The notes under the pieces were generated by a model. The model was not told the DNA's origin, made no database searches, and saw only the letters and a list, made by a program, of their open reading frames with translations. A DNA stretch of 64,000 nucleotides from Clostridia bacterium (GTDB lineage Bacteria; Bacillota; Clostridia; Christensenellales; Borkfalkiaceae). How positions within the stretch are numbered: the first letter of the stretch is position 1; every line of letters starts with the position of its first letter. Shown here one piece after another: positions 1-64,000 of the stretch. The position numbers and the translations under genes were made by a program. The DNA is taken from NCBI GenBank assembly GCA_900767815.1, contig CAAGAM010000070.1:1315-65314 (forward strand), in the 5' to 3' direction.

Positions 1-19
1 GAATACGCGCAAGCGGCTT

Positions 20-361
20 TTGATAGTCGCGGCGGTAGTCCTTCTTCTGTTTGTCGCGGTAAGCGTAGCGCAGCCGAAAGTTTCGGTGTATGCGGCGTCG
101 TTGAGCAGCGGCGGAGACGTTGCCGGCGCGGTGGAAGAAACCTGGGGCTCTGCGAAAGAGCAGATAAAACGGGTGGTGAATAACGTAATCTTTCCCGTGG
201 TGGATATGATACTTGCAATACTGTTTTTCGTAAAACTCGGCACGGCGTATTTCGATTACAGAAAACACGGACAGTTTGAGTTTACCGCGCCGTGCATATT
301 GTTTGCCTGCCTTGTGTTCACTCTGACGGCTCCGCTTTATATCTGGAAAATAATCGGATAG
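20..361 (+). CDS. small membrane protein at start of conjugative transfer module (5' end may lie outside window)
   Basis: Hydrophobic N-terminal segment plus two further TM-like stretches. First gene of a same-strand transfer cluster. No in-frame stop between the window start and nt 20. Confidence 0.4.
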   Translation: MIVAAVVLLLFVAVSVAQPKVSVYAASLSSGGDVAGAVEETWGSAKEQIKRVVNNVIFPVVDMILAILFFVKLGTAYFDYRKHGQFEFTAPCILFACLVFTLTAPLYIWKIIG

Positions 362-371
362 GAGGGCAAAT

Positions 372-1304
372 ATGTTCGGGTGGCTTCAGGAACTTATAGA
401 CGCCATCGTAAACGCCATCACCGGCGGGTTCAAAAGCGCGGCAAACGAGGTAACGAACTCCATATGGAACTTGATGCTGAAATGGTTGTATAACAGCGTT
501 TACAGTGCTATAGCCGACTTTTTCACGATGATGGGCAATATGGGAGCGGAGATTTTCGACCTTGCATGGATACAGGCGATAGTGAAACTTTTTACGCTGT
601 TCGGGTGGGGATTATTCGTTGCCGGAGTGGTCGTCGCCGTGTTCGATCTTGCCATAGAATTTCAAAGCGGAAGGGCAAACGTAAAGAACACTATGCTGAA
701 CATTCTTAAAGGTTTCTTTGCCTGTTCGCTTATAGGCATAGTGCCGATAGAACTATATAAATTTTGTATATCGCTTCAGAACACTTTTGCCGACGAACTC
801 GCAAGAATCTTTTCGTGGGAAAGCGGAATCGATTTCGCTACACGCGCAGGTATTATTCTCGGCAATGCGTTTTCGCCGGTGATGATCAATAACAATATAT
901 TGCTTAACACATTGCTTTTAATAGCGTTCGCGTATTGTATAATTAAGGTTTTCTTTCAAAATATCAAGAGAGGAGGAATACTTCTCGTGCAGATGTCGGT
1001 CGGTTCGTTATATATGTTTTCCGTACCTCGCGGTTATTCGGACGGGTTTACACAATGGATGAAACAGGTTGCCGCGCTGTGTCTGACAGCATTTATGCAG
1101 ACAACGTTATTGTTTGCAGGGCTGATGACGTTTTCGGTAAATATGCTGTTGGGGTTTGGAATAATGCTTGCGGCAAGCGAAGTGCCGAGAATCGCTCAAC
1201 AGTTCGGACTCGACAGTTCGACGAAGTTCAATATGATGAACGCGGTTCACGCGACGACAACGGCTATAAACTTAACTCGCGCGATAGCAAGGAGCGGAAA
1301 ATGA
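372..1304 (+). CDS. polytopic membrane protein, VirB6/TrbL-like conjugal transfer protein
   Basis: 310 aa with about six hydrophobic helices. Sits upstream of PrgI-like and VirB4 genes. An RBS-like GGAGGG lies 5 nt upstream. Confidence 0.45.
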   Translation: MFGWLQELIDAIVNAITGGFKSAANEVTNSIWNLMLKWLYNSVYSAIADFFTMMGNMGAEIFDLAWIQAIVKLFTLFGWGLFVAGVVVAVFDLAIEFQSGRANVKNTMLNILKGFFACSLIGIVPIELYKFCISLQNTFADELARIFSWESGIDFATRAGIILGNAFSPVMINNNILLNTLLLIAFAYCIIKVFFQNIKRGGILLVQMSVGSLYMFSVPRGYSDGFTQWMKQVAALCLTAFMQTTLLFAGLMTFSVNMLLGFGIMLAASEVPRIAQQFGLDSSTKFNMMNAVHATTTAINLTRAIARSGK

Positions 1305-1678
1305 CGAAAAATAACGAGCTCGAAAGAAAAGATATAGTAGTTGACCGAGATATGGATGTTGACTGCGAAAACGCAACCGAAATTACGGCATATTTAGAAA
1401 CATGGTTCGACGTAGACAAAAAGTTCGGAACGAACACCAAAGACGATGACGACGTATGGCTGAATGTGTACGCGAAGTATAATCCATTTGACGATACTTT
1501 AAGAATCGAATGCGAGATTGATAAGCCGAAAGGCAGTGAATATTTCGACTATACGCCGACGGAAGCGGAAGAAAGGCTTATAAAGGACATGATTGCGGAA
1601 AAGATCAAGTCGGAATACGGGCAGACACCGCAGGATTTTTGCAAGGATTTTCAAGTAGATGAGCAGAAGATGGGTTGA
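1301..1678 (+). CDS. hypothetical acidic protein of transfer module
   Basis: The ATG at 1301 overlaps the upstream TGA (ATGA coupling). The six-frame ORF 1055..1678 is the same frame extended upstream through an overlap. No recognisable family. Confidence 0.45.
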   Translation: MTKNNELERKDIVVDRDMDVDCENATEITAYLETWFDVDKKFGTNTKDDDDVWLNVYAKYNPFDDTLRIECEIDKPKGSEYFDYTPTEAEERLIKDMIAEKIKSEYGQTPQDFCKDFQVDEQKMG

Positions 1679-1827
1679 TAAAATGAAGCAATTTAATATG
1701 CTTGCAGAGATTTACTTTCTTCTGCCTTTCGCCGCGATTTTTGCGGGACAGACTTGCGTGATGATATGCCAAAATGCTTGATAACGGTATTATAGCCTTA
1801 CTTTTATAAGATTAACGGAGAAAAGAT

Positions 1828-2088
1828 ATGAAATATTTATATCCTAAAAACTTAAAATCCAAAGCGAATTTGTGGCTGTGGAGTATGAAAGATTTTGCTG
1901 TTTTATGCATAGTGGCGCTTGTGTCGGTTCTTGCCTTGGTAGAACTCAAAATCTATACTCCCGCAGTCGTAACTTTGTGCTATGGATTTTTAACTATTCG
2001 TAAAGACGACGCGACGGTTCTGTATTATATCAAATACGCCGTGTGCTACTTTATAACCGATCAACAAACGTATAAGTGGAAGGAATAA
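1828..2088 (+). CDS. PrgI-family (VirB3-like) small membrane protein
   Basis: 86 aa with a central hydrophobic hairpin (DFAVLCIVALVSVLAL). It sits immediately upstream of VirB4, as in Gram-positive T4SS loci. Confidence 0.45.
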   Translation: MKYLYPKNLKSKANLWLWSMKDFAVLCIVALVSVLALVELKIYTPAVVTLCYGFLTIRKDDATVLYYIKYAVCYFITDQQTYKWKE

Positions 2089-2089
2089 T

Positions 2090-2680
2090 ATGGGAAAGAA
2101 AAAGCAGAAAAAGAAAAACGCAACGGCGGTGCAGACGCTTATAGGAATAAAAGGTTTCACCGAATACGGACTTTCCACTACGGGCGGCGAATTGTTGTTT
2201 TTCGTTATTTCGCCGACAAATATATCGGTGTTAAGTTCTGATAGCGTAGAGAGTAAGATAAGAAAATTAACGCTTGCATTGTCCGCCGCTCCGGATATGG
2301 AAATCGTATGCGCCGATTCGGCGGAACGTTTTGACGACAATAAGGTGTATTTGCAGGAAAGGATAAACAATGAGCCGAACTCGCAGATAAAAACGCTTCT
2401 GAAAAAGGATGCGGCGTTTCTAGACGAGATTCAGGCGGAACTCACCACGGCTCGACAGTTTATATTTATTGCAAGGTGCAAAGGCTTAAAACCGTCGCAA
2501 GTTTTCTCGTATGCGAATACGGTAAGTAAGGTCTTGTCCGAACAAGGTTTTGACGTTCATAGAATGAAGAAACCTATGATTAAACGACTTATAGCCCTAT
2601 ATTTCGACGCTTCTTTAACGGGCGAAAACATTCCCGATTACGACGGCGAGCAGTATTTTAACTTAAAGGAGAACGAATAA
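2090..2680 (+). CDS. VirB4/TrsE-family ATPase, N-terminal domain encoded as a separate 196-aa ORF
   Basis: The sequence TLIGIKGFTEYGL..GELLFFVISPTNISVLS matches the extreme N-terminal region of Gram-positive VirB4 (PrgJ/TrsE). It ends at a TAA that overlaps the ATG of the next ORF in a different frame. Confidence 0.55.
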   Translation: MGKKKQKKKNATAVQTLIGIKGFTEYGLSTTGGELLFFVISPTNISVLSSDSVESKIRKLTLALSAAPDMEIVCADSAERFDDNKVYLQERINNEPNSQIKTLLKKDAAFLDEIQAELTTARQFIFIARCKGLKPSQVFSYANTVSKVLSEQGFDVHRMKKPMIKRLIALYFDASLTGENIPDYDGEQYFNLKENE

Positions 2681-4521
2681 TGTCAAAGAAAAAGATATCG
2701 CCGGAGAAGGCGGAGAAAATCGATACGAAAACGTTTTTCGATTGCGTTCTGCCGGGAATAATCAAATTCAACGTCGACCATTATATCGTCGGCGACAGTT
2801 ACAGGAGCGCATGGGCGGTAAGAGAATATCCGCCGCTTACCGAACAGCAAGCGATTTTTGCGAGAATTGCAGATAAGAACGGCGTAACCTTGCGGATATA
2901 TCACAGGCTTGTGGAAGCGGCGGAGCAAAGAAAAATCATTCAGAACGCCACGAGAAAAAACAAGATGAAATCCACCGCAAACGATATGACTGACAGCGTG
3001 GAGGCGGAAGGCAATTTGCAGGACGTAATCGACCTTCTGGCGAGTTTAAGAAAGAGCCGCGAGTGTTTACTCCATTGCGCCGTGTTTATCGAATTAAAGG
3101 CAAAATCGCTCGAAAGTTTGAGAGAACTTCAAAACGAAACGCTTATGGAACTTGCAAGGGCGAAGATTACGGTCGACAGGCTTACCTTAAGACAAAAAGA
3201 AGGCTTTTTGTCTGTTCTGCCCTTCGGCGCGAATCAGTTCGGAACGCTGTATGAAAGAGTACTCCCCGCAAGTTCGGCGGCAAATTTCTATCCGTTTGCT
3301 TTTTCGGGCAAGACCGATTCGAACGGGTTTTATATCGGTAAAGATAAATACGGCACGAACGTAATCGTCGATCTCGACCGCCGAACAGAAGATAAAACGA
3401 CGAGCAACGTTTTAATTCTCGGTAACAGCGGACAAGGGAAAAGTTATCTGATGAAACTTTTGCTTACGAATATCCGCGAGTCGGGCAAGAAGGTGATTTG
3501 CCTCGATCCCGAAAGTGAGTACGAAGAACTATGCAGAAATCTCGGCGGGTGCTATATCGATTTTTTATCGGGAGAGTATAAGATAAATCCGTTAGAGCCG
3601 AAAGCGTGGACGGAAACAACGGGCGAAACAAGCGGAAAAGAAGAAAGTACGGAAAATTGTCCCGAAGCGTTCAAAAAGGTAACGCGCCTGTCACAGCATA
3701 TAGCCTTCTTAAAAGATTTCTTCAAGGCGTATAAAGATTTCGACGATACGCAAATCGATACGATAGAAATTCTTTTAACGAAACTATACGAAAAGTGCGG
3801 TATTACGGACGAAACGGACTATACGCAAAAAACAGCGAAAGATTATCCCACGATGTCGGATTTTTACGCGCTTTGCGAGGAAGAATACGTTTCATACGAC
3901 AAGGAAAAGAAATATCTGTATTCGGAAGAAACGTTGCAGGAGGTTTGTCTCGGAATTCATTCCATGTGCGTCGGCGCGGAAAGCAAATATTTTGACGGGC
4001 ATACGAATATAACTTCGGACGATTTTTTGTGTTTTGGGGTAAAAGGATTGTTGGAGTCAAACCGCAGACTTAAAGACGCAATGCTGTTCAATATCCTTTC
4101 GTATATGTCGAACAAATTGCTCGGCGAAGGCAATACGGTGGCGAGCATTGACGAATTGTATTTGTTTTTAACGAATATGACGGCAATCGAGTATATCCGA
4201 AACGCCATGAAACGCGTAAGAAAAAAGGACTCGTCGGTAATACTTGCGAGTCAGAATATAGAGGACTTCCTTCTGCCTTCGATCCGCGAATTTACGAAAC
4301 CGCTGTTTTCTATTCCGACGCATCAATTTTTATTCAATGCAGGGCAAATCAACCCGAAAGAATATATGGACGCGTTGCAGATTGAACCGAGCGAGTTTGA
4401 ACTTTTTCGATATCCCGAACGCGGAACGTGCTTGTACCGTTGCGGAAACGAAAGGTATTTGCTCGAAGTAATCGCGCCCGAATATAAGGCGGAATTGTTC
4501 GGCAAAGGGGGCGGCAGATAA
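2680..4521 (+). CDS. VirB4/TrsE/PrgJ-family T4SS ATPase (main body, 613 aa)
   Basis: Walker A motif GNSGQGKS, VirB4-like N-proximal motif IVGDSYRSAWAVREYPP, and length/order consistent with T4SS ATPases. An AAGGAGA RBS lies 8 nt upstream. Confidence 0.75.
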   Translation: MSKKKISPEKAEKIDTKTFFDCVLPGIIKFNVDHYIVGDSYRSAWAVREYPPLTEQQAIFARIADKNGVTLRIYHRLVEAAEQRKIIQNATRKNKMKSTANDMTDSVEAEGNLQDVIDLLASLRKSRECLLHCAVFIELKAKSLESLRELQNETLMELARAKITVDRLTLRQKEGFLSVLPFGANQFGTLYERVLPASSAANFYPFAFSGKTDSNGFYIGKDKYGTNVIVDLDRRTEDKTTSNVLILGNSGQGKSYLMKLLLTNIRESGKKVICLDPESEYEELCRNLGGCYIDFLSGEYKINPLEPKAWTETTGETSGKEESTENCPEAFKKVTRLSQHIAFLKDFFKAYKDFDDTQIDTIEILLTKLYEKCGITDETDYTQKTAKDYPTMSDFYALCEEEYVSYDKEKKYLYSEETLQEVCLGIHSMCVGAESKYFDGHTNITSDDFLCFGVKGLLESNRRLKDAMLFNILSYMSNKLLGEGNTVASIDELYLFLTNMTAIEYIRNAMKRVRKKDSSVILASQNIEDFLLPSIREFTKPLFSIPTHQFLFNAGQINPKEYMDALQIEPSEFELFRYPERGTCLYRCGNERYLLEVIAPEYKAELFGKGGGR

Positions 4522-5003
4522 TGGCTGTGCCTATCATACCGATACTCAAAAAGATCGGCGCGGCGGTGTTGTCGAATAAAAAAGGCAGAAAAACGGTTCT
4601 GTATCTTATACTAATCGTAACGATAATCGTAATGTTGCCCGCGATAGCGGTGATGGGCATCTTCTCGAACGATGTAAGAATCGATACGAGCGAAATAGAA
4701 AGCATAATGCAGGAAAGAGAAAAAATTGAAGCGGAACGGCACGCCGAGATAGAGCGGGTAATGACGGACGCGGGGTATAACGAAATAAAAATACGGGAAG
4801 CGCAGGCGATATATTCGTTTGCGCTTTTTGATATTGCTGTCGACGATTTAGCGCAGAAACTTTCCGATTGCTTTTCGGCTGAAACGGACGAAGAACTTGT
4901 TGAAAAGATAAACACCGCGTTCGGAACAAATTTTGCGTATGAAGAAATCGTCGCCGTGTTAGAGAGCGTAAGGCAAGAATATGAGAATGAAAGGAGCGGA
5001 TAA
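4521..5003 (+). CDS. membrane-anchored hypothetical protein (transfer module)
   Basis: TAATG overlap with the VirB4 stop. One N-terminal TM helix, then a charged coiled-coil-like region. Confidence 0.45.
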   Translation: MAVPIIPILKKIGAAVLSNKKGRKTVLYLILIVTIIVMLPAIAVMGIFSNDVRIDTSEIESIMQEREKIEAERHAEIERVMTDAGYNEIKIREAQAIYSFALFDIAVDDLAQKLSDCFSAETDEELVEKINTAFGTNFAYEEIVAVLESVRQEYENERSG

Positions 5004-5004
5004 A

Positions 5005-5832
5005 ATGAAAAAAGAAACAGAATTAAAGGCAAAGTTGTATGATGCGGTCGAACGATGGTACGATTCACTCGATAATCTTGCCAAAAAATTGCAGGACGAT
5101 ATTTCGGGCGAAAAACCGTTCGAACAGTCCGAAGGCGACAGAGTCGGGTTGACCTTTGTTTTAGATTATATGGACGACTTAAAGAAAGAGATTAAGCAAC
5201 TGCACGAAAATATTGCAACCATTAGACCGACGGAAAAACTGAGATTAAACGCAATGATGTGGCGCAAACCTGAAACACTGGAACCGTTGTCATTCAAAGT
5301 GTCGGAAGTAATAGTGGTTTCCGATGCGGAATTCAGAGACGTTATGAAAAATTCGCTGGAAGATAGAGAGTATCTGTCGGGCAGACACGGCGATGACACT
5401 TGCGTTTTGCTCTTAAGCGAAACCGGCGACGACGGAATTCTTGTTGATACGCAAGGTTGTAATTATCCGCGATATGCGGCGTTTATACCGAAAGCGAAAA
5501 TAATCGCAAACGAATTTATGCAACGGGTTACCGAAGAACAGGATTCGGATGACGGCGAGAAGAACAAAACGAAACGTAAACGCGGAGAAGAAATAAAGGA
5601 CGAAAAAAGCGATGAAAAACAGAAGGTTACGGATATGCTCTCGGCGGAAGATATTGCGGAGCAGGCGGAATATGCTGCGAACGCGCCGAAATGTTGTTCG
5701 GAAAAAGAGCGTGCGTTAAATATGCTCGGAATGCTCGGCTCGAATATAGCCGACGAAGATATCTATCACGACGAAAGCGACCACGATGAAATAACGGAAA
5801 AGGGGCATTCGCTTGAAATGAATATGCAGTAA
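5005..5832 (+). CDS. hypothetical protein with acidic Lys/Glu-rich C-terminus
   Basis: The ATG at 5005 is preceded by an AAGGAGCGGA RBS. The six-frame ORF 4981..5832 includes a less likely upstream start. Confidence 0.45.
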   Translation: MKKETELKAKLYDAVERWYDSLDNLAKKLQDDISGEKPFEQSEGDRVGLTFVLDYMDDLKKEIKQLHENIATIRPTEKLRLNAMMWRKPETLEPLSFKVSEVIVVSDAEFRDVMKNSLEDREYLSGRHGDDTCVLLLSETGDDGILVDTQGCNYPRYAAFIPKAKIIANEFMQRVTEEQDSDDGEKNKTKRKRGEEIKDEKSDEKQKVTDMLSAEDIAEQAEYAANAPKCCSEKERALNMLGMLGSNIADEDIYHDESDHDEITEKGHSLEMNMQ

Positions 5833-6054
5833 AAGTCGTTTCCTATTTGGTTGCAGGAATAAGCGAAGGGGTTGCGGTCACGCCCCCTTCGCGGTTTACG
5901 GCGGACGGCAATGCCGACCGCATAAGGGATTTTGAGAAAAGAGGGCAATGGGTTGCAAAATTAGCCTATTTCAGAGAAAAGAGTCGAGTGTTGCAAAATA
6001 CGGCGAAGTGAAAAGAAAAATCAAGGCGTTGCAGGGCGCAAAGGAGGGAAAACT
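5833..6054. promoter_or_regulatory. candidate oriT / relaxosome-binding region upstream of mobC-like and relaxase genes
   Basis: Five copies of GTTGC(A/G)(A/G)(A/G) at 5850, 5871, 5943, 5981 and 6028. An 8-bp stem hairpin CGAAGGGG..CCCCTTCG at 5864-5891. The position upstream of the RHH accessory gene is typical for oriT. Confidence 0.3.
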
Positions 6055-6462
6055 ATGTCCGAGCCGAAAGATAAAAGGAAATTCGCGCTGTGGGTGCGGG
6101 AAGAAACAATGGAGAAAGTAGAAAAATTATATCGCGCGGAAAATGTAAAAAGTCGCTCGGAATTTATAGAAAAAGCAATCAATTTTTATTGCGGCTATCT
6201 TACGGCGAACGACGGAAAAGAATATTTCCCGCAGGTAATCGTTTCTACCTTGCAAGGCACGCTCGGCGCATTTGAAAACCGTATGGCAAGCCTGTTATTC
6301 AAAATAGCGGTGGAACTTTCAATGTCGCTCCACGTTACGGCGGCGAACAGCGAAATCGACGAAGAAACGCTTATAAAACTTCGCGGGCTTTGCGTGGACG
6401 AAGTAAAGCGTATTCGCGGAACGGTGTCGTTCGACGATGCGTATAAATTTCAGAAAGGGTAA
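6055..6462 (+). CDS. ribbon-helix-helix relaxosome accessory protein (MobC-like)
   Basis: 135 aa with an N-terminal KRKFALWVREETMEKVEKLY motif typical of RHH mobilisation proteins. It directly precedes the relaxase with a TAATG overlap. RBS AAGGAGGG upstream. Confidence 0.5.
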   Translation: MSEPKDKRKFALWVREETMEKVEKLYRAENVKSRSEFIEKAINFYCGYLTANDGKEYFPQVIVSTLQGTLGAFENRMASLLFKIAVELSMSLHVTAANSEIDEETLIKLRGLCVDEVKRIRGTVSFDDAYKFQKG

Positions 6463-8519
6463 TGGCAAGGCTTATCGTGAAGTGGCGGTATATCAAGCCC
6501 GGCGCGCCCAAGCAAGGCGAGCATTACGTTGACTATATAGCAACGCGCGAGGGTGTGGAAATCGAGGACGAAAAGTGGAAGGACGAACCCGCCACGAAAG
6601 AACAGGAAAAGTTAGTTAATCGGCTTATAGCCGACTTTCCCGATTGTAAAGACAGTTTTGAGTATCAGGATTACGCGACGGCAAAGACGAAATATACGGC
6701 AACGACGTTTATTGATAAAGCGATAGAAGAAAACGTGGATCGGATAGGAAAGAAAGAAAACTATATCGGGTATATAGCGATGCGTCCGCGCGTTGAGAAG
6801 TCAGGCGCGCACGGATTGTTTTCTTATTCGGACGAGTCTATAAAACTATCTAAAGTAGCGAAAGAAGTCGGCAATCACGACGGCATTGTGTGGACGACGG
6901 TAATTTCGTTAAAACGCGAAGACGCGGAAAAACTCGGCTATGATAATTTGCCTGCTTGGAAAACACTTTTGCGGGCGAAGTCGCAGGATCTTGCAAACGC
7001 AATGGGCGTTCCTATAACGGATATGAAATGGTATGCGGCGTTTCATAACGAAAGCGGGCATCCGCACGTCCATCTCGTTTCGTATTCCATAGGCAAAGAG
7101 CCGTATATGACGAGACAAGGTCTTGAAAAGTTAAAAGCCGCTTACGCGCACGAGATATTCAAAAACGATTTATATGAGATTTACGAAAAACAGACGGAAT
7201 ATCGCGACGAGATTCGTACCGAGAGTAAAGAAAAAATAGCGGAGATTATTCGTGAGATAAACGGCAAAAAATACGAAAACGAAACGCTTGAACTAATGCT
7301 GAAAGCACTTGCCGAAAAACTGCAAAAATATAAAGGCAAGAAAGTTTACGGGTATTTGCCGAAAGAGGTCAAAAACCTTGTTAACGGTGTTATAGACGAA
7401 CTTATGCGGGATAACGACTTGCAAAAATTATACGAATTATGGTACGAACAGCGGGAGAACGTATTGAAAACTTATCGGGATAAAATGCCCGCAAGGTTGC
7501 CGCTTTCCGCAAACAAAGAATTCACGTCGGTGCGTAACGCGGTGATTGCCGAAGCGTTGAATTTGTCGTTTTCATCCACGCCCGTGATAGACGAAACACT
7601 CGCCGAACCGACGGATAAAGAAATAGAGAAAAGCGAGAAAAAATCGCGAAAGGACTATAAAACGGCATGGCAGTTTTACGATTGGGCAAAGGCTTGCGCG
7701 GATAAAAACGGCGAAGAATACAACCCCGAATTTGCTGTGAAATTATTTACGGAAGCGGCAAACGGCGGCATTACCGTGGCGAAATATAAACTCGGCAAAA
7801 TGCTTTTAAATGGCGATGGCGTGGAGAAAGATATACCGAAAGCGATCGAATGGTTGAAACAAGCGGCGGTGGAAGAAAACGAGTTCGCGGAATACGCGCT
7901 CGGCAGGCTTTTTCTGAAAGGTGAAGAGGTAGAAAAAGATGTTTTTGCGGCAGAAGAATATCTGTTAAAATCCGCAAGTCGCGGAAATAAATACGCGGCA
8001 TATTTGCTCGGAAAAGAGTATTTAAGCGGAGAAAATTTCGGGAAGGATGCTATGAAGGCTGTCGAGTATCTCGAACTTGCTGCGGAGAAAGATTTTGAAC
8101 CTGCGGAATATATTCTCGGTAAAGAATACTTGCGCGGAGAAAACTTTCCGAAAGACGTTCAAAAGGCAATCGATTATCTTAAACGCTCGGCAGAAAATGG
8201 TTTGAGTTTCGCCGAATACGAACTCGGTAAAATATATCTTTTCGGTAACGATATTCCAAAAGATACGGAAACTGCGTTGGAGTATCTGAAGTCCGCGGCG
8301 GCAAACGGAAACGAATACGCTCGAGCGTTGCTTATGCAAAGAGAATTGTTTCAAAAACAAAGCATAAATCTTGCTATAGGTCGATTATTCGCATATTTAG
8401 TTAAAGCATTGCAAGAAAAAACGGAAGCGGAACTCGACGCTAAAATAGCAAGAACGGACAGAAAACTCCGCCGTAAAATAGCGGAGAAAAAGCAGGCGCA
8501 AGGGCTGAAATTAGAATAG
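6462..8519 (+). CDS. conjugative relaxase (MobP/MobQ-like His-motif nuclease) fused to C-terminal Sel1-like repeat array
   Basis: The HNESGHPHVHLVSY histidine-triad motif and N-terminal relaxase-like region are present. The C-terminal ~250 aa contain six or more ~36-aa repeats of the A(E)YxLGxxYLxGExxxKDxxKAxEYL type (Sel1/TPR-like). Confidence 0.7.
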   Translation: MARLIVKWRYIKPGAPKQGEHYVDYIATREGVEIEDEKWKDEPATKEQEKLVNRLIADFPDCKDSFEYQDYATAKTKYTATTFIDKAIEENVDRIGKKENYIGYIAMRPRVEKSGAHGLFSYSDESIKLSKVAKEVGNHDGIVWTTVISLKREDAEKLGYDNLPAWKTLLRAKSQDLANAMGVPITDMKWYAAFHNESGHPHVHLVSYSIGKEPYMTRQGLEKLKAAYAHEIFKNDLYEIYEKQTEYRDEIRTESKEKIAEIIREINGKKYENETLELMLKALAEKLQKYKGKKVYGYLPKEVKNLVNGVIDELMRDNDLQKLYELWYEQRENVLKTYRDKMPARLPLSANKEFTSVRNAVIAEALNLSFSSTPVIDETLAEPTDKEIEKSEKKSRKDYKTAWQFYDWAKACADKNGEEYNPEFAVKLFTEAANGGITVAKYKLGKMLLNGDGVEKDIPKAIEWLKQAAVEENEFAEYALGRLFLKGEEVEKDVFAAEEYLLKSASRGNKYAAYLLGKEYLSGENFGKDAMKAVEYLELAAEKDFEPAEYILGKEYLRGENFPKDVQKAIDYLKRSAENGLSFAEYELGKIYLFGNDIPKDTETALEYLKSAAANGNEYARALLMQRELFQKQSINLAIGRLFAYLVKALQEKTEAELDAKIARTDRKLRRKIAEKKQAQGLKLE

Positions 8520-8528
8520 GAGGGATAG

Positions 8529-9479
8529 GTGAAAATGTCAGAGTTTGTGTATTTCACGCCGCAAGAAAAAGAAGCGGCAAGGAATGCGGACATCGCGGAA
8601 ATGTTGGAGCGACAAGGCGAACGGTTAAAGCGCAGCGGTTCGGAATACGAGTGGGGCGAAGGCAGCGAACGGGTTACGATACGCGGCAATCTTTGGTATC
8701 ACCAATACGAGCAGAAAGGCGGCAACGCCGTGTCGTTCGTACAGAAATTTATGGATAAAACCTACGTCGAGGCGATGAAATTCATTCTCGGCGACGGCGC
8801 GGGAGAGATTAAACAAGTTGAGCCGAAACAGGCAAAGCTAAAAGAGAAAAGAGAATTCGAGCCGCCCGCGCTTACCAATGATCCGAGAAAAGCCTATGCG
8901 TATCTGAACGTTCGGCGCGGAATACCGAAAGACGTTCTCGTACCGTTTTTCAAAAAGAAACTTATAGGCGAAACGAAGAAGTACGCGAATGTTGCGTTTA
9001 TGGGGTACGATACGGACGGCAATCTGAAGCACGTTAATTTACGAACATCCTATTCGAACGCGACTTTCAAAGGCAACGCGCCCGGCAGTACGCCCGAATA
9101 CTCGTTTCATTACACGGGGCAAAGCGAGAAACTGTATTTATTCGAAGCGCCCATAGATATGCTTTCTTTTATTGCCATGAAAGGCGACGGCTGGCAATAC
9201 CATAGTTATGCGGCTTGTTGCGGCGTGGGCGACAGAGTGCTGTTTCAGATGCTGAAAGATAATGCGAATATCAAGAAAGTGTTTTTGTGTCTGGATAACG
9301 ACTGGGCGGGACGAGTCGCCGAATACCGGATCGCAGAAAAACTGAAAGAAAACGGGCTTGAGTTTAATATAAAAATACCGAAAGGCAAGGACTGGAATGA
9401 AGATTTATTGACGGCGAAAGAACAATTAACGTTACAAAACACGGAGGTGGAAGAATGTCGGGAATTACGATACTCATAA
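8529..9479 (+). CDS. Toprim-domain primase-like protein (DUF3991/zinc-finger + Toprim)
   Basis: N-terminal zinc-binding-like segment and a C-terminal Toprim-like acidic cluster (LCLDNDWAGRVAEYR). Common ICE cargo between relaxase and coupling protein. Confidence 0.6.
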   Translation: MKMSEFVYFTPQEKEAARNADIAEMLERQGERLKRSGSEYEWGEGSERVTIRGNLWYHQYEQKGGNAVSFVQKFMDKTYVEAMKFILGDGAGEIKQVEPKQAKLKEKREFEPPALTNDPRKAYAYLNVRRGIPKDVLVPFFKKKLIGETKKYANVAFMGYDTDGNLKHVNLRTSYSNATFKGNAPGSTPEYSFHYTGQSEKLYLFEAPIDMLSFIAMKGDGWQYHSYAACCGVGDRVLFQMLKDNANIKKVFLCLDNDWAGRVAEYRIAEKLKENGLEFNIKIPKGKDWNEDLLTAKEQLTLQNTEVEECRELRYS

Positions 9480-11371
9480 TAGCGGCAGCGGCGATGGCGT
9501 GTACGCTCGGCGGCGTATCGCTTCTGGCGCACGTCTATACGCTGAACAATATCAAAAGCAAGACGGTAGGCGACGGACAACACGGTTCCGCGCGGTGGGC
9601 GACAAGAGGCGAGATAAAGAAGGTTTACAAGCACATTCCGTTTACGCCGGACAAGTGGCGAGAGCAGGCGCGAAATGGCGAAAAACCGACCTATAGGCTC
9701 ACTAATCGCAAAAAATCTATTGAAGAAGAACTGCCGCAAGGGATAATCGTCGGGTGCAAAGGCGGAAAGAAAAAGACAACGGCTATGGTGGATACGGGCG
9801 ACGTGCACGTGCTTATGATCGGCGCGGCGGGCGTTGGTAAAACGGCGTACTGGTTGTATCCTTGTATCGAATACGCCTGCGCGAGCGGAATGTCGTTTTT
9901 GTCTACCGATACAAAAGGCGACGTAATGCGAAATTACGGCGGCGTGGCGAAAGAATACGGGTATAATGTTTCGGTGATTGATTTAAGAAATCCAACGAAG
10001 TCCAATGGTAATAATCTGCTGAACCTTGTAAACAAGTATATGGATTTATACAAGAAATACCCGAACCAACTTGCGTATAAAGCCAAAGCGGAAAAGTATG
10101 CGAAAATCATATCCAAAACGATAATACTGTCTGGCGCAGAGTCGGCCTCGTTCGGACAAAACGCATACTTTTACGACGCAGCAGAGGGTATTCTCACAGC
10201 AACGATATTGCTCGTGGCGGAATTTTGCGAACCGCAGAAAAGGCATATCGTATCCGTATTCAAGATTATACAAGAACTGCTTGCTCCGTCGGAGAAACGA
10301 AACAAGAATCAGTTTCAGGAACTGATGGCATTGCTTCCGAACGATCATAAAGCGAAATGGTTTGCGGGTGCGGCGTTGAACGCGTCCGATCAGTCTATGG
10401 CGAGCGTAATGTCAACCGCGCTTTCGAGATTAAACGCTTTTCTCGATTCCGAACTCGAACAAATACTTTGTTTTGATACAGAAATAGACGCGGAAAAATT
10501 CTGTTCGGAAAAGTCCGCCATATTTATCATAATGCCCGAAGAAGCACCGACGACGTTCTTTATGATTTCGCTTATCATTCAGCAGTTATACCGTGAGATA
10601 TTAGCGGTAGCCGATGAAGAAGGCGGCAAACTTAAAAATCGTTGTATTTTCTTTTGCGACGAGTTCGGAACGCTCCCGAAAATACAGGATGCGGAAATGA
10701 TATTTTCTGCATCGCGTTCAAGGCGGTTACAAATCGTGCCTATAATTCAAAGTTTTTCACAACTCGATAAAAACTACGGCAAGGAAGGCGAAGAAATTAT
10801 TGTAGACAATACGCAACTGACTATATTCGGCGGGTTTGCTCCGAACAGTCCGTCTGCGGAAGTTTTATCCAAAGCGCTCGGAACGAGAACGGTGCTTACG
10901 GGTTCGGTAAATAAGGGAAAGAACGATCCGTCCGAGTCGTTGCAAATGACGGAACGCCCGCTTATGAGCGCAGACGAATTAAAAGCAATGCCGAAAGGGC
11001 AATTCTTTGTAATGAAAACGGGCGCGCATCCGATGAAAGTAAGATTAAAACTTTTCTTTGATTGGGGAATTTCGTTCGGCGAGCCGTATGCCGTAAAAGA
11101 AAATGCGAACCGCAAAGTGGAATACGCCGAGAAGAAAGAACTTATAGAAAAAATCGTGGAAAAATATTGTCCCGATCTGAAAGACGAAACGGAAGAAAAG
11201 GCAAAATCTTGCGGCGGTATAGGCGGACAATCGCAGGTGGAAAGCAGACGACATTTCGAACCCGAACGAAAAACGGACAGACCGTTTTTGCGAACCTCGT
11301 CCGTAAAGAGGCAGTTACCGTTACCGCCGAGTTTAACGGAAGAAGAAAGGGGTGAGAATGAGCCGACTTGA
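9455..11371 (+). CDS. type IV coupling protein (VirD4/TraG/TcpA family)
   Basis: N-terminal TM segment and Walker A motif GAAGVGKT. 638 aa. Overlaps neighbouring genes (coupled). Confidence 0.75.
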   Translation: MSGITILIIAAAAMACTLGGVSLLAHVYTLNNIKSKTVGDGQHGSARWATRGEIKKVYKHIPFTPDKWREQARNGEKPTYRLTNRKKSIEEELPQGIIVGCKGGKKKTTAMVDTGDVHVLMIGAAGVGKTAYWLYPCIEYACASGMSFLSTDTKGDVMRNYGGVAKEYGYNVSVIDLRNPTKSNGNNLLNLVNKYMDLYKKYPNQLAYKAKAEKYAKIISKTIILSGAESASFGQNAYFYDAAEGILTATILLVAEFCEPQKRHIVSVFKIIQELLAPSEKRNKNQFQELMALLPNDHKAKWFAGAALNASDQSMASVMSTALSRLNAFLDSELEQILCFDTEIDAEKFCSEKSAIFIIMPEEAPTTFFMISLIIQQLYREILAVADEEGGKLKNRCIFFCDEFGTLPKIQDAEMIFSASRSRRLQIVPIIQSFSQLDKNYGKEGEEIIVDNTQLTIFGGFAPNSPSAEVLSKALGTRTVLTGSVNKGKNDPSESLQMTERPLMSADELKAMPKGQFFVMKTGAHPMKVRLKLFFDWGISFGEPYAVKENANRKVEYAEKKELIEKIVEKYCPDLKDETEEKAKSCGGIGGQSQVESRRHFEPERKTDRPFLRTSSVKRQLPLPPSLTEEERGENEPT

Positions 11372-11627
11372 TTTTTTATACTCGAGCGACATTTCGTCAA
11401 AAGCCGTCGCCGTATTTTTTTATCTGCTCGACCATGCGAACAAGCAAGGCGAGTGTTGGCCGTCGATACCTACGATAGCGGAAGATTTGAAAATTTCCGA
11501 ATCGACGGTTCGGCGGGCGGTGAAAGAACTTAAAAAGGCAGGGCTTCTGACAACCGAGCAACGCTACAGACCGAACGGTGGCAAAAGCAGTTTGTGCTAT
11601 AAAATAAAAAGCGGCGTTCCGCCGTAA
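11358..11627 (+). CDS. small winged-helix/HTH DNA-binding protein
   Basis: The motif PSIPTIAEDLKISESTVRRAVKELKKAGLL is a typical HTH. Overlaps the 3' end of the coupling-protein gene. Confidence 0.5.
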   Translation: MSRLDFLYSSDISSKAVAVFFYLLDHANKQGECWPSIPTIAEDLKISESTVRRAVKELKKAGLLTTEQRYRPNGGKSSLCYKIKSGVPP

Positions 11628-11657
11628 CGACGACTATCCCTAAAGGGTAGTTTTTTT

Positions 11658-14600
11658 ATGCTAAAAAATATGACAAAAAAGGAGAAAGACATGAAAATTA
11701 AAAAGTGGTTTCTATTCGGTTTTGCAATTCTTGCGTTGATGTTCGGCGTGTTCGGATTTACGAGTATGAGCAACGTCAAAACAGCTAAAGCCGAAACTTA
11801 CAGGACGTCGAAATTCCTGACCAAAGGAACGACTTCGGTAGACGGCGCAACGCCTACGAACGGTTGTCCGGATAATTTCAAAGTGTATATGTGCGGGGCG
11901 TATACGGACGATAAAACTTCGGAAATTTACAGAAGCGCGATTATCGATTGGACGTATTACAAAATTACGGTGGAAGTCAAAAACGTGAGCAATCACATTG
12001 CGTTCTCAATGACGAGAAACGGTTATACGATATACAAAAAATCTTTGTCGGGTAATGGAAACATCACGTTGTATTCCGACTCGCTTACCGACGGCGAATA
12101 TGCGTTCGAATATACCTGCAACTACAAAAGCGGGTTTTTAGGAATGGTAACGACGAACTATTCATATAAGTTTGGGTTCGAAGTAGATAAAACCGCGCCT
12201 GTAAATTCGCTGAAAGCGGGCGGTAGTTATATTTCGAGCGGAAGTTATACTAATAAACAAGTTGTGTATTCTGCAAACGACAAGAACTTCAGCAAGATAA
12301 GGTATTATCGCCCGGGTGTGAGCAGCTACTCAACGTCGTATTCGACGAGTTACACGATTCCGAGTACGGAAGCCTGTAACGGTTGGTGGTATTTTTACGC
12401 AACCGATCTTCTCGGTGCTTCGAGCGATACCGTTTCGGTATGTTACGACACGATCGCGCCCGTCGGAAAGGTGACCGATTCGAGCGGCGCTGTAATCAAA
12501 AACGGCGGGTACGCAAACAAAGCTATATCATATACAGCGACGGATGTGCAAGGCGTAAGTAATTATCAGGTTAAAAAACCGAATTCTTCGACTTGGACTT
12601 TGTACACTGTGGGAACAAAACTGTCGGGAACGGGTAAATATGTGTTCCGCAGTACGGACAAAGCGGGCAACGTGTCCGAAGAATACTCGGTTTATTATGA
12701 CGCGGCATCGCCCACGGGAACGTTATACGGCGGAACTTCGATAAAACAAGACGGCGATTATACGAACGCCGCGTATATCAAATACGTTGCGGCGGACGCT
12801 CAATCGGGAATCGACGCTTGTTACGTCAAGATGCCGAATTCATCGTATTATACGAATTACGCGTCGGGAACGCAACTCGCAACCGAAGGCAGATATTATT
12901 TTTATTCGGTAGATAAAAGCGGTAACAAATCGACCACGGTATCGATCGTGCTGGATAAAACGAAGCCCATAGGAATGGTTTCGACTGTCGGCGGAACGAG
13001 TATAAAAAACGGCAGTCACACTAATACTTCGTGGATAGCGTATACTGCGACGGAAGCGTTCGGTGTTGCTTCGAGTTTCGTTAAAAAGCCGGGCAGTTCG
13101 TCTTTCGTGGCGTATACTTTAAGTTCGCAGTTATCCGATGAAGGCGAATATACTTTTTATTGTATCGATAAAGCAGGAAATCGTTCCGAAAATTATACCG
13201 TTACGATAAACAGACAGATGCCTACAGGCGAAATTCGCGTGGACGGAAAAGCGTTCGGCGGGCTGTACACTAACGGGGAAAATATAAGTTTCGTTTGTTC
13301 GGCGGCGAAATGTTACGTTATGTTGCCCGACAGCAGTACCTTCACCGATTATATTTCGGGAACGGAATATTACAAGCCGGGAAGATATAACTTTTATGGC
13401 AAATCGGAAGCGGGAACGGCAAGTTATATTTACTCGATTACCATAGACAGAACAAGCAAGCCGTTAACTATCAAGAACGTGGTAGGCGGCAAGACGGACG
13501 GCGACGTCACGATAGAGTGGACGGACGGAGATTTGAGTAAATTCGCGCCCGTGAAAACCGTAACCGTGAACGGCAAACCTTACGCTAAAGGCGACGTCGT
13601 TTTTACTATCGACACAGGCAAATATTTCGTCGAATCCATCGATGCGGCGGGCAATAAATGGTCGACCGAGTTTGTTTCGACCAAGCGCAATATTTTAACC
13701 GAAACCTTGATAAAAGAGTATTTCGAAACGTTCGATAAAAACGGCGAAATATATAGTTTATCGACCTATAGCGCGGCTTTTGAGTTTGCAATCAAGAGAG
13801 AAAAGTCGTTCGTGAGAACGGGCGTATGGAACGGAACAACGTGGGATACGGGCATAGCGATGGACTTGAAAGACAGCGTAAACGCGAAAAGCGGAGAGTA
13901 TTTTATTTACAAGAAATCGGGCAGCGAAAACGAAGAAGTCGCGTATTTCACGCAGGAACGACTGGACGAAGTGATCGCCGAATATGCGGCGGTCGGCATA
14001 AATTCTTTCTACTATTGGGAGAAAGAACCTGCCACTCCCGCTGAAGGCGAAACGATTTATATTCTACCCGAAACGAGAAATATAATTGCTGATAAAATCA
14101 ATATCGGAGAAAACGTGCATTGCCTTGTAAACGGCGAAGAATTTATAGGTAATGTTTTCGATCTCGAAGGCGAACACGCTCTGACGATTTGCGACGAGTG
14201 GGGCAATACCTGCGATTATAACGTTACGGTTATAAGGCGCGCTCCCGATATTTTATACGCGGTAAATGGCGGCGATACGAATATCGCCGAACTCGACAGA
14301 GTATATCGTTTTAACGATAAAGTGACAGTTTCGGTAGACGACGCCTATGACGCAGACGCCATGTTCGTTGCGTATGACGAAAACGAAAATATACTCGGTA
14401 AGTTCTTGTTCGGCGAAACGTTCGAACTTACTGACAGCGGAAAGTATTTTGTAAAGGCAATCAACCGCTTCGGTTGGTCGGAATCTTTCTCTGTTATTAT
14501 ATCTCGTAACGCACCCGTTATTAAGGCGGAAAAAAATGCAGAAGATAAAAGACTTGATATTTCGATCGGAGAAAGCGAAGATAATCTCGGCTCGATTCAA

Positions 14601-15566
14601 TCAATAGAGATGTATAAGTCGACCGACGGGCAGGAAACATGGGCTCAGCTCGATAAAGACGATTATGGTGTGATTATAGAGGCGGGAACGTATTTCTTCT
14701 CTTTCAGAACAAGCGGCGTGTATAAGATTATCTTAACCGACGAGTTCAGAACGGGCGATGCCGCTGTAATAGAAATTGTCGAATATAATCAGCCGACGAT
14801 TGACGCGATATTAAACGGTGTAGAAAACGGCGGATATACGAACGGAACGGTGTCCGTCGAATGGACGGACGAAGTTATAGCTACGGCTACAAAGGATGAA
14901 GAAAATATCGAATACAACAGTGGCATTGAACTGAAAGGCGACGGCGAATACGTTATCGTTTTGGAAAACTTCGACAGCGAAAAGTTGGTCTATAAGTTCG
15001 TTATCGATACAATTGCGCCCGAATTGACTGTTTCGAGGGCAACTCGCGGAAGCAAAGAAAAAGGCGACGTAAGCGTTGGATTTGCTGAAAATGATTTGAT
15101 TGTTCAACTCTATAAAGACGGCGAACTTGCCGGTGATTACGTTTCCGAAACCTTAATCACGGAAAGCGGAAAATACAAAGTCGTCGCTACGGATAAGGCG
15201 GGCAACGTGAGCGAAGTCGAGTTTGAAATAGACAAGATCGCTCCCAAACTCGTCATAACCGGAGTTGAAAACGGCGGGCAGGCTTCGGGCGGAGTTACGC
15301 TTTCGGAACTCTCGGAAGAATCGACCGTAACGGTTAAACTGAACGACGAAACTATCGAGTACGAAATAGGTACAACCTTGACGAAAGTCGGCAAATACAC
15401 CGTAACCGTTACCGACGAATGCGGCAATGAAAGCGTTTATGAATTCGAAATCATAAAGGCTAAAAAGCCCGTAAACGTCGGATTGATTATTGCTTTCGTC
15501 GTTTCAATGATGGTAGCCGTCGGCGCGGCGATGTTCCTTATTATTAAGAAGAAGCGCGAAGGCTAA
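11658..15566 (+). CDS. large repeat-containing cell-surface protein with signal peptide and C-terminal membrane anchor (putative mating adhesin)
   Basis: 1302 aa. Hydrophobic signal-like segment near aa 15-35. At least five degenerate ~90-aa repeats (YSVYYD..P.G....GG.SIK.G..TN...I.Y.A.D). C-terminal TM helix followed by KKKREG. No LPXTG motif. Confidence 0.6.
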   Translation: MLKNMTKKEKDMKIKKWFLFGFAILALMFGVFGFTSMSNVKTAKAETYRTSKFLTKGTTSVDGATPTNGCPDNFKVYMCGAYTDDKTSEIYRSAIIDWTYYKITVEVKNVSNHIAFSMTRNGYTIYKKSLSGNGNITLYSDSLTDGEYAFEYTCNYKSGFLGMVTTNYSYKFGFEVDKTAPVNSLKAGGSYISSGSYTNKQVVYSANDKNFSKIRYYRPGVSSYSTSYSTSYTIPSTEACNGWWYFYATDLLGASSDTVSVCYDTIAPVGKVTDSSGAVIKNGGYANKAISYTATDVQGVSNYQVKKPNSSTWTLYTVGTKLSGTGKYVFRSTDKAGNVSEEYSVYYDAASPTGTLYGGTSIKQDGDYTNAAYIKYVAADAQSGIDACYVKMPNSSYYTNYASGTQLATEGRYYFYSVDKSGNKSTTVSIVLDKTKPIGMVSTVGGTSIKNGSHTNTSWIAYTATEAFGVASSFVKKPGSSSFVAYTLSSQLSDEGEYTFYCIDKAGNRSENYTVTINRQMPTGEIRVDGKAFGGLYTNGENISFVCSAAKCYVMLPDSSTFTDYISGTEYYKPGRYNFYGKSEAGTASYIYSITIDRTSKPLTIKNVVGGKTDGDVTIEWTDGDLSKFAPVKTVTVNGKPYAKGDVVFTIDTGKYFVESIDAAGNKWSTEFVSTKRNILTETLIKEYFETFDKNGEIYSLSTYSAAFEFAIKREKSFVRTGVWNGTTWDTGIAMDLKDSVNAKSGEYFIYKKSGSENEEVAYFTQERLDEVIAEYAAVGINSFYYWEKEPATPAEGETIYILPETRNIIADKINIGENVHCLVNGEEFIGNVFDLEGEHALTICDEWGNTCDYNVTVIRRAPDILYAVNGGDTNIAELDRVYRFNDKVTVSVDDAYDADAMFVAYDENENILGKFLFGETFELTDSGKYFVKAINRFGWSESFSVIISRNAPVIKAEKNAEDKRLDISIGESEDNLGSIQSIEMYKSTDGQETWAQLDKDDYGVIIEAGTYFFSFRTSGVYKIILTDEFRTGDAAVIEIVEYNQPTIDAILNGVENGGYTNGTVSVEWTDEVIATATKDEENIEYNSGIELKGDGEYVIVLENFDSEKLVYKFVIDTIAPELTVSRATRGSKEKGDVSVGFAENDLIVQLYKDGELAGDYVSETLITESGKYKVVATDKAGNVSEVEFEIDKIAPKLVITGVENGGQASGGVTLSELSEESTVTVKLNDETIEYEIGTTLTKVGKYTVTVTDECGNESVYEFEIIKAKKPVNVGLIIAFVVSMMVAVGAAMFLIIKKKREG

Positions 15567-15602
15567 TGTAAACGGCGGATAAAAATAGCCGAGAACAGCA
15601 AA

Positions 15603-15640
15603 CGAGAGAGCCGACAAAACGGCTCTCTCGTTAAAATTTT
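15603..15640 (+). terminator. rho-independent terminator after surface-protein gene
   Basis: 11-bp perfect stem CGAGAGAGCCG/CGGCTCTCTCG, loop ACAAAA, followed by a T-rich tract. Confidence 0.6.
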
Positions 15641-15849
15641 ACTTAAAATACCTTACAAGGGCGTAGTGTTTAATTTCTTTGATAGGTGGCAGGTGTCACG
15701 ATGGCAGGAGAATGTGAACCACCCATTGTAACTATCAAAAGCAGAAAGAAAAATAAGACAATAATATAATAAATAAACATCATTCAAAGGTATCTGTTAA
15801 AGATATAGCCAAGGAACAGCATGTTTCGCCTGATATCGTTTCAAGAGCC

Positions 15850-16047
15850 TTGCGGTTGGTATCTTTCTCAAATAAACCCGAACTACCCGTTATTCTCGGA
15901 ATAGACGAATTTAAGGGCAATACAAGCAGTGAAAAGTATAATCTTATTCTTACAGACCTACACGACAATAAAATACTCGACATACTTCCGACACGCAAAA
16001 AGACAGATATTATATCGTATTTTAAGCGTTATGCCAGCCAAGAATAA
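15850..16047 (+). pseudogene. ISL3 transposase N-proximal fragment
   Basis: 65-codon ORF with a TTG start carrying the ISL3 LGIDEFKGN..LPTRKK motif. It ends in a stop just before the palindromic insertion. Confidence 0.55.
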
Positions 16048-16058
16048 TATGAACCGTG

Positions 16059-16163
16059 GTTTTACGGCGTGTTTTTGGTTAATACTTCGTTGCACTCGTG
16101 GGTTATACTTGTTTATTAACCCGCTCGCGCGCCTTGTCTTAATCTAAAAACACGCCGTAAAAC
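16059..16163. repeat. 105-bp palindromic insertion bounded by perfect 18-bp inverted repeats inside the ISL3 transposase gene
   Basis: GTTTTACGGCGTGTTTTT at 16059-16076 and its exact reverse complement AAAAACACGCCGTAAAAC at 16146-16163, 69 bp apart. It lies between transposase segments that are adjacent in intact ISL3 proteins. Confidence 0.5.
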
Positions 16164-16904
16164 TTGTATACAACCAAAACGCCGCTATTTTCGACGATTT
16201 TTTGCAAAGGCGAGCGCAGTAGTATTGACGTACTACAAACGAGAATTTGTGAAAAAGCGCGTAAATATCGGCGTTTTGGCAGGACCCGTATTATTCTTGA
16301 CTGGCATACAACCGAAGAAAGACAAAAAGTAAAGGTTTTTGTAATGGATATGACGAACAACTATAAAGAGATTTCCTGGTTATTCCCCTCTGCCGAAATC
16401 GTAGTGGACAGGTGTCATTACGTCAGACAGGTCTACTTTGCTTTAGACGCCGTAAGAAAACGTATTCAAAAACAATTCCCGGATAACAAACGATTACACT
16501 TCAAACGCAACAAATACGTTTTATGGAAGAAGTATTCCGAACTAAACGAAGAAGATCAAATCGTTTTAAGACGTATGTTAAACCAAAGCGAAGAACTGTA
16601 CTCGGCTTGGAGCCTTAAAGAATGGTTTATTGAAATAAAGGAATTAAAAAAAGAAAAAGACGCCCGCAGGGAATTACATAATTGGCTGCTTTCGGCACAG
16701 GAAACCAATTTGTCTGAATTTAATGCTTGCATAACGGCTTTTTGCAATTGGTTCGGCTACATTATTAAAGGTTACAGACACAAAGTTACCAACGGCTTTA
16801 CCGAAGGTATGAATAACAATATTAAAGTTTTGAAACGTATTGCCTACGGGTTCAGAAACTTTGAAAACTTCCGTAAACGTATTCTTTTATGCTTCGGTAA
16901 CTGA
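16164..16904 (+). pseudogene. ISL3 transposase C-terminal portion (DDE domain), out of frame with the N-fragment
   Basis: Homology starts near nt 16320 (KVKVFVMDMTNNYKE..). The ORF N-terminus upstream of that is non-homologous read-through. Confidence 0.6.
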
Positions 16905-16981
16905 TAATTTCAACGGCACTGAAAATATTATATTCGTGAATCTTTAAATTTCACACCCCAACATTTGACAAAGAGCCATTT

Positions 16982-17863
16982 TTAATCGGGGCTGTCTTTT
17001 AACTTTTTAAATTCGGTGGGCGAAACGCCGAAAAATATTTTGAAGGCTTTTGAAAAGGTGTAAACGGACGAGTAGTTCAGTATTTCGGCGACCTTGGATA
17101 CAGGCAGTCGTTCGTCGCATATAAGTGTTTTCGCACGTTCCATTTTTGCCGAAACATAGTATTCGGTGATCGATTTACCCGTCGAAGCTTTAAATATCTT
17201 TGACAGATAAGAGTAGTTATAATTAAGATAGTCCGAGATATCGGACAAATTGCGGATAGAAAGCAGGTTGAGCGAGATGTAACGCATAATCATAAACGTT
17301 AACTGATCGGCGGTTTTCGGTTCGTCCGAAAGATTTGCGCCGTCGGATGAGTTGAAAAATTTCGGTATAAGCAGAACCAGCTGTTCGAGCGTAAGAGAAA
17401 AGAGGCGGTTTTCGGAATAGTTTCTTTCGGAAAGGATCGTTATTAGAAGATCTACGAGTTCGGGAATAAGTGAATTTCTGAAAATGCGTGATTTTGAAGA
17501 ATCGCAGTTTAAAACGAGCTCGTCAAAAACGGACTTGTATTCGGGGGTTGTGAAATAGAAGGAAAAGAATTGGTATGTAAGTTCGTTTTCGGGCGAAGAG
17601 CGCACACTGTGAACGTCGTAAGGAAAGGAGAGATATATGTCTCCGCTTTCGATTTTTTCTTCCCGACCATTAGTCGTGATTATGCCTTGGCCTGACCTTG
17701 CGATGGTAAGTTCGAACCAGTGCAGATGCAGATGCGGAGGGGAATAAGTATCCGACGAGCAGACTTTTTTCCCTATCTGATAAAGTCCGATTCTGTCTAT
17801 AACGAGCGGCGAGGTTATGAACTGATAATCTATAAGGTATTTTCCGTCTTCATGGTTTTTCAT
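16982..17863 (-). CDS. AraC-family transcriptional regulator (cupin sensor + AraC HTH)
   Basis: The C-terminal AraC-type HTH is recognisable, and the N-terminal region is cupin-like (HLHWFELTIARSGQG). Divergent to the locus promoter. Confidence 0.7.
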   Translation of the reverse strand: MKNHEDGKYLIDYQFITSPLVIDRIGLYQIGKKVCSSDTYSPPHLHLHWFELTIARSGQGIITTNGREEKIESGDIYLSFPYDVHSVRSSPENELTYQFFSFYFTTPEYKSVFDELVLNCDSSKSRIFRNSLIPELVDLLITILSERNYSENRLFSLTLEQLVLLIPKFFNSSDGANLSDEPKTADQLTFMIMRYISLNLLSIRNLSDISDYLNYNYSYLSKIFKASTGKSITEYYVSAKMERAKTLICDERLPVSKVAEILNYSSVYTFSKAFKIFFGVSPTEFKKLKDSPD

Positions 17864-17885
17864 GATATAATGATAACAGAAAAAT

Positions 17886-18051
17886 CTTTGAAAGACAACG
17901 AATAAATAGAGAAAAATAAAAAATCACACAAAAAAACAAAAACAGGATAAATTTTTAGAATAAATAGGATATTGTAAAGCTATGCGGGACGTAGTATAAT
18001 ATAAGCGAAATAACAAACGCGGAGAAATTTATGGCAAACAATTACCCTATT
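17886..18051. repeat. copy 1 of 167-bp duplicated promoter-leader module
   Basis: About 97% identical to 22518-22684. Contains the promoter, 5'UTR and first 7 codons (ATGGCAAACAATTACCCTATT). In this copy the ORF stops after 11 codons (MANNYPIFSIY*). Confidence 0.7.
17972..18000 (+). promoter_or_regulatory. sigma-A-type promoter TTGTAA-N17-TATAAT
   Basis: -35 at 17972-17977 and -10 at 17995-18000 with exact 17-bp spacing. Divergent from the araC-family gene. Confidence 0.45.
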
Positions 18052-18313
18052 TTCTCGATATATTGAACGAAAGAAAAAGATACTACGTCGGGAAGTGGAA
18101 AAAATGGTTTGCAGGGGACAGAAAAGTAAGCGTAAAAAAAACTTTATGAGTTGTGTCTTGACGAAATCTCCCGCGTTAAAAACTATATATTGTCGAAAAG
18201 CGCTTAAAAACGCACCATTCAGACATTTTTGCCCGCGTATTCTTTATTGAAGAATGCAGGCGATAAAAATGCGCAAAAAACAGTTTACATTATATAAATA
18301 CGGAGGAAAAAGC

Positions 18314-19495
18314 ATGAAAAAAGCAGATTTTTTAACTGAAGGCGATGGCGTATTAAGACTTAAACCGACCTGGGTCCCAAGAAGTTTTTGCCGCCCGGGC
18401 AAGAGAATTAAGTTGCACCCCGACGATTATTACATTTTAGGGCTTGAAAAGGGCGGAATTGACGAAAGATGGTTTGCGTCCACCACCTGGGCGGAGAACG
18501 GACCGAACACGCCCGAGGATGAGGGGCTTTCTTACGTTGTTTCAGCCGACGGAAAGGATCAGGTTTTGCTCCGTGATATGGTAGACGAACTCAAAGGCGA
18601 GATAATCGGCGAAAATCTTTGGAACAAATATCATAAATGGCCTATGTTCTCCAAGTTTTTCGATAATGCGGGACCGCTTCCGCATCACATTCATCACCGC
18701 GACGAACACGCGAAGAGAGTGGGTAGCGACGGCAAGCCCGAAATGTACTTTTTCCCCGCGCAGATGAACAATTACGGAGCGGAGTTTCCGTACACGTTTT
18801 TCGGTCTTAATCCCGACTGCAAAAAGGAAGATATAAAGAAATGTCTTGAGAATTTCACAAAAGGCGATAACCATTTGCTCGATTATTCTCAGGCGTACAA
18901 TATAGAACTCGACACGGGCTGGGACGTTCCCCCGGGAGTTCTGCACGCGCCCGCAAGTCTGTGTACGTACGAACCGCAGTTTGCTTCGGATGTTTACGCG
19001 ATGTATCAGTCGGTTCTGCTCGGCGGGCATTGCGTTCCCGAAGATTTGCTGTGGAAAAACTGCCCGCCCGAAGAAAAAGGTAATTTCGATTATCTTATAG
19101 ACGTTATCGACTGGGAAGCCAACGTCGATCCGAAGTTCAAAGAGCATCGTTTCATGCGCCCGATCGTAGATAAAGAAGACGAAAAGCATAAGGAAGAGTG
19201 GATTTGTTATAAATCGAAACTCGCCTGCGCAAAAAGGCTTACCGTTTATCCCGGTCAGACCGTTACGGTAAAGGACAGCGCGGCTTACGGATTTATTCTT
19301 ATAGAAGGTCACGGCAAATTCGGCAAATGGGACATAGAAACGCCGACGCTCATAAGATACGGCGAACTCACGAACGACGAGTTTTTCGTAACCGAAAAGG
19401 CGGCGAAGAAAGGAATAAAAATAACAAACGAGAGCAAAACGGAAAATATCGTAATGCTCAAACATTTCGCGGAAAATCCCGACCTCAATTTTTAA
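18314..19495 (+). CDS. cupin-fold sugar isomerase-like protein (class I mannose-6-phosphate isomerase-like)
   Basis: RBS GGAGGAAAAAG then ATG at 18314. The His-rich motif PLPHHIHHRDEH and P.GVLHAP are reminiscent of PMI-type metal sites. This is a weak family assignment. Confidence 0.4.
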   Translation: MKKADFLTEGDGVLRLKPTWVPRSFCRPGKRIKLHPDDYYILGLEKGGIDERWFASTTWAENGPNTPEDEGLSYVVSADGKDQVLLRDMVDELKGEIIGENLWNKYHKWPMFSKFFDNAGPLPHHIHHRDEHAKRVGSDGKPEMYFFPAQMNNYGAEFPYTFFGLNPDCKKEDIKKCLENFTKGDNHLLDYSQAYNIELDTGWDVPPGVLHAPASLCTYEPQFASDVYAMYQSVLLGGHCVPEDLLWKNCPPEEKGNFDYLIDVIDWEANVDPKFKEHRFMRPIVDKEDEKHKEEWICYKSKLACAKRLTVYPGQTVTVKDSAAYGFILIEGHGKFGKWDIETPTLIRYGELTNDEFFVTEKAAKKGIKITNESKTENIVMLKHFAENPDLNF

Positions 19496-19497
19496 AA

Positions 19498-20397
19498 ATG
19501 AACAAAAAAGACGCAGGCAGACAAGTCGTTTCCGCTTATGATATTGCTTTTGAAAGCGGAAAAGAAAAGGGTAAACAGGGTGTGCTGGTTAACGTCGGCG
19601 CGCTCGAGGTGCTTTTCAACAAAACAAACGCGCTCGATATAGCGTGGGTAAAATACAAAGGCAACAACATTTCGTTTCTGTCTAAAAACGGTCTTAATTC
19701 TAATATCGGCGAGTTCCCGAATAAATTCGAGGGTGGTTTTTTATACACCTGCGGAACGGATAACGTAAGTTCCTGCGTAGGTGGCAAACCCGTTCACGGC
19801 AGTTTGCATTACAGCCATGTCGATAACGTTTACGTTACGATTTTGGACGATAGTGCCGAGGTTTTCGGCACGGTAAGGCAAACAGCGCTTTTCGCCGAGA
19901 ATATCGCGCTTCAAAGACATTTTACGGTAAGGGAAAACGAGATTACCGTTTGCGATACCGTTTGCAACGAGGCGTATACCGATACAAAATACGTTCTGCT
20001 GTATCACACGAATTTCGGTTATCCGTTTTTGGACGAGTGTTTAAAACTCGATATTCCGTTTGTTAAAAGCGAAGGACTTACCGATTATGCGAAAAGTCGA
20101 ATCGGTAAACAGCTACAGATAACCGAGCCGATCGACGGCGGTGAAGAGGAAGTCTTTTACAACACGCTTGAAAAGGGCGAAGTAACGCTTACCAACGAGC
20201 AATTAAAAACGCGGATAAAAGTTATATACAACGTTGAAGATTTTCCCGTTTTGTTGCAATGGAAAAGCATGATAAGCGGCGATTACGCGCTGGGCATAGA
20301 GCCGTCGCTTACGAGATTTGACGATTTCAAAATGCGCGCGCTTGCGCCCGGCGATAAAAAGCAGTACAAAATAAAATATATTTTCGGCGGACTTTAA
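19498..20397 (+). CDS. aldose-1-epimerase-like protein (DUF4432-type)
   Basis: 300 aa with a mutarotase-like central motif LLYHTNFGYPFLDE. The six-frame ORF 19327.. extends upstream into the previous gene. The ATG at 19498 directly follows the upstream stop. Confidence 0.4.
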   Translation: MNKKDAGRQVVSAYDIAFESGKEKGKQGVLVNVGALEVLFNKTNALDIAWVKYKGNNISFLSKNGLNSNIGEFPNKFEGGFLYTCGTDNVSSCVGGKPVHGSLHYSHVDNVYVTILDDSAEVFGTVRQTALFAENIALQRHFTVRENEITVCDTVCNEAYTDTKYVLLYHTNFGYPFLDECLKLDIPFVKSEGLTDYAKSRIGKQLQITEPIDGGEEEVFYNTLEKGEVTLTNEQLKTRIKVIYNVEDFPVLLQWKSMISGDYALGIEPSLTRFDDFKMRALAPGDKKQYKIKYIFGGL

Positions 20398-20418
20398 ACC
20401 GCAAAACGATAATCGATA

Positions 20419-22452
20419 ATGAAGTGGTATAAAAATATCTACAGAAGACAACTTACGGACATGCATATTGCGGACGACAAAAGCGAATATCTTTCGGCGT
20501 TCGACGCGGAAAAGTATTTTGCTTGTCTGAAAAAAGCGCATATACAAAGTCCGATGATTTATCTGCAATCGCACACCGGTTTGTGCAATTATCCTACGAC
20601 CATTGCGAAAACGCACGCAAAAATGACGGGCGAAAACAACGGCATAAAACGACTTATAAATCTGTGTAAAAAAGACGGATTGAAAGTCGTCGGTTATTAC
20701 AGTCTTGTATTCAACAACGTGGCGGCGGATATGCACCCCGAGTGGGAAATGCGTTATGCCGACGGTTCGACCTGGCGCGACAAAGGTCAAAGATACGGTC
20801 TTTGTTGTCCGAATAACATCGAGTACAGAAAATTCGTTAAGGAAAACGTTGTCGAACTTGCGGCGTATTTTACCGATCTTGACGGAATATTCTACGATAT
20901 GCCGTATTGGGAGGTTGCATGCCGCTGCGAATCGTGCAAAAAAAGATATAAAAAAGAAACGGGCAGGGACTTGCCCGAAAAAGAAGATTGGAACGATGAT
21001 AACTGGTTGCTTTATGTAAAGAAGCGTCAGGATTGGATGGTTGATTTCGTAAAATACGTTAAAAAACTGTCCAAAGCCGTTATGCCCAAAACTACCGTGG
21101 AGTTCAATTTTGCCGCGGTTATCGGCTGCGACTGGCTGGGCGGCTCTACAGAGGGCATAAACGCCGAGTGCGAGTTTACCGGCGGCGATTTATACGGCGA
21201 TCTTTACAGCCATTCGTTCACCGCTAAATACTATTATGGCATAACAAAAAATCAGCCGTTCGAGTACATGACCTGTCGGTGCAACAAGAATTTAAGGGAG
21301 CATACCATAACCAAACCGCAGGAAATGCTCGACGCGGAGATAATGCTTACATGCGCGCACCACGGCGCAACTCTCAATATAGACGCAATAAACCCCGACG
21401 GCACGCTTGACGAAAGAGTGTACGAAAGGGTGGGCAAAGCCTTTGAAAAACAAATGCCGTACGAAAAATATATGGATAAAGGCGAGTTGTATGCCGACGC
21501 AGCCGTATATTTCGACAGCAAGACCATGTTTGAAGAACCGTATGCAAAGACATACAATAAACTCTGCGCGGTAAACGCCCACAAAACCCTTGTGGAAAAA
21601 CACGTTGCGACGGCGGTAATAGCAAACGGCAATCTGGAAAATCTCGGAAAATATCGGATGATAATCGCGCCGTGTCTGCAAGATTTTTCAAACGACGAAC
21701 CGCTGAAATTCATCGAATACGTTAAAAACGGCGGCACGCTTTATCTGTCGGGCAGGAGCGATTCAAGGCTGATGAAAGAGTTCTTCGGCGCAAAGTTCGT
21801 CGGTTACACTTTCGGCGACAGCAAGTTCCCTCATGTATATAAAGGATATAACGAGGTTCAGGTATATATCGCACCCGACGGCGAGTATAAAGAAATTTTC
21901 GGCGGATTCAACGAAAAATATCCTTTGCCGATAACGTACAAACTGCCGATTTACGAAATGGACGGCAACGTTAAGGCGCATATCGTTTTGCCTTATACCG
22001 ACCCTGATAACAATCGGACTTTCGCGTCCATTCACTCGAACCCGCCTGCGGAAAAGACCGATATTCCCGCCGTGGTCGAAACATACTACGGAAAGGGCAA
22101 AGTTATATGGACTGCCGCGCTTATCGAAAACGACGAAAGGACGAATTTCAAAGATGTTTTCGGCAAAATCGTTCTCTCAAACGTTAAACCGAAATACGGA
22201 ATTTACGCAAGCAAACTTATAGAAAGCGTGATTTTCGAGGATAAAAACGACGTTTATATAAGCCTTGTAAACCTTGATCCCGTTTACGAAAAAATCGAAA
22301 GAACGGTTATAATTTCCGTGTCGGATTGCGTAAGCGCAAAAAGATTGTCCGACAACAAAAAACTTAAAATCAAAGACGGAAAGATTTCGGTCGGCGTTAT
22401 TGGTTTTGAAATGATAAAATTATCCGTTTGGTTTAATTTTAAAGAAGATTAA
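20419..22452 (+). CDS. putative glycoside hydrolase, GH42-like (TIM-barrel + beta-galactosidase-trimerisation-like domain)
   Basis: 677 aa. The central segment YRMIIAPCLQDF..EYVKNGGTLYLSG resembles the class-I glutamine-amidotransferase-like trimerisation domain of GH42 enzymes. The N-terminal region resembles a GHL-type barrel. Confidence 0.45.
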   Translation: MKWYKNIYRRQLTDMHIADDKSEYLSAFDAEKYFACLKKAHIQSPMIYLQSHTGLCNYPTTIAKTHAKMTGENNGIKRLINLCKKDGLKVVGYYSLVFNNVAADMHPEWEMRYADGSTWRDKGQRYGLCCPNNIEYRKFVKENVVELAAYFTDLDGIFYDMPYWEVACRCESCKKRYKKETGRDLPEKEDWNDDNWLLYVKKRQDWMVDFVKYVKKLSKAVMPKTTVEFNFAAVIGCDWLGGSTEGINAECEFTGGDLYGDLYSHSFTAKYYYGITKNQPFEYMTCRCNKNLREHTITKPQEMLDAEIMLTCAHHGATLNIDAINPDGTLDERVYERVGKAFEKQMPYEKYMDKGELYADAAVYFDSKTMFEEPYAKTYNKLCAVNAHKTLVEKHVATAVIANGNLENLGKYRMIIAPCLQDFSNDEPLKFIEYVKNGGTLYLSGRSDSRLMKEFFGAKFVGYTFGDSKFPHVYKGYNEVQVYIAPDGEYKEIFGGFNEKYPLPITYKLPIYEMDGNVKAHIVLPYTDPDNNRTFASIHSNPPAEKTDIPAVVETYYGKGKVIWTAALIENDERTNFKDVFGKIVLSNVKPKYGIYASKLIESVIFEDKNDVYISLVNLDPVYEKIERTVIISVSDCVSAKRLSDNKKLKIKDGKISVGVIGFEMIKLSVWFNFKED

Positions 22453-22517
22453 GCACTGTTAAAAGAGAAAATATATGACTGATGAGTTTTTGTGAAAAAT
22501 AGGCAAGGCGCATATTG

Positions 22518-22684
22518 CTTTGAAAGACAACGAATAAATAGAGAAAAATAAAAAATCACACCCAAAAAACAAAAACAGGATAAATTTTTAGAATAAATAG
22601 GATATTGTAAAGCTATGCGGGATGTAGTAGAATATAAGCGAAATAACAAACGCGGAGGAATTTATGGCAAACAATTACCCTATT
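22518..22684. repeat. copy 2 of duplicated promoter-leader module, fused to DUF4434 gene start
   Basis: Differs from copy 1 at about four positions. Its ATG at 22664 opens the 298-aa ORF. Confidence 0.7.
22605..22633 (+). promoter_or_regulatory. promoter TTGTAA-N17-TAGAAT (copy-2 version)
   Basis: Same architecture as 17972-18000, with one substitution in the -10 box. Confidence 0.4.
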
Positions 22685-23560
22685 ACGGGATCTTTTATAG
22701 ATGAAATAACCTATGATATACCGTCGTCCAACTGGACGCATAAACAATGGGCGGATGACCTCGACAATATGAAAGCCGTCGGAATGGATACGCTCGTGTT
22801 TATACGGGGAGGATTCGAGGGTAGAACGATTTTTCCGTCTGAAAACTTTTTTTGTCTTAGAAAGGACGATTTAGTCGATTTTATTTTAAAAGAAGCCGAA
22901 AAACGTGATATGAAAGTGTATATCGGCTTATATATTTCCAATCTTACATGGAACGACGGAGATGTAAAAAAAGAAATCGAAGCCAATAAACTGTTTATTC
23001 CCGAAGTTATAAAAAAATACGGCGCATATAAGTCGTTTGCGGGCTGGTATGTTCCGCATGAAGTCGCGACAAACGTTTATAATATCGGCAGACTTACTAA
23101 AAGCCTTGCGGCTATGTGTAAGGATAAAACTCCCGACAAAAAAGTGCTTTTAAGTCCTTTTTTCAAAGAGAAGACCACAGACCATAAGATTTTTACTCCC
23201 GAGCAGTTTTACGACGAGTGGGACGGGATTTTCGACGAGTTCCAAGGCGATGTGGATATCTGCGCTTATCAGGACGGCTCGGCTTCTTTAAAACAGGTGG
23301 AAGAATATTTCAAAGCTGCAAAAAAACTCTGCGACAAGCATAAAATAAGCCTTTGGCAAAACGTCGAGACTTTTGAACGTGACGTGAGATTTTTGTATTT
23401 CCCCATACCGTTCGAGCTTTTAAGAACAAAACTCGATCTTTTGGCTCCTTACGTCGAAAAAAGGATAACGTTTGAGTTTTCTCACTTTTTAAGTCCGCAG
23501 TCGATTTTCCCGTCTGCGCGGAATCTCAATAAAGTGTACACCGATTATTATGGAAAATAA
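22664..23560 (+). CDS. DUF4434-type glycoside-hydrolase-like TIM-barrel protein
   Basis: 298 aa. The N-terminal MANNYPITGSFIDEITYDIP motif and overall size fit the DUF4434 family often found beside AGE-family epimerases. Confidence 0.45.
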   Translation: MANNYPITGSFIDEITYDIPSSNWTHKQWADDLDNMKAVGMDTLVFIRGGFEGRTIFPSENFFCLRKDDLVDFILKEAEKRDMKVYIGLYISNLTWNDGDVKKEIEANKLFIPEVIKKYGAYKSFAGWYVPHEVATNVYNIGRLTKSLAAMCKDKTPDKKVLLSPFFKEKTTDHKIFTPEQFYDEWDGIFDEFQGDVDICAYQDGSASLKQVEEYFKAAKKLCDKHKISLWQNVETFERDVRFLYFPIPFELLRTKLDLLAPYVEKRITFEFSHFLSPQSIFPSARNLNKVYTDYYGK

Positions 23561-24788
23561 AATTGATATGAACGCGGATAAAATTGTTTCTTACAAAAAA
23601 TTTTACAGAGAGTTTCTGCTCGGCAACGTTGTTCCATTTTGGGAAAAATCCGACCTTATCGACAAAAAATACGGCGGTTTTATAACGAGCGTTGACGAAA
23701 TCGGAAAAAGTTATAACGATGATAAAAGCGTGTGGTTTCAAGGCAGGTGCCTCTGGACTTTTTCAAAGCTTTTAAACGAATTCGGGTATAGAAAAGAATG
23801 GGCGGAAGCGGCGGAAAGCGGCGCGGAGTTTATAAAAAAATACTGCATAGATAAAGATGGCAGAATGTTCTTCACGGTAACGCGCGACGGAAAGCCGCTC
23901 AGAAAGAGAAGATATTATTTTTCGGAAAGTTTTCTCGTTGCGGGTTTTGCCGAATATTACTTTTATACGAAAGATAAAAAAGACCTTTATTTAGCGGAAA
24001 AATATTTCGATCTCATGTACGGAATTTACCGCGACCCGTCTTCCGACCCTTTTAAAATCACGCCGAAAGAGAATGCGGAAGTGAGAAATCTTCATTCGAA
24101 CGCCAATCCTATGGTGCTTGTAAGTACGGCGCAGGAACTTTTAAGGGCAGATCCCGATAAAAAGGATTATTACGAAAAAATCATCCGAGATCTTATCGCC
24201 GACATGATGGGGCTTCATTATAAAGAAGAATATAAGTGTGTACTCGAAAACGTGTTTACAGACGGAAGCGTGCTCGATAACCCGACGGGCAGAACGATAA
24301 ACCCGGGGCATTCGATTGAAAATTCATGGTTCTTGATGAATTTTGCGGCAAATACGGGCGATAAGGAGCTTTTGAAAAAGGCTCTTAATATTCTCGATTG
24401 GTCGCTCGATATAGGCTGGGATAAAGAGTGTGGCGGAGTTTACTACTTCAGAGATGTGTTTAACCGCCCGTGCGAGCAACTCGAACACGATATGAAACTC
24501 TGGTGGGTTCACAACGAATGCCTTATAGCAACGCTTGCGGCGTATAAACTCACGGGCGACAAAAAATACTTTGACGAGTTCGAAAAAATACACGAATATT
24601 CTTTTTCGCATTTCGCGGATAAGAAAAACGGCGAATGGTACGGCTATCTGCACAGAGACGGTACGGTTTCGCACACTCAGAAGGGTTCGTTATGGAAAGG
24701 ACCTTATCATTTGCCGAGGTGTCTGATCGCCGTCGGTAAATTGCTCGATTCAATTGAAAAGGGAAGCGACTTCCCCGAATTATTGTAA
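23550..24788 (+). CDS. N-acylglucosamine 2-epimerase (AGE) superfamily protein (cellobiose/mannobiose 2-epimerase or mannose isomerase-like)
   Basis: 412 aa (alpha/alpha)6-barrel-type sequence with AGE-family motifs (RCLWTFS, NPGHSIENSWFL, WWVHNEC, HLPRC). Confidence 0.65.
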   Translation: MENKIDMNADKIVSYKKFYREFLLGNVVPFWEKSDLIDKKYGGFITSVDEIGKSYNDDKSVWFQGRCLWTFSKLLNEFGYRKEWAEAAESGAEFIKKYCIDKDGRMFFTVTRDGKPLRKRRYYFSESFLVAGFAEYYFYTKDKKDLYLAEKYFDLMYGIYRDPSSDPFKITPKENAEVRNLHSNANPMVLVSTAQELLRADPDKKDYYEKIIRDLIADMMGLHYKEEYKCVLENVFTDGSVLDNPTGRTINPGHSIENSWFLMNFAANTGDKELLKKALNILDWSLDIGWDKECGGVYYFRDVFNRPCEQLEHDMKLWWVHNECLIATLAAYKLTGDKKYFDEFEKIHEYSFSHFADKKNGEWYGYLHRDGTVSHTQKGSLWKGPYHLPRCLIAVGKLLDSIEKGSDFPELL

Positions 24789-24799
24789 ACGGAGAAAAC

Positions 24800-27211
24800 A
24801 TGAAGAAAAAAGTACATCTCGTCTGCAACGCGCATATCGATCCCATCTGGCAATGGGACTGGCAGGAGGGAGTGAGTGCGACGCTATCCACATTTCGGAG
24901 TGCAGCGAAGCTCGTCGATAAATACGATTATATATTTTGCCATAACGAAGCAACGGTTTATAAATATGCCGAGGAATACGACCCCGAGTTGTTTGAGAAA
25001 ATCAAAGAACTCGTAAAAAGGGACAAGTGGCGCATAATCGGCGGCTGGTATCTCCAACCCGACTGCAATATGCCCTCGGGCGAAAGTTTTGTTCGACAGA
25101 TAAAATACGGGTTTAAATATTTTAAAGATAAATTCGGCGTCGAACCCCCGAAAACTGCGTTCAATGTAGACGCGTTCGGACACACGAGAGGGCTTGTTCA
25201 GATTATGACGAAGTGCGGGCAGACAGGGCTTATCGTCTGTCGCCCGTATAAACACGAAATGCTGCTGGACGACAATCTGTTTACATGGAAGGGGCTTGAC
25301 GGGAGTAAAATTAAAACATTCCGCTCGCCCGACAGTTACAACACCCCGCTCGGAACTTCCGCTTGGGCAATAAAAGACAGGGCAAGCGTGAGAAAAGATG
25401 GCGAATACCTTGTACTCTGGGGAGTGGGAAACCACGGCGGAGGTCCGTCGGATAGAGATCTTGCGGATATAGAGGAACTAAAAAAGACGGACGAAGAGTA
25501 CGAATACGTACATTCTTATCCCGAAGCGTATTTTGACGAAAACGAGCCGAAAACGAAAATCGATAAATCGCTCAGAATTTCGATGCCGGGGTGCTACACT
25601 TCGCTTATAAATATAAAACAAAAGCATATAAAACTCGAAAACGAGTTGTATCTCGCGGAAATAATGTCTGCGGCGGCAAGCATGAAAGGGCTTGAAGAGT
25701 ATCCGACCGAAAAATTGTACGCGTGCTTTGAAAATCTGATGAACGGCGAATTTCACGACGTTCTGCCGGGGTCTTGCATAAAAGCGGGCGAGGATAACGG
25801 AACGGCGCTTTTTGACGGCGGCTATCTCGAAGCCACGAAGATAAAGACGAAGGCATATTTCGCTCTTTTAAACGGTCAGCCCGTCGCAAAAGAAGGCGAA
25901 TATCCCGTACTCGTATTCAATCCCCATCCTTATAAGATAACGGAGAATATCGAGTGCGAGTTTATGCTCGCCGATCAGAATTGGAGCGAACAGGTTTCGG
26001 TTATAACCGTTAAGGATGGCGAAAAAACGATAAAAAGTCAGCTGACTAAAGAGGACAGCACTATAAACCTCGACTGGCGGAAAAAAGTAATATTCGAAGC
26101 GGAACTTCCGCCTATGAGTATGAAACGTTTTTCCGTTTACGTCGAAAGAAAAGATAAAGAAGAAAAGAAAAAATCAGAAAATTTCCTGTTCGATAACGGC
26201 GTAAGCCGTGTGGAAATAGACAAGACAACAGGACTGATGAAAAGTTATTCGGTAAACGGAATTAAATACGTCGGAAACGGCTTTTCGCTCTGCATGTTCG
26301 AAGACAATCCTGACCCGTGGGCAATGGGCGCGTTTCAGCAAAATGGGATAGGCGAAAAGGAAGAACAGTTTGCTTTATCCGAAAAGCCGAGCGGAATATT
26401 CGAAGGGTTAAAGAGCGTCGAAGTCATTGAGGACGGAGATATTTATACGGGAATCGAAGCCTTTTTCGAAAAGGATAACAGCAAGGCGAGGATTGAATAC
26501 AGAATATATAAAAATTCGCCCGATATAGACGTAATCGTCAATCTCTATTTCAACGAGGCGAATAAAGTCGTCAAGTTGAAACTTCCCGTAATCGGCGGGG
26601 AAAGCGTGATAGGGCAGACGGCTTTCGGGACGGAAGAACTCTTTTCGGACGGAAGGGAGAACGTTTCTCAGAGATTCACGGGCGTGAAGGCGGGCGGCAA
26701 GGTTGTCGCGTTGATAGATAAAAGCAGGTACGGAAGCAGTTATAAGGACGGAAATCTGTACATGACGCTCGTTCGCGGAACTACCTACTGCGCACATCCT
26801 GTTTTAGACAGGGAGATAATTCCGAAAGACAGATTTACGCAGAAAGCCGATCAGGGCGAGCATGATTACTATTTCAGACTCACCGTTGCGGGCGAAAACG
26901 AACTCGAACGAAAAGCAAACAAATTTAACCGTAAACCATATGCAGTAAACGTATTCCCGACGGGTACAAGCAGACCCGAAAACGATTTTACATTCGAACT
27001 GTCAAATAAAAACATAACGCTTGTCACGATGAAAAAATCGGAAGAAAAAGATGGGTATGTTATAAGACTTCTGAACAATTCATCCGAACCCGCATCGACG
27101 GAAATAACGCTTTGCAAAGCAAAAATAAAGGCGGAATTCGGCGTTTATGAGGTAAAAACTTATTTATACGCAAACGGAAAATTAAGAGAGGAAAGAGGGC
27201 TTACGATATGA
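24800..27211 (+). CDS. GH38-family alpha-mannosidase
   Basis: N-terminal VHLVCNAHIDPIWQW and NVDAFGHT motifs characteristic of GH38. 803 aa, consistent with bacterial GH38. Confidence 0.7.
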   Translation: MKKKVHLVCNAHIDPIWQWDWQEGVSATLSTFRSAAKLVDKYDYIFCHNEATVYKYAEEYDPELFEKIKELVKRDKWRIIGGWYLQPDCNMPSGESFVRQIKYGFKYFKDKFGVEPPKTAFNVDAFGHTRGLVQIMTKCGQTGLIVCRPYKHEMLLDDNLFTWKGLDGSKIKTFRSPDSYNTPLGTSAWAIKDRASVRKDGEYLVLWGVGNHGGGPSDRDLADIEELKKTDEEYEYVHSYPEAYFDENEPKTKIDKSLRISMPGCYTSLINIKQKHIKLENELYLAEIMSAAASMKGLEEYPTEKLYACFENLMNGEFHDVLPGSCIKAGEDNGTALFDGGYLEATKIKTKAYFALLNGQPVAKEGEYPVLVFNPHPYKITENIECEFMLADQNWSEQVSVITVKDGEKTIKSQLTKEDSTINLDWRKKVIFEAELPPMSMKRFSVYVERKDKEEKKKSENFLFDNGVSRVEIDKTTGLMKSYSVNGIKYVGNGFSLCMFEDNPDPWAMGAFQQNGIGEKEEQFALSEKPSGIFEGLKSVEVIEDGDIYTGIEAFFEKDNSKARIEYRIYKNSPDIDVIVNLYFNEANKVVKLKLPVIGGESVIGQTAFGTEELFSDGRENVSQRFTGVKAGGKVVALIDKSRYGSSYKDGNLYMTLVRGTTYCAHPVLDREIIPKDRFTQKADQGEHDYYFRLTVAGENELERKANKFNRKPYAVNVFPTGTSRPENDFTFELSNKNITLVTMKKSEEKDGYVIRLLNNSSEPASTEITLCKAKIKAEFGVYEVKTYLYANGKLREERGLTI

Positions 27212-28989
27212 GATTTACCGATATAAAAATGTTTTCGGGCAATGACCTGAAAATACGCGGGGTGATGGACGATAACGTAAATTTCGTTGCCGAAAGCCAA
27301 TTGAAAAGCCGCGAAAGATGGGAGAAACTTGTCGAGCCGTTTATAACCAGAGAGGACTCCGACGGCTTCTGGCGAGGAGAGTTCTTCGGTAAAGAAATGC
27401 GAGGAGCAGCTCTTATCTATCAATATACGAAAGACGAAGAGTTATATAAAATTCTCACTGAAGCGGTGGAAAAACTTCTCGCCGCTCAGGACGAAAAGGG
27501 CAGAATATCGACTTATAGCGAGGCTTCCGAGTTTAACGGCTGGGATATGTGGTGCAGAAAATACGTCCTCACGGGCGTTCAGCATTACTATCGCATTTGT
27601 CGTGACGAGGGTTTCAAGAAAGAAATTCTGTCGGCTTTATCTAAGCATGCCGATTATATAATTTCGAAAATCGGCAACGGCGAGGAGCAGAAAAAAATAA
27701 CCGAAACATCGTCCTGGTGGGGCTGTGTGAATTCCTGCACGATTTTAGAGCCTATGCTCGAGCTTTATAAGGAAACGGGCGAAAAACGATATTTTGAATT
27801 TGCGAAGTATATAATTTCGACGGGCGGTAGTTCCGATTGTAACTTTTTGGAACTTGCTTTGGAAAACAGGCTTGCGCCCTATCAATACCCCGTCGTTAAA
27901 GCTTACGAATCGATGTCTTATTTTGAGGGGCTTCTCGCTTACTATGAAATTACAGGCGAAGAAAAATATTTTACGGCAGTTAAAAATTTCGTTGAAGCTG
28001 TTGAGAGAACCGATATGACTGTTATAGGCTGTTCGGGTTGCACGCACGAGCTGTTCGATAACTCGTCCGTAAAGCAAACAGAGTACGCCGAAAACATAAT
28101 GCAGGAAACCTGCGTCACCGTTACATGGATGAGAATTTCCCTCAGAATGTATCTTGAAGCGGGCGAAAGAAAGTTTATCGATCGAATCGAAAAATCGGGT
28201 TTAAACGCCTTATACGGCAGCTTAAATAAAAAACACAACGCAATTTACAATCTTCTGGATAAGAAGTTCGTAAGCGGTATGACTTTTGATAGTTACAGTC
28301 CGTTATATATGAATACCCGCGGCAGAGGAACAGGCGGATATATGGAATTTTTGCGCGGCGGCTCGTGCGGGTGCTGTGAGGCGATAGGCGCGTGCGGCGT
28401 TGCGTTGATGCCGCTTACGGCGGTTATGTCGGCAAAAGAGGGCGTTATCGTAAACTATCTTTTCGGCGGCGAGTTAAGCGTTAAAGACAAGAACGGGGAA
28501 TCGGTAAAACTTCTGTTTGAAAGCGATTATCCCTCCGAAAACACCTGCAAAATAACTGTTTCAAGCGACGGCAAAGTAAATCTCGGAATGTTTATCCGTC
28601 TGCCCGAATTTGCGGACGGAACGACGATAAACGGGAAAACTTATACGGGAGAATATGCCGATATAAGCGGCGAATATTCGGGCGGAGATGTAATAGAAAT
28701 CGGATACAATGTCGGGCTTAAAGTTTTAAGACTCAACGGAAAAGTTGCGTTTTCATTTGGCGCGATCACCCTCGGGACGGATGAAGAAAAGTTTGACGGC
28801 GATATCGAAAAACCGATAAACGTCACCGATAACCCCGTCTATAAGTTGATTAAACAGCAAAAAGATGAGCTATTGCGAGTTGAAATCTCCTTGAAAGACG
28901 GCGAGGAAATAACACTTTCGGATTATCAGTCCTGCGGCAAAAACTGGCGCGGAAAAAGAAACAGAACAACCGTTTGGTTTAATGCGTGA
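27208..28989 (+). CDS. GH127/GH146-like (DUF1680-type) glycoside hydrolase
   Basis: 593 aa (alpha/alpha)6-like. QETC and GSCGCCE motifs resemble the Glu-x-Cys ... Cys-Cys zinc/catalytic site of GH127 beta-L-arabinofuranosidase-type enzymes. Confidence 0.5.
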   Translation: MRFTDIKMFSGNDLKIRGVMDDNVNFVAESQLKSRERWEKLVEPFITREDSDGFWRGEFFGKEMRGAALIYQYTKDEELYKILTEAVEKLLAAQDEKGRISTYSEASEFNGWDMWCRKYVLTGVQHYYRICRDEGFKKEILSALSKHADYIISKIGNGEEQKKITETSSWWGCVNSCTILEPMLELYKETGEKRYFEFAKYIISTGGSSDCNFLELALENRLAPYQYPVVKAYESMSYFEGLLAYYEITGEEKYFTAVKNFVEAVERTDMTVIGCSGCTHELFDNSSVKQTEYAENIMQETCVTVTWMRISLRMYLEAGERKFIDRIEKSGLNALYGSLNKKHNAIYNLLDKKFVSGMTFDSYSPLYMNTRGRGTGGYMEFLRGGSCGCCEAIGACGVALMPLTAVMSAKEGVIVNYLFGGELSVKDKNGESVKLLFESDYPSENTCKITVSSDGKVNLGMFIRLPEFADGTTINGKTYTGEYADISGEYSGGDVIEIGYNVGLKVLRLNGKVAFSFGAITLGTDEEKFDGDIEKPINVTDNPVYKLIKQQKDELLRVEISLKDGEEITLSDYQSCGKNWRGKRNRTTVWFNA

Positions 28990-29094
28990 CGTCGGCGCAA
29001 ACGAAGCATAAAAAAAATGCAAGGAGAACTCCTCCTTTCGTCCTGACGTGCGAAAGGAAATCTCTTAAAAGCATAAAAAAAGGAGAAAATCAAA

Positions 29095-30813
29095 ATGAAA
29101 AAATTGTTACTCGGGGCTTTATCTTTAATAATGGCTCTCGGTTGCACCGTTGCATGCGGCGGCAACAACAACGGCGGCACTTCCGATGGCGGAAGTGCGT
29201 CGGAAAAACCTTCGGGCGTTACCAATCCGTATGCGCTTAAGGTGTTCAACTTCAACGGCGGCTACGGCTCGGAATGGCTCAGCGCGCTCGAAAAACGTTA
29301 TGAAGCCGAAAAAGCGGGCAAAACGATCACTATCGACGGCAAAACTTACGACGGGATCGACGTGCAGATCGACGCGGTAAAGAAAGTCATGAAAGAAATG
29401 GCAGGAACTTACAATTTCGCCACAAATCACGTATATTTCCATGAGGACGTCTGGTATACCACTTATCTCAGAAACGGAAATACGTTTGCAGAGATGACCG
29501 AAGCTTTGACGACCGACAACCCGTATGAGCCCGGAACTACGCTCGAAAGCAAACTATCCGCCGAGCAGAAAGCTTATTTCAACGTAGACGGAAAATATTA
29601 CGGCATTCCTCACTATGCTGGATACGTAGGCGTAAACTACGATATAGATTTGTTTGAGGAGAAAGGATATTACCTTAAAGACGGTTATTCTTATAACGGA
29701 GACACGGCGACTCTCGCCGCGTGCTTCACGAACGTCGCCGCGGAAAAGACGGCGGGCCCCGACGGAAAGAAAGGTACCGACGACGACGGACTTCCCGCAA
29801 CTTACGACGAATTTTTCATGCTTTGCGGCTGGATTACTCAAAACGGTGATACGCCGATAACTTGGGATAACGGAAACAGGCAGAAATACCTTAACTGGTT
29901 CATTTCGTCTCTTGCAGCAAGTTACGAAGGTCTTGAGCAGACAAATCTTAACTACACGTTCTCGGGAACGGCTAAAAATCTCGTAAGCGTTGCAAACGAC
30001 GGTACTGTTACAAAACTTCCGGAAACGGAAATCTCGTCCGAGAACGGTTACGAACTCGCAAAACAAGCGGGCAAATATTACGGACTTACGTTTATCGAAC
30101 AATTGGCGAAAAACGATTGGTACTATAGCCCCGCGGGACTTACCAATACCGACGCTCAGGATAAGTTCATTCAAGGAATAGGCGAAACTTACGTCGCTAT
30201 GCTTATGGACGGCGTTTGGTGGGAAAACGAAGCCGATTCCACGTTTACGTCCGAAGAGCTTGCCGGAATGCCTTCCAGAAAAGACAGAAACTACGGTTTT
30301 ATGCCTCTTCCTGCGGCAACTAACGAGAAAGCGACCGAAAGAGCGAACGCGCTTAACGCGGGCAAAAACGGATATACGCTTCTCGATACTCACAATTCGC
30401 TCTGCTTCATCGGCAAAGGCTTATCCGAGGACGCGAGAAAACTCGCCATCGATTTCATTCAGTTCGCTTACACCGACAATTCGCTTGCGGAATTTTCGAT
30501 AACCACCGATACCACGAAGGCTTTGAAATATACGATGAGCGATGCCGATAAGGCGAAAATGTCCGCTTACGGACGTTCGATAATCAACATGCAGGAAAGA
30601 GCGGACGTCGTATATTCGTTTTCCAGAGAGAAATTCTATCAGGATAACGAAGCTTCTCTTGCCGAATATGACGCGGCGTTCAGAGCGGAAGTCGACGGCA
30701 ACACCGTATCCGTACCCCTCGATTCGTTTGTCGGCGGAAAGTCGGTTAAAACTTATTTCGACGGATTGTATACGTATAGAAAGAATACGCTTTGGAATTC
30801 TTTGGCTAAATAA
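29095..30813 (+). CDS. ABC transporter extracellular solute-binding lipoprotein (family 1, sugar)
   Basis: Lipoprotein signal (LIMALGC), a Gly/Asn/Ser-rich linker, and 572 aa typical of sugar-binding proteins. Upstream of two permease genes. Confidence 0.7.
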   Translation: MKKLLLGALSLIMALGCTVACGGNNNGGTSDGGSASEKPSGVTNPYALKVFNFNGGYGSEWLSALEKRYEAEKAGKTITIDGKTYDGIDVQIDAVKKVMKEMAGTYNFATNHVYFHEDVWYTTYLRNGNTFAEMTEALTTDNPYEPGTTLESKLSAEQKAYFNVDGKYYGIPHYAGYVGVNYDIDLFEEKGYYLKDGYSYNGDTATLAACFTNVAAEKTAGPDGKKGTDDDGLPATYDEFFMLCGWITQNGDTPITWDNGNRQKYLNWFISSLAASYEGLEQTNLNYTFSGTAKNLVSVANDGTVTKLPETEISSENGYELAKQAGKYYGLTFIEQLAKNDWYYSPAGLTNTDAQDKFIQGIGETYVAMLMDGVWWENEADSTFTSEELAGMPSRKDRNYGFMPLPAATNEKATERANALNAGKNGYTLLDTHNSLCFIGKGLSEDARKLAIDFIQFAYTDNSLAEFSITTDTTKALKYTMSDADKAKMSAYGRSIINMQERADVVYSFSREKFYQDNEASLAEYDAAFRAEVDGNTVSVPLDSFVGGKSVKTYFDGLYTYRKNTLWNSLAK

Positions 30814-30828
30814 CAAACAATAAATACG

Positions 30829-30855
30829 GCGAGCCGCCGAAAAAAGGCGGCTCGC
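30829..30855. other. 10-bp perfect stem-loop between binding-protein and permease genes
   Basis: GCGAGCCGCC-GAAAAAA-GGCGGCTCGC followed by an A-run on the + strand rather than a U-run. Possible mRNA-processing/stability element or partial terminator. Confidence 0.4.
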
Positions 30856-30896
30856 AAAAAAAGTTAAAAATACGAAAAAGCATTTCGGGAGAAAAA

Positions 30897-31901
30897 ATGG
30901 CTCAAGTTACGATAAAAGAAAACACGGGAACGAAAAATTCGGGAGGCGGGAATTTTTCGCAAAAAAAACCCGTCAATAAAGATTTAATATTTTATAGTCT
31001 GATGATGATCTGGCCCGTCCTTCAGTTCGCTGTGTTTTATATCGGGGTCAATTTCAATTCCGTGCTGATGGCGTTTCAAAAAGTCAGTTACGTAGACCCT
31101 TCGGCAGCGGGCGCGAACGGCGGAGCAACCATATCGGTATTTTCGTTGGAGCAGTTTCGAAAAGTGTTTAAGTGGTTCGCGGGGAGCGAATTTCGCTCGC
31201 TTATGGGCGTTTCGGTTAAATTTTACGTATATACGTTAATCGTTTCCGTGCCTTTGGGATTATTGTTTTCGTACTATATCTACAAAAAATTCGCGGGGTG
31301 GAGTATGTTCCGCGCGATGCTTTTCTTGCCGTCGATATTATCGGGCGTAGTTATGGGAGCGATTTACAAATTTTTCTGCAACAGCGGGATAACCGAAATA
31401 GTCGCTAAAATAACGGGCAACGCGAAAGTGCTTTCGATTCTGGATATAAACAGCGGAAAGACGTTTGCCGCAATACTGTTTTTTAATTTATGGATAAGTT
31501 TCGGCACGTCCGTGCTTATGTATTCGAACAAAATGTCGGGGCTGGATCAAGAGGTCGTCGAAGCCGCTCATATCGACGGAGCTACGGGCATAAAGGAATT
31601 CTGGCATATCACGATGCCTTATGTTTATCCTACTTTTTCGGTGTTTTTAATAACGGGTTTCGCACAAATCTGCTCGAATCAATATAACCTTTATAATATT
31701 TACGGCGCATACGGCACAGATCCCGCCGTGAGAAATATGGGTTATTTTCTGTTTACCGAAGTCGCGGGCAAATTCTCCGTCGGAGGACTTCCCGAACTTC
31801 CCTATTATTCCGCAATGAGCGTCATAATAACGCTGGTGGCGATCCCGGTGACGTTTGCGGTCAAATGGGTCGTTGAAAAATTCGGACCGAGCGAGGACTG
31901 A
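30897..31901 (+). CDS. ABC sugar transporter permease (MalF/CUT1-like)
   Basis: Multiple TM helices. EAA loop EAAHIDGATGIKEFWHITMPYVYP. Confidence 0.75.
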   Translation: MAQVTIKENTGTKNSGGGNFSQKKPVNKDLIFYSLMMIWPVLQFAVFYIGVNFNSVLMAFQKVSYVDPSAAGANGGATISVFSLEQFRKVFKWFAGSEFRSLMGVSVKFYVYTLIVSVPLGLLFSYYIYKKFAGWSMFRAMLFLPSILSGVVMGAIYKFFCNSGITEIVAKITGNAKVLSILDINSGKTFAAILFFNLWISFGTSVLMYSNKMSGLDQEVVEAAHIDGATGIKEFWHITMPYVYPTFSVFLITGFAQICSNQYNLYNIYGAYGTDPAVRNMGYFLFTEVAGKFSVGGLPELPYYSAMSVIITLVAIPVTFAVKWVVEKFGPSED

Positions 31902-31911
31902 GGAGGGTAAA

Positions 31912-32898
31912 ATGAAAAAGATCAAATTCGAAAATAAAAAGAAAAATAAGTTCACTCCTTTGGCAATCGTATTGTTGGTCCTTCTGTGCGTATACTGTTT
32001 ATCTATACTTTTTTCTCTGTATTGGTCGGTTTTAACGTCGCTCAAAATCAACAACAACGTTTTCGAATACAGCAAATTCGGATTGCCGAAATATTCGTAT
32101 TGGAAAACTCTTGACGGAAACAGAACGGAAAAGAGGATCGCCGCGGCGGTTAAACTTGCCGAAGCGGACGGCGGCGCGCTGTTTTATACATACAGAAACA
32201 TATGGAAATATTTCGTTATAAAAATTTCTAGCGATAATGTCGTTCGTATGCCGACGATGTATCTCTATTCGTTTTTATATGCGTTCGGTTCGGCGATAAC
32301 CAGCACCTTGGTTCCGTGTATTGCGGCATATCTTTGCGCGAGATACGATTTTAAATTTTCAAAAATAATGCGCAACACGGTAATAGTCGTCATGATTATA
32401 CCGATAATCGGCTCGATGCCGTCGGAAATAGCGATGGCCAAAAGGCTCAACATGCTCGATACGTTCTGGGGCCTCTGGGTTATGAAAGCTAACTTTTTGG
32501 GCCTTTATTTTCTCGTTTTTTACGATATTTTCAAAGCTATGCCGAAAGCGTTCAGCGAGGCGGCTAAAATAGACGGCGCGAGCAATATGCAAATACTTGT
32601 ACAAATCGGTTTACCGCTTGCAAAAAACACGATTTCCACCGTCTTTCTGATAAGGTTCGTGGAATTTTGGAACGATTATCAGACTCCGATGGTGTTTATG
32701 TCGAGCATGCCCACGGTCGCAAGCGGCTTAAACAGTCTGATAAACGGAAACCTTGAAACTAACGAGGCTTTCAATCCTCAGCATACGCCCGCAAGAATGG
32801 CGGCGGTCGTTATGACGGGGCTACCAGTATTGGTTTTGTTTTTGGTGTTCCAAAACAAACTGATGAGCAATCTGACGATGGGCGGAGTTAAAGGCTGA
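31912..32898 (+). CDS. ABC sugar transporter permease (MalG-like)
   Basis: ATG at 31912 after an AGGAGGG RBS. EAA-like loop SEAAKIDGASNMQILVQIGLP. Six TM helices. Confidence 0.7.
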   Translation: MKKIKFENKKKNKFTPLAIVLLVLLCVYCLSILFSLYWSVLTSLKINNNVFEYSKFGLPKYSYWKTLDGNRTEKRIAAAVKLAEADGGALFYTYRNIWKYFVIKISSDNVVRMPTMYLYSFLYAFGSAITSTLVPCIAAYLCARYDFKFSKIMRNTVIVVMIIPIIGSMPSEIAMAKRLNMLDTFWGLWVMKANFLGLYFLVFYDIFKAMPKAFSEAAKIDGASNMQILVQIGLPLAKNTISTVFLIRFVEFWNDYQTPMVFMSSMPTVASGLNSLINGNLETNEAFNPQHTPARMAAVVMTGLPVLVLFLVFQNKLMSNLTMGGVKG

Positions 32899-33010
32899 GA
32901 TTTCAATGGTTTGAAAAATTGCCGTTAATCGGCATATAGGCGCACTTAATAAAAAAAGATAACAACGAAAATAAAAATTTTCGAGGATATAATATCAAGG
33001 AGGAAACATA

Positions 33011-36000
33011 ATGAAGAAATTGCTTCTCGGGCTTTTTGCCGCGGTCGGAGTTTTTGCCACTACGTTTTTCGTCGGTTCCGTCGCGCGAAGCGCTCAACCG
33101 GAAACGTGGGACGAAATATCGTTGCCCGCTTCGATCGTCTTAGACGATACGCTTGAACTTCCCGCCGTGAACATGACGGTCGGAGGGAAGAGATACGAGG
33201 CGAAAACCAAACTCGTTTATCCCGACAAAACGGCGGTTGTCAGAACCGCGGACTACACCGAGGCGAAACTGAGCGTCGCGGGCGTTTATACGCTTTCTTT
33301 CGAGGCGAAGGACGACGGCGGAGCGAGATACATCAAGAAGGAAACTTTTCTCGTGGCAGACAAACTTTTCAAAGTTACCGATCAGAAAAGTTCTGTCTAT
33401 TATGGTCATGACGATTTAGCCGAAGAAGGCGTAAACGGACTTATGGTCAAAATGACGAGAAAGGATACCTTGACTTTCGGAAAAATCATCGACCTAACGG
33501 ATATTACAAAAGATACTGTGCTTGTTTCGGGTTTTATTACCCCGTCGAAACAAGGATCGTATGATTTTGACAGAATTGTGTTTACGTTTACCGACGTTTA
33601 CGATCCCGAATGCACTCTTTCTTTCCAAGGGCGCAGATCGTTAAGCCCGGACGTTCACGCTAACGGAATAAGTTATTGGATGGCGTGGGGCAACGGGCAG
33701 AAAGGTTCCGGTTTTGAAAATTCAATCTTCCACCACGGAGACGTTTGGGGAACGCCCTATGTTCATAGTTTCCTTGCGATGAGTACGGGCAGAGGCGATC
33801 CGCTTACGTCTTATCCGCAGCCGTCGAATACGAACGAGTTCAAGTTGAGATTCGACCCTCGCGAAGTTAAGGCATACGTCGCCGATAACTATATTACCGA
33901 TCTCGACGACCCTCTTCTTCACGACGGAGAGAATATATGGAGCGGATTCACGAGCGGAAAAGTCAGACTTTCCGTAAACGTTTACGACGTCGCGGGGGAA
34001 ACGGCTGAATTTTGTCTTACTTCGGTTTTGGGTTACGATCTTGCGGGCGAAAACACGTTCGTCGAGGCGGACGCGCCCGTGATAACCGTCGAAGATAAGG
34101 ACGGAATAACCGACGAGAACGGAAATTGTTTGCCGCTTGCGGTAGTCGGCGGGTCTTATCCCGTTTTATCCGCTACGGCTTTTGACGAATATTCGGGTGA
34201 AACCGCGGTGAAAACCGCCGTATACTACAATTATGCGGATGCCCAATCGAGAACGACGTGCGTTATAGAAAACGGAAGATTTTCCGTTCACAACATCGGT
34301 AAATACACGGTCGTTTACACCGCGATGGACAGAAACGGCAACGCGGCGATTAAACTCTTGCGCATAACCGCGGTCGGGAAGCTCGATAAATCGCTTTCCG
34401 TTTCTGTAAATCCGACCGTAACCTCGGGCGTATGCGGCGAAAAAATATTCGCGGCGGAGCCTGTAACGGACGGCGGCAGCGGAACGATAGTGGTGAAGGC
34501 GTGGGCGGAACTCGGCGACGAAAAAATAGAAATAGAGAACGGCGCGTTCCTACCCGAAAGTGCGGGCGAGTGGATTGTTCGCTATGTCGCGACGGATATA
34601 ACGGCTTTGACGGCGGAAACGTCTTATAAAGTTACTGTTTCTGCGGGCGATAAACCGATTCTTCCCGAAAAACTCGGTCTTCCCGAATATTTTATATCCG
34701 GAATGAAGTATCTCGTACCCGAAATTTACGCTACGGATTATACGACGGGCGTAAAAAAACAGGTTCTTGCAACGCTCTCAGTGACGGATAAGAACGGAAC
34801 GAAGGAATACAACGCGGGCGAAAATTATGCTCCCGAGGTCACAAGCTACGGAGACGAAGTCGTGTTGACGGTAAAAGCGGGCAACGCTTCCGCGGAAAAA
34901 CGCGTCAAAACGATCGTAAGCGTTGAAAACGGACTTCTCAAAATGGAGGAGTTGTTTTTCGGTGACGGTTTCGATACCGAAAAAACCGATAACGGGCTCA
35001 TTCTGACCGCAACCGAAAACGGAAACGTTTTATGGACGTTTGCAAATTCCGTCGCGGCTAAAAATGCGGGAGTTACGATCGCGGGCGTCAAGGGTAAGGA
35101 CGACTTCGGAAGTTTGAAAATCACATTCCGCGATTCCGTCGACGAGACAATTGCGATAACCGTGAAAATCGATAACGTAAAAGGCAAAAACGCGCATATT
35201 TCTTTCGGTAACGCCGACAGAGACATTTCTCAGGGATTCGCGTTGTCCGACAATGTTTTCGAGATAACTTTCGACGGAACGAACGTAAAAATCGGCAGAC
35301 TTTCGGTAGTCGTCGATAAAACCGACGGCGGAGAGGCGTTTAACGGATTCCCGTCGGGTAAGGCGTATATAAGCGCGGAAATGACTAACGCGAAAGCGGG
35401 CGCGGGATATATTATCAGAAAAATAGACAACAACCCGATAACCAAACTTTCGATCGACAGGATTAAACCGAGAATAGCCGTCAACGGCGATTACGGCGGA
35501 ATGTACGACATAGGCGACGAATATACGATCGCAAGCGCGATAGCTACGGACACGCTTTCTCCTTACGTAACGCTTTCGGTCACGGCAAGAACTCCTTCCG
35601 GGCAAATAGTCAAAGACGTTAACGGCGTTGAAATTCTCGGTGTTTCGGCGGATAGAAGTTATTCGTTCGCGATAACGGAATCCGGGCAATATAAGGTCGT
35701 GTATTCTGCGGCGGATCAGGCGGGTAACGTTGGTTCTCTGGAATACGGCATTAACATTCTCGACAAAGTTGCGCCGATGGTGAAAGTTGCTAAAACAACA
35801 AAAACGGCTAAGGTCGGAGATAAAATAAACCTTCCTAAAGTCGACGTTACGGATAATGTTTCGACGGCGGATAAAATAATCGTTTATCGCACGGTGAGAT
35901 GCCCCGACGGACGGCTCAACGTTATCGGAACGGGCAGCGAGACTTACGGCGACGAAATCACTAAAATAAATTACACTTATACCTTCCGTTATGCGGGAGA

Positions 36001-36076
36001 GTACAGATTCATGGTGCTTGCTATCGACGAAGCGGGTAATCAGACTTTAGCGGAATATACCGTTATCGTCGAGTAA
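33011..36076 (+). CDS. secreted 1021-aa multidomain protein (beta-sandwich/Ig-like domains; possible carbohydrate-binding or glycanase)
   Basis: Signal peptide MKKLLLGLFAAVGVFATTFFVGSVARSA. Several ~100-aa beta-rich segments. No confident catalytic motif recognised. Confidence 0.5.
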   Translation: MKKLLLGLFAAVGVFATTFFVGSVARSAQPETWDEISLPASIVLDDTLELPAVNMTVGGKRYEAKTKLVYPDKTAVVRTADYTEAKLSVAGVYTLSFEAKDDGGARYIKKETFLVADKLFKVTDQKSSVYYGHDDLAEEGVNGLMVKMTRKDTLTFGKIIDLTDITKDTVLVSGFITPSKQGSYDFDRIVFTFTDVYDPECTLSFQGRRSLSPDVHANGISYWMAWGNGQKGSGFENSIFHHGDVWGTPYVHSFLAMSTGRGDPLTSYPQPSNTNEFKLRFDPREVKAYVADNYITDLDDPLLHDGENIWSGFTSGKVRLSVNVYDVAGETAEFCLTSVLGYDLAGENTFVEADAPVITVEDKDGITDENGNCLPLAVVGGSYPVLSATAFDEYSGETAVKTAVYYNYADAQSRTTCVIENGRFSVHNIGKYTVVYTAMDRNGNAAIKLLRITAVGKLDKSLSVSVNPTVTSGVCGEKIFAAEPVTDGGSGTIVVKAWAELGDEKIEIENGAFLPESAGEWIVRYVATDITALTAETSYKVTVSAGDKPILPEKLGLPEYFISGMKYLVPEIYATDYTTGVKKQVLATLSVTDKNGTKEYNAGENYAPEVTSYGDEVVLTVKAGNASAEKRVKTIVSVENGLLKMEELFFGDGFDTEKTDNGLILTATENGNVLWTFANSVAAKNAGVTIAGVKGKDDFGSLKITFRDSVDETIAITVKIDNVKGKNAHISFGNADRDISQGFALSDNVFEITFDGTNVKIGRLSVVVDKTDGGEAFNGFPSGKAYISAEMTNAKAGAGYIIRKIDNNPITKLSIDRIKPRIAVNGDYGGMYDIGDEYTIASAIATDTLSPYVTLSVTARTPSGQIVKDVNGVEILGVSADRSYSFAITESGQYKVVYSAADQAGNVGSLEYGINILDKVAPMVKVAKTTKTAKVGDKINLPKVDVTDNVSTADKIIVYRTVRCPDGRLNVIGTGSETYGDEITKINYTYTFRYAGEYRFMVLAIDEAGNQTLAEYTVIVE

Positions 36077-36087
36077 GGAGGAAAGCG

Positions 36088-38247
36088 ATGAAAAAGAGAA
36101 TTATAGCGATGTTTTTAACGCTGATGTTCGCGATGAGCTGGATTGTTTCGTGCGGGAAAGAAAACAGCTCGTCTGGCAGCGGAAGTTCTTCTTCCGAAAA
36201 ACCCGAAGAAGTCAAAGAAAGCGTTTCGGACGTTACGGATAAGGACGTTCACTTGGTTTCGGAGGATAAACTTCTCCACAGAGTTTCGATAAAGCAATCG
36301 GACAGAGTTTTCGTTGCCGACGGAAAGACCGATTATAAGATTCTCGTCGGCGGATCGTCAAGCGTAATAATGAAAGCCGCTTCTTTTTTGAGCAATCAGA
36401 TCGGCGCATGCACGGGAGTTTATCCCGAAGTGGTTTACGACGCGGACGGAGACGGAATAATAGACGATAGCGGCGAAGCCGTAAACTGGACCGTCGATTC
36501 GAAATATCTTGTTCTCGATTGCCCTGCGCTCGAGAAAAAAGCTAACGTAAAATGGGCTACGGAAGAAGATAAATCGATAAATCTCGGATATAGCGGATAT
36601 ATGATGAAAACCGTCGGGAATACGTTGTTTATGACGGTAAACTCCGATTACGGTTATCAGACGGTCGTTCTTTCTTTCCTCAGAGAAGTTCTGGGTTACG
36701 AGTGGTTTTCGGAAGATACCATAACCTTTTCGAAAACGGGCGCGACCCTTCCCGATATAGATATAGTCGAAAAACCGGACTTCGATCTAAACTACCGTTC
36801 GGGGTATGTTTCCGAAAACGGCAAATTCGGTTCGGGGCAGACGGATGAAGAAGTTTTCGTTTTCACCGACGGAAGGTTCGTTCACAACTCGTTTAATTTC
36901 CTTCCGCCCTCGGTATATGCGGAGAGCAATCCTAAATGGTATTCCGACGAATGGGGAACATTCGAAAACGAATATGTACCCGCTCAGCTTTGCTACACCG
37001 CACACGGCGATAAGAATGAATACGACGCTATGCTCGATACCGCGGTAAAAAAGATGATGACCTATCTTGAAACGAACACGACGTCCTGCACGATTACGTT
37101 CACTCAGCAAGACAATTTCTCCGCTTGCGAATGCGCGACGTGCCTTGCCGCGGCAAACAAGTTCGGATCGATAAGTTCCACATATATTATGTTCGTGAAC
37201 GATCTTGAGGATAAAGTTCGCGCGGAACTCGAAAGGCAAGCAGAAGAAAGAGGGGAAGAATCGAGAAAACTCACTATTTTGTTTTTTGCTTACAACGCGA
37301 CTAAAAACGCGCCCGTTTTCGGGGAAACCAAAGACGACTACGAAGTTGCCGTAAATCCCGACAACAAAATAGTCGTTGACGGCGAAGATCGCGTTTTGCC
37401 GTACAACAAGACATATGAAAACGGAATAGTCTGCAACGAAAATGTAGGCTGTTTCTGGGCTCCCATCGGCGCGAATTTCAACAAGTCTTTCTATGAGGAT
37501 ACTCCGGCAAACAAGGAGACCAGACAGAGTCTTGAGAAATGGGGGCTTTTAACCGATAAACTTTACGCGTGGATTTACGATACCAATTTCAGACTTTTCC
37601 TTTATCCGTATAATTCATACGATTCCGTCGTGGAAACTGCGAGATGTTTAAAGGAAAACAACGCGGATTTCTTGTTCGTTCAGGCTCAGGGTTCTTATGG
37701 CGGACAGACGAATGCATTTACTCCTTGTTTCGGTGCGCTTAAAACCTATACTGCTATGAGCGTGAGATTCAACGTCAATATGGATTACGGTAAAGCGACG
37801 GACAGATTCTTTGAGAATTATTATCGCGACGCCGCTCCCGCGATGCGCGAATACTACGAAAAACTGACGAGTTACCTCAGACTTTTAGAGGAACAATATC
37901 CGTCGGTTTTCACGGGTAATATTTACGATACGTTCGTAAATCAGCCGAAATACTGGAGCATTTCGCTTATGAACGAGTGGCTCGGACTTTGCGACAAGGC
38001 TTACGCTTCGATCGAAAAATACAAAGCGACGGATTCGGAACTTTATGAAATTCTGAGAAAGCACATCACCGTCGAAACGTTGTTCCCGAGATTCGTTATA
38101 TGCGAAAACTACGGCGGGTACTATTCCAACGATGAAATTACTCGCATGAGACAAGAGTTTTACGACGATTGCGCGGATATAAAAATCGAGGCTTACGGCG
38201 AAAACATTGCGCTTTCCGACTGGTTCGCAAAGTGGGGCGTCGCTTAA
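36088..38247 (+). CDS. lipoprotein with conserved Cys-motif domain paralogous to the central domain of the 1724-aa protein (DUF4838-like putative glycan-active domain)
   Basis: Lipobox SWIVSCG and a Ser/Gly linker. The segment LCYTAHGD..ITFTQQDNFSACECATCLAAANKFG is shared with 43659..48833 (LCYTARGN..VTFSEQDNYDACKCSACQKSNSDGYN). Confidence 0.55.
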   Translation: MKKRIIAMFLTLMFAMSWIVSCGKENSSSGSGSSSSEKPEEVKESVSDVTDKDVHLVSEDKLLHRVSIKQSDRVFVADGKTDYKILVGGSSSVIMKAASFLSNQIGACTGVYPEVVYDADGDGIIDDSGEAVNWTVDSKYLVLDCPALEKKANVKWATEEDKSINLGYSGYMMKTVGNTLFMTVNSDYGYQTVVLSFLREVLGYEWFSEDTITFSKTGATLPDIDIVEKPDFDLNYRSGYVSENGKFGSGQTDEEVFVFTDGRFVHNSFNFLPPSVYAESNPKWYSDEWGTFENEYVPAQLCYTAHGDKNEYDAMLDTAVKKMMTYLETNTTSCTITFTQQDNFSACECATCLAAANKFGSISSTYIMFVNDLEDKVRAELERQAEERGEESRKLTILFFAYNATKNAPVFGETKDDYEVAVNPDNKIVVDGEDRVLPYNKTYENGIVCNENVGCFWAPIGANFNKSFYEDTPANKETRQSLEKWGLLTDKLYAWIYDTNFRLFLYPYNSYDSVVETARCLKENNADFLFVQAQGSYGGQTNAFTPCFGALKTYTAMSVRFNVNMDYGKATDRFFENYYRDAAPAMREYYEKLTSYLRLLEEQYPSVFTGNIYDTFVNQPKYWSISLMNEWLGLCDKAYASIEKYKATDSELYEILRKHITVETLFPRFVICENYGGYYSNDEITRMRQEFYDDCADIKIEAYGENIALSDWFAKWGVA

Positions 38248-38326
38248 CGATAAGTTTTTCAAATAATGAATTTTAGTCGGAGAGATCGTTTCTCCCCGCA
38301 AAAAATAATGTATCAGGAGAAAATGT

Positions 38327-41300
38327 ATGAAAATCAAGAGACTATTGATTTTATTGCTCGCGCTTATAACGAGCGGCTGTCTTGCGCTTTTCGTTTCGTG
38401 CGAGGACTCGTCCGACGCGTCCGAAAACGGATCGGAAAGTTTTATCGCGAGCGAAAGCGGAACGGATGACGAATCCGAGGAAACGGAAGTTTCCATAACT
38501 CTTTCCAAAACGGCTACGGTCGCGGAATTTGAAAGCGTAACGCTTGTTCCCGTCGTTAAAGGCGAAGGAGAAATAACGTGGACTTCGTCCGATAAATCGG
38601 TCTTAACCGTAGACGGCGGCATCGTATACGGCGTTAAGGCGGGAACCGCAACCGTAAAGGCTTCTATCGGAAACAAAGAAGCCGTTTGCACGGTGACTGT
38701 AACTCCTACGCACTATGCTCATGAAATCGCCTTATCGCAAGAAGAAGTCGTTATGAGCAAAGGTAGAAGCGGAGCGGTTAAAGTTTCGGTAACGTTCAAC
38801 GGAAATCCTTTGGATGTCGACGGTTTGGAATATGTCTGGACTCCCGTAGGAAACGCTTCCGAAATCGCAACGATAGAAACTTCCGACAACGGAGCTTCGG
38901 CAACGTTTACGGGCGTTGACGTCGGCGAAGCCGAATACGACGTGTCTACGATCGTGAGAGGTTACGAGGCGGCGGAGAGAGTTACGATAAAAGTTATCGA
39001 CAACGTAGTCATTCTCGACCTTACAAACGAAAAAATTCAAAGCGGAGAAGGTCTTTACTCTTTAGGTCTCACGCTCGGAAGCGAAAGTACGTCTCGTCTT
39101 GAAATAGGTACCGTCAATATTTTGGAGGACGGCGCGATGAAAGGCGTTGCGGACGTCAGCTGGACTGTCGATAACGACGAGATCATAACCGTTGAAAACG
39201 GCGCGGTAGTCGCGCGCAAGGCGGGTTATTCGCTTATGACGGGTTCTGCCGTATACGGCGAGAAAACTTTGAACGCATATGTCGGCGTTACCGTTTCCAA
39301 GGGCAAGGCTACGCTTGAAAACGTAAAGCTCGTCATCGAGGCTGCCGCCGATAAAACAATAAAGATCCCCGACGAAATCGCGGGTACGGTCGAAAAAATA
39401 ACGGTATGCGGAAAGACGGTGTTCGACGGCTCTACGGCATTGGAAAACCGAAACGCGACGGTTATCGAAAATTCCATGCCGTGCGAAATGAGAGATCTCG
39501 GCGAGGATAAAGCAGTCGTTATCGAAACGGAGGAAATGGTATACGACTTAAAAGCCGATGTTTACACGCTCATTATAGACAATAAAGAAGATCTTGACGC
39601 ATGGCAGAAAATCGCTTGTGACGAAGCCGTCAGAGCGGGACTTTGCGGAGCAGATAAATACGGACAGTTCATGACGGGATATTTCCTTTTGGGAAGCGAC
39701 GTTGCGTACAACGGCAATTACACGACGTTCAAAACGTTCATGGATTTCGGAAATCTTTACAACTGGGGCAAAGAGTGGGGCGACGGTTCGTCCTTCGGAT
39801 TCAAAGGGATTTTCGACGGCAGAGGTCACGTAATCGACGGATTGAACGTAAGCGGAAGATACAACGGATTCGTTACCACTTTGGCGGACGGAACGATTGA
39901 AAATATCGCGTTTACGAACGCGGGCGTATCGGACGGAGCGTCGTTTATCGCGAGAGCGGGATTCGGGACGATCAGAAACATTTACGTAAGTTACGCCAAG
40001 ATAAGCGGCGGCACGAGCGATAACGTTTCCACGGCGTTCGGTTCTTACGATTTTACGAACCGTACCGTTGAAAATCTCATAATAGACGTATCGTATTGCG
40101 ACTTCGGCGACGAAATAAACAATGTCTTCGTGATAGGCGGCGGCTACGGAAAAATGAATGCGCTTGTTATCGGAGCGTTCGCGGAAAACGCGGATAAAAA
40201 AGCTCTTCTGACGGACGTCGCGGTTGCGGCCGGTAACGTTGCGGGGCATGTAAACGATTATGCGGAACTTTTTGCCGACGAAGAACTTATCGGCGCGTTT
40301 GCGGAAATTGACGGAACGTTCTGGGCGAATACGGGTAAAATCATTCTTCCCGCGTCGGTAATGCTCGTTCACGGAAACGATGAGGTAAGAATAACCAATT
40401 CCGAAACGGAAATAAACAAAAACGGCGAGATCAGGCTTAAGACGAACGGAAGATATTACGAATTCGTGCTTAAAGAAGCCGTTCAGGGCATAACTTTGTC
40501 GGGCGACGTACTCGCCGCCGACGCGACGGCGGTTATCGGATCTTCCGTAACGGTTACGGTAACTTCGCTCGTCAGCGGAAAGTCTTTCGAATACGTAGTC
40601 ACGGTTGCTAAACTTAAAGAAAAAATCGAACTCGCAGAGAGAAGAAATATCGACCTTGATCTTTCCGTCGAAGGAGAAGAACTCAGGATAAACGGTTCGC
40701 TTACCGTCGATCTTTCCGAAGGCGACGAATATATCGGCAATAACGAAATAGTCGTAAAATACGGTGACGTCGTTCTTTACGAAGGCGAAGGCGCATCGAG
40801 TGTAAATCTTCTCGCGACCGACTCTCTTAAAGGGGTTTTCGGCAATAAAATGCTGACGGTAATCGTTTACGGCGACGAAAAGGATTATGAACTTATTCTT
40901 CCCGTAACGGTTATATCGAAGTCAATCTCTTCGAAATCCGAACTCGACGGATGGCAGGAAATCGCTTCTCATGTCGCCGTTGCGGCGGGGCTTAACGTTA
41001 AGGACGCGTACAGACAGTATATGACCGGTTACTTCACGCTCGAAAACGACATTGCGTATAACGGTACGTTCACGCCTTACACGCCGTTCTCGACGTATTG
41101 GAGCTTTGGCAACAACGGTGTAAACGGCGTTAAGTACGGTTCGGGCGAATGGACGGACGGAACCTCTTACGGATTCAAAGGAGTGTTCGACGGTTGCGGA
41201 TATGCGATCGAAGGAATGAAGGTTTCGGGAGATCTCAACGGATTTATCGTCACTTTGGCAAACGGAACGATCAAAAACGTATCCTTCACCGACGCGGCGA

Positions 41301-43399
41301 TTTCGAACAGTTCTTCGCTTGTCGTTAAAGCGGGTATCGGTTCGATTGAAAACGTATTCGTTCAGTATTCGTCGATAACCGAAACGAGCGGCGCGGGAAC
41401 GTTCTTCTCGACGGGTAACGACAGCGCGAGAAAGGTTAAAAATTGTATTATAGACGTAACCGAGTGTACGTTCGAATCCGCTTCGAATATAACGCTTATC
41501 GGCTCGGATGCGGAACACGACGAAGAGATCGTGATTTACGACGGAGTTTACGTCGTCGGAACGATTCCTTCCACGGTCACTCTCAAAGATAAAAATGCGA
41601 ACTGTTGTGCGATCGGCGCGTTCGCTTCCTATGCGGCTCTTTTGACCGACGAAGCGGCAAGCGCGAAAATCGCGGGATTCGATAATTCGTTCTGGAAAGT
41701 TACGAATAAAATCGTCATTCCGATAGGGGTGTATGCGGCAAACAACGTCGATCCCGAAATAACGAACGAAGAGACGGAAATAATCATGGGCGTATCGCTC
41801 AGACTTACCGCTAACGCGAAATTCATCGTTTACGCTATCAACGCCGTAGACGGCGTGACGTTAAACGAAAATATCCTTTTAGCCGATGAAACGGCAACAG
41901 AAGGGGCGGAAATAACGGTCATCGCGACATCGCTCGTAAGCGGTAAATCGGCTCAATTCGTGTTTACGATAGCTTCGATGGCGTCTAAATACGAAGAAGG
42001 AACGGTAATCGACGCGGATAGTTTAGCAATCGGAGATCTCGTAAACTTCGGGCTTGGATCGATTTGGTCTAAAGGAATAACCTTGGCTCCCGAAAATCTT
42101 GCGGGATATACCGGCAGCGTAGCTCAGTTCTATAATTATAACGGAACTATTTACGGCGATATGAACGCGCACGGCGCGAGCATAAAGCTTAACGATGCCG
42201 TAAACGTTAAAGACGGACTTAATTTTATCAGAATCAGAACTTATATCGCGCACGATTCGCTCGATAAAGTCGATTTGAGATTCTACAGAAGCGACAGAAC
42301 CAATCACGAGGTGGAATCCGGCGTTTGGTTTGACGACGCGAAGACTATCGAAACGAATAAGTGGGTAAATATTTATCTTGCGGTTTCGAAATTCGCGGTA
42401 AACGGAAAAGTAGACGGATTCAAATTCGCGGTGTTCACGGCGGAAACTGATACGGCAAAACTTTATATCGACGACGTGACGTTGCAGACAAACGATTATA
42501 CGTCGGACGACGATATGGATTTAACGCAAGTAACGTTTCCGCAAATGGACAGCTTCGGCGCGACTATCTGGAACAGAGGCGTTATCGACGCGTCGGCTGC
42601 TCCCGTTGGCGCGAGCGGCAAAGTTCTCGTGATGCAGAACAACGAAGGAAGCGATATACTGTATCATTTCTACGGCGTAATGCTTAACAATCCCGTGACG
42701 ATAAAAGACGGAATGAATTATGTGAAACTCAGAATGTACGTTTCGTCTCCGCTCGCTTCGGCGGAAATAAGATTCTACAGAAGCGACAGAACCAATCAGC
42801 AAGTGGAGCCCGGCGTTTGGTTTGACGACGTGAAGACGATCGAAACAAATAAATGGGTAGACGTATATCTCGAAGTTTCTAAATTCGCCTTAGACGGTAA
42901 ATTTGCGGGATACAAGTCGATGTGCGCGAGTGAGGGTACCGTCGGCGGCAAAATATACGTCGATAGTATTTCTCTTACCGACGTGAGCGGAACTAAAATC
43001 GTTTTGGCGGAAAGCACGATAAGCTATCCGGGGTTCGGAAATGCCTGGAATAACGGCGCGACGATGACGGATAACGTCGTCAATCTGCCAGGCGGCACGA
43101 GTTATGCTTGCGCGAAGATAACTTTCGCTTCGCCCGTAGACGTAACGGGGAAGACGGCTATTTTAATAACGATGAGAGCGAACGTCGCTCCTTGCAGAAT
43201 AGCAATGTTTAAACACAGTAGAACGGCACCCGACGCACTCGATTATTATTATGATAATTGTCCCGCAAACGAAAGCGTGACGATGACCGTAAATATATCC
43301 GAGTTTGTTGAAGACGGAACGCTTAAAGGTTTCATGATTGCGTTGTGGGGCGACGCTGCCGACGTAAACGTCGTGATAGAAAGAGTTGTTGTCGTATAA
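38327..43399 (+). CDS. giant (1690-aa) surface lipoprotein with Big_2-like Ig domains, internal ~400-aa duplication and C-terminal CBM-like modules
   Basis: Lipobox LITSGCLALFVSC. Two Big_2-like domains near the N-terminus. A duplicated block (KEDLDAWQKIACDEA.. vs KSELDGWQEIASHVA..). Two NYIRLRMY..RFYRSDRTNHQVE..TNKWV modules. A terminal PCRIAMFKHS..LDYYYDNCPANESVTMT domain. Confidence 0.6.
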   Translation: MKIKRLLILLLALITSGCLALFVSCEDSSDASENGSESFIASESGTDDESEETEVSITLSKTATVAEFESVTLVPVVKGEGEITWTSSDKSVLTVDGGIVYGVKAGTATVKASIGNKEAVCTVTVTPTHYAHEIALSQEEVVMSKGRSGAVKVSVTFNGNPLDVDGLEYVWTPVGNASEIATIETSDNGASATFTGVDVGEAEYDVSTIVRGYEAAERVTIKVIDNVVILDLTNEKIQSGEGLYSLGLTLGSESTSRLEIGTVNILEDGAMKGVADVSWTVDNDEIITVENGAVVARKAGYSLMTGSAVYGEKTLNAYVGVTVSKGKATLENVKLVIEAAADKTIKIPDEIAGTVEKITVCGKTVFDGSTALENRNATVIENSMPCEMRDLGEDKAVVIETEEMVYDLKADVYTLIIDNKEDLDAWQKIACDEAVRAGLCGADKYGQFMTGYFLLGSDVAYNGNYTTFKTFMDFGNLYNWGKEWGDGSSFGFKGIFDGRGHVIDGLNVSGRYNGFVTTLADGTIENIAFTNAGVSDGASFIARAGFGTIRNIYVSYAKISGGTSDNVSTAFGSYDFTNRTVENLIIDVSYCDFGDEINNVFVIGGGYGKMNALVIGAFAENADKKALLTDVAVAAGNVAGHVNDYAELFADEELIGAFAEIDGTFWANTGKIILPASVMLVHGNDEVRITNSETEINKNGEIRLKTNGRYYEFVLKEAVQGITLSGDVLAADATAVIGSSVTVTVTSLVSGKSFEYVVTVAKLKEKIELAERRNIDLDLSVEGEELRINGSLTVDLSEGDEYIGNNEIVVKYGDVVLYEGEGASSVNLLATDSLKGVFGNKMLTVIVYGDEKDYELILPVTVISKSISSKSELDGWQEIASHVAVAAGLNVKDAYRQYMTGYFTLENDIAYNGTFTPYTPFSTYWSFGNNGVNGVKYGSGEWTDGTSYGFKGVFDGCGYAIEGMKVSGDLNGFIVTLANGTIKNVSFTDAAISNSSSLVVKAGIGSIENVFVQYSSITETSGAGTFFSTGNDSARKVKNCIIDVTECTFESASNITLIGSDAEHDEEIVIYDGVYVVGTIPSTVTLKDKNANCCAIGAFASYAALLTDEAASAKIAGFDNSFWKVTNKIVIPIGVYAANNVDPEITNEETEIIMGVSLRLTANAKFIVYAINAVDGVTLNENILLADETATEGAEITVIATSLVSGKSAQFVFTIASMASKYEEGTVIDADSLAIGDLVNFGLGSIWSKGITLAPENLAGYTGSVAQFYNYNGTIYGDMNAHGASIKLNDAVNVKDGLNFIRIRTYIAHDSLDKVDLRFYRSDRTNHEVESGVWFDDAKTIETNKWVNIYLAVSKFAVNGKVDGFKFAVFTAETDTAKLYIDDVTLQTNDYTSDDDMDLTQVTFPQMDSFGATIWNRGVIDASAAPVGASGKVLVMQNNEGSDILYHFYGVMLNNPVTIKDGMNYVKLRMYVSSPLASAEIRFYRSDRTNQQVEPGVWFDDVKTIETNKWVDVYLEVSKFALDGKFAGYKSMCASEGTVGGKIYVDSISLTDVSGTKIVLAESTISYPGFGNAWNNGATMTDNVVNLPGGTSYACAKITFASPVDVTGKTAILITMRANVAPCRIAMFKHSRTAPDALDYYYDNCPANESVTMTVNISEFVEDGTLKGFMIALWGDAADVNVVIERVVVV

Positions 43400-43475
43400 C
43401 GGAAACACGACAAAAAAATAAAAATATCGGATCGGAACAAAACGATAAAAACGTTTCAAAAAAACAAAACATGCG

Positions 43476-43502
43476 GAAAGGGCGGGGATTCTTCGCCCTT
43501 TC
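43476..43502. other. 9-bp stem-loop in intergenic region between giant genes
   Basis: GAAAGGGCG-GGGATTCTT-CGCCCTTTC flanked by A-runs on the + strand (T-run on the opposite strand). Confidence 0.35.
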
Positions 43503-43658
43503 TAAAAAAACGATTTATTAAATGAGAAGAAAAATGATAACGAAGTACGAAAAACCCGATGTAAAGGTTTTGCTTGCGGATAAGGACGATATTGTAACTT
43601 TATCGCTCGTTGGCGACAAAAATAAAGACGACATATTCAACGATTAAGGGGAAAAAAG

Positions 43659-46600
43659 ATGAATAAAACAAAGAAAATATTGACCGGTATACTGTGTCTT
43701 GTAACAGCTGTATGCCTTGTTATAGGAATAGGTTCTTTCGGAATCAACGCGAATGCGGATTCGCCCGATTCTCTTGTCATGGCAAAGGGCGCGGCGGTCA
43801 GAATAGACGATTCTTGCACCGGCATGCGTTTTACCGCGGCTATGGGAAAAGCGGCATACGAGAAAATAGCGGATAACGTAGCTTCGGCGGGAATGTTTAT
43901 AATGCCCGAGGATTACGTTGCGAAATACGGCGATCTGACAGAGGAAAACCTCTTCGGCGGAAATGCCGTATACAGCGGAGAAATAAACGATAAAATAACG
44001 ATTATAGATATTGTTTACAGAGGAATGACATATTCCGAACAAAACGCGAGATACGAGATAAAGGGTACTATTTCGAATATCATCGAAAAAAACTATTCCC
44101 GCAATTTCATAGCGCGCGCTTATCTTAAGATGAAAGACGGAAGCGTTATTCTTGCCGCTTATGAAGACAACAACTCGGTAAACAACGTTCGTTCGATACA
44201 AAACGTAGCGAAAATCGCTCTTGCCGACGGTTCTGTCGATTACACGGGCAAAGAGTTGTCCGTTCTCGGCGATTACACCGACTTTTCGGCTCAGATAAGC
44301 GGGGATAGATATTTGCCTCTTTTCGAGCCTCAGGGCAACGGTACGATCGCTTGGGATTCTCTCGAAAAAGCATATAAGTTCTCGTTTACGTCGAACGATG
44401 GCGATGAAAGAGGATTTTGCATAAATTCCGACTTTTTCCGTAAAACAGCTCAGAAAACCGGCGCGACTCAATTGAAATTTAAGATGAAAGCGGCAAGCTC
44501 CGATTTTCAGCATGTTTATTTCGGGTATATGCCGAACTGGATTGCAAGCGGCGATAATATAACTGCTCATTCCGTGACGACGGAATATGCCGAATATTCT
44601 TTCGGTTTCGATACGCTTCCGCGCGAAAACGGCTCTTTCAAAACGCCGTTCGTCCTCGCCGTTGCGGGGAAGGGCGTTCAGAGCGGTCTTTACATAAAGG
44701 ATATAGAGGTCGTTAAACCGTATGAATTGTCGGCGGCGATCGACGCCGACAAACTTATCGTTGAAGGCGCGAAGGTAAACTTAGGCGATTTTAAATTTGC
44801 CTTAAGTCAAAGCTTTCCCGCGGGCGCAACGGGGAAAGTGCTTAAATCCGACAGAACGGAAGAGATAGGTTGGCAAGGAAATTCGTTCAAACTTCCCGCA
44901 GCCGTTCCCGCAGCCGATTATAAGGCTCTTTCTTTAAGAATGTACGTCGAATGTGCGGAAAAAGACTATGTAAACGCCGTGATGTTCAAATATGGCGATA
45001 CAAACGGCGAGAATGTCGTATATAATAAAAATATTCCGACCAATCGTTGGTATAACCTTACCGTAGACGCTTCTTCGATTATAAACGACGGCGGAATGAT
45101 AGAAGGCGTGGCGATGTCGATTGCGACAAGCACTTTTGCGACCGTCTATATCGATTCCGTTTCCCTTTTGCATGATAACGAAGAAATCGAGTATCTTGTA
45201 AATAACGGCATAACGGAATATTTCGTGCTTATTCCGAATAACGCGTCCGAGACGATTTTAAAAGCGAAAGACGAATTTACGACGTTGTTTAAAAAAGCGA
45301 CGAGCGCAACCATTTCGTTCGTTACCGAAGCGGCGGACGGACAGAAATATATTTCGCTCGGCAATACGAGCTTGTTCGAAAACAGCGGATATTCCGCGGA
45401 AGAGGGCGAACTCGGTACAAGCGGATACAAACTTATAACCGAAGGCGCGAATATTTACGTTTGCGGCGCTACCGATACGGCTACTTTATACGGAGTTTAC
45501 GGATTGCTTGCGGAATTGTTCGATTTTGACGTTTACTATACCGATTCGTATTCGATAAACGAGGGCGTATATACGCTCGCGCTTCCCGAACTTAACGTGA
45601 TCGATATTCCGGATATAGAACATAGAGTGTCGGGCAATTATGGCATAACCTCCGATACAACCGCTAAAGATCGTTTCCGTTATGAGTATTACGGCGATAA
45701 TTTTATTCTTGTCGGCGGCGAGGTGAGTCACAATTCGTTGCATTATGTTCAAGGTAAGGCGAACGAAAGCGACGATTGGTATAATAAGAACGGAAAATCT
45801 ATTTTCAGTAAGCTGTTAAAAACTCAGCTTTGCTATACGGCAAGGGGTAATTCCGAAGCGTATAACAACATGGTGGCGGCTGCTGCGAAAACGCTTGAAG
45901 ACGCTTTGATCGCAAACCCCGATAAAAACGTCGTGACGTTCTCCGAGCAAGATAACTACGACGCATGCAAATGCTCTGCTTGTCAGAAATCGAATAGCGA
46001 CGGCTATAACGAAACGGACAGAGTGATCGCGTTCGTAAACGTAGTTTACGGAAAAATTCTCGATTGGTTTAACGGCGACGGCGCCGAATATAAGCGAGAT
46101 CTCGACATGGTCGTTTACGCTTATCTTAGCACTGCCGACGCTCCTTTAAAGACAAGACCCGTAAGCGGAGTAAAAATATTATACGCTCCTATCGGCTTTG
46201 ATTTTACAAGCGATATAACGGCAAGCATAAACTCTGAGCTTTATGAAGAGGCTCAAAAGTGGAACGAGATGACCGACGAAATATATTTCTGGATATATTC
46301 GGCTAACTTCTACTATTATCTTGCGCCGTATCTCAACGTCGACGGTATGCAAAGTTATTATAGGTTCGCGAAGTCCGCGGGAGCGAAATGGATATTCGAT
46401 CAGGCGCAGCACGATAATACGTTTGCGACGGGATTCGGCAATCTTAAATCCTATCTGGCTTCGAAACTCGCTTGGGACGCGGAATCCGACATAGCCGCGC
46501 TTACGGATAAATTCTTCAACGGATATTTCGGACCCGCAAGCGCGAAAATGCGCGCGTTCTATAACGAATTTAACGCCGCATATAAAAACGCAAGCGGTTT

Positions 46601-48833
46601 GCATATAACGACTTCTTGCCAGGTTCAACCGAAAGCCGAATATTGGACGAAAGACGCGCTTATAGGTTGGGTCGTGGATTGCGCTTCGGCTTTGGATATG
46701 ATCGAGCCTCTCAAAACCACAGACAGCGCGGCATATGAAACTTACCGTAAACATATTGTCGGCGAAAGAATTTCCGTTCTGTATCTTTTGATCGAGCTTT
46801 ATAGGGGCGAGATCGATGCGGTGACGAAAAACGCATATATCGAAACGTTCAAGTCCGACGTTCTCGAAGCGGGCGTAAGGTATCCGAGAGAGAGCGGCGC
46901 GCAAACTTTTGACGATTTATATAGCAGCTGGGGTACCGCTTCGGCGGTTGCTGCTGTCGCCGACCTTGCAAATCCGAGCGCAAGCGTTGCGGTAAGCGGC
47001 ACGGTAACGCAAGTCACCCTTAAAGGCGCAACGGTTTCCGCAAATAATTATGTTGCGGCAAACGGATTGTTGACGCTTAAAGGCGAATATCTCGGGGAAC
47101 TCGGCGAAGGCAACTATGTATTCGGCGTAACTCTTTCCGACGGCGCGATCGATTGGTATGTAACCGTCACCGATAACGAGTTGCCCGCTTATGAAATCAA
47201 AAAAGAATCTTCATACGAAGAGGGCGAAATAACTTTGCCGATCGCTACAAGTAAAGACGGATCTTATCAACGCCTTACGCCGATATATTATCTTGACGGC
47301 GAGCAGAAAGAGGAAGGCGAGAGATTAACGCTTAAAGAGGGAACTTACGCCTTAACCGTCAAATTTATGCGTAACGGCAAGTTGATTGACGGCGGCGATA
47401 TTTCCGCCGAGATAGTAGTTCTCGCCAAGTCTTACGTTTTGGGCGATGGGATAGACTTTGCCGAAATTACGTTTGTAAATCTTGAAGATTTCGGACTTAA
47501 CAATATTTGGAATCAAGGCGTAGTCGAAGCGTCGGAAGCGCCTATAGGCGCGAACGGTAAGGTTCTTCAAATGTTTAACGGCGAAACGGTCGACGTCGGG
47601 TCTCACGTTTCTGCCGTAAGACTTAATAATCCTATAACCTTAAAAGACAGAATGAATTATATCAGACTCAGAATGTATATTTCGTCTTTGTCGGTCACAA
47701 AAGCAAATATAAGGTTCTATAGGAGCGACAGAACTAATCATCAAGTAGAACCTGACGTTTGGTACGATTATGCATGCGATATTCAGACTAACAAATGGGT
47801 AAACGTATATCTTAAAACGTCGGAATTTGCTGTTGACGGGAAAATATCGGGCTATGATTTTATGTGTTCTACAAGTCTTGTCGGAGGGAAAATATACGTC
47901 GACGATATTGCGGTAGTAACCGATAATTACACCTTGGGCGAAGAAATCGATATGACTAACGAAAACGTGTCGGCAGAAAATGCGGGACTCAGCGGTCTTT
48001 GGAATAAAAACGCGTATCTTATACCCGAGGGCGACGCTAATTACGTTGCGGGCGGTAAGGGCTACGAATACTTCCTTACGACGGATGGTTCGCCAAACCT
48101 TGCGGGATACATTTCGATAAAAGACGCTATCAAAGTAAAAAATAATTTTAACTACATTCGTCTGAGAATGTACGTTAAATCAAGCGGAACGAACGCGACG
48201 GAATTGCGGTTTTATCGTTCGGACAGAACGAATCATCAGGTAGAGACCAACGTATATTATGATGCCGTTGCGAACGTTGCTGTCAACGCTTGGGTAAACG
48301 TATACGTTCCGGTTAAATCTTTTGCGATAAACGGTAAGGTAAACGGAATAAAAATCGGCGCGGTAGGACAGACTTCCGTTTCGGGTATCTATATCGATGA
48401 TTTGACGATAACTAAAGTTCAAGGAACCGAAGTGTCGTTAAACGGTTCTCAAATCGGTTATCCCGGGTTCGGTAATCAATGGAATGACGGAACGGCGGTA
48501 ACTAAAGATTATATAGAACTGACTAACGGAGGAAGTTACTCCGCGGCTAAGATAACATTTGCTGCGCCTGTAACGGTTACTACGGAAAAATCCATGGTAA
48601 TAACATTGAGCGCGAACGTTAAGCCGTGCAGAATAGCGATATTTAAATATTCCAAAACGGCAGCCGACGTACTTGATTATTACTATGATAATTGTCCCGC
48701 AAACGAAAGCGTAACCATGACTATCGGTATTTCGCAATTCGTCGAAAACGGAGTTTTGAACGGATTTACTATTGCTCTTTGGGGCGATGCAAGCGGCATA
48801 GACGTTACGATTGAAGGCGTAATCGTGGTATAA
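43659..48833 (+). CDS. giant (1724-aa) secreted protein with DUF4838-like Cys-motif domain, three CBM-like modules and C-terminal domain shared with upstream paralog
   Basis: Signal peptide. The central domain is paralogous to 36088..38247. Three RFYRSDRTNHQVE modules. The C-terminal PCRIAIFKYS..LDYYYDNCPANESVTMT domain has an ~45-nt stretch nearly identical at the DNA level to 43240-43285. Confidence 0.6.
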   Translation: MNKTKKILTGILCLVTAVCLVIGIGSFGINANADSPDSLVMAKGAAVRIDDSCTGMRFTAAMGKAAYEKIADNVASAGMFIMPEDYVAKYGDLTEENLFGGNAVYSGEINDKITIIDIVYRGMTYSEQNARYEIKGTISNIIEKNYSRNFIARAYLKMKDGSVILAAYEDNNSVNNVRSIQNVAKIALADGSVDYTGKELSVLGDYTDFSAQISGDRYLPLFEPQGNGTIAWDSLEKAYKFSFTSNDGDERGFCINSDFFRKTAQKTGATQLKFKMKAASSDFQHVYFGYMPNWIASGDNITAHSVTTEYAEYSFGFDTLPRENGSFKTPFVLAVAGKGVQSGLYIKDIEVVKPYELSAAIDADKLIVEGAKVNLGDFKFALSQSFPAGATGKVLKSDRTEEIGWQGNSFKLPAAVPAADYKALSLRMYVECAEKDYVNAVMFKYGDTNGENVVYNKNIPTNRWYNLTVDASSIINDGGMIEGVAMSIATSTFATVYIDSVSLLHDNEEIEYLVNNGITEYFVLIPNNASETILKAKDEFTTLFKKATSATISFVTEAADGQKYISLGNTSLFENSGYSAEEGELGTSGYKLITEGANIYVCGATDTATLYGVYGLLAELFDFDVYYTDSYSINEGVYTLALPELNVIDIPDIEHRVSGNYGITSDTTAKDRFRYEYYGDNFILVGGEVSHNSLHYVQGKANESDDWYNKNGKSIFSKLLKTQLCYTARGNSEAYNNMVAAAAKTLEDALIANPDKNVVTFSEQDNYDACKCSACQKSNSDGYNETDRVIAFVNVVYGKILDWFNGDGAEYKRDLDMVVYAYLSTADAPLKTRPVSGVKILYAPIGFDFTSDITASINSELYEEAQKWNEMTDEIYFWIYSANFYYYLAPYLNVDGMQSYYRFAKSAGAKWIFDQAQHDNTFATGFGNLKSYLASKLAWDAESDIAALTDKFFNGYFGPASAKMRAFYNEFNAAYKNASGLHITTSCQVQPKAEYWTKDALIGWVVDCASALDMIEPLKTTDSAAYETYRKHIVGERISVLYLLIELYRGEIDAVTKNAYIETFKSDVLEAGVRYPRESGAQTFDDLYSSWGTASAVAAVADLANPSASVAVSGTVTQVTLKGATVSANNYVAANGLLTLKGEYLGELGEGNYVFGVTLSDGAIDWYVTVTDNELPAYEIKKESSYEEGEITLPIATSKDGSYQRLTPIYYLDGEQKEEGERLTLKEGTYALTVKFMRNGKLIDGGDISAEIVVLAKSYVLGDGIDFAEITFVNLEDFGLNNIWNQGVVEASEAPIGANGKVLQMFNGETVDVGSHVSAVRLNNPITLKDRMNYIRLRMYISSLSVTKANIRFYRSDRTNHQVEPDVWYDYACDIQTNKWVNVYLKTSEFAVDGKISGYDFMCSTSLVGGKIYVDDIAVVTDNYTLGEEIDMTNENVSAENAGLSGLWNKNAYLIPEGDANYVAGGKGYEYFLTTDGSPNLAGYISIKDAIKVKNNFNYIRLRMYVKSSGTNATELRFYRSDRTNHQVETNVYYDAVANVAVNAWVNVYVPVKSFAINGKVNGIKIGAVGQTSVSGIYIDDLTITKVQGTEVSLNGSQIGYPGFGNQWNDGTAVTKDYIELTNGGSYSAAKITFAAPVTVTTEKSMVITLSANVKPCRIAIFKYSKTAADVLDYYYDNCPANESVTMTIGISQFVENGVLNGFTIALWGDASGIDVTIEGVIVV

Positions 48834-48845
48834 AAGACTAAATAA

Positions 48846-48882
48846 CATCGCCGGCGAATAAAATTTATCTTCGCCGACGATG
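48846..48882 (+). terminator. hairpin terminator-like element after giant gene
   Basis: 13-bp stem with one mismatch (CATCGCCGGCGAA / TTCGCCGACGATG), an 11-nt loop, and AT-rich sequence downstream. Confidence 0.4.
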
Positions 48883-48894
48883 TAATTAAGAATT

Positions 48895-49935
48895 ATGGAT
48901 AAAGTAAAGGATTTTAATTATAAAACAGGTAAAGCACACGTCGCATTGAAACTCGACGGATATTACGTCTGGGATTCGTCGGTCATCAAGGCAAACGGGA
49001 AATATTATATGTTTGCCTCCCGCTGGAAAGAAGAACTCGGATTCGGTTGGAATTGGCTGTTCAACAGTGAAATCTGTCGATTTGTTGCGGATAGTCCCAA
49101 CGGGGAATTTAAGTTCGACGGCGTTGTTTTGCCACGCCGCGGCAGACAGTATTTCGACGGAATGAACACTCATAACACTTGCATAAAATATTGGAACGGC
49201 AAGTATTATCTTTACTATATGGGTACGACTTACGGCGGAGATATCCCTAATGATTATCGTCATATAAAAGAGTTTTACGCTCTCGAAACATGGAATAGAA
49301 AGCGTATAGGAGTTGCGGTCGCGGATAAAATAGACGGAGAGTTTGTTCGTCGTGACGAGCCTCTGCTGGCCCCTCGCGATTGTTCGCATTGGGATTGCAC
49401 CATAACGACTAATCCGTCCGTCGTGATTTTGCCGAGCGGTAAAACTTACATGATATATAAATCGCGCAGAGCATACGGAAAGCCTCTTCAACTCGGCATT
49501 GCCGTTGCTGATAAACCCGACGGAAAGTTTGAAAGACTTACCGAAAATCCCATACTGGAATTCGAAAGCGCGGACAAGCATATCGAAGATCCGTTTTTAT
49601 GGTATGACGATAGGCGTAAAAAGTTCTGCATGATAGCAAAAGACGACAGCAAAAACGGCGACAGCGGAATAACCGGCGAATGGGGCGCGGGTTTTTACGC
49701 CGAAAGCGACGATTGCGTTCATTTTGAAATAGCGAAAAATCCTAAAGTGTATTCGAGAAATCTCGAATGGTCGGACGGGGAAAAGACAACGCAATGCAAT
49801 TTGGAACGCCCGTCGATTTTATTTGACGAAAACGGTGAACCTATGTATCTTTATTGCGCGAGCGGGTACGGCGAAAGACCGTATGCGTTCAAAGGCGCGA
49901 CGTATGTCGCGGGAATAGCTTTGGAGAAAAAATGA
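48895..49935 (+). CDS. five-bladed beta-propeller glycoside hydrolase, GH43-like (GH117/GH130 not excluded)
   Basis: N-terminal VWDSSVIKANGKYYMFAS resembles the GH43 first-blade Asp motif. 346 aa. Sits in the glycan locus next to an SGNH esterase. Confidence 0.45.
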   Translation: MDKVKDFNYKTGKAHVALKLDGYYVWDSSVIKANGKYYMFASRWKEELGFGWNWLFNSEICRFVADSPNGEFKFDGVVLPRRGRQYFDGMNTHNTCIKYWNGKYYLYYMGTTYGGDIPNDYRHIKEFYALETWNRKRIGVAVADKIDGEFVRRDEPLLAPRDCSHWDCTITTNPSVVILPSGKTYMIYKSRRAYGKPLQLGIAVADKPDGKFERLTENPILEFESADKHIEDPFLWYDDRRKKFCMIAKDDSKNGDSGITGEWGAGFYAESDDCVHFEIAKNPKVYSRNLEWSDGEKTTQCNLERPSILFDENGEPMYLYCASGYGERPYAFKGATYVAGIALEKK

Positions 49936-49936
49936 C

Positions 49937-50500
49937 ATGAAAAAAGTAACGCTTTTGGGCGATTCCATTCGCCAGATAGGATACGGTAAAAGGGTTGCCG
50001 AAATACTCGGAAAAGACGGCATAGAGGTTTTTCAGCCCGAAGATAATTGCAGATTTGCAAAATACACTCTTCGCATGCTTTTCGATTATAAGGAGCAAAT
50101 CGCGGGGAGCGACGTCATACATTGGAACAACGGGCTTTGGGACGTGAGCAATTTGTTCGGCGACGGACAGTTTTCGTCCACGGAGGAGTATTGCGAAAAT
50201 ATGCTTCGCATTGCCGATATTCTTTTAAAGATTACGCCAAACGTCGTTTTTGCCACGACTACGCCCGTAAGGAAAGGGTATCCTTACCAATCTTGCGAAG
50301 ATATAGAGAGATTAAACGCGGCGATCGTTCCGCTTTTAAAAGCGAAAAATATAGCGATAAACGACTTATACGGGCTTGTTTATCCTTTAAAGGAAGAAAT
50401 TTTGCGCGACGACGATTTAATCCATTTAAATGATCGCGGTATAGAAATTTGCGCGAATCAAGTTGCCGCTTTTATTCGCCGCTGTTTAAAAGAGGTATAG
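49937..50500 (+). CDS. SGNH/GDSL-family hydrolase (putative glycan acetylesterase)
   Basis: GDS(I) block LLGDSIRQ near the N-terminus and DxxH block DDLIHLN near the C-terminus. ATG overlaps the upstream stop. Confidence 0.6.
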   Translation: MKKVTLLGDSIRQIGYGKRVAEILGKDGIEVFQPEDNCRFAKYTLRMLFDYKEQIAGSDVIHWNNGLWDVSNLFGDGQFSSTEEYCENMLRIADILLKITPNVVFATTTPVRKGYPYQSCEDIERLNAAIVPLLKAKNIAINDLYGLVYPLKEEILRDDDLIHLNDRGIEICANQVAAFIRRCLKEV

Positions 50501-50719
50501 AATACTCGGAGAGGGATTGATCCCTCTGGTCGGAAGCGTTTCAAAACTCAAAGAAAAATAAGAGATTCAGTTTTGGAAAAGCTCATTATTTATTGCGATT
50601 GTGACGATACAAAGCACTTTTATTTTGAATTTATATTATACTACTTTTGACTATATAATTAAACAACACAAACGTTCCAAGACGTCGATTTCTAAAAAAA
50701 TAATGCAAGAATAAAAAAT

Positions 50720-50757
50720 CCTTGTGTGGCTCTTGTTTGATCCACACAGGCGTTTTT
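50720..50757 (+). terminator. rho-independent terminator-like hairpin with T-run
   Basis: Stem CCTTGTGTGG / CCACACAGG with one bulge, followed by CGTTTTTAT. Confidence 0.4.
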
Positions 50758-50994
50758 ATGCTTTTTTACATTGGAATTGCTGCTTTGAATTCTGAGTTTA
50801 ATTTTTTTATCGCTGCTGTACCGAGCATAGATAAGTGTTGTTTTCATAGAATATAGCCGTAAAAAGGCTGTATGCAAAAGGAAATAACAACTACAACGTA
50901 GATACCCTTACGCCGTATGGATTTTCAAAATGTAGAATAACGGTATTTCCGAGAATTAGATAATATCTTTTATTGCATGAAGGAGAAAAGTTAA

Positions 50995-51792
50995 ATGAGT
51001 ATTTTAAATATACCGCTTGATATAGTAATAGAAGGCGGACAATCTAATGCCGAAGGAAGCGGAATAGGTCCGGTTAAAAGCGAGTTCGCTCCGACTAATA
51101 ATATTTTATATTTAAACGCGGAAAAAGAAGTAAAAACAACCGAATTTGGCTTGGATATATGCTATTTTAATAAGCCGTTTGTAATCGATATAGCAAAGGA
51201 ACGTAAGATAAACGATAATATATACGGAGATCTTGCATTAACTTTTTCCGAAGAATATGTAAAAAACGGATTGCTAGATAGTGGGCGGGCGGTATTGATT
51301 GTTCGAGGAGCGATCGGCGGCACGGGTTTTAAAAAGGAACAATGGGGTTTAAACGACATAGTATATAAAAAAATGATAGAAATGACCGACTATGCTCTTT
51401 CATTAAACAAAAACAACAAAATAATCGCTTATTTATGGCATCAAGGCGAGCATGATGCTTTTGAGGGGAATAGTCCTAAAAACTACCATATTCAATTGAC
51501 GAATATGTTAAAAGACGTGCGAAAAAGATATGGCGAAATACCTTTTATCGCAGGGGATTTTTGTAACGAGTGGAAAAATAAAAATTTGTCGATATGCAAA
51601 CCTATCGTAAGCGTAATTCGCCAAGTTATAAAAGAAAACGAGAAAAGTCGTTTCGTAGAAACAAGTGATTTAATGTCTAATAACCAACGAACGGGAAACG
51701 GCGACGACATACATTTTTGTAGAGAATCATTACATCTGCTTGGTCGCCGGTACTTTAGCGAATGGAAATCCATAGTCGATAAAGACTTTTAA
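50995..51792 (+). CDS. sialate-O-acetylesterase-like (SASA/DUF303) carbohydrate esterase
   Basis: GGQSNAEG motif (GQSN catalytic Ser block) 15 aa from the start. 265 aa. A later DDIHF His block. RBS AAGGAGAAAAG. Confidence 0.6.
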   Translation: MSILNIPLDIVIEGGQSNAEGSGIGPVKSEFAPTNNILYLNAEKEVKTTEFGLDICYFNKPFVIDIAKERKINDNIYGDLALTFSEEYVKNGLLDSGRAVLIVRGAIGGTGFKKEQWGLNDIVYKKMIEMTDYALSLNKNNKIIAYLWHQGEHDAFEGNSPKNYHIQLTNMLKDVRKRYGEIPFIAGDFCNEWKNKNLSICKPIVSVIRQVIKENEKSRFVETSDLMSNNQRTGNGDDIHFCRESLHLLGRRYFSEWKSIVDKDF

Positions 51793-51796
51793 CAAT

Positions 51797-52006
51797 ATGT
51801 TTTATATAGGTTTAGACATAGGCGGAACAAAGTGCGCCGCGTCGTTGGGATATATCTGCGACGAGGACATAAAAATATGCGATAAAGATTATTTTTCGAC
51901 GGCAGACAAATCTCCATATAAAATCTTGCAAAGGTTTTCTTTGTTTATAAAAAAACATTTGAGTAAAGACATACAAGGCATACGACATATGTTTCCAAGA
52001 TTATGA
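51797..52006 (+). pseudogene. ROK-family sugar kinase/regulator N-terminal fragment (69 codons)
   Basis: Starts MFYIGLDIGGTKCAASLG, the ROK/BadF N-terminal ATP-binding motif. Stops after 69 aa, whereas full-length members are about 300 aa. Confidence 0.5.
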
Positions 52007-52123
52007 AAAAAGAGTGTTTGTCGTTCAGTTTGGATATTTGTGAAATTCTGCCTGCGGAATTAGCCGAAAACATAGGGGATATTGCCGCATTATCTATTGC
52101 TAAAGGAGATTTTTAATAATTTC

Positions 52124-52749
52124 ATGAAGAATTCCACAAAAAATATATTAGACGAAGTAGTTAATAGATATCCGCAGTTAAATTCGATTAAAAACGATAT
52201 TTTTCATGCTTATAAATCATTGAGAAGGCATATGAAAACGGGAATAAAATCTTGATTTGCGGCAACGGCGGAAGTGCGAGCGATAGCGAACATATTGTCG
52301 GTGAATTGATGAAAAAATTCAGAAAGCAAAGAAAGATCGACGCTCAAATTTACGGGAAACTTGCAAATTACGGCAATGAAGGCGAAAAACTCAGGGAAAC
52401 TTTAGAAGGAAGTTTGAGAGCTGTTTCTTTAACGTCTCATATGGCCTTGAACACGGTATTTTCAAACGATAAAGTTTTTGCCCAGCAATTATACGGACAA
52501 GGAGATAAAGGCGATGTGTTGATTTCGATTTCAACTTCGGGGGATAGCGAAAATTGTGTTTTGGCAACGACTTTGGCAAAAGCAATGGAGATAAAGACGA
52601 TTGCTTTAACGGGGCAAAAAGAAAGCAGACTGTCGGTTTTAAGCGATGTAGCGATAAGAGTTCCCGAAGTAGAAACATATAAAATACAAGAGTTGCATTT
52701 ACCGATTTATCATTGCCTTTGCGCAATGCTGGAAGAAGAATTGTTTTAG
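52124..52749 (+). pseudogene. SIS-domain sugar-phosphate isomerase (GmhA/DiaA-like) interrupted by a frameshift near 52216-52255
   Basis: Frame-2 ORF 52124-52255 (MKNSTKNILDEVVNRYPQLNSIKNDIF..) and frame-1 ORF 52216-52749 (..EKAYENGNKILICGNGGSASDSEHIVGEL..). Together they reconstruct a GmhA-like protein with the CGNGGS motif. Confidence 0.5.
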
Positions 52750-52891
52750 AAAAAACAAATCAGTTCAATAAAGTAAAAAAAACAAAAATAGCAACATTAA
52801 TAATTTTTATTTAGCAGTAAAAAAAACTACAAGTCCCGTAATAAAAAAAACGAGGTAAGCGCGGGGCTGTCTTAGCTTGCAAAAAGCATTG

Positions 52892-52928
52892 TCCCTCTTT
52901 CCGAGTTTTTGGAAGGAGGGATTTTTTT
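52892..52928 (+). terminator. rho-independent terminator
   Basis: 11-bp stem TCCCTCTTTCC / GGAAGGAGGGA (one mismatch), loop GAGTTTTT, followed by TTTTTTT. Confidence 0.55.
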
Positions 52929-53228
52929 ATGCGTTGGACTTGTTTCTGCGCGGTATCGCTTGTGTTATGCGATGACCATGAAGTCATTTTATCGGGGTAA
53001 ATCGGCAAACAGGAAAAATAAACCATAGAAATAAAAATCTCTCACTATATGATAAACAATACAATAAAAACGATAAAAATGCGTCCATTTGGCAAAGGGA
53101 AAGTTTGCTTGATAGGCGCATTTTTGTTTGTCGCCTTTTATCGAATAATGGTAGTAATCGGATAAGAGCGCCTCCCGGTTTGGAATTTGAATTCAAAAAT
53201 CAAATTTCAAATCAAGGAGGACAAAACG

Positions 53229-53738
53229 GTGAAATACGCACCTAAAAAAGTATTTATTTTAGAAAAAGGCAATTATAAGGAGATAACTTATAGCGAACTA
53301 AAACAACTCGAACAAGCGGACAAGTCTTATATGGACAAGTTCTTTCTGCCTTTACATGGAATGCTAATGGAAGTGACGGAAGAAGCGTATAAGGAGTATT
53401 ATCGAGATAAACGTCGGCAAAAGTACATAGACGAGCGTTCGCGGTTAAACGGCGATGTCTCCTATAACGCTTTGGATACGGACGAAACGCTTGGCGAGGA
53501 TGTTTTTGCGGATGAAAAAACGGACGTGGAGGCAGAGGTTATAAACAAAATGACTGTGGCGGAACTAAGAAAGGCTTTTCTTCTGCTTTCGCCCGACGAA
53601 CGTGAACTAATTAAAATTTTATTTATAGATGGCGTAACCGAGCGAAAAGCATCGGAGATTTATGGTGTTTCGCAGGTGACAATACATAAAAGGAAAAATA
53701 AAATTTTAGCCAAACTTAAAAAATTTTTAGAAAAGTAA
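53229..53738 (+). CDS. sigma-70 family (region 4) sigma-factor-like protein typical of conjugative transposon/phage regulatory modules
   Basis: GTG start at 53229, 8 nt after an AAGGAGGA RBS. The C-terminal region-4-like HTH LSPDERELIKILFIDGVTERKASEIYGVSQVTIHKR. Confidence 0.55.
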   Translation: MKYAPKKVFILEKGNYKEITYSELKQLEQADKSYMDKFFLPLHGMLMEVTEEAYKEYYRDKRRQKYIDERSRLNGDVSYNALDTDETLGEDVFADEKTDVEAEVINKMTVAELRKAFLLLSPDERELIKILFIDGVTERKASEIYGVSQVTIHKRKNKILAKLKKFLEK

Positions 53739-53753
53739 AAATTTAAGGTTATC

Positions 53754-53797
53754 AAGCCTCTCGCTTTTCGGCATGAATAGTGAGAGGCTTATTTTTC
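53754..53797 (+). terminator. terminator after sigma-factor-like gene
   Basis: 9-bp stem AAGCCTCTC / GAGAGGCTT with a long loop, then ATTTTTCTCT. Confidence 0.5.
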
Positions 53798-54038
53798 TCT
53801 CGAAACAATTGAATAAAAAACGAGTCTTTTACATTCTCTCTGCCGTCCGCTGAAACGGATAAGCAACAGAACAAAATGTTCGATCGATTCGGCGCAACCG
53901 AGTCGTGGCGAAAACAAGCAGAGAAAATAATGATACTTGCGTCCAGTCTCAGGTCGAGCGTTGAAGCGGAAGAAATTCCGTGAGCCGTCGCAACCAAAGA
54001 GGGCGTCCCGGCGAGAACCGCGGGGAGGTGAAATTCCT

Positions 54039-54134
54039 ATGAGAGTAAAGGCATACTCGGAAGACAACGTAAATTTTGAGAAAACGATTGATACAAGAGC
54101 CGATAAAAAGGCTTTTTTAGAAGCGATTGGCTGA
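54039..54134 (+). CDS. 31-codon ORF upstream of mazF-like toxin (possible degenerate or atypical antitoxin)
   Basis: A GGAGGTG RBS lies 8 nt before the ATG, and the ORF ends 38 nt before the toxin start. No RHH/MazE-like sequence recognised. Confidence 0.2.
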
Positions 54135-54172
54135 TTATTTCAATCAATCGCTATTACTTAACAGAGAGAATT

Positions 54173-54550
54173 ATGAAAGATATAAAAAGAAACGAAATCT
54201 ATTATGCGGATTTAAGTCCCGTAATAGGCAGCGAGCAGGGCGGCGTTCGCCCCGTACTCGTCATACAGAACGACGTGGGCAACAAATTCAGCCCCACAAC
54301 CATTGTGGCGGCGATAACGAGCAGACAAAATAAGGCAAAACTGCCTACGCATATAGAGATAGGCGAAGAGGTGTTTGAAAAAGATTCTGTGGTGCTGTTG
54401 GAACAAATACGCACGGTAGATAAAAGACGATTGAAAGAATACGTTGGTAAGTTAGATAACGGCACTATGGAGCGGGTAAACAAAGCTATTTCTATAAGTG
54501 TGGGCTTGATTGACAGTGTGGGAGAAAAAAATGACGGCAGAACAGGATAA
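54173..54550 (+). CDS. mazF: MazF/PemK/NdoA-family endoribonuclease toxin
   Basis: The stretch [42 protein letters not shown] is nearly identical to the conserved core of Bacillus EndoA (NdoA). Confidence 0.8.
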
Positions 54551-54745
54551 GAAAAACGCGGTATTCTATTACAGCGTAAATATGCTTCGACTATTATTAA
54601 GGGCAAAACTTTTGACCGAAGCAGAGTACAAAGAGATCGTAAAACTTTCCGCCGAACATTACGGCTGTGAAAAGATAATAGTCGATTGATTATAAAAAAC
54701 GTCGATATTCTACAAATTTTGTTTGCTTCGGATAGGCATTACGAG

Positions 54746-54774
54746 TTGAAAAATCGTGAAATAAATGATATAAT
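54746..54774 (+). promoter_or_regulatory. promoter TTGAAA-N17-TATAAT with TG extension upstream of AlbA_2-family gene
   Basis: -35 at 54746-54751, -10 at 54769-54774 preceded by TGA. 33 nt upstream of the ATG at 54807. Confidence 0.45.
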
Positions 54775-54806
54775 GTTATTGAAACTAATCTTAACGGAGA
54801 ACGTAA

Positions 54807-56201
54807 ATGATTTTTCAAGAAACGGAGACCATCGAATTAAAAAGAGTATTGAACGATAGTTTGCCAAAAGAAATAGATGCATTTTTGAACAGTTTCGATG
54901 GTAATATTTACATTGGAGTTGAAGATGACGGTACGATAATTGGTGTAGAAAATCTCGATGATGTTCAAAAGCGTATCGCGGATATTGTTACCACGCAAAT
55001 TTTGCCGAATCCGCAAGAATACGTTACGCTCGGAACGCAGTACGTTGATGGTAAAAACGTTGTAGTAATTTCCGTACGCAAAGGTAAATCGCTGTATTAT
55101 ATTAAAAAATACGGGAGAAGCGCAGCGGGATGCTTTATTCGTGTTGGAACAAGTTGCCGTAGTATGACAGAAGAACAAATCGAGCAAAGGTATATTGCAA
55201 CGCTGTCGATTCCTCGTAAAACAATGAAAGAAGAATTGAGTCCTCGTCAGGATTTAACTTTTAATCAATTTCAAGCATTACTAACGTTTAAAAATGTCCA
55301 TTACAACAAAGAAACATTTGAACAAAACTATAATTTACGCAACAGTGATGATAAGTTTAATTATATTGCCTTTTTAGTTTCGGATCAAAACGATACATCT
55401 ATAAAAGTTGTCAGATTTAATGGCGTAACAAAAGCGGAATTTCTGTCAAGAAAAGAATTCGATAACGGTTGCATATTTAAACAGATGGAAGATGCACTCG
55501 AATATTCGTTAAACGTTCTTAACATTATTCAGACGAATATTGTAGGGAAAGAAAGAGTGGATACTCCATATTTTAACTCAGAGGCCTTCCGAGAGGCTTG
55601 GTTTAATGCTGTATGTCATAATTTATGGGTTGAAAAAGTTCCGCCGGCAATTTATGGGTTTGATGATAGGGTCGAAATAATTTCGTATGGATTGCTGAAA
55701 GACGGGATGACGAAAGATGAGTTTTTTATGGGAATCAGCAACCCTGTTAATGAAGAATTTGCGAAAATATTTATGCAGTTACATTATATGGAACAATCCG
55801 GAAAGGGTGTGCCGACTGTCGTGGCTAAATACGGCAAAGAAGTGTATCATTTCGGGACATCGTTTATACAATGTATACTCCCGTATAACATAATAGACAA
55901 ACAAAAGCAGGAAAGATTATTAGGACGAAATGACCTGAATGGCACGATAAATGGCACGATAAATGGCACGATAAATGGCACGATAAATGGCACGATAAAT
56001 GGCACGATAAAACTATCTGAAACGGCTACAATTGTCTACGAATTAATGAAGAAAGACGTTAAAGTAACAAAATCTCAATTAAGCCAAAAAGCAGGAAAAA
56101 GCATAAGAACGATTAGTCGTGCGATCGATGAATTAAAGAATAACGGGTTATTATTAGGTCGGACTTCAAATAAAAATGGTGAATGGATATTAAGTAAATG
56201 A
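54807..56201 (+). CDS. AlbA_2 (Schlafen-like divergent AAA) + HATPase_c_4 + C-terminal winged-HTH protein (RecG-related putative DNA-binding ATPase)
   Basis: The N-terminal FQETETIELKRVLND..IYIGVEDDG matches the AlbA_2 signature, and a C-terminal HTH (KSQLSQKAGKSIRTISRAIDELK) follows. It contains an (NGTI)x6 repeat. Confidence 0.55.
   Translation: MIFQETETIELKRVLNDSLPKEIDAFLNSFDGNIYIGVEDDGTIIGVENLDDVQKRIADIVTTQILPNPQEYVTLGTQYVDGKNVVVISVRKGKSLYYIKKYGRSAAGCFIRVGTSCRSMTEEQIEQRYIATLSIPRKTMKEELSPRQDLTFNQFQALLTFKNVHYNKETFEQNYNLRNSDDKFNYIAFLVSDQNDTSIKVVRFNGVTKAEFLSRKEFDNGCIFKQMEDALEYSLNVLNIIQTNIVGKERVDTPYFNSEAFREAWFNAVCHNLWVEKVPPAIYGFDDRVEIISYGLLKDGMTKDEFFMGISNPVNEEFAKIFMQLHYMEQSGKGVPTVVAKYGKEVYHFGTSFIQCILPYNIIDKQKQERLLGRNDLNGTINGTINGTINGTINGTINGTIKLSETATIVYELMKKDVKVTKSQLSQKAGKSIRTISRAIDELKNNGLLLGRTSNKNGEWILSK
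55938..56009 (+). repeat. perfect in-frame tandem repeat, 6 x 12 bp (AATGGCACGATA)
   Basis: Six consecutive identical units encoding NGTINGTINGTINGTINGTINGTI, between the ATPase-like region and the C-terminal HTH. Confidence 0.8.
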
Positions 56202-56475
56202 GTGGTTGTAATACTACCATAGAAACCATTAAAAACATGTAGGAAATTATAAAGGTTAATCTCAATTAATTTGAGTTCGTAAAAATAAATAAAAATCTAA
56301 TAAAAGCGGCGTTTTGTCTAATTTAGATAGATAAAACGCTGTTTTTTGTCTAAAACGCAGAAAAACAAAAAAGATAAAAAAAATATAGAAAAACGCTGGA
56401 TAGAATTGAACTTTTGTGGTATGTTGTGTTTGCGAAAGCAAGAGAAACAGGGTTAAGCCTTGAAAGGAGGTAATT

Positions 56476-56682
56476 ATGCAGATAACGGAAATTACGCCGA
56501 AAGCGCAGAGTGAAGAAAGAATACGGCTTGCGGCATACTGTCGTGTGTCAAGCGATTCCGAAGAACAACTTCATTCGCTCGCTTCGCAAATACGTTGGTA
56601 TAGCGATTACGGGAAAAGAAATCCTCAATATCAAATCGTTGACATTTACGCGGATGAAGAAATAATTTATGGGGAACAATAA
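56476..56682 (+). pseudogene. large serine recombinase N-terminal fragment (68 codons)
   Basis: RLAAYCRVSSDSEEQLHSLASQIRWY..DIYADEEI matches the catalytic Ser region of resolvase/large serine recombinases. It stops after 68 aa with no downstream continuation. Confidence 0.55.
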
Positions 56683-56869
56683 TTAAAAAATTTAAGAATC
56701 CGAAGCAATTTTTTCACTGAAAATATAAACGAGTTGTTGGAACATAAGCCGAAAACGATTGAAAAAAAGTGGCGTATATGCTATACTATAAAAAAGATAA
56801 TATGTGGAATTTTACAAAAAGCATTATTATAACAGTAGTCGAAGCGATGAATAATCGGGAGCGTTAACA

Positions 56870-57688
56870 ATGAAAAACGAATTATACGTCAACGGAATAG
56901 ATGTAAAGTATAAAAGAATCAACAAGGATGACTATATATCGCTGACCGATTTGGCGCGATATGTAAATCCCGACGAGCCGAAAATTCCTATCCAAACTTG
57001 GATGAGGAATAAAGACGTCGTATCCTATCTCGGGTTGTGGGAACAGTTAAACAATCCGAATTTCAAAGGTCGCGAATTTACGACCTTTGAAAACAAATCC
57101 GGTGCGAACAGTTTTTATTTGTCTCCCGAAAAATGGGTAAACGAAACAAATGCGATAGGCATTATCGTAAAACGCGGTAATGGCGGCGGAACGTATGCGC
57201 ATAGAGATATTGCGTTTGAGTTTGCAAGCTGGCTGAGTCCGGAATTCAAATTATACCTTATAACCGAATTTCAAAGATTAAAAGCGCAGGAACAAAAAAC
57301 AACCGAATGGTCGGCAAAACGAGAGTTGGCAAAGGTGAACTACAGAATTCATACAGACGCGATAAAAGAAAATATTGTTCCGACGCTAACGGAAGCGCAG
57401 TTAAAATATGTGTATGCAGACGAAGCGGATCTGTTGAACGTCGCGTTATTCGGGAAAACGGCGGCGGAGTGGAGAAAGCAAAATCCTACGCTGAAAGGCA
57501 ATATCCGCGATTATGCGACGATTGAGCAGTTGCTTGTTATTGCCAATATGGAAAGTTACAATGCTATTTTAATTGAACAGAATGTATCGCAAGAGGAAAG
57601 ATTGAAGCAACTGAACAATATGGCAAAATCGCAATTGCGTGTGTTAGAGCAGAGCAATTCTAAACTTCTTACCGAAAATAGAAAATGA
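56870..57688 (+). CDS. KilA-N domain protein with C-terminal coiled coil
   Basis: N-terminal KilA-N-like region (LTDLARYV.., YAHRDIAFEFASWLSPEFKLYL), 272 aa. Phage/mobile-element-associated family. Confidence 0.55.
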   Translation: MKNELYVNGIDVKYKRINKDDYISLTDLARYVNPDEPKIPIQTWMRNKDVVSYLGLWEQLNNPNFKGREFTTFENKSGANSFYLSPEKWVNETNAIGIIVKRGNGGGTYAHRDIAFEFASWLSPEFKLYLITEFQRLKAQEQKTTEWSAKRELAKVNYRIHTDAIKENIVPTLTEAQLKYVYADEADLLNVALFGKTAAEWRKQNPTLKGNIRDYATIEQLLVIANMESYNAILIEQNVSQEERLKQLNNMAKSQLRVLEQSNSKLLTENRK

Positions 57689-57779
57689 TTTGGAATTTGA
57701 AAACGAGGGCTGTGTAAGCGCCTCGTTTTTTGTACCTGTAAAAAGATTAAATTTTCCACTTCGATATATGTGAATGAAC

Positions 57780-58136
57780 TCAAGCGTTTAATTCAGTGAA
57801 AGAAATTTCGCTTGCGGCAAGTCTCAAAAATATACCCGATAATTCTTGTTGCGTAAAGGATAAAGAAATGCCGTTGAGTTTCAGTGTAACCAGCATTGCG
57901 TGCGCGCCGATACGTTTGTTTCCGTCGATAAACGGGTGATTTTGCGTAAGTCCGCAGGCAAGCCTTACCGCTTTTTCGATTGTAGAGGGGAATAATTCGA
58001 CGGAGTTGTATGTCTGCAACGGCGATAGAAGAGCGGCTTGCAAAAGATTATCGTCGCGTATTCCGTCCGAGCCGCCCGTTGCCTTTATAAGTTCGCAATG
58101 TAAATAGTTTATCTGCTTATCTGAAAGCCAAATCAT
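57780..58136 (-). CDS. doc: Doc (death-on-curing) Fic-family toxin
   Basis: Doc-type Fic motif HPFIDGNKRIG. 118 aa. Its start codon overlaps the stop of the upstream DUF2779 gene. Confidence 0.7.
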   Translation of the reverse strand: MIWLSDKQINYLHCELIKATGGSDGIRDDNLLQAALLSPLQTYNSVELFPSTIEKAVRLACGLTQNHPFIDGNKRIGAHAMLVTLKLNGISLSFTQQELSGIFLRLAASEISFTELNA

Positions 58137-59722
58137 TTTGCAAGTTCCTTATAAGTTTCGATGTTTTGCTTGATAAGTTCTTCGGAAGCGTTTTTTACCA
58201 AATCGTCTGGCGCGGCGGTAATGTCGCTACCGTCGGCGATGTTTGCGACCCTTACGAGTTCCTGCCAGACTTTAACCATTGCAAATGTATCGAGTTCGCA
58301 GTATTTCAGTAAGTTTTTGCGTGCGATTTTCTGTTCTTCCGGCGGCATATCCTTTATAAGCGGGAAGATCGTCATAGCCTCGCCGCCGTTGTGGATTTCC
58401 TCCAAGTTGTGATAATCGAGCGCCGGATCGTCGGGAAAAATCGCCGGCAAAACGCTTTTTATCGAAAACGAACCGCCCATTGCTTTGTTGTAATATGCGC
58501 CTCTCTGGAACGGATCGAGCAGGTCTTTTACGTTGCGTTTTATATTCAGCAAATGCTTTGAAAGGTCGGGGAATTCTTCCGCAAGTTCTTTCAGTCTGCC
58601 GCACTCGAATTTTTTATTGTAGGCAAGCACACATACGTTTTCGGGAATATTTTCGCACAGGCTTTCTGCTATCGCGCGGCGCGGATCTTCTCCCGAAACG
58701 CCTAAAAATTCTTTGTGTGAAAGGCAGCTGTTTTCGCTCTCTATATAGTGCAAAGAGTACTGAAAAGGAATTTGCTCGTAAGGTTTCGCACCGTCGAAAG
58801 GCGGAATAATCTCTTGCATGGTTTCAAAATCAAGAAAGTAAAGAGGGTAGGAAAGCGTGTTCAAAAACTCGTCTATAAGTCGATTATCGACATAAGTTCC
58901 TCTGTCATTAAGCGCAAAATCGATCTGCCTCGATTGCAAAAAATTAAGCGAGGCGCGCTTTTGCAAATCTTCAAACGACACGATACCGTCTTTATAAAGT
59001 TGCCATTTTTTATTGCAACGATAAATTTCAAAAACGTTATGTTCGGGTAAGTGCTTTGAGCAGTATTTCCAATAGGCGCATTCATGAGATAAGGAGCATT
59101 GCTCGCCGATGTCGATATTCGGCTCTTTATCGCAACTTAAAAGATTTTCGGCGCTTGTAAGATTTCGTTCGACGACTTCGTACTCGTCGGCGATGAGATC
59201 TTTAACGTCGGTTATTTTGAACAAATTTTTAACGTCGATTTCGCCGCGGCGCACATATTCGTTGTTAATGCAAACAACGTAAGTCCCCGTCACTTTAACT
59301 CCGCATTTTTCGAGAACGTATTTTTGATAGGCAACATCCACGAGATAGTTATATTTAATGTTGGTTGCGCTTTTTACTTCGTAAATCGCGTATCCGCCGT
59401 TTTCTTTATGCAAAATATCCACGGCGCAATACAGCCCGTTATAATCGAACGACGCTTCGCAAATATTTTCTTCGCCGCGGGCGATACATTCGGCAGTTTT
59501 CCTCTTCATTTCGTCAAGGTTGAGTTTTCCGTCGGCGGAACAAGCGGTAACTTCGGTATAATCGCCGAATAAACCCATTGCAAGGTCACCGACCTCGTTT
59601 CCGCTCTTCATTCTGCCGAGCGCGCCCTCGTCGATTTCTTTTTCTTCGGGCTTGTATTTATCGAGCCAGACGATTTTAGGACATTGCCAGAACGAACAAT
59701 ATTTCGATTTTGAAAAATACAT
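58133..59722 (-). CDS. DUF2779-like protein (PD-(D/E)XK nuclease-like + DnaQ/RNaseH-like domain)
   Basis: D..EVK motif (CAVDIL..YEVKS) in the N-terminal half. LDFETMQ...YSLHY, resembling DEDD-exonuclease motif I, in the C-terminal half. Probable start at the second ATG (59722), preceded by GGGGA. Confidence 0.5.
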   Translation of the reverse strand: MYFSKSKYCSFWQCPKIVWLDKYKPEEKEIDEGALGRMKSGNEVGDLAMGLFGDYTEVTACSADGKLNLDEMKRKTAECIARGEENICEASFDYNGLYCAVDILHKENGGYAIYEVKSATNIKYNYLVDVAYQKYVLEKCGVKVTGTYVVCINNEYVRRGEIDVKNLFKITDVKDLIADEYEVVERNLTSAENLLSCDKEPNIDIGEQCSLSHECAYWKYCSKHLPEHNVFEIYRCNKKWQLYKDGIVSFEDLQKRASLNFLQSRQIDFALNDRGTYVDNRLIDEFLNTLSYPLYFLDFETMQEIIPPFDGAKPYEQIPFQYSLHYIESENSCLSHKEFLGVSGEDPRRAIAESLCENIPENVCVLAYNKKFECGRLKELAEEFPDLSKHLLNIKRNVKDLLDPFQRGAYYNKAMGGSFSIKSVLPAIFPDDPALDYHNLEEIHNGGEAMTIFPLIKDMPPEEQKIARKNLLKYCELDTFAMVKVWQELVRVANIADGSDITAAPDDLVKNASEELIKQNIETYKELAK

Positions 59723-59890
59723 AACGTTCCCCATCTTTTGTTTGATTTCGGCTATATTTTATCATATTTTATGGAAAATATCAACCGAAAAGCATTATAT
59801 AAAAGATTATGTACCGTTTTTAGGACTAAATTATTGCTAAAATCCAATCGTTATGATATAATATTAAAAAATCATAACGGAGAGAAAACA

Positions 59891-60910
59891 ATGACAGACA
59901 GCTTGGAAGCGAAGAAATTACTCATTATTCGCATAATGCAAATACTCGAATATTACAGCGACGTAAATCATCCGCTCACGCAAGAAGACATAATAAACAA
60001 ACTGTACGAAGATTACGGAATTGAAGCTGAACGAAAGGCTATAGGGCGGAATATCGCCCTTTTACAGGATATGTTCGAGCGCGAATCGATGAAAAAAACG
60101 GCAACGGCAATCGTTATAGAATCGGATAAGAGGAAGGGAACTTTTCTGGATAAACGGCTTTTTGAAGATTCCGAACTCCGTCTGTTGATAGACGGCGTTC
60201 TTGCGAGCAAACATATTTCGGAAAAGTATTCTAATGATTTAATAGAAAAACTCTCGGCACTGTCTAACAAGTATTTTAAGTCTAACATAAAGCACGTTTA
60301 TTCGGTTAAAGACTGGGACAAAACCGAGAATAAAGCGTTGTTTTATAATATTGCAATCGTTGACGAAGCGATAGAAAAATGCAGGCAGATAACCTTTGAT
60401 TACAATAAATACGGCGCGGATAAAAAACTTTACAAAACCTCATCGCACACGGCAAGCCCGTATCAGCTGATTTTACATAATCAGCATTATTATTTGGTTT
60501 TTTTAAGCGAGAAATGGAAAAATCTCGGACATTTCAGGCTGGATAAAATAACTAATATCGATATAACTGAAAAACCGCTTACGCCGCTTCGCAGCTTAAA
60601 GGGTTATGAAAACGGGCTCGATTATAGGAAATACGCTTCATCGCTACCGTATATGTTTACCGACAAAGTTGAAAGGATTACCTTTATTTGCGACGAGTGC
60701 GTTATCGATCAGGTGGTGGACTGGTTCGGAAAAAATATTGCCATATCCGATCTCGGTGGCGGAAAATACGAAGTTACGGTCACGGCAAGCCCTAACGCAA
60801 TGGAATACTGGGCTATGCAATATTTAAACTACGTAGAGATAAAAACGCCTGCAGAGCTTAGAGCAAGAATAAAAAATAATCTGCAAAAAGCAGAAGAAAA
60901 ATATAAATGA
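59891..60910 (+). CDS. WYL-domain transcriptional regulator (BrxR/CapW-like: wHTH + WYL + C-terminal extension)
   Basis: N-terminal HTH-like LLIIRIMQILEYYSD..LTQEDIINKL and WYL-like HYYLVFLSEKWKNLGHFRLDKI. Its stop overlaps the start of the DUF262 gene (ATGA). Confidence 0.6.
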   Translation: MTDSLEAKKLLIIRIMQILEYYSDVNHPLTQEDIINKLYEDYGIEAERKAIGRNIALLQDMFERESMKKTATAIVIESDKRKGTFLDKRLFEDSELRLLIDGVLASKHISEKYSNDLIEKLSALSNKYFKSNIKHVYSVKDWDKTENKALFYNIAIVDEAIEKCRQITFDYNKYGADKKLYKTSSHTASPYQLILHNQHYYLVFLSEKWKNLGHFRLDKITNIDITEKPLTPLRSLKGYENGLDYRKYASSLPYMFTDKVERITFICDECVIDQVVDWFGKNIAISDLGGGKYEVTVTASPNAMEYWAMQYLNYVEIKTPAELRARIKNNLQKAEEKYK

Positions 60911-62903
60911 AGGTAAGAAACATGGAAAGCAGCGTAAAATTATTACCAGTAAAAGAGTTGTTAGGAATGAATTTTTATATTCCGGAATATCAACGTGGAT
61001 ACCGTTGGGGAAAACAACAGGCTGTCGACTTGCTTGAGGATATATCAGCATTCGCAAATAAAATATCTGATGACAACGACGAAATTTATTGTATTCAACC
61101 ATTAGTTGTTTCAAAAAGGGAAAGTGATGAGGACATCTTAAAAAAGTGCAAGAAAGAAGATGCTACTCTTGAAGATATTAAAAAAGCAATAAAAGGCTCT
61201 TGGACCGTAGTTGACGGGCAACAGAGATTAACGACGATTTATATTCTTCTCCGGTGCTTAAATGAGGATAAATGCTATGAAATAGAATATGGTACAAGAA
61301 ATAAAAGTAAGGATTTTCTAACAAAAATTAACTCTGATTCTGACAACTCTGCCGGCGATAACATTGATTTTTACTATATGAAAGAAGTTTATTCTGCAAT
61401 AACCGGCTGGTTACAAAATAAATCAGATTCAAAAAATAATTTGCGCGCCGTTTTACTTAACAAAGTTAATTTTATATGGTATGACATCTCGGGTGAAGAT
61501 GAAATAGCCGTGTTTACTCGTTTGAATATAGGCAAAATTCCGCTAACCGATTCAGAATTGATTAAGGCGCTATTTTTGAATCGGACAAATTTTTGTTCAA
61601 AATTAAACGTGGAAGACAAATGGTTAGAGATCAAGCAGCATGATATTGCATCGGAATGGGATTGGATTGAGAATGCGTTGCAGAATGATGAATTTTGGGC
61701 ATTTTTACATGATGTAAATTATTCAAAACCTACCAGAATTGATTTCATATTAGATTTAATTAAAAATAAAAATAATGATAAATATAAATTATATAAGAAT
61801 GAAGAAGGCAAAAACAAAAAAGAAGCTCAATTATGTAATAAAGTACTGAAAGAAAAAATAGGGAACGACGAGCATGCGACGTTCCGTTATTTCAACGAAG
61901 CGTTTCTTTCTCGTCGAGAAATTGATAGCGACGAATGGCTTGATGAATTATGGAATAAAGTAAAAGATTATTACCAAGTGTTTAACGAATGGTATCAGGA
62001 TTATAGGCTTTATCACTATGTAGGGTATTTAACGACGATTGAAGGTGAGAAGTTTAACGTTTCTTCTTACGTAGATGAATGGAACAAAAAGACGAAAAGT
62101 GAATTTGTTCAGTATATAAAAAGTAAAATAGTTGAGTCGTTAAAATCAAAAAAATGGATGGAAAAGCTTCCTGATTGCAGATTTGATGAAGATGGTTCAC
62201 CTAACAAAACGGAAACGGTCGGTATTTTACTTCTCCATAACATAGAAACAATTATTCAACAAAATGATAAATTAGTGGCGGAATCAAAATATAATCTGCC
62301 TAACTTTTCAAAATTTCCGTTTCATTTGTATAAGCGGGAAAATGGCAAGTGGAGCATATCAGGCCGAATGCGGGGGATGATTTTAATAAAAAAGACTCCG
62401 ATAAGCTATATTTGTCTTTGGCGAGGCCGTACATAAATAACCAAAACCTGATTGATAAAATTGACAAATATTTAAGCACTAAGGATAAAAATGAAAGCGA
62501 AAACTTTAATGATATATTAGCTGAAATTTGGGAAAATGGCGGAGCATTGCCGGAGGAAGATAAAAATAAAATTTTTAACTTTGTGCTATTGGACGAATCG
62601 ACTAATAAAGAGTATGGAAATCAGATATTCACTGTTAAAAGGGCTTTTATAGCTAATAAGGAAAGAGGGCTGAAAATTCGTTACAGTTATGATAAAGGGG
62701 ACCTTGTAAAAAGCAAACCGATACCAGAAATAGCTTTTGTTCCGCCTTGCACAAAGAACGTTTTCTCAAAATTTTATACTACGGTTCCGTCAACAATGGT
62801 GAATTGGAATACGGAAGATGCTGAGGCTTACTGGAAGGATATGTGTGATAAATTAAAGTTTTATTTTGATGAGTTAGAAGTGAAAAAGGATGACAAACAA
62901 TGA
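60907..62903 (+). pseudogene. GmrSD-like type IV restriction endonuclease (DUF262 + DUF1524) split by a single-base frameshift
   Basis: ORF 60907-62436 carries DUF262 motifs (IPEYQRGYRWG, VVDGQQRLTTIYIL). ORF 62349-62903 in another frame carries the DUF1524 His-Me motif (EHIRPN...NFVLLDESTNKEYGN). The frames meet at the A4 tract GGGAAAATGG near 62336-62345. Confidence 0.6.
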
Positions 62904-64000
62904 GCAGTAAGTTTAATTTATGGAAATTATTGAAAGAATATCGCGTTATTATACCTATAATTCAGCGAGATTACGCGCAGGGAAGAAAAGAAAATGATTA
63001 TATCCGGAAAACGTTCTTGAAAGATATAAAAGACTGTCTTTGCAGCGAGCCGCCGGAACAATTAACGTTAGATTTTATATATGGCAATATCGAGTGCAAA
63101 AATGGCGATGACAAACGATTTTATCCGCTTGACGGGCAACAACGGCTTACTACGCTTTGGCTTGTCTATTGGTATGTATCTTTTAAATCGGGTAAGCTTT
63201 CAAAAGATAGCGAGCAGTTGAAAAAATTCACCTATGAAACGCGTAGGTCTTCCCGAGATTTTTGTATAGCGTTATGCGATAAGGTTGACAGTGCTAAGGG
63301 TATTAATGATAATGAAAGTATAGTAGATTATATTAAGTCTCAAACGTGGTTTTATTCAGCATGGTTGCAGGATCCGACGATAAGTGCGATGCTTCACACA
63401 CTTGGCGGTGAAGGTGATAACAATATTGAAAAAATCTTTGAACAGTGTAATTTTAGCGGTCTTAGGGACAAACTAATAAACCCCGCCTCTAACCCTATTC
63501 AGTTTGAGTTGATGATAATCGGGGGGGAGAAATTGCCTATTTCGGACGATTTATATATTAAAATGAATGCCAGAGGGAAGCCTTTAACGAATTTTGAAAA
63601 CTTCAAGGCGGACTTGGTGGCGTGTATTCAAGATCCAGAAAATAGCGAGCGATCTAAATTTGATGAAGAGAAAGATGTTGTACCGCCACTTTCATACTCA
63701 CAATATTTTCCGGTACAGATCGATAACGCTTGGACGGATGTGTTTTGGAACTATGCAAAGAAGAGGGAGGGTTTTGACGGCAAGATTGACGATCAATATT
63801 TTGCGTTTATCAATAGGTTTGTTGTAAATAAAATATGTTTGGAGTCTGAACTTAAACCGGATGAGTTTGATCAGAAGAAGGATATAACGAGTTTAAGTGA
63901 TGATAAAAAAAGAGATAGAATTGCTTTTGATAAGTTGATTGGGGTGCGTTTAAAAGGCTTAGGCGCTGATGATGGCTTGGTGAAATACGAGGGGTTTGAG
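62900..64000 (+). CDS. second DUF262-domain protein (partial; runs off window end)
   Basis: ATG overlaps the upstream stop. IIPIIQRDYAQG and LDGQQRLTTLWL motifs. No stop codon seen in the remaining ~1.1 kb. Confidence 0.55.
   Translation, partial: MSSKFNLWKLLKEYRVIIPIIQRDYAQGRKENDYIRKTFLKDIKDCLCSEPPEQLTLDFIYGNIECKNGDDKRFYPLDGQQRLTTLWLVYWYVSFKSGKLSKDSEQLKKFTYETRRSSRDFCIALCDKVDSAKGINDNESIVDYIKSQTWFYSAWLQDPTISAMLHTLGGEGDNNIEKIFEQCNFSGLRDKLINPASNPIQFELMIIGGEKLPISDDLYIKMNARGKPLTNFENFKADLVACIQDPENSERSKFDEEKDVVPPLSYSQYFPVQIDNAWTDVFWNYAKKREGFDGKIDDQYFAFINRFVVNKICLESELKPDEFDQKKDITSLSDDKKRDRIAFDKLIGVRLKGLGADDGLVKYEGFE

Follow-up and report, generated by a model that had tools for sequence, protein, structure and literature searches.

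In activator-dependent promoters of the AraC/XylS type, such as that of araBAD with its I1-I2 sites and the Pm promoter of XylS, two direct half-sites are spaced by about two helical turns, with the proximal half-site overlapping the -35 hexamer. Long-distance template-switch models of duplication exist for bacteria. An example of promoter capture by duplication is the rnk-citT module, which reportedly gave citrate use in the long-term evolution experiment with E. coli. Double illegitimate recombination, in which heterologous DNA is joined at two short microhomologies, occurs during natural transformation of Acinetobacter baylyi; its short-patch form, SPDIR, produces microindels ranging from 3 to about 100 bp (bioRxiv 10.1101/2023.11.22.568220).

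The window analysed here, a single stretch of 64 kb, contains two directly oriented copies of a promoter region at a start-to-start distance of 4632-4633 bp, separated by a block of three genes, A, B and C (Table 1). A single illegitimate insertion, mediated by microhomology, is likely to have created the repeat as a target duplication, with A-B-C now read from copy 1. Considered separately, the structural origin is very likely, and the functional part, namely expression of A-B-C from copy 1 under AraC control, is somewhat more likely than not.

Table 1. Features of the duplicated region and its surroundings; positions refer to the 64-kb window.
Feature	Position	Strand	Description
araC1	16982-17863	-	AraC-family regulator (Pfam HTH_18, HTH_AraC, AraC_binding)
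Repeat copy 1	17886-18051 (166 nt)	+	A-rich tract, two half-sites, predicted promoter, ribosome-binding site GGAGA, ATG and first 7 DUF4434 codons
Candidate operator, copy 1	17942-17975	+	ACAGGATA-N14-ATAGGATA, TTGT of the -35 directly after
Promoter-like site, copy 1	17972-18000	+	TTGTAA-N17-TATAAT (promoter scan)
Vestigial ORF	18032-18067	+	MANNYPIFSIY and stop; 7 DUF4434 codons joined to insert sequence
Insert, left end	18052-18206	+	Remnant of the last ~53 GH115 codons, 99% identical to L111 9740-9894
Spacer before gene A	18207-18313	+	Part of the insert; lacks a promoter-like site, a terminator and any unusual RNA fold
Gene A	18314-19495	+	Uncharacterised protein of 393 aa with high conservation; weak similarity to mannose-6-phosphate isomerase
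Gene B	19498-20397	+	DUF4432 protein, 299 aa (Pfam, E 1.4e-44)
Gene C	20461-22452	+	663 aa, putative glycoside hydrolase of the GHL6 type, carrying a GH42 trimerisation domain (domain search)
Insert, right end	22453-22517	+	Spacer, then the first codons of a remnant ORF that is 41 aa long in the donor-like locus
Repeat copy 2	22518-22684 (167 nt)	+	Half-sites, predicted promoter, ribosome-binding site GGAGG and, at 22664, the ATG of the intact DUF4434 gene
Half-sites, copy 2	22575-22608	+	Motif pattern match
Promoter-like site, copy 2	22605-22633	+	TTGTAA-N17-TAGAAT (promoter scan)
DUF4434 gene	22664-23560	+	298 aa, first gene of the original operon (Pfam, E 3.7e-57)
AGE-family epimerase	23550-24788	+	Follows DUF4434

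The two copies were aligned by using blastn, which gave 97.0% identity over 167 columns; they differ by four substitutions and one 1-nt indel, located in a C/A run. Both edges of the repeat are sharp and the flanking sequences are unrelated. A search of the 64-kb window with a 27-mer from the repeat core gave exactly two occurrences, versus 0 expected from 100 shuffles. Each copy contains ATG-GCA-AAC-AAT-TAC-CCT-ATT, coding for MANNYPI; the frame stops after 11 codons in copy 1, and runs into the 298-aa DUF4434 protein in copy 2. The initial annotation had described a direct repeat of about 97% identity, with a TTGTAA-N17-TA(T/G)AAT promoter and seven common codons in each copy and with these two fates of the reading frame, and all of this was recovered by the alignment and by the promoter scan, TATAAT being the -10 element in copy 1 and TAGAAT that in copy 2. 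Rfam was searched for a riboswitch or other RNA element and returned no match in the repeat or leader; since folding is also no better than that of shuffled sequences, this candidate was rejected.

Among the labels initially given to the genes of the block, DUF4432 and GH42-like stood, the latter as GHL6 together with a GH42 trimerisation domain, while "isomerase-like" is weakly supported: mannose-6-phosphate isomerase structures are matched with E-values of 0.04-0.1. Gene A has no match in Pfam or NCBIfam, and its predicted structure is poor (pLDDT 56). The longest ORF of gene C begins at 20419. Downstream of the AGE-family epimerase lie GH38, GH127 and ABC-transporter genes, and the DUF4434/epimerase/GH38/GH127 locus is probably a glycan-utilisation locus of uncultured human-gut Clostridia. 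The arrangement links to it gene A, very highly conserved and devoid of a family assignment, as well as the DUF4432 protein and the GHL6 enzyme. A literature search on DUF4434 yielded nothing useful.

The initial annotation had proposed to check whether related genomes lack the block and carry a single promoter copy. Such an organization is present in a related lineage (loci L017-L019), where an araC gene diverges from a single promoter, followed by DUF4434-epimerase-GH127-SBP-permeases. These block-less relatives are 65-77% identical to the window, and even the nearest one is fairly distant (77% aa identity for DUF4434, about 65% nt identity in the intergenic region), so that the exact pre-insertion sequence of the window lineage is not recovered. 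A near-identical allele of this lineage without the block did not turn up; the search of JGI metagenomes, which likewise gave none, has low power, the relevant samples being in ENA.

On sequence grounds, the promoter with its half-sites can be assigned to DUF4434. The pattern AYAGGAYA-N14-AYAGGAYATTGT was found only upstream of DUF4434 genes. In the close relatives it stands once before every DUF4434 gene; nine loci from three relatives carry a single occurrence each, and loci of the window type carry two, the two repeat copies being its only occurrences in the window. The motif is conserved in four lineages, with a variant in L108. The adjacent regulator, araC1, is the ortholog of the araC adjoining DUF4434 in the block-less relatives (65% aa identity to that of L017), and shares only 27% aa identity with the araC adjoining A-B-C in L012.

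The insert between the copies (18052-22517, 4466 nt) is 99.2% identical to a stretch of a GH115-A-B-C operon in L111, a donor-like relative obtained from another sample. The alignment pairs window positions 18048-22527 with L111 9736-14214, at 99.2% identity over 4480 nt, and nothing else is common to both loci. On the left the insert begins within the GH115 ORF, 159 nt ahead of its stop codon, and on the right it ends within the remnant ORF, about 65 nt beyond gene C; both ends fall at arbitrary points within genes. The L111 segment matching the left end lies within an intact GH115 ORF of 665 aa; by tblastn, its residues 610-665 matched the window at 18036-18204, where only the C-terminal remnant of the gene is present. 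In the window this remnant carries a frameshift (A8 vs A7), whereas sister strains have it in frame, which results in a spurious 74-aa ORF in gene calls. When GH115 was compared with PDB, the alignment stopped short of the C-terminus, leaving the last 53 codons uncovered. The region before gene A is homologous to the 5' UTR of L020 from 18188 onwards.

Each window junction was aligned with both L111 and the target copy that is uninterrupted. On the left, donor and target have 4 nt in common (TATT), and on the right 10 nt (CTTTGAAAGA); these three-way alignments showed no similarity between them beyond these microhomologies. Identical junctions were found in 13 of 13 independent contigs (L002-L010, L109, L110, L113 and L114), which argues for a single insertion event.

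Taken together, the empty site, the ownership of the promoter, the donor-like operon and the junction microhomologies indicate that the repeat is the target duplication of a single illegitimate insertion. In the ancestor, a single promoter would have stood between the divergent araC1 and DUF4434-epimerase-GH127-ABC transporter. A fragment of 4466 nt would have been copied out of a different glycan operon (...GH115-A-B-C-remnant ORF), its left end joining the target after DUF4434 codon 7, at TATT, and its right end 152-166 nt further upstream, at the 10-nt microhomology. Because they lie between the two join points, the half-sites, the promoter, the ribosome-binding site and the first seven codons are found on both sides of the insert. 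Of the two origins proposed in the initial annotation, insertion of the block behind a duplicated promoter is thus backed by the empty site of L017-L019 and by the 99.2% identical donor-like segment; the other, a promoter duplication creating two co-regulated units, does not compete with insertion as an origin and describes its consequence. New with respect to that reading are the origin of the inserted DNA, the microhomologies at the junctions, which account for the promoter duplication, and the conservation of the half-sites.

As to the process, replication would most likely have switched template to the donor and then back to a position behind the departure site; alternatively, a linear fragment may have been joined illegitimately at both ends, at staggered positions, either process being compatible with the sequence. 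The donor DNA may have been intragenomic or incoming, both being compatible with the data, as L111 is from another sample. The event resembles microhomology-mediated illegitimate recombination or template switching in having two short microhomologies and neither a recombinase site nor extended homology, and it resembles the double illegitimate recombination of A. baylyi in that donor and target are otherwise unrelated. Unlike SPDIR events, which span 3 to about 100 bp, it involves a 4.5-kb insert and a 152-166-nt target duplication, and it is a natural, fixed event deduced from metagenome contigs rather than an observed mutation. The likeness to rnk-citT resides in genes without a suitable promoter being placed behind a second copy of a promoter and gene 5' end, with the original gene retaining its own copy. 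In rnk-citT a whole segment of one locus was tandemly duplicated, whereas here the duplication is confined to the promoter region and is a by-product of inserting a fragment of an unrelated operon.

The repeat-insert-repeat order in direct orientation is also the topology of a single crossover, as expected if a circle carrying the block and a 166-bp promoter copy had recombined with the chromosomal promoter; such a circle could also be an excision product of the present arrangement. This Campbell-type integration is very unlikely. L111 has no promoter-like sequence beside the segment, which is bordered by GH115 coding sequence on the left and the remnant ORF on the right, and donor and target resemble each other only over the 4 and 10 nt of the junctions. 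As an origin it fails, since a circle including the 166 bp would first have required the same two illegitimate junctions. Still less credible is the insertion of a mobile element, with the repeats as the target-site duplication of a transposon or as att sites flanking an integrated island. Just upstream of araC there are indeed a fragment of an ISL3 transposase (16164-16904) and genes of conjugative elements, and the outer flank of araC, which includes integrases, varies from strain to strain, but this mobile-element DNA ends within the araC 3' end, near 17018, outside the repeat. No transposase or integrase is encoded in 18052-22517, no terminal inverted repeats are found at the insert ends, and these ends are truncated ordinary genes, the GH115 3' end and the remnant ORF. 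A duplication of 152-166 nt far exceeds transposon target duplications, all of which are, to our knowledge, much shorter, and the 4 and 10 nt shared by donor-like locus and target argue against att sites. A deletion model was considered as well, in which an L012-type arrangement (promoter-DUF4434, reverse araC2, A-B-C) lost DUF4434 and araC2. It was rejected because the segment 18052-18187 is the GH115 3' end; when compared with araC2-A intergenic regions, this segment showed no significant similarity, with scores equal to those of shuffles.

The promoter region kept in both copies has several traits of AraC/XylS-type promoters. The initial annotation had proposed a search for AraC-type half-sites common to both copies, and in each copy candidate half-sites (AYAGGAYA) were found in direct orientation at a spacing of 22 bp; the proximal half-site lies immediately next to a weak -35, TTGTAA. 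In copy 1, ACAGGATA and ATAGGATA are so spaced, and TTGTAA follows directly after the second. An A-rich tract lies upstream, and the divergent araC1 is 22 nt away from copy 1. The araC1 protein presumably binds the two half-sites and controls the DUF4434 promoter, and both copies are predicted to be active as promoters. The sequence of these candidate half-sites is unrelated to those of known regulators. A divergent araC beside the promoter is also present in L017-L019 and L108, but not in L012-type loci, where the motif precedes a DUF4434 gene with no adjacent araC1, at variance with AraC/XylS-type systems; the link between motif and araC1 thus rests on adjacency in some lineages.

In the donor-like operon, A-B-C lie 106 bp behind GH115 and have no promoter of their own, which suggests that in the window they are transcribed from copy 1. 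The scan found no promoter-like site on the + strand of 18001-18313. The strongly conserved promoter motif of the araC2-type operon, the other operon type in which A-B-C occur, is absent from the window even with 3 mismatches allowed, and retention of such a promoter was rejected. A-B-C would be read from copy 1 under the regulator of DUF4434, and with copy 2 the promoter, the ribosome-binding site and the start codon of the DUF4434 operon would all remain intact. No terminator was found in 22453-22517, between gene C and copy 2, so that the DUF4434 operon can also receive read-through; both this segment and 18001-18313 fold no better than shuffles. As also suggested initially, the direct repeats might mediate deletion of the block.

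A-B-C could instead be read from another, unrecognised promoter, copy 1 being weak or silent. That copy 1 is a neutral scar of this kind, either not working as a promoter or irrelevant to A-B-C and persisting through recency, is improbable. Copies differ from each other (1-5 differences in 167) about as much as strains do (0.3-1%), so that conservation of copy 1 is inseparable from recency. Against a scar, A-B-C have no promoter of their own in the donor-like operon, no other promoter-like site lies before gene A in the window, and the promoter and half-site positions of copy 1 are all intact in the 13 independent contigs. The sole -10 change seen in copy 1, TAGAAT to TATAAT, is specific to the window and L001, other strains having TAGAAT, and goes towards the consensus. 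Moreover, the araC-to-DUF4434 segment is over 99% identical across backgrounds whose neighbouring genes differ by 10-35%, which suggests recent spread, not decay.

The locus is an ordinary case of operon rewiring, cleanly reconstructed, and represents neither a new kind of element nor a new mechanism. Its interest is that a natural rewiring of an operon and regulon can be traced without mobile-element machinery, the donor-like locus, the empty target, the junctions and the microhomologies all being visible. One insertion would have put a cassette behind a regulated promoter, the target duplication preserving the signals of an otherwise decapitated DUF4434 gene, and a candidate operator is now available for an uncharacterised AraC regulator. 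A broader scenario is tentative and rather doubtful as a whole: long-distance template switching would have achieved a one-step adaptive rewiring, bringing a promoterless glycan cassette under the DUF4434 regulator with the old operon intact, the araC-promoter-ABC-promoter-DUF4434 unit would then have spread by homologous recombination into diverged backgrounds, and A-B-C would be a recurrently shuffled functional module. The A-B-C cassette was seen in three different operon contexts.

Alignment of the two copies of the promoter-leader module, which the initial annotation had described as duplicated in direct orientation around a three-gene block (A-B-C), bears out this arrangement. The copies align over 167 columns at 97.0% identity (4 substitutions and one 1-nt indel), start 4632-4633 nt apart, and lose identity sharply at each side. 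A core 27-mer occurs twice within the window, against 0 occurrences expected by shuffles. Each copy contains, in this order, an A-rich tract, two half-sites, a promoter-like site, a Shine-Dalgarno sequence and the DUF4434 start codons. The half-sites, ACAGGATA and ATAGGATA, are direct repeats placed 22 bp apart in both copies, where shared regulator sites had been proposed for search. The expected promoter-like site was found: after TTGTAA-N17, copy 1 has TATAAT and copy 2 has TAGAAT; the Shine-Dalgarno reads GGAGA and GGAGG, respectively. Both copies carry ATG GCA AAC AAT TAC CCT ATT (MANNYPI) at the 3' end and, as annotated, the frame from the copy 1 ATG meets a stop at codon 12 (MANNYPIFSIY*), whereas that from copy 2 is open into a 298-aa DUF4434 protein.

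Features of the duplicated-promoter locus (window positions)
Feature	Position	Strand	Remark
AraC-family regulator	16982-17863	-	divergent from copy 1
Copy 1	17886-18051		direct repeat
Gene A	18314-19495	+	393 aa
Gene B	19498-20397	+	DUF4432
Gene C	20461-22452	+	GHL6 with GH42 trimerisation domain
Copy 2	22518-22684		direct repeat
DUF4434	22664-23560	+	
AGE-family epimerase	23550-24788	+	
GH38 alpha-mannosidase	24800-27211	+	
GH127	27208-28989	+	
ABC-transporter genes	from 29095	+	

The suggested comparison with relatives retrieved three loci, L017-L019, in which an araC (65% identical to the window's) diverges from a single promoter, followed by DUF4434-epimerase-GH127-SBP-permeases without A-B-C; their DUF4434 protein is 77% identical to that of the window. 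These loci show the empty site. The motif AYAGGAYA-N14-AYAGGAYATTGT was found upstream of DUF4434 in L012, L013, L017-L019, L021, L022, L106 and L107, as a variant in L108, and nowhere else in all loci fetched; within the window it occurs in the two copies only. Since both the motif and the single-promoter relatives are tied to DUF4434, the repeated module is the native DUF4434 promoter and, given that copy 1 includes seven codons of DUF4434, the duplicated piece is the start of a DUF4434 gene.

Most relatives carry A-B-C as the opening genes of a separate operon, A-B-C-190aa-GH2-...-SBP-permeases, with a different AraC ahead of it (27% identical to the window's) and a promoter strongly conserved among relatives, which was looked for in the window and is absent. 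In two donor-like loci, L111 and L112, the operon is DUF4838 protein-1048aa-GH115-A-B-C-41aa ORF. Window positions 18048-22527 align with L111 9736-14214 (4480 nt, 99.2% identity), with no further shared sequence outside this segment. The match starts inside an intact 665-aa GH115 ORF of L111 (Pfam E 1.8e-48), and positions 18052-18206 are therefore the last ~53 GH115 codons, frameshifted in the window and in frame in sister strains. At its right end (22453-22517) the insert takes in the spacer that follows gene C and the opening codons of the remnant ORF of 41 aa. Genes present in the window as truncated fragments are complete, or extend further, in L111, so the transfer ran from an L111-like operon to the window-type locus.

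As the GH115 remnant is in frame in the sister strains, gene callers report there a spurious 74-aa ORF (L002 5320-5544, with equivalents in L003-L010, L109 and L110), a chimera in which an alternative frame of the promoter/leader runs into the C-terminal GH115 remnant. The TATAAT change and the frameshift disrupt this ORF in the window, and it almost certainly does not represent a gene.

At the left junction the donor reads ...GCGCAATATT/TTCTCGAT, the window ...TTACCCTATT/TTCTCGAT and the uninterrupted target (copy 2) ...TTACCCTATT/ACGGGATC, TATT being common to donor and target. At the right junction the corresponding sequences are ...CATATTGCTTTGAAAGA/AGATGGG, ...CATATTGCTTTGAAAGA/CAACGAAT and, for the target (copy 1), ...GAAAAATCTTTGAAAGA/CAACGAAT, with CTTTGAAAGA in common. 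The "167-bp repeat" thus consists of 152 nt that are unambiguously duplicated target, and of two microhomologies of 10 nt and 4 nt. The locus was produced by one illegitimate insertion at these microhomologies; on the target, the right-hand join maps 152-166 nt further upstream than the left-hand one. Of the origins initially considered, insertion of the block behind a duplicated promoter is the one favoured by the empty site, the donor-like locus and these microhomologies.

Long-range versions of microhomology-guided integration of heterologous DNA are known in bacteria. Transposition, site-specific integration and a Campbell origin are argued against by insert ends that lack inverted repeats and lie within ordinary genes, by the absence of a recombinase gene from the insert, and by the lack of extended homology between donor and target. 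Replication template switching appears to be the simplest single process: the nascent strand would depart from the target after DUF4434 codon 7, prime on the donor at TATT, copy 4.47 kb of it and re-enter the target at CTTTGAAAGA, behind the departure point. Double illegitimate joining of a linear fragment at staggered positions, for which sister chromosomes or a gapped target could provide the setting, would yield the same product. Short-patch integration of heterologous DNA guided by microhomology is documented in bacteria (bioRxiv 10.1101/2023.11.22.568220). As a case of microhomology-mediated illegitimate insertion, with promoter duplication or capture and operon shuffling, the event falls into a known class and is not new biology; its merit lies in an unusually complete reconstruction and in the testable candidate operator that it offers for a regulator not yet characterised.

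The A-(DUF4432)-GHL6 cassette is seen in three operon contexts: the araC2 type (L012, L020, L021, L024, L106), the GH115 type (L111) and the window. Similarity between the araC2 type and the other two begins just 3' of the araC2-type -10 (window 18188) and stops ~30 nt ahead of the gene C stop (22422); such bounded similarity makes an earlier relocation of the cassette likely.

Contigs encoding an identical DUF4434 protein were compared from many human-gut metagenomes (Hadza, Nepal, others). All those of sufficient reach contain araC, copy 1, A-B-C, copy 2 and DUF4434, with identical repeat edges; four further contigs (L109, L110, L113, L114) have the same arrangement, and L001 is 100% identical to the window and probably the contig from which it derives. 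The GGAGA/GGAGG difference between copies is fixed across all strains, while the consensus -10 TATAAT and 1-nt deletion of copy 1 are confined to the window and L001. The features common to all strains indicate a single event, older than the strain radiation.

The window is >99% identical to L002-L010 and L109 from ~17020 (araC 3' end) to 23550 (DUF4434 end), and identity breaks sharply at about these positions. Beyond them, divergence from the L002-type contigs is 10-14% in the epimerase gene and 17% in GH127, similarity in the ABC-transporter genes is limited to short stretches at 65-69% identity, and the left flank is mobile-element DNA unrelated to theirs. This suggests that the araC-copy 1-A-B-C-copy 2-DUF4434 unit was recently exchanged by recombination between diverged backgrounds, or else that the neighbouring genes were replaced instead. 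Strain homology stops within the araC 3' end, the C-terminus falling at 293 or 289 aa. The left flank of the window (16164-17020 and upstream) carries an ISL3 transposase fragment and conjugative-element genes (MobL, TraG-like, Toprim); elsewhere it holds tyrosine integrases (L003, L017), Abi/helicase genes (L002) or HamA and a DEAD helicase (L109). Such variety gives the araC 3' end the appearance of an integration hot spot.

GH115 precedes A-B-C by 106 bp in the donor-like operon, where the cassette has no promoter of its own. In the window, no promoter-like site was found on the + strand from the end of copy 1 to the start of gene A, so that A-B-C should be transcribed from copy 1. Terminator-like sites were found neither in the leader nor in the stretch that separates gene C from copy 2, and neither region folds better than shuffles; transcription through A-B-C could run on into the DUF4434 operon, for which copy 2 supplies a predicted promoter as well. 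Insertion without duplication would have cost DUF4434 its promoter, ribosome-binding site and start codon; the target duplication would make it tolerable. The half-sites resemble AraC/XylS activator sites, being direct repeats about two helical turns apart with the proximal one abutting a weak -35. A divergent araC is present in the window, L017-L019 and L108, and control of the half-site promoter by its product is plausible. Recombination between the copies could in principle delete the block; contigs with an identical DUF4434 protein and JGI metagenomes yielded no allele of this lineage that lacks it.

Of the initial gene labels, DUF4432 and GH42-like hold. Searches of Pfam and NCBIfam assign gene A to no family. 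Its protein, which contains a His-rich PLPHHIHHRDEH motif, resembles mannose-6-phosphate isomerases only marginally (E 0.04-0.1). Its AlphaFold model, from a shallow alignment, is poor (pLDDT 56), so "isomerase-like" stays tentative. Its conservation is extreme, with at least 8000 matches, the best 120 of which are all at least 78% identical. The GH38 gene is found in the window and L001; L002-type contigs keep only a ~140-nt 3' remnant (83% identical to 26784-26923), and GH38 is therefore a presence/absence polymorphism inside the operon. A pemK RNA (RF02913), unrelated to the repeat, was matched by Rfam at 53927-54042 on the + strand (68.3 bits, E 3.6e-10).

Follow-up and report, generated by a model that had tools for sequence, protein, structure and literature searches.

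A doc toxin gene coupled to a DUF2779 nuclease gene that ends in a probable antitoxin-derived tail in a Clostridia bacterium

The stretch of DNA analysed here, called the window, spans 64,000 nucleotides of a Clostridia genome and contains on its minus strand a large gene of the DUF2779 family followed by a doc toxin gene, with a WYL/WCX-domain regulator gene transcribed divergently from them (Table 1). As described in an earlier note on this DNA, the doc ATG overlaps the stop codon of the large gene; this 4-bp ATGA overlap also occurs in relB-doc pairs of relatives. The Shine-Dalgarno-like sequence preceding doc lies within the last codons of the large gene and is kept across all the aligned loci in which DUF2779 carries the C-terminal tail discussed below (fused loci). 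One promoter-like site stands upstream of the DUF2779-tail/doc operon, and a second one, facing the WYL gene, overlaps a perfect inverted repeat that we regard as a candidate operator. A relative of the WYL regulator was found within 6 kb of 19 out of 68 DUF2779 loci, and the gene is present at every fused locus reaching far enough upstream. In the gap between doc and a convergent KilA-N gene, a predicted hairpin with a U-run behind it (−14.7 kcal/mol, z = −4.46) would terminate transcription in both directions. The locus is situated within a defence islet that includes GmrSD, a KilA-N protein of the PADLOC class PDC-S22, SLFN/AlbA_2 and MazF.

Table 1. Coordinates of the features at the DUF2779-doc locus (positions in the window)
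Feature	Position	Strand	Basis or remark
Bidirectional terminator hairpin (predicted), doc/convergent KilA-N gap	57700..57729	.	RNA fold
Premature stop TGA (57780-57782) and old 3' codons of doc	57747..57782	minus	Translation
doc toxin gene, 118-aa shortened allele	57780..58136	minus	Fic/DOC matches, HPFIDGNKR
ATGA overlap of DUF2779-tail stop and doc start, translational coupling (putative)	58133..58136	minus	Sequence
DUF2779-tail ORF	58133..59722	minus	529 aa from MYFSKSKY; 533 aa from upstream ATG
Antitoxin-derived tail (putative), residues 493-529, NIADGSDITAAPDDLVKNASEELIKQNIETYKELAK	58136..58246	minus	BLASTP, profile, AF2, dN/dS
AAGGAA, Shine-Dalgarno-like for doc	58145..58150	minus	Tail codons K525-E526
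DUF2779 core, residues 1-492	58247..59722	minus	Pfam, PADLOC, AF2, Foldseek
C-terminal RNase H-like/DEDD exonuclease domain (predicted), PF11074	~58463-58840	minus	Pfam
N-terminal Cas4-like PD-(D/E)XK nuclease domain (predicted)	~59054-59719	minus	Cas4 models
Promoter-like site TTGATA-17-TGnTAAAAT	59756..59784	minus	Consensus scan 10/12, consensus match only
Divergent promoter-like site, WYL gene	59834-59862	plus	Consensus scan
Perfect inverted repeat CGTTATGAT-N13-ATCATAACG	59849-59879	plus	Overlaps WYL promoter-like site
WYL/WCX-domain regulator gene, divergently transcribed	59891..60910	plus	Pfam WYL 1.3e-9, WCX 6.7e-5

The 529-aa product of the large gene is, from homology and fold, a predicted dual nuclease. 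Its match to PF11074 (DUF2779) reached 4.9e-45, while the N-terminal half matched the Cas4 models of PADLOC (2.7e-8) and Pfam (Cas_Cas4, 2e-4). Pfam returned nothing beyond DUF2779 and Cas4, a Panacea (DUF4065) domain not being found, and the PADLOC matches of the protein were confined to Cas4 models; no component set of the locus gave a full-length match to any PADLOC defence-system model. The D-EVK, DxE and four-cysteine (Fe-S cysteine) residues are kept in the core, where D102, E115, K117, C14, C209, C215, C221, D298 and E300 are conserved. For the core, AF2 modelling gave a pLDDT of 89.7, and the Foldseek search with this fold yielded matches that include Cas4, RecE, MGME1, DinG and 3'hExo. 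The dual-nuclease description in the earlier note agrees with these matches, as well as with published predictions of a Cas4-like and an RNase H-like exonuclease domain in this uncharacterised family (PMC3985635, PMC13621843).

Beyond the core, the protein continues into a disordered linker and then a helix. Nearly all of the best 120 DUF2779 homologs (of >7,700) end with '..VWQELVRVSKN' at about 495 aa, and in this set about 34 extra C-terminal residues occur only in the window protein and in P0001-4 and P0006. The tail-bearing proteins form a clade of 80-98% identity, a confinement that led us to reject the tail as an ancestral part of DUF2779. By BLASTP, tail residues 501-529 aligned end to end with residues 55-83 of RelB, the 83-aa antitoxin encoded ahead of the nearest unfused Doc genes (48-52% identity, E 6-8e-7). 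Since RelB residues 2-53 correspond to the DinJ ribbon-helix-helix (RHH) domain (match to DinJ 4q2u), the tail equals the whole portion of RelB after the DNA-binding domain; the RHH part has no counterpart in the window. Likewise, a profile made from the C-terminal 32 residues of antitoxins encoded upstream of Doc (113 non-redundant sequences) found the tail as its sole hit in the six-frame translated window (E 7.5e-8; runner-up E 2.2), and among the 120 DUF2779 homologs matched only the five tailed ones. The same C-terminal element was found on Phd/YefM, MazE/AbrB and RHH antitoxins.

These data strongly support, at the level of sequence, that the tail represents the toxin-binding C-terminal segment of a Doc antitoxin, and the fused antitoxin tail proposed in the earlier note is thus sustained by homology and by evolutionary behaviour, but its nearest source appears to be a RelB/DinJ-type RHH antitoxin rather than a member of Phd/YefM. 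A Phd/YefM-type source is nevertheless conceivable, as the scores of some Phd-type C-termini are just as good. The profile did not detect P1 Phd (1.4 bits) and gave nothing significant against the PDB (best E 0.18, unrelated); hence the binding mode of tail and Doc rests on analogy, and no sequence homology to P1 Phd-C is asserted. By the same analogy, the tail would neutralise Doc. In the AF2 model of the 529-aa protein, pLDDT was below 50 across most of residues 497-529, with a helix at 507-528. Divergent pairs gave dN/dS values of 0.06-0.18 (tail), 0.08-0.15 (core) and 0.11-0.16 (Doc). The tail is thus under purifying selection, although the low values in its last codons may be partly due to the embedded ribosome-binding site. 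As in type II toxin-antitoxin modules, an element of this kind stands directly upstream of the toxin gene and is coupled to it.

The downstream ORF was correctly identified as Doc in the earlier note. It matched Pfam Fic/DOC (3.4e-15) and TIGR01550 DOC_P1 (2.6e-12; 47 bits, above the cut-off of 38.65), and its HPFIDGNKR is an intact Doc-type motif HxFx(D/N)(A/G)NKR, from which a putative EF-Tu kinase and growth-arrest toxin can be predicted. Its relationship to P1 Doc is only distant (E 3.9e-5), and in PADLOC it matched only the Fic part (~204-289) of the 312-331-aa PDC-S23 models. What had been overlooked is a premature stop. All of the best 120 Doc homologs measure 115-180 aa, nearly all of them 125-131 aa, and they run on past the end of the window Doc with '..ELNAWVHSHISKWKI'; the window doc, 97% identical to the 129-aa P0121, carries a TGG to TGA change at the nearly invariant W119. 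Translation across this stop reads 'FTELNA*VHSHISKWKI*', in which the last 10 ancestral codons (VHSHISKWKI) and the ancestral TAA are still readable. With 118 aa, the allele falls short of a full-length Doc (about 125-131 aa with the last helix complete): the stop halves the last helix, placed with high confidence at residues 113-122 in the AF2 model of the 129-aa protein, and W119 and H123, both conserved in at least 90% of 40 Doc homologs, are missing. Because Doc stops at this conserved tryptophan, the module in the window may be attenuated or disarmed. A sequencing error was ruled out as the origin of the stop, the exact 118-aa protein having been read in 24 contigs.

The claim that no small Phd/YefM ORF lies upstream of doc held in every search. 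Whole-window tblastn with RelB, P1 Phd, YefM and DinJ gave the DUF2779 tail as the sole significant hit, and Pfam recognised no PhdYeFM, RelB, RHH or MazE/AbrB family among all 96 small ORFs between 44 and 64 kb, a region in which no small upstream antitoxin with a DNA-binding domain, as expected of a canonical type II system, was found. Neither was any Phd, RelB or AbrB antitoxin ORF observed within 20 kb of doc, and a Phd homolog elsewhere in the island did not appear in these tblastn (whole window) and Pfam (44-64 kb) searches. A weak Phd-like tblastn match was seen at 2149-2274 (E 0.08), 55 kb from doc.

The survey of the exact allele, for which the index lists 84 blocks, covered 24 contigs with 10 places shown, and in all 10 of these the tailed 529-aa DUF2779 gene leads into the identical 118-aa Doc gene. 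Since the same pair recurs across contigs in the same order, an assembly artefact was ruled out. Downstream of every tailed gene for which DNA was read there is a doc gene or a doc remnant, and the tail ORF is open in the five of five haplotypes with an intact Doc; among the haplotypes examined, none had lost the tail while keeping Doc intact. In L019 and L020 the nuclease gene is frameshifted, while a 228-aa tail-bearing ORF and an intact Doc remain, which indicates that the nuclease domains are dispensable for retaining the pair. L021 and L093 have identical cores and differ in tail and doc, at a dS of about 0.65-0.69, so that these two have been exchanged as one unit. Damage is also frequent: the roughly 10 fused haplotypes show four independent lesions in Doc (the W119 stop, frameshifts at codons ~20 and 48, and a deletion of residues ~7-100) and two in DUF2779, with both genes broken in L268/L269. 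The repeated damage to Doc could reflect either imperfect neutralisation by the fused tail or simple decay of the module.

Outside this group the association disappears. None of 68 species-level DUF2779 loci showed the DUF2779-Doc pairing, and none of about 150 Doc loci had a large partner upstream, small antitoxins being found there instead; a scan of IMG/VR with a single Doc protein gave 6 loci and was repeated with an alignment. Tail-less DUF2779 alleles of about 90% identity coexist with the tailed ones. All occurrences seen of the DUF2779-tail fusion come from a narrow group of gut bacteria. The nuclease-plus-Doc defence module suggested previously, for which co-occurrence in other genomes had been proposed as a check, finds no support as a general system, since the pairing is absent from the 68 species-level genomes and restricted to one narrow clade.

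We consider it likely that the locus is a type II toxin-antitoxin module of the Doc kind in which all that is left of the antitoxin is its toxin-binding C-terminal element, carried on the end of the neighbouring gene. In the relatives L007 and L009, relB-doc adjoins the same divergent WYL-DUF2779 pair. At the DNA level, window positions 58182-57766 run collinear with the final 50 nt of L007 relB plus doc, and 60910-58248 with the L007 WYL and DUF2779 genes, which points to a fusion by local rearrangement in which the DNA-binding domain was discarded. Such a rearrangement would have deleted the RHH domain and the antitoxin promoter, joining the last ~30 antitoxin codons and doc in frame at DUF2779 codon ~495. 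The disordered tail of a folded dual nuclease would then become helical upon Doc and block its kinase, which might otherwise phosphorylate EF-Tu. Translation of doc would proceed through the ATGA coupling from the Shine-Dalgarno sequence within the tail codons, and the DUF2779 promoter, probably under WYL control, would drive transcription in place of antitoxin autoregulation. An active Doc would make it obligatory for the cell to express the nuclease gene's 3' end.

A different reading, which we think doubtful though far from negligible, is that the fusion is a neutral accident in decay, with a functionless Doc and tail in the window and a DUF2779 protein acting like its thousands of tail-less relatives. 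That W119, H123 and one half of the final helix are lost fits this idea, as do the lesions counted above, the loci broken in both genes, and a very short sequence after the L026 stop ('RKNASIELTIKQ') that may be the relic of a lost tail. Against it, Doc and tail of the intact copies show dN/dS of 0.06-0.18 at dS of 0.6-0.9, and hence the pair has been long maintained; moreover, the 118-aa allele still has its catalytic motif and all but one of the six helices, its exact form occurs in at least 24 contigs without further decay, and an intact Doc was never paired with a lost tail. It is very unlikely that Doc is instead counteracted by another gene, such as the convergent KilA-N, an unrecognised small ORF or an RNA, the tail being irrelevant. 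KilA-N does adjoin doc in most fused loci, but it is missing beside doc in L019/L020 and L260, for which reason it was rejected as the antitoxin, whereas the tail is always there. The small ORFs without any antitoxin family and the match of the tail to the antitoxin profile speak against this reading as well.

The fusion might also be adaptive, forming an integrated defence in which the dual nuclease senses, for example, phage DNA ends, and the tail frees or unmasks Doc to switch translation off under WYL control. We regard this as improbable. The defence islet, the WYL regulators that accompany many DUF2779 genes, the purifying selection on tail and Doc, the persistence of the unit across dS of ~0.9-1.2 in the core and ~0.7-0.9 in the tail, and the proposal that accessory domains of Phd-C-bearing antitoxins are sensors (PMC10440598) all speak for it. 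However, neither the 68 DUF2779 loci nor the ~150 other Doc loci, with their small antitoxins, show such a unit, close tail-less alleles coexist, Doc has been inactivated repeatedly and its most often recovered allele is truncated, and L019/L020 retained tail and Doc with a broken nuclease. A nuclease serving as sensor or trigger carrier, releasing Doc under WYL control upon substrate engagement or proteolysis caused by phage or DNA damage, and/or a tail that guards the nuclease gene, are given an equally small chance; if true, they would constitute a previously undescribed coupling of toxin and enzyme, and in the guard version a frameshift or nonsense mutation anywhere in the nuclease gene would be lethal.

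In this locus, nature has rewired a toxin-antitoxin of a known type. With a truncated antitoxin on a neighbouring gene as the preferred reading, it would offer a natural case of a principle known mainly from engineering, namely that a short linear toxin-binding element suffices to turn any carrier into an antitoxin. The event seems to be caught nearly in progress, since gut metagenomes contain, side by side, the two units as unfused neighbours, their fused form, alleles with no tail and forms in decay, and it would illustrate how a toxin-antitoxin pair loses its self-regulation, passes to a promoter of the host or defence island and renders part of an unrelated gene obligatory. The locus provides a four-construct test system for carrier-independent neutralisation of Doc, and is also suited to ask whether an uncharacterised Cas4-like/DEDD nuclease gates a toxin. 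A caution for annotation is that the antitoxins of 'orphan' toxins may hide as tails on large neighbouring proteins.

Among known systems, the closest are the RelB/DinJ(RHH)-Doc pairs of related Clostridia and phages (L006-L018, L096-L100), whose Doc proteins are 78-82% identical to that of the window. They have in common with it the antitoxin C-terminal segment ('..SSVSKELINQNMTAYKELAE' vs '..KNASEELIKQNIETYKELAK'), the ATGA coupling and the Shine-Dalgarno sequence in the last antitoxin codons. Unlike them, the window locus is devoid of the 53-residue RHH domain for DNA binding and dimerisation and of the toxin-antitoxin promoter, which makes antitoxin autoregulation impossible, and a 495-aa nuclease carries the element. 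P1 Phd-Doc has the Doc kinase motif in common with the window locus, which in contrast lacks a Phd/YefM domain. Antitoxin C-termini are typically disordered and fold upon the toxin, that of Phd becoming helical on Doc (PMC4803016), and the same mode may apply to the tail. Typical members of DUF2779/PF11074, such as MMSYN1_0389 and UU173, match the core over its full length with conserved catalytic and Fe-S cysteine residues, but they have neither the tail nor a downstream toxin gene.

The PanA(Panacea)-Phd-C:Doc system of Corynebacterium doosanense likewise places a short linear element at the C-terminus of a globular carrier. There, Phd-C neutralises Doc on Panacea or on SUMO alone (Ernits et al. 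2023, PMC10440598), an experiment showing that the element suffices when placed on an unrelated carrier, and the native carrier does not touch the toxin (PMC10440598). In the window the carrier is instead a Cas4-like/DEDD nuclease that is widespread as a stand-alone protein, and the fusion is of recent date and restricted to a narrow clade; the locus would thus be functionally similar to the PanA-type accessory-domain antitoxins, though not a member of them. CapRel and EzeT, cis-fused toxin-antitoxins, also bear the antitoxin element covalently on a larger polypeptide, but in these proteins the antitoxin is joined to its own toxin, whereas in the window its fusion partner is a third, unrelated enzyme, the toxin being a protein of its own.

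The Doc ORF, which contains the Doc-type motif HPFIDGNKR, begins within an ATGA (58133-58136) where its ATG overlaps the stop of the DUF2779 ORF, whose 529 residues are counted from MYFSKSKY, the start in almost all homologs. DUF2779 proteins are uncharacterised and have been predicted to combine a Cas4-like PD-(D/E)XK nuclease with an RNase H-like 3'-5' exonuclease (PMC3985635, PMC13621843). The AlphaFold2 model of the window protein was confident (pLDDT 89.7), and its Foldseek matches, namely Cas4, RecE and MGME1 for the N-terminal half and also DinG and 3'hExo, agree with those predictions; the nuclease motif D102...E115-x-K117, four cysteines (C14, C209, C215, C221) and D298-x-E300 are kept across 57 homologs. 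The ORFs, their overlap and the domain matches therefore confirm the observation in the earlier note that doc overlaps the gene of a large dual-nuclease-like protein. That note had also reported no small Phd/YefM-type antitoxin ORF, and this was borne out: a Pfam scan of 96 ORFs of 40-140 aa from 44-64 kb detected none of the Phd/YefM, RelB, RHH or MazE/AbrB families, and in a tblastn search of the complete 64 kb the queries (a RelB-type Doc antitoxin, P1 Phd, YefM and DinJ) produced a single significant match, the final 29 codons of the DUF2779 gene itself (E 6e-5). A conventional Phd homolog elsewhere in the island, sought as a refutation, likewise appeared in neither search.

Features of the islet containing doc (window positions)
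Feature	Position	Strand	Remarks
MazF/PemK toxin gene	54173-54550		region 53937-54689
Small SHOCT_2 ORF	54510-54689		follows MazF/PemK gene
Schlafen/AlbA_2 - HATPase_c_4 - HTH protein	54807-56201		perfect (NGTI)x6 tandem peptide repeat
Serine recombinase N-terminal stub	56476-56682		Resolvase domain, 68-aa ORF
KilA-N domain protein	56870-57688		convergent with doc; PADLOC PDC-S22, almost full length, E 1.2e-123
doc, Fic/Doc protein	57780..58136	minus	118 aa; Pfam Fic 3.4e-15; TIGR01550 DOC_P1 2.6e-12, above cut-off
DUF2779-tail gene	58133..59722	minus	529 aa; PF11074/DUF2779 4.9e-45; N-terminal half matches Cas4 models
Perfect 9-nt inverted repeat	59849-59879		CGTTATGAT-N13-ATCATAACG; overlaps -10 of WYL promoter-like site
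WYL/WCX regulator	59891..60910		divergent from DUF2779-tail/doc operon
GmrSD_N ORF	60907-62436		509 aa
GmrSD_C fragment	62349-62903		184 aa; overlaps GmrSD_N ORF

Nearly all of the best 120 DUF2779 homologs are ~495-498 aa long and end in '...MVKVWQELVRVSKN', the length of 529 aa occurring only in the window protein and five cluster representatives (80-98% identity), which carry 'IADGSDITAAPDDLVKNASEELIKQNIE[A/T]YKELAK'. Among Doc homologs in a classical arrangement, the closest (P0147 and P0137, 81-82% identical to the window Doc) are preceded, with an identical 4-bp overlap, by an 83-aa PF04221 RelB protein. Its residues 2-53 match the ribbon-helix-helix domain of DinJ (4q2u), and its residues 55-83 align end-to-end and gapless with window residues 501-529 (48-52% identity, E 6-8e-7). 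The related locus L007 is collinear with the window over the final 50 nt of relB and on through doc (window 58182..57766, L007 4021..4437), its WYL and DUF2779 genes aligning as a separate block (window 60910..58248). Both L007 and L009 show the order relB-doc, WYL (opposite strand) and a 495/502-aa DUF2779 gene with the two units adjoining, and therefore the raw material of the fusion lies side by side in relatives. These alignments identify the tail as an acquired antitoxin fragment. The nearest unfused relB-doc pairs (L012-L018, L096-L100) were found on IMG/VR contigs and in phage-like contexts with genes for small terminase, HNH, DNA methylase, SAM synthetase and primase; a phage or phage-plasmid was probably the source from which the lineage acquired the cassette.

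In ~160 further Doc loci of metagenomes and IMG/VR, the ORF that terminates at the start of doc was also extracted. Almost all of these ORFs encode 60-100-aa proteins, the representatives carrying Phd/YefM (17/55), MazE/AbrB (14/55) or various RHH domains, with the common C-terminal motif '..D[DE]DV..[IV]S..L[IM]..N...Y.[EV]LAK*'. None of the ~150 Doc loci examined had a large upstream partner; the sole long ORF (813 aa, L230) appeared spurious and was set aside. A profile of the last 32 residues of 113 non-redundant Doc-upstream sequences, leaving out the fused clade, was run against the window divided into its 1,137 stop-to-stop segments (82.6 k residues) and matched the DUF2779 tail alone (E 7.5e-8, 28.6 bits; next best E 2.2), while among 120 DUF2779 homologs it matched the five tailed ones only. 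These matches mark the tail as a genuine C-terminal element of a Doc antitoxin, borne by an exceptional carrier. Next to a confident core, the AF2 model gives most of residues 497-529 a pLDDT <50, as a linker (494-506) followed by a helix (507-528), which is the expected picture for an element folding on binding; antitoxin C-termini are disordered and become helical once on the toxin (PMC4803016).

Every tail-bearing gene with readable downstream DNA (L001-5, L019-23, L092-95, L256-265, L268-9) is followed, through the ATGA overlap, by doc or a doc remnant. In divergent pairs, dN/dS was 0.08-0.15 for the DUF2779 core, 0.06-0.18 for the tail and 0.11-0.16 for Doc. The cores of loci L021 and L093 are essentially identical, differing at one synonymous and no non-synonymous site, but their tails and Docs differ (dS ~0.65-0.69), and therefore tail and doc are swapped as a single cassette through recombination; among DUF2779 alleles, this 3' cassette seems to be shuffled by homologous recombination. 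These alleles are mosaic, the tail-less P0263 (L266/L267) having a central segment seemingly identical to that of the window protein. Tail-less 495-aa alleles of ~90% identity, with no doc downstream, coexist in the same 90% cluster. A GTDB scan of one genome per species found 68 DUF2779 loci, none of them fused; a Doc lay within 6 kb in one, unrelated and on the opposite strand, and a relative of the window WYL gene in 19. This makes the DUF2779-Doc pairing recent and narrow, not a conserved two-gene system, and the conserved co-occurrence that the earlier note proposed to look for is absent from these 68 loci. In a GTDB Clostridia MAG (L026, 7489-7545), the stop of a tail-less DUF2779 gene is followed in frame by 'RKNASIELTIKQ', which resembles 'VKNASEELIKQ' of the tail, and then by a terminator and no doc; this stretch may be what remains of a tail-doc cassette since lost.

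Doc is 115-180 aa long among the 120 best homologs, nearly all having 125-131 aa, and conservation at W119 and H123 is at least 90%. In the window, TGG has become TGA at W119, and beyond it the ten following ancestral codons can still be read through to the ancestral stop. The last helix in the model of the 129-aa Doc spans residues 113-122 with high confidence, so that the truncation takes away half of it. The exact 118-aa Doc was read in at least 24 contigs (84 blocks in the index), preceded by the 529-aa tailed DUF2779 in 10/10 places listed, which makes this a real and common allele. Further lesions, independent of one another, occur in other fused haplotypes: in L002-5 (four samples) a 4-bp insertion at Doc codon ~48, in L092 the in-frame loss of Doc residues ~7-100, in L268/9 a frameshift close to Doc codon 20 combined with loss of DUF2779 residues 84-214, in P0243 and P0253 a stop-loss extending Doc to 155 aa, and in L019/20 a DUF2779 frameshift leaving Doc intact and a 228-aa tail-bearing ORF open. 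No haplotype combined an intact Doc with a lost tail, an asymmetry that fits the prediction for a toxin-antitoxin pair in a sample of only ~ten haplotypes.

The ~170-nt region between the DUF2779 and WYL genes contains promoter-like sites in both directions, and its inverted repeat is a candidate operator for the WYL protein. A strong bidirectional terminator hairpin lies 3' of doc, and AAGGAA, the Shine-Dalgarno-like sequence for doc, coincides with tail codons K525-E526. Translation of doc would thus be coupled to the carrier gene, and its transcription would depend on the DUF2779 promoter, probably with involvement of the WYL protein, since neither the RHH repressor domain nor the TA promoter has been retained.

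Elsewhere in the islet, the GmrSD-like restriction gene (60907-62903) is probably a frameshifted pseudogene; three relatives (L001, L258, L259) have a single 648-685-aa ORF in its place, and that of L257 is similarly split (509 + 163 aa). Full-length recombinases (529-563 aa) occupy the position of the stub in L094 and L258, and the neighbourhood beyond it varies between contigs, which suggests a mobile or hot-spot islet. The peptide repeat of the Schlafen/AlbA_2 protein is encoded by a 12-nt DNA repeat, a possible slippage-prone tract. No Pfam-recognisable MazE precedes the MazF/PemK gene, which with SHOCT_2 may form another non-canonical toxin-antitoxin arrangement.

Doc phosphorylates EF-Tu (PMC4803016), and a Phd-C element was necessary on a Panacea domain, and sufficient when fused to SUMO, for neutralising Doc (PMC10440598). 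On the basis of these precedents and of antitoxin C-termini, the tail would most likely bind and block Doc, the nuclease core being a mere carrier. The homology and origin of the tail, the selection acting on it and its co-inheritance with doc have been demonstrated and support the proposal of a fused antitoxin; the neutralising mechanism is what we infer by analogy. The other proposal of the earlier note, an uncharacterised nuclease-plus-Doc defence module, found no support, and a sensor-nuclease/Doc defence system is disfavoured by the narrow pairing (0/68 loci fused), the frequent loss of Doc and the dispensability of the nuclease in the L019/20 haplotype. For the window copy itself a purely decaying relic is plausible, although long-term purifying selection on tail and Doc does not fit it. 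A different antitoxin is unlikely, the example being the KilA-N protein, a match to PDC-S22 (a PADLOC candidate single-gene defence system), whose gene accompanies doc in most, not all, fused loci.

With the tail as the putative Doc-blocking element, the locus is, by origin and logic, a type II toxin-antitoxin module of the Doc family, but it departs twice from the canonical definition, having no separate DNA-binding antitoxin and, in the window, no full-length toxin. It would work like the PanA-Phd-C:Doc systems and the engineered SUMO-Phd-C, from which it differs in that the carrier is both new and natural.
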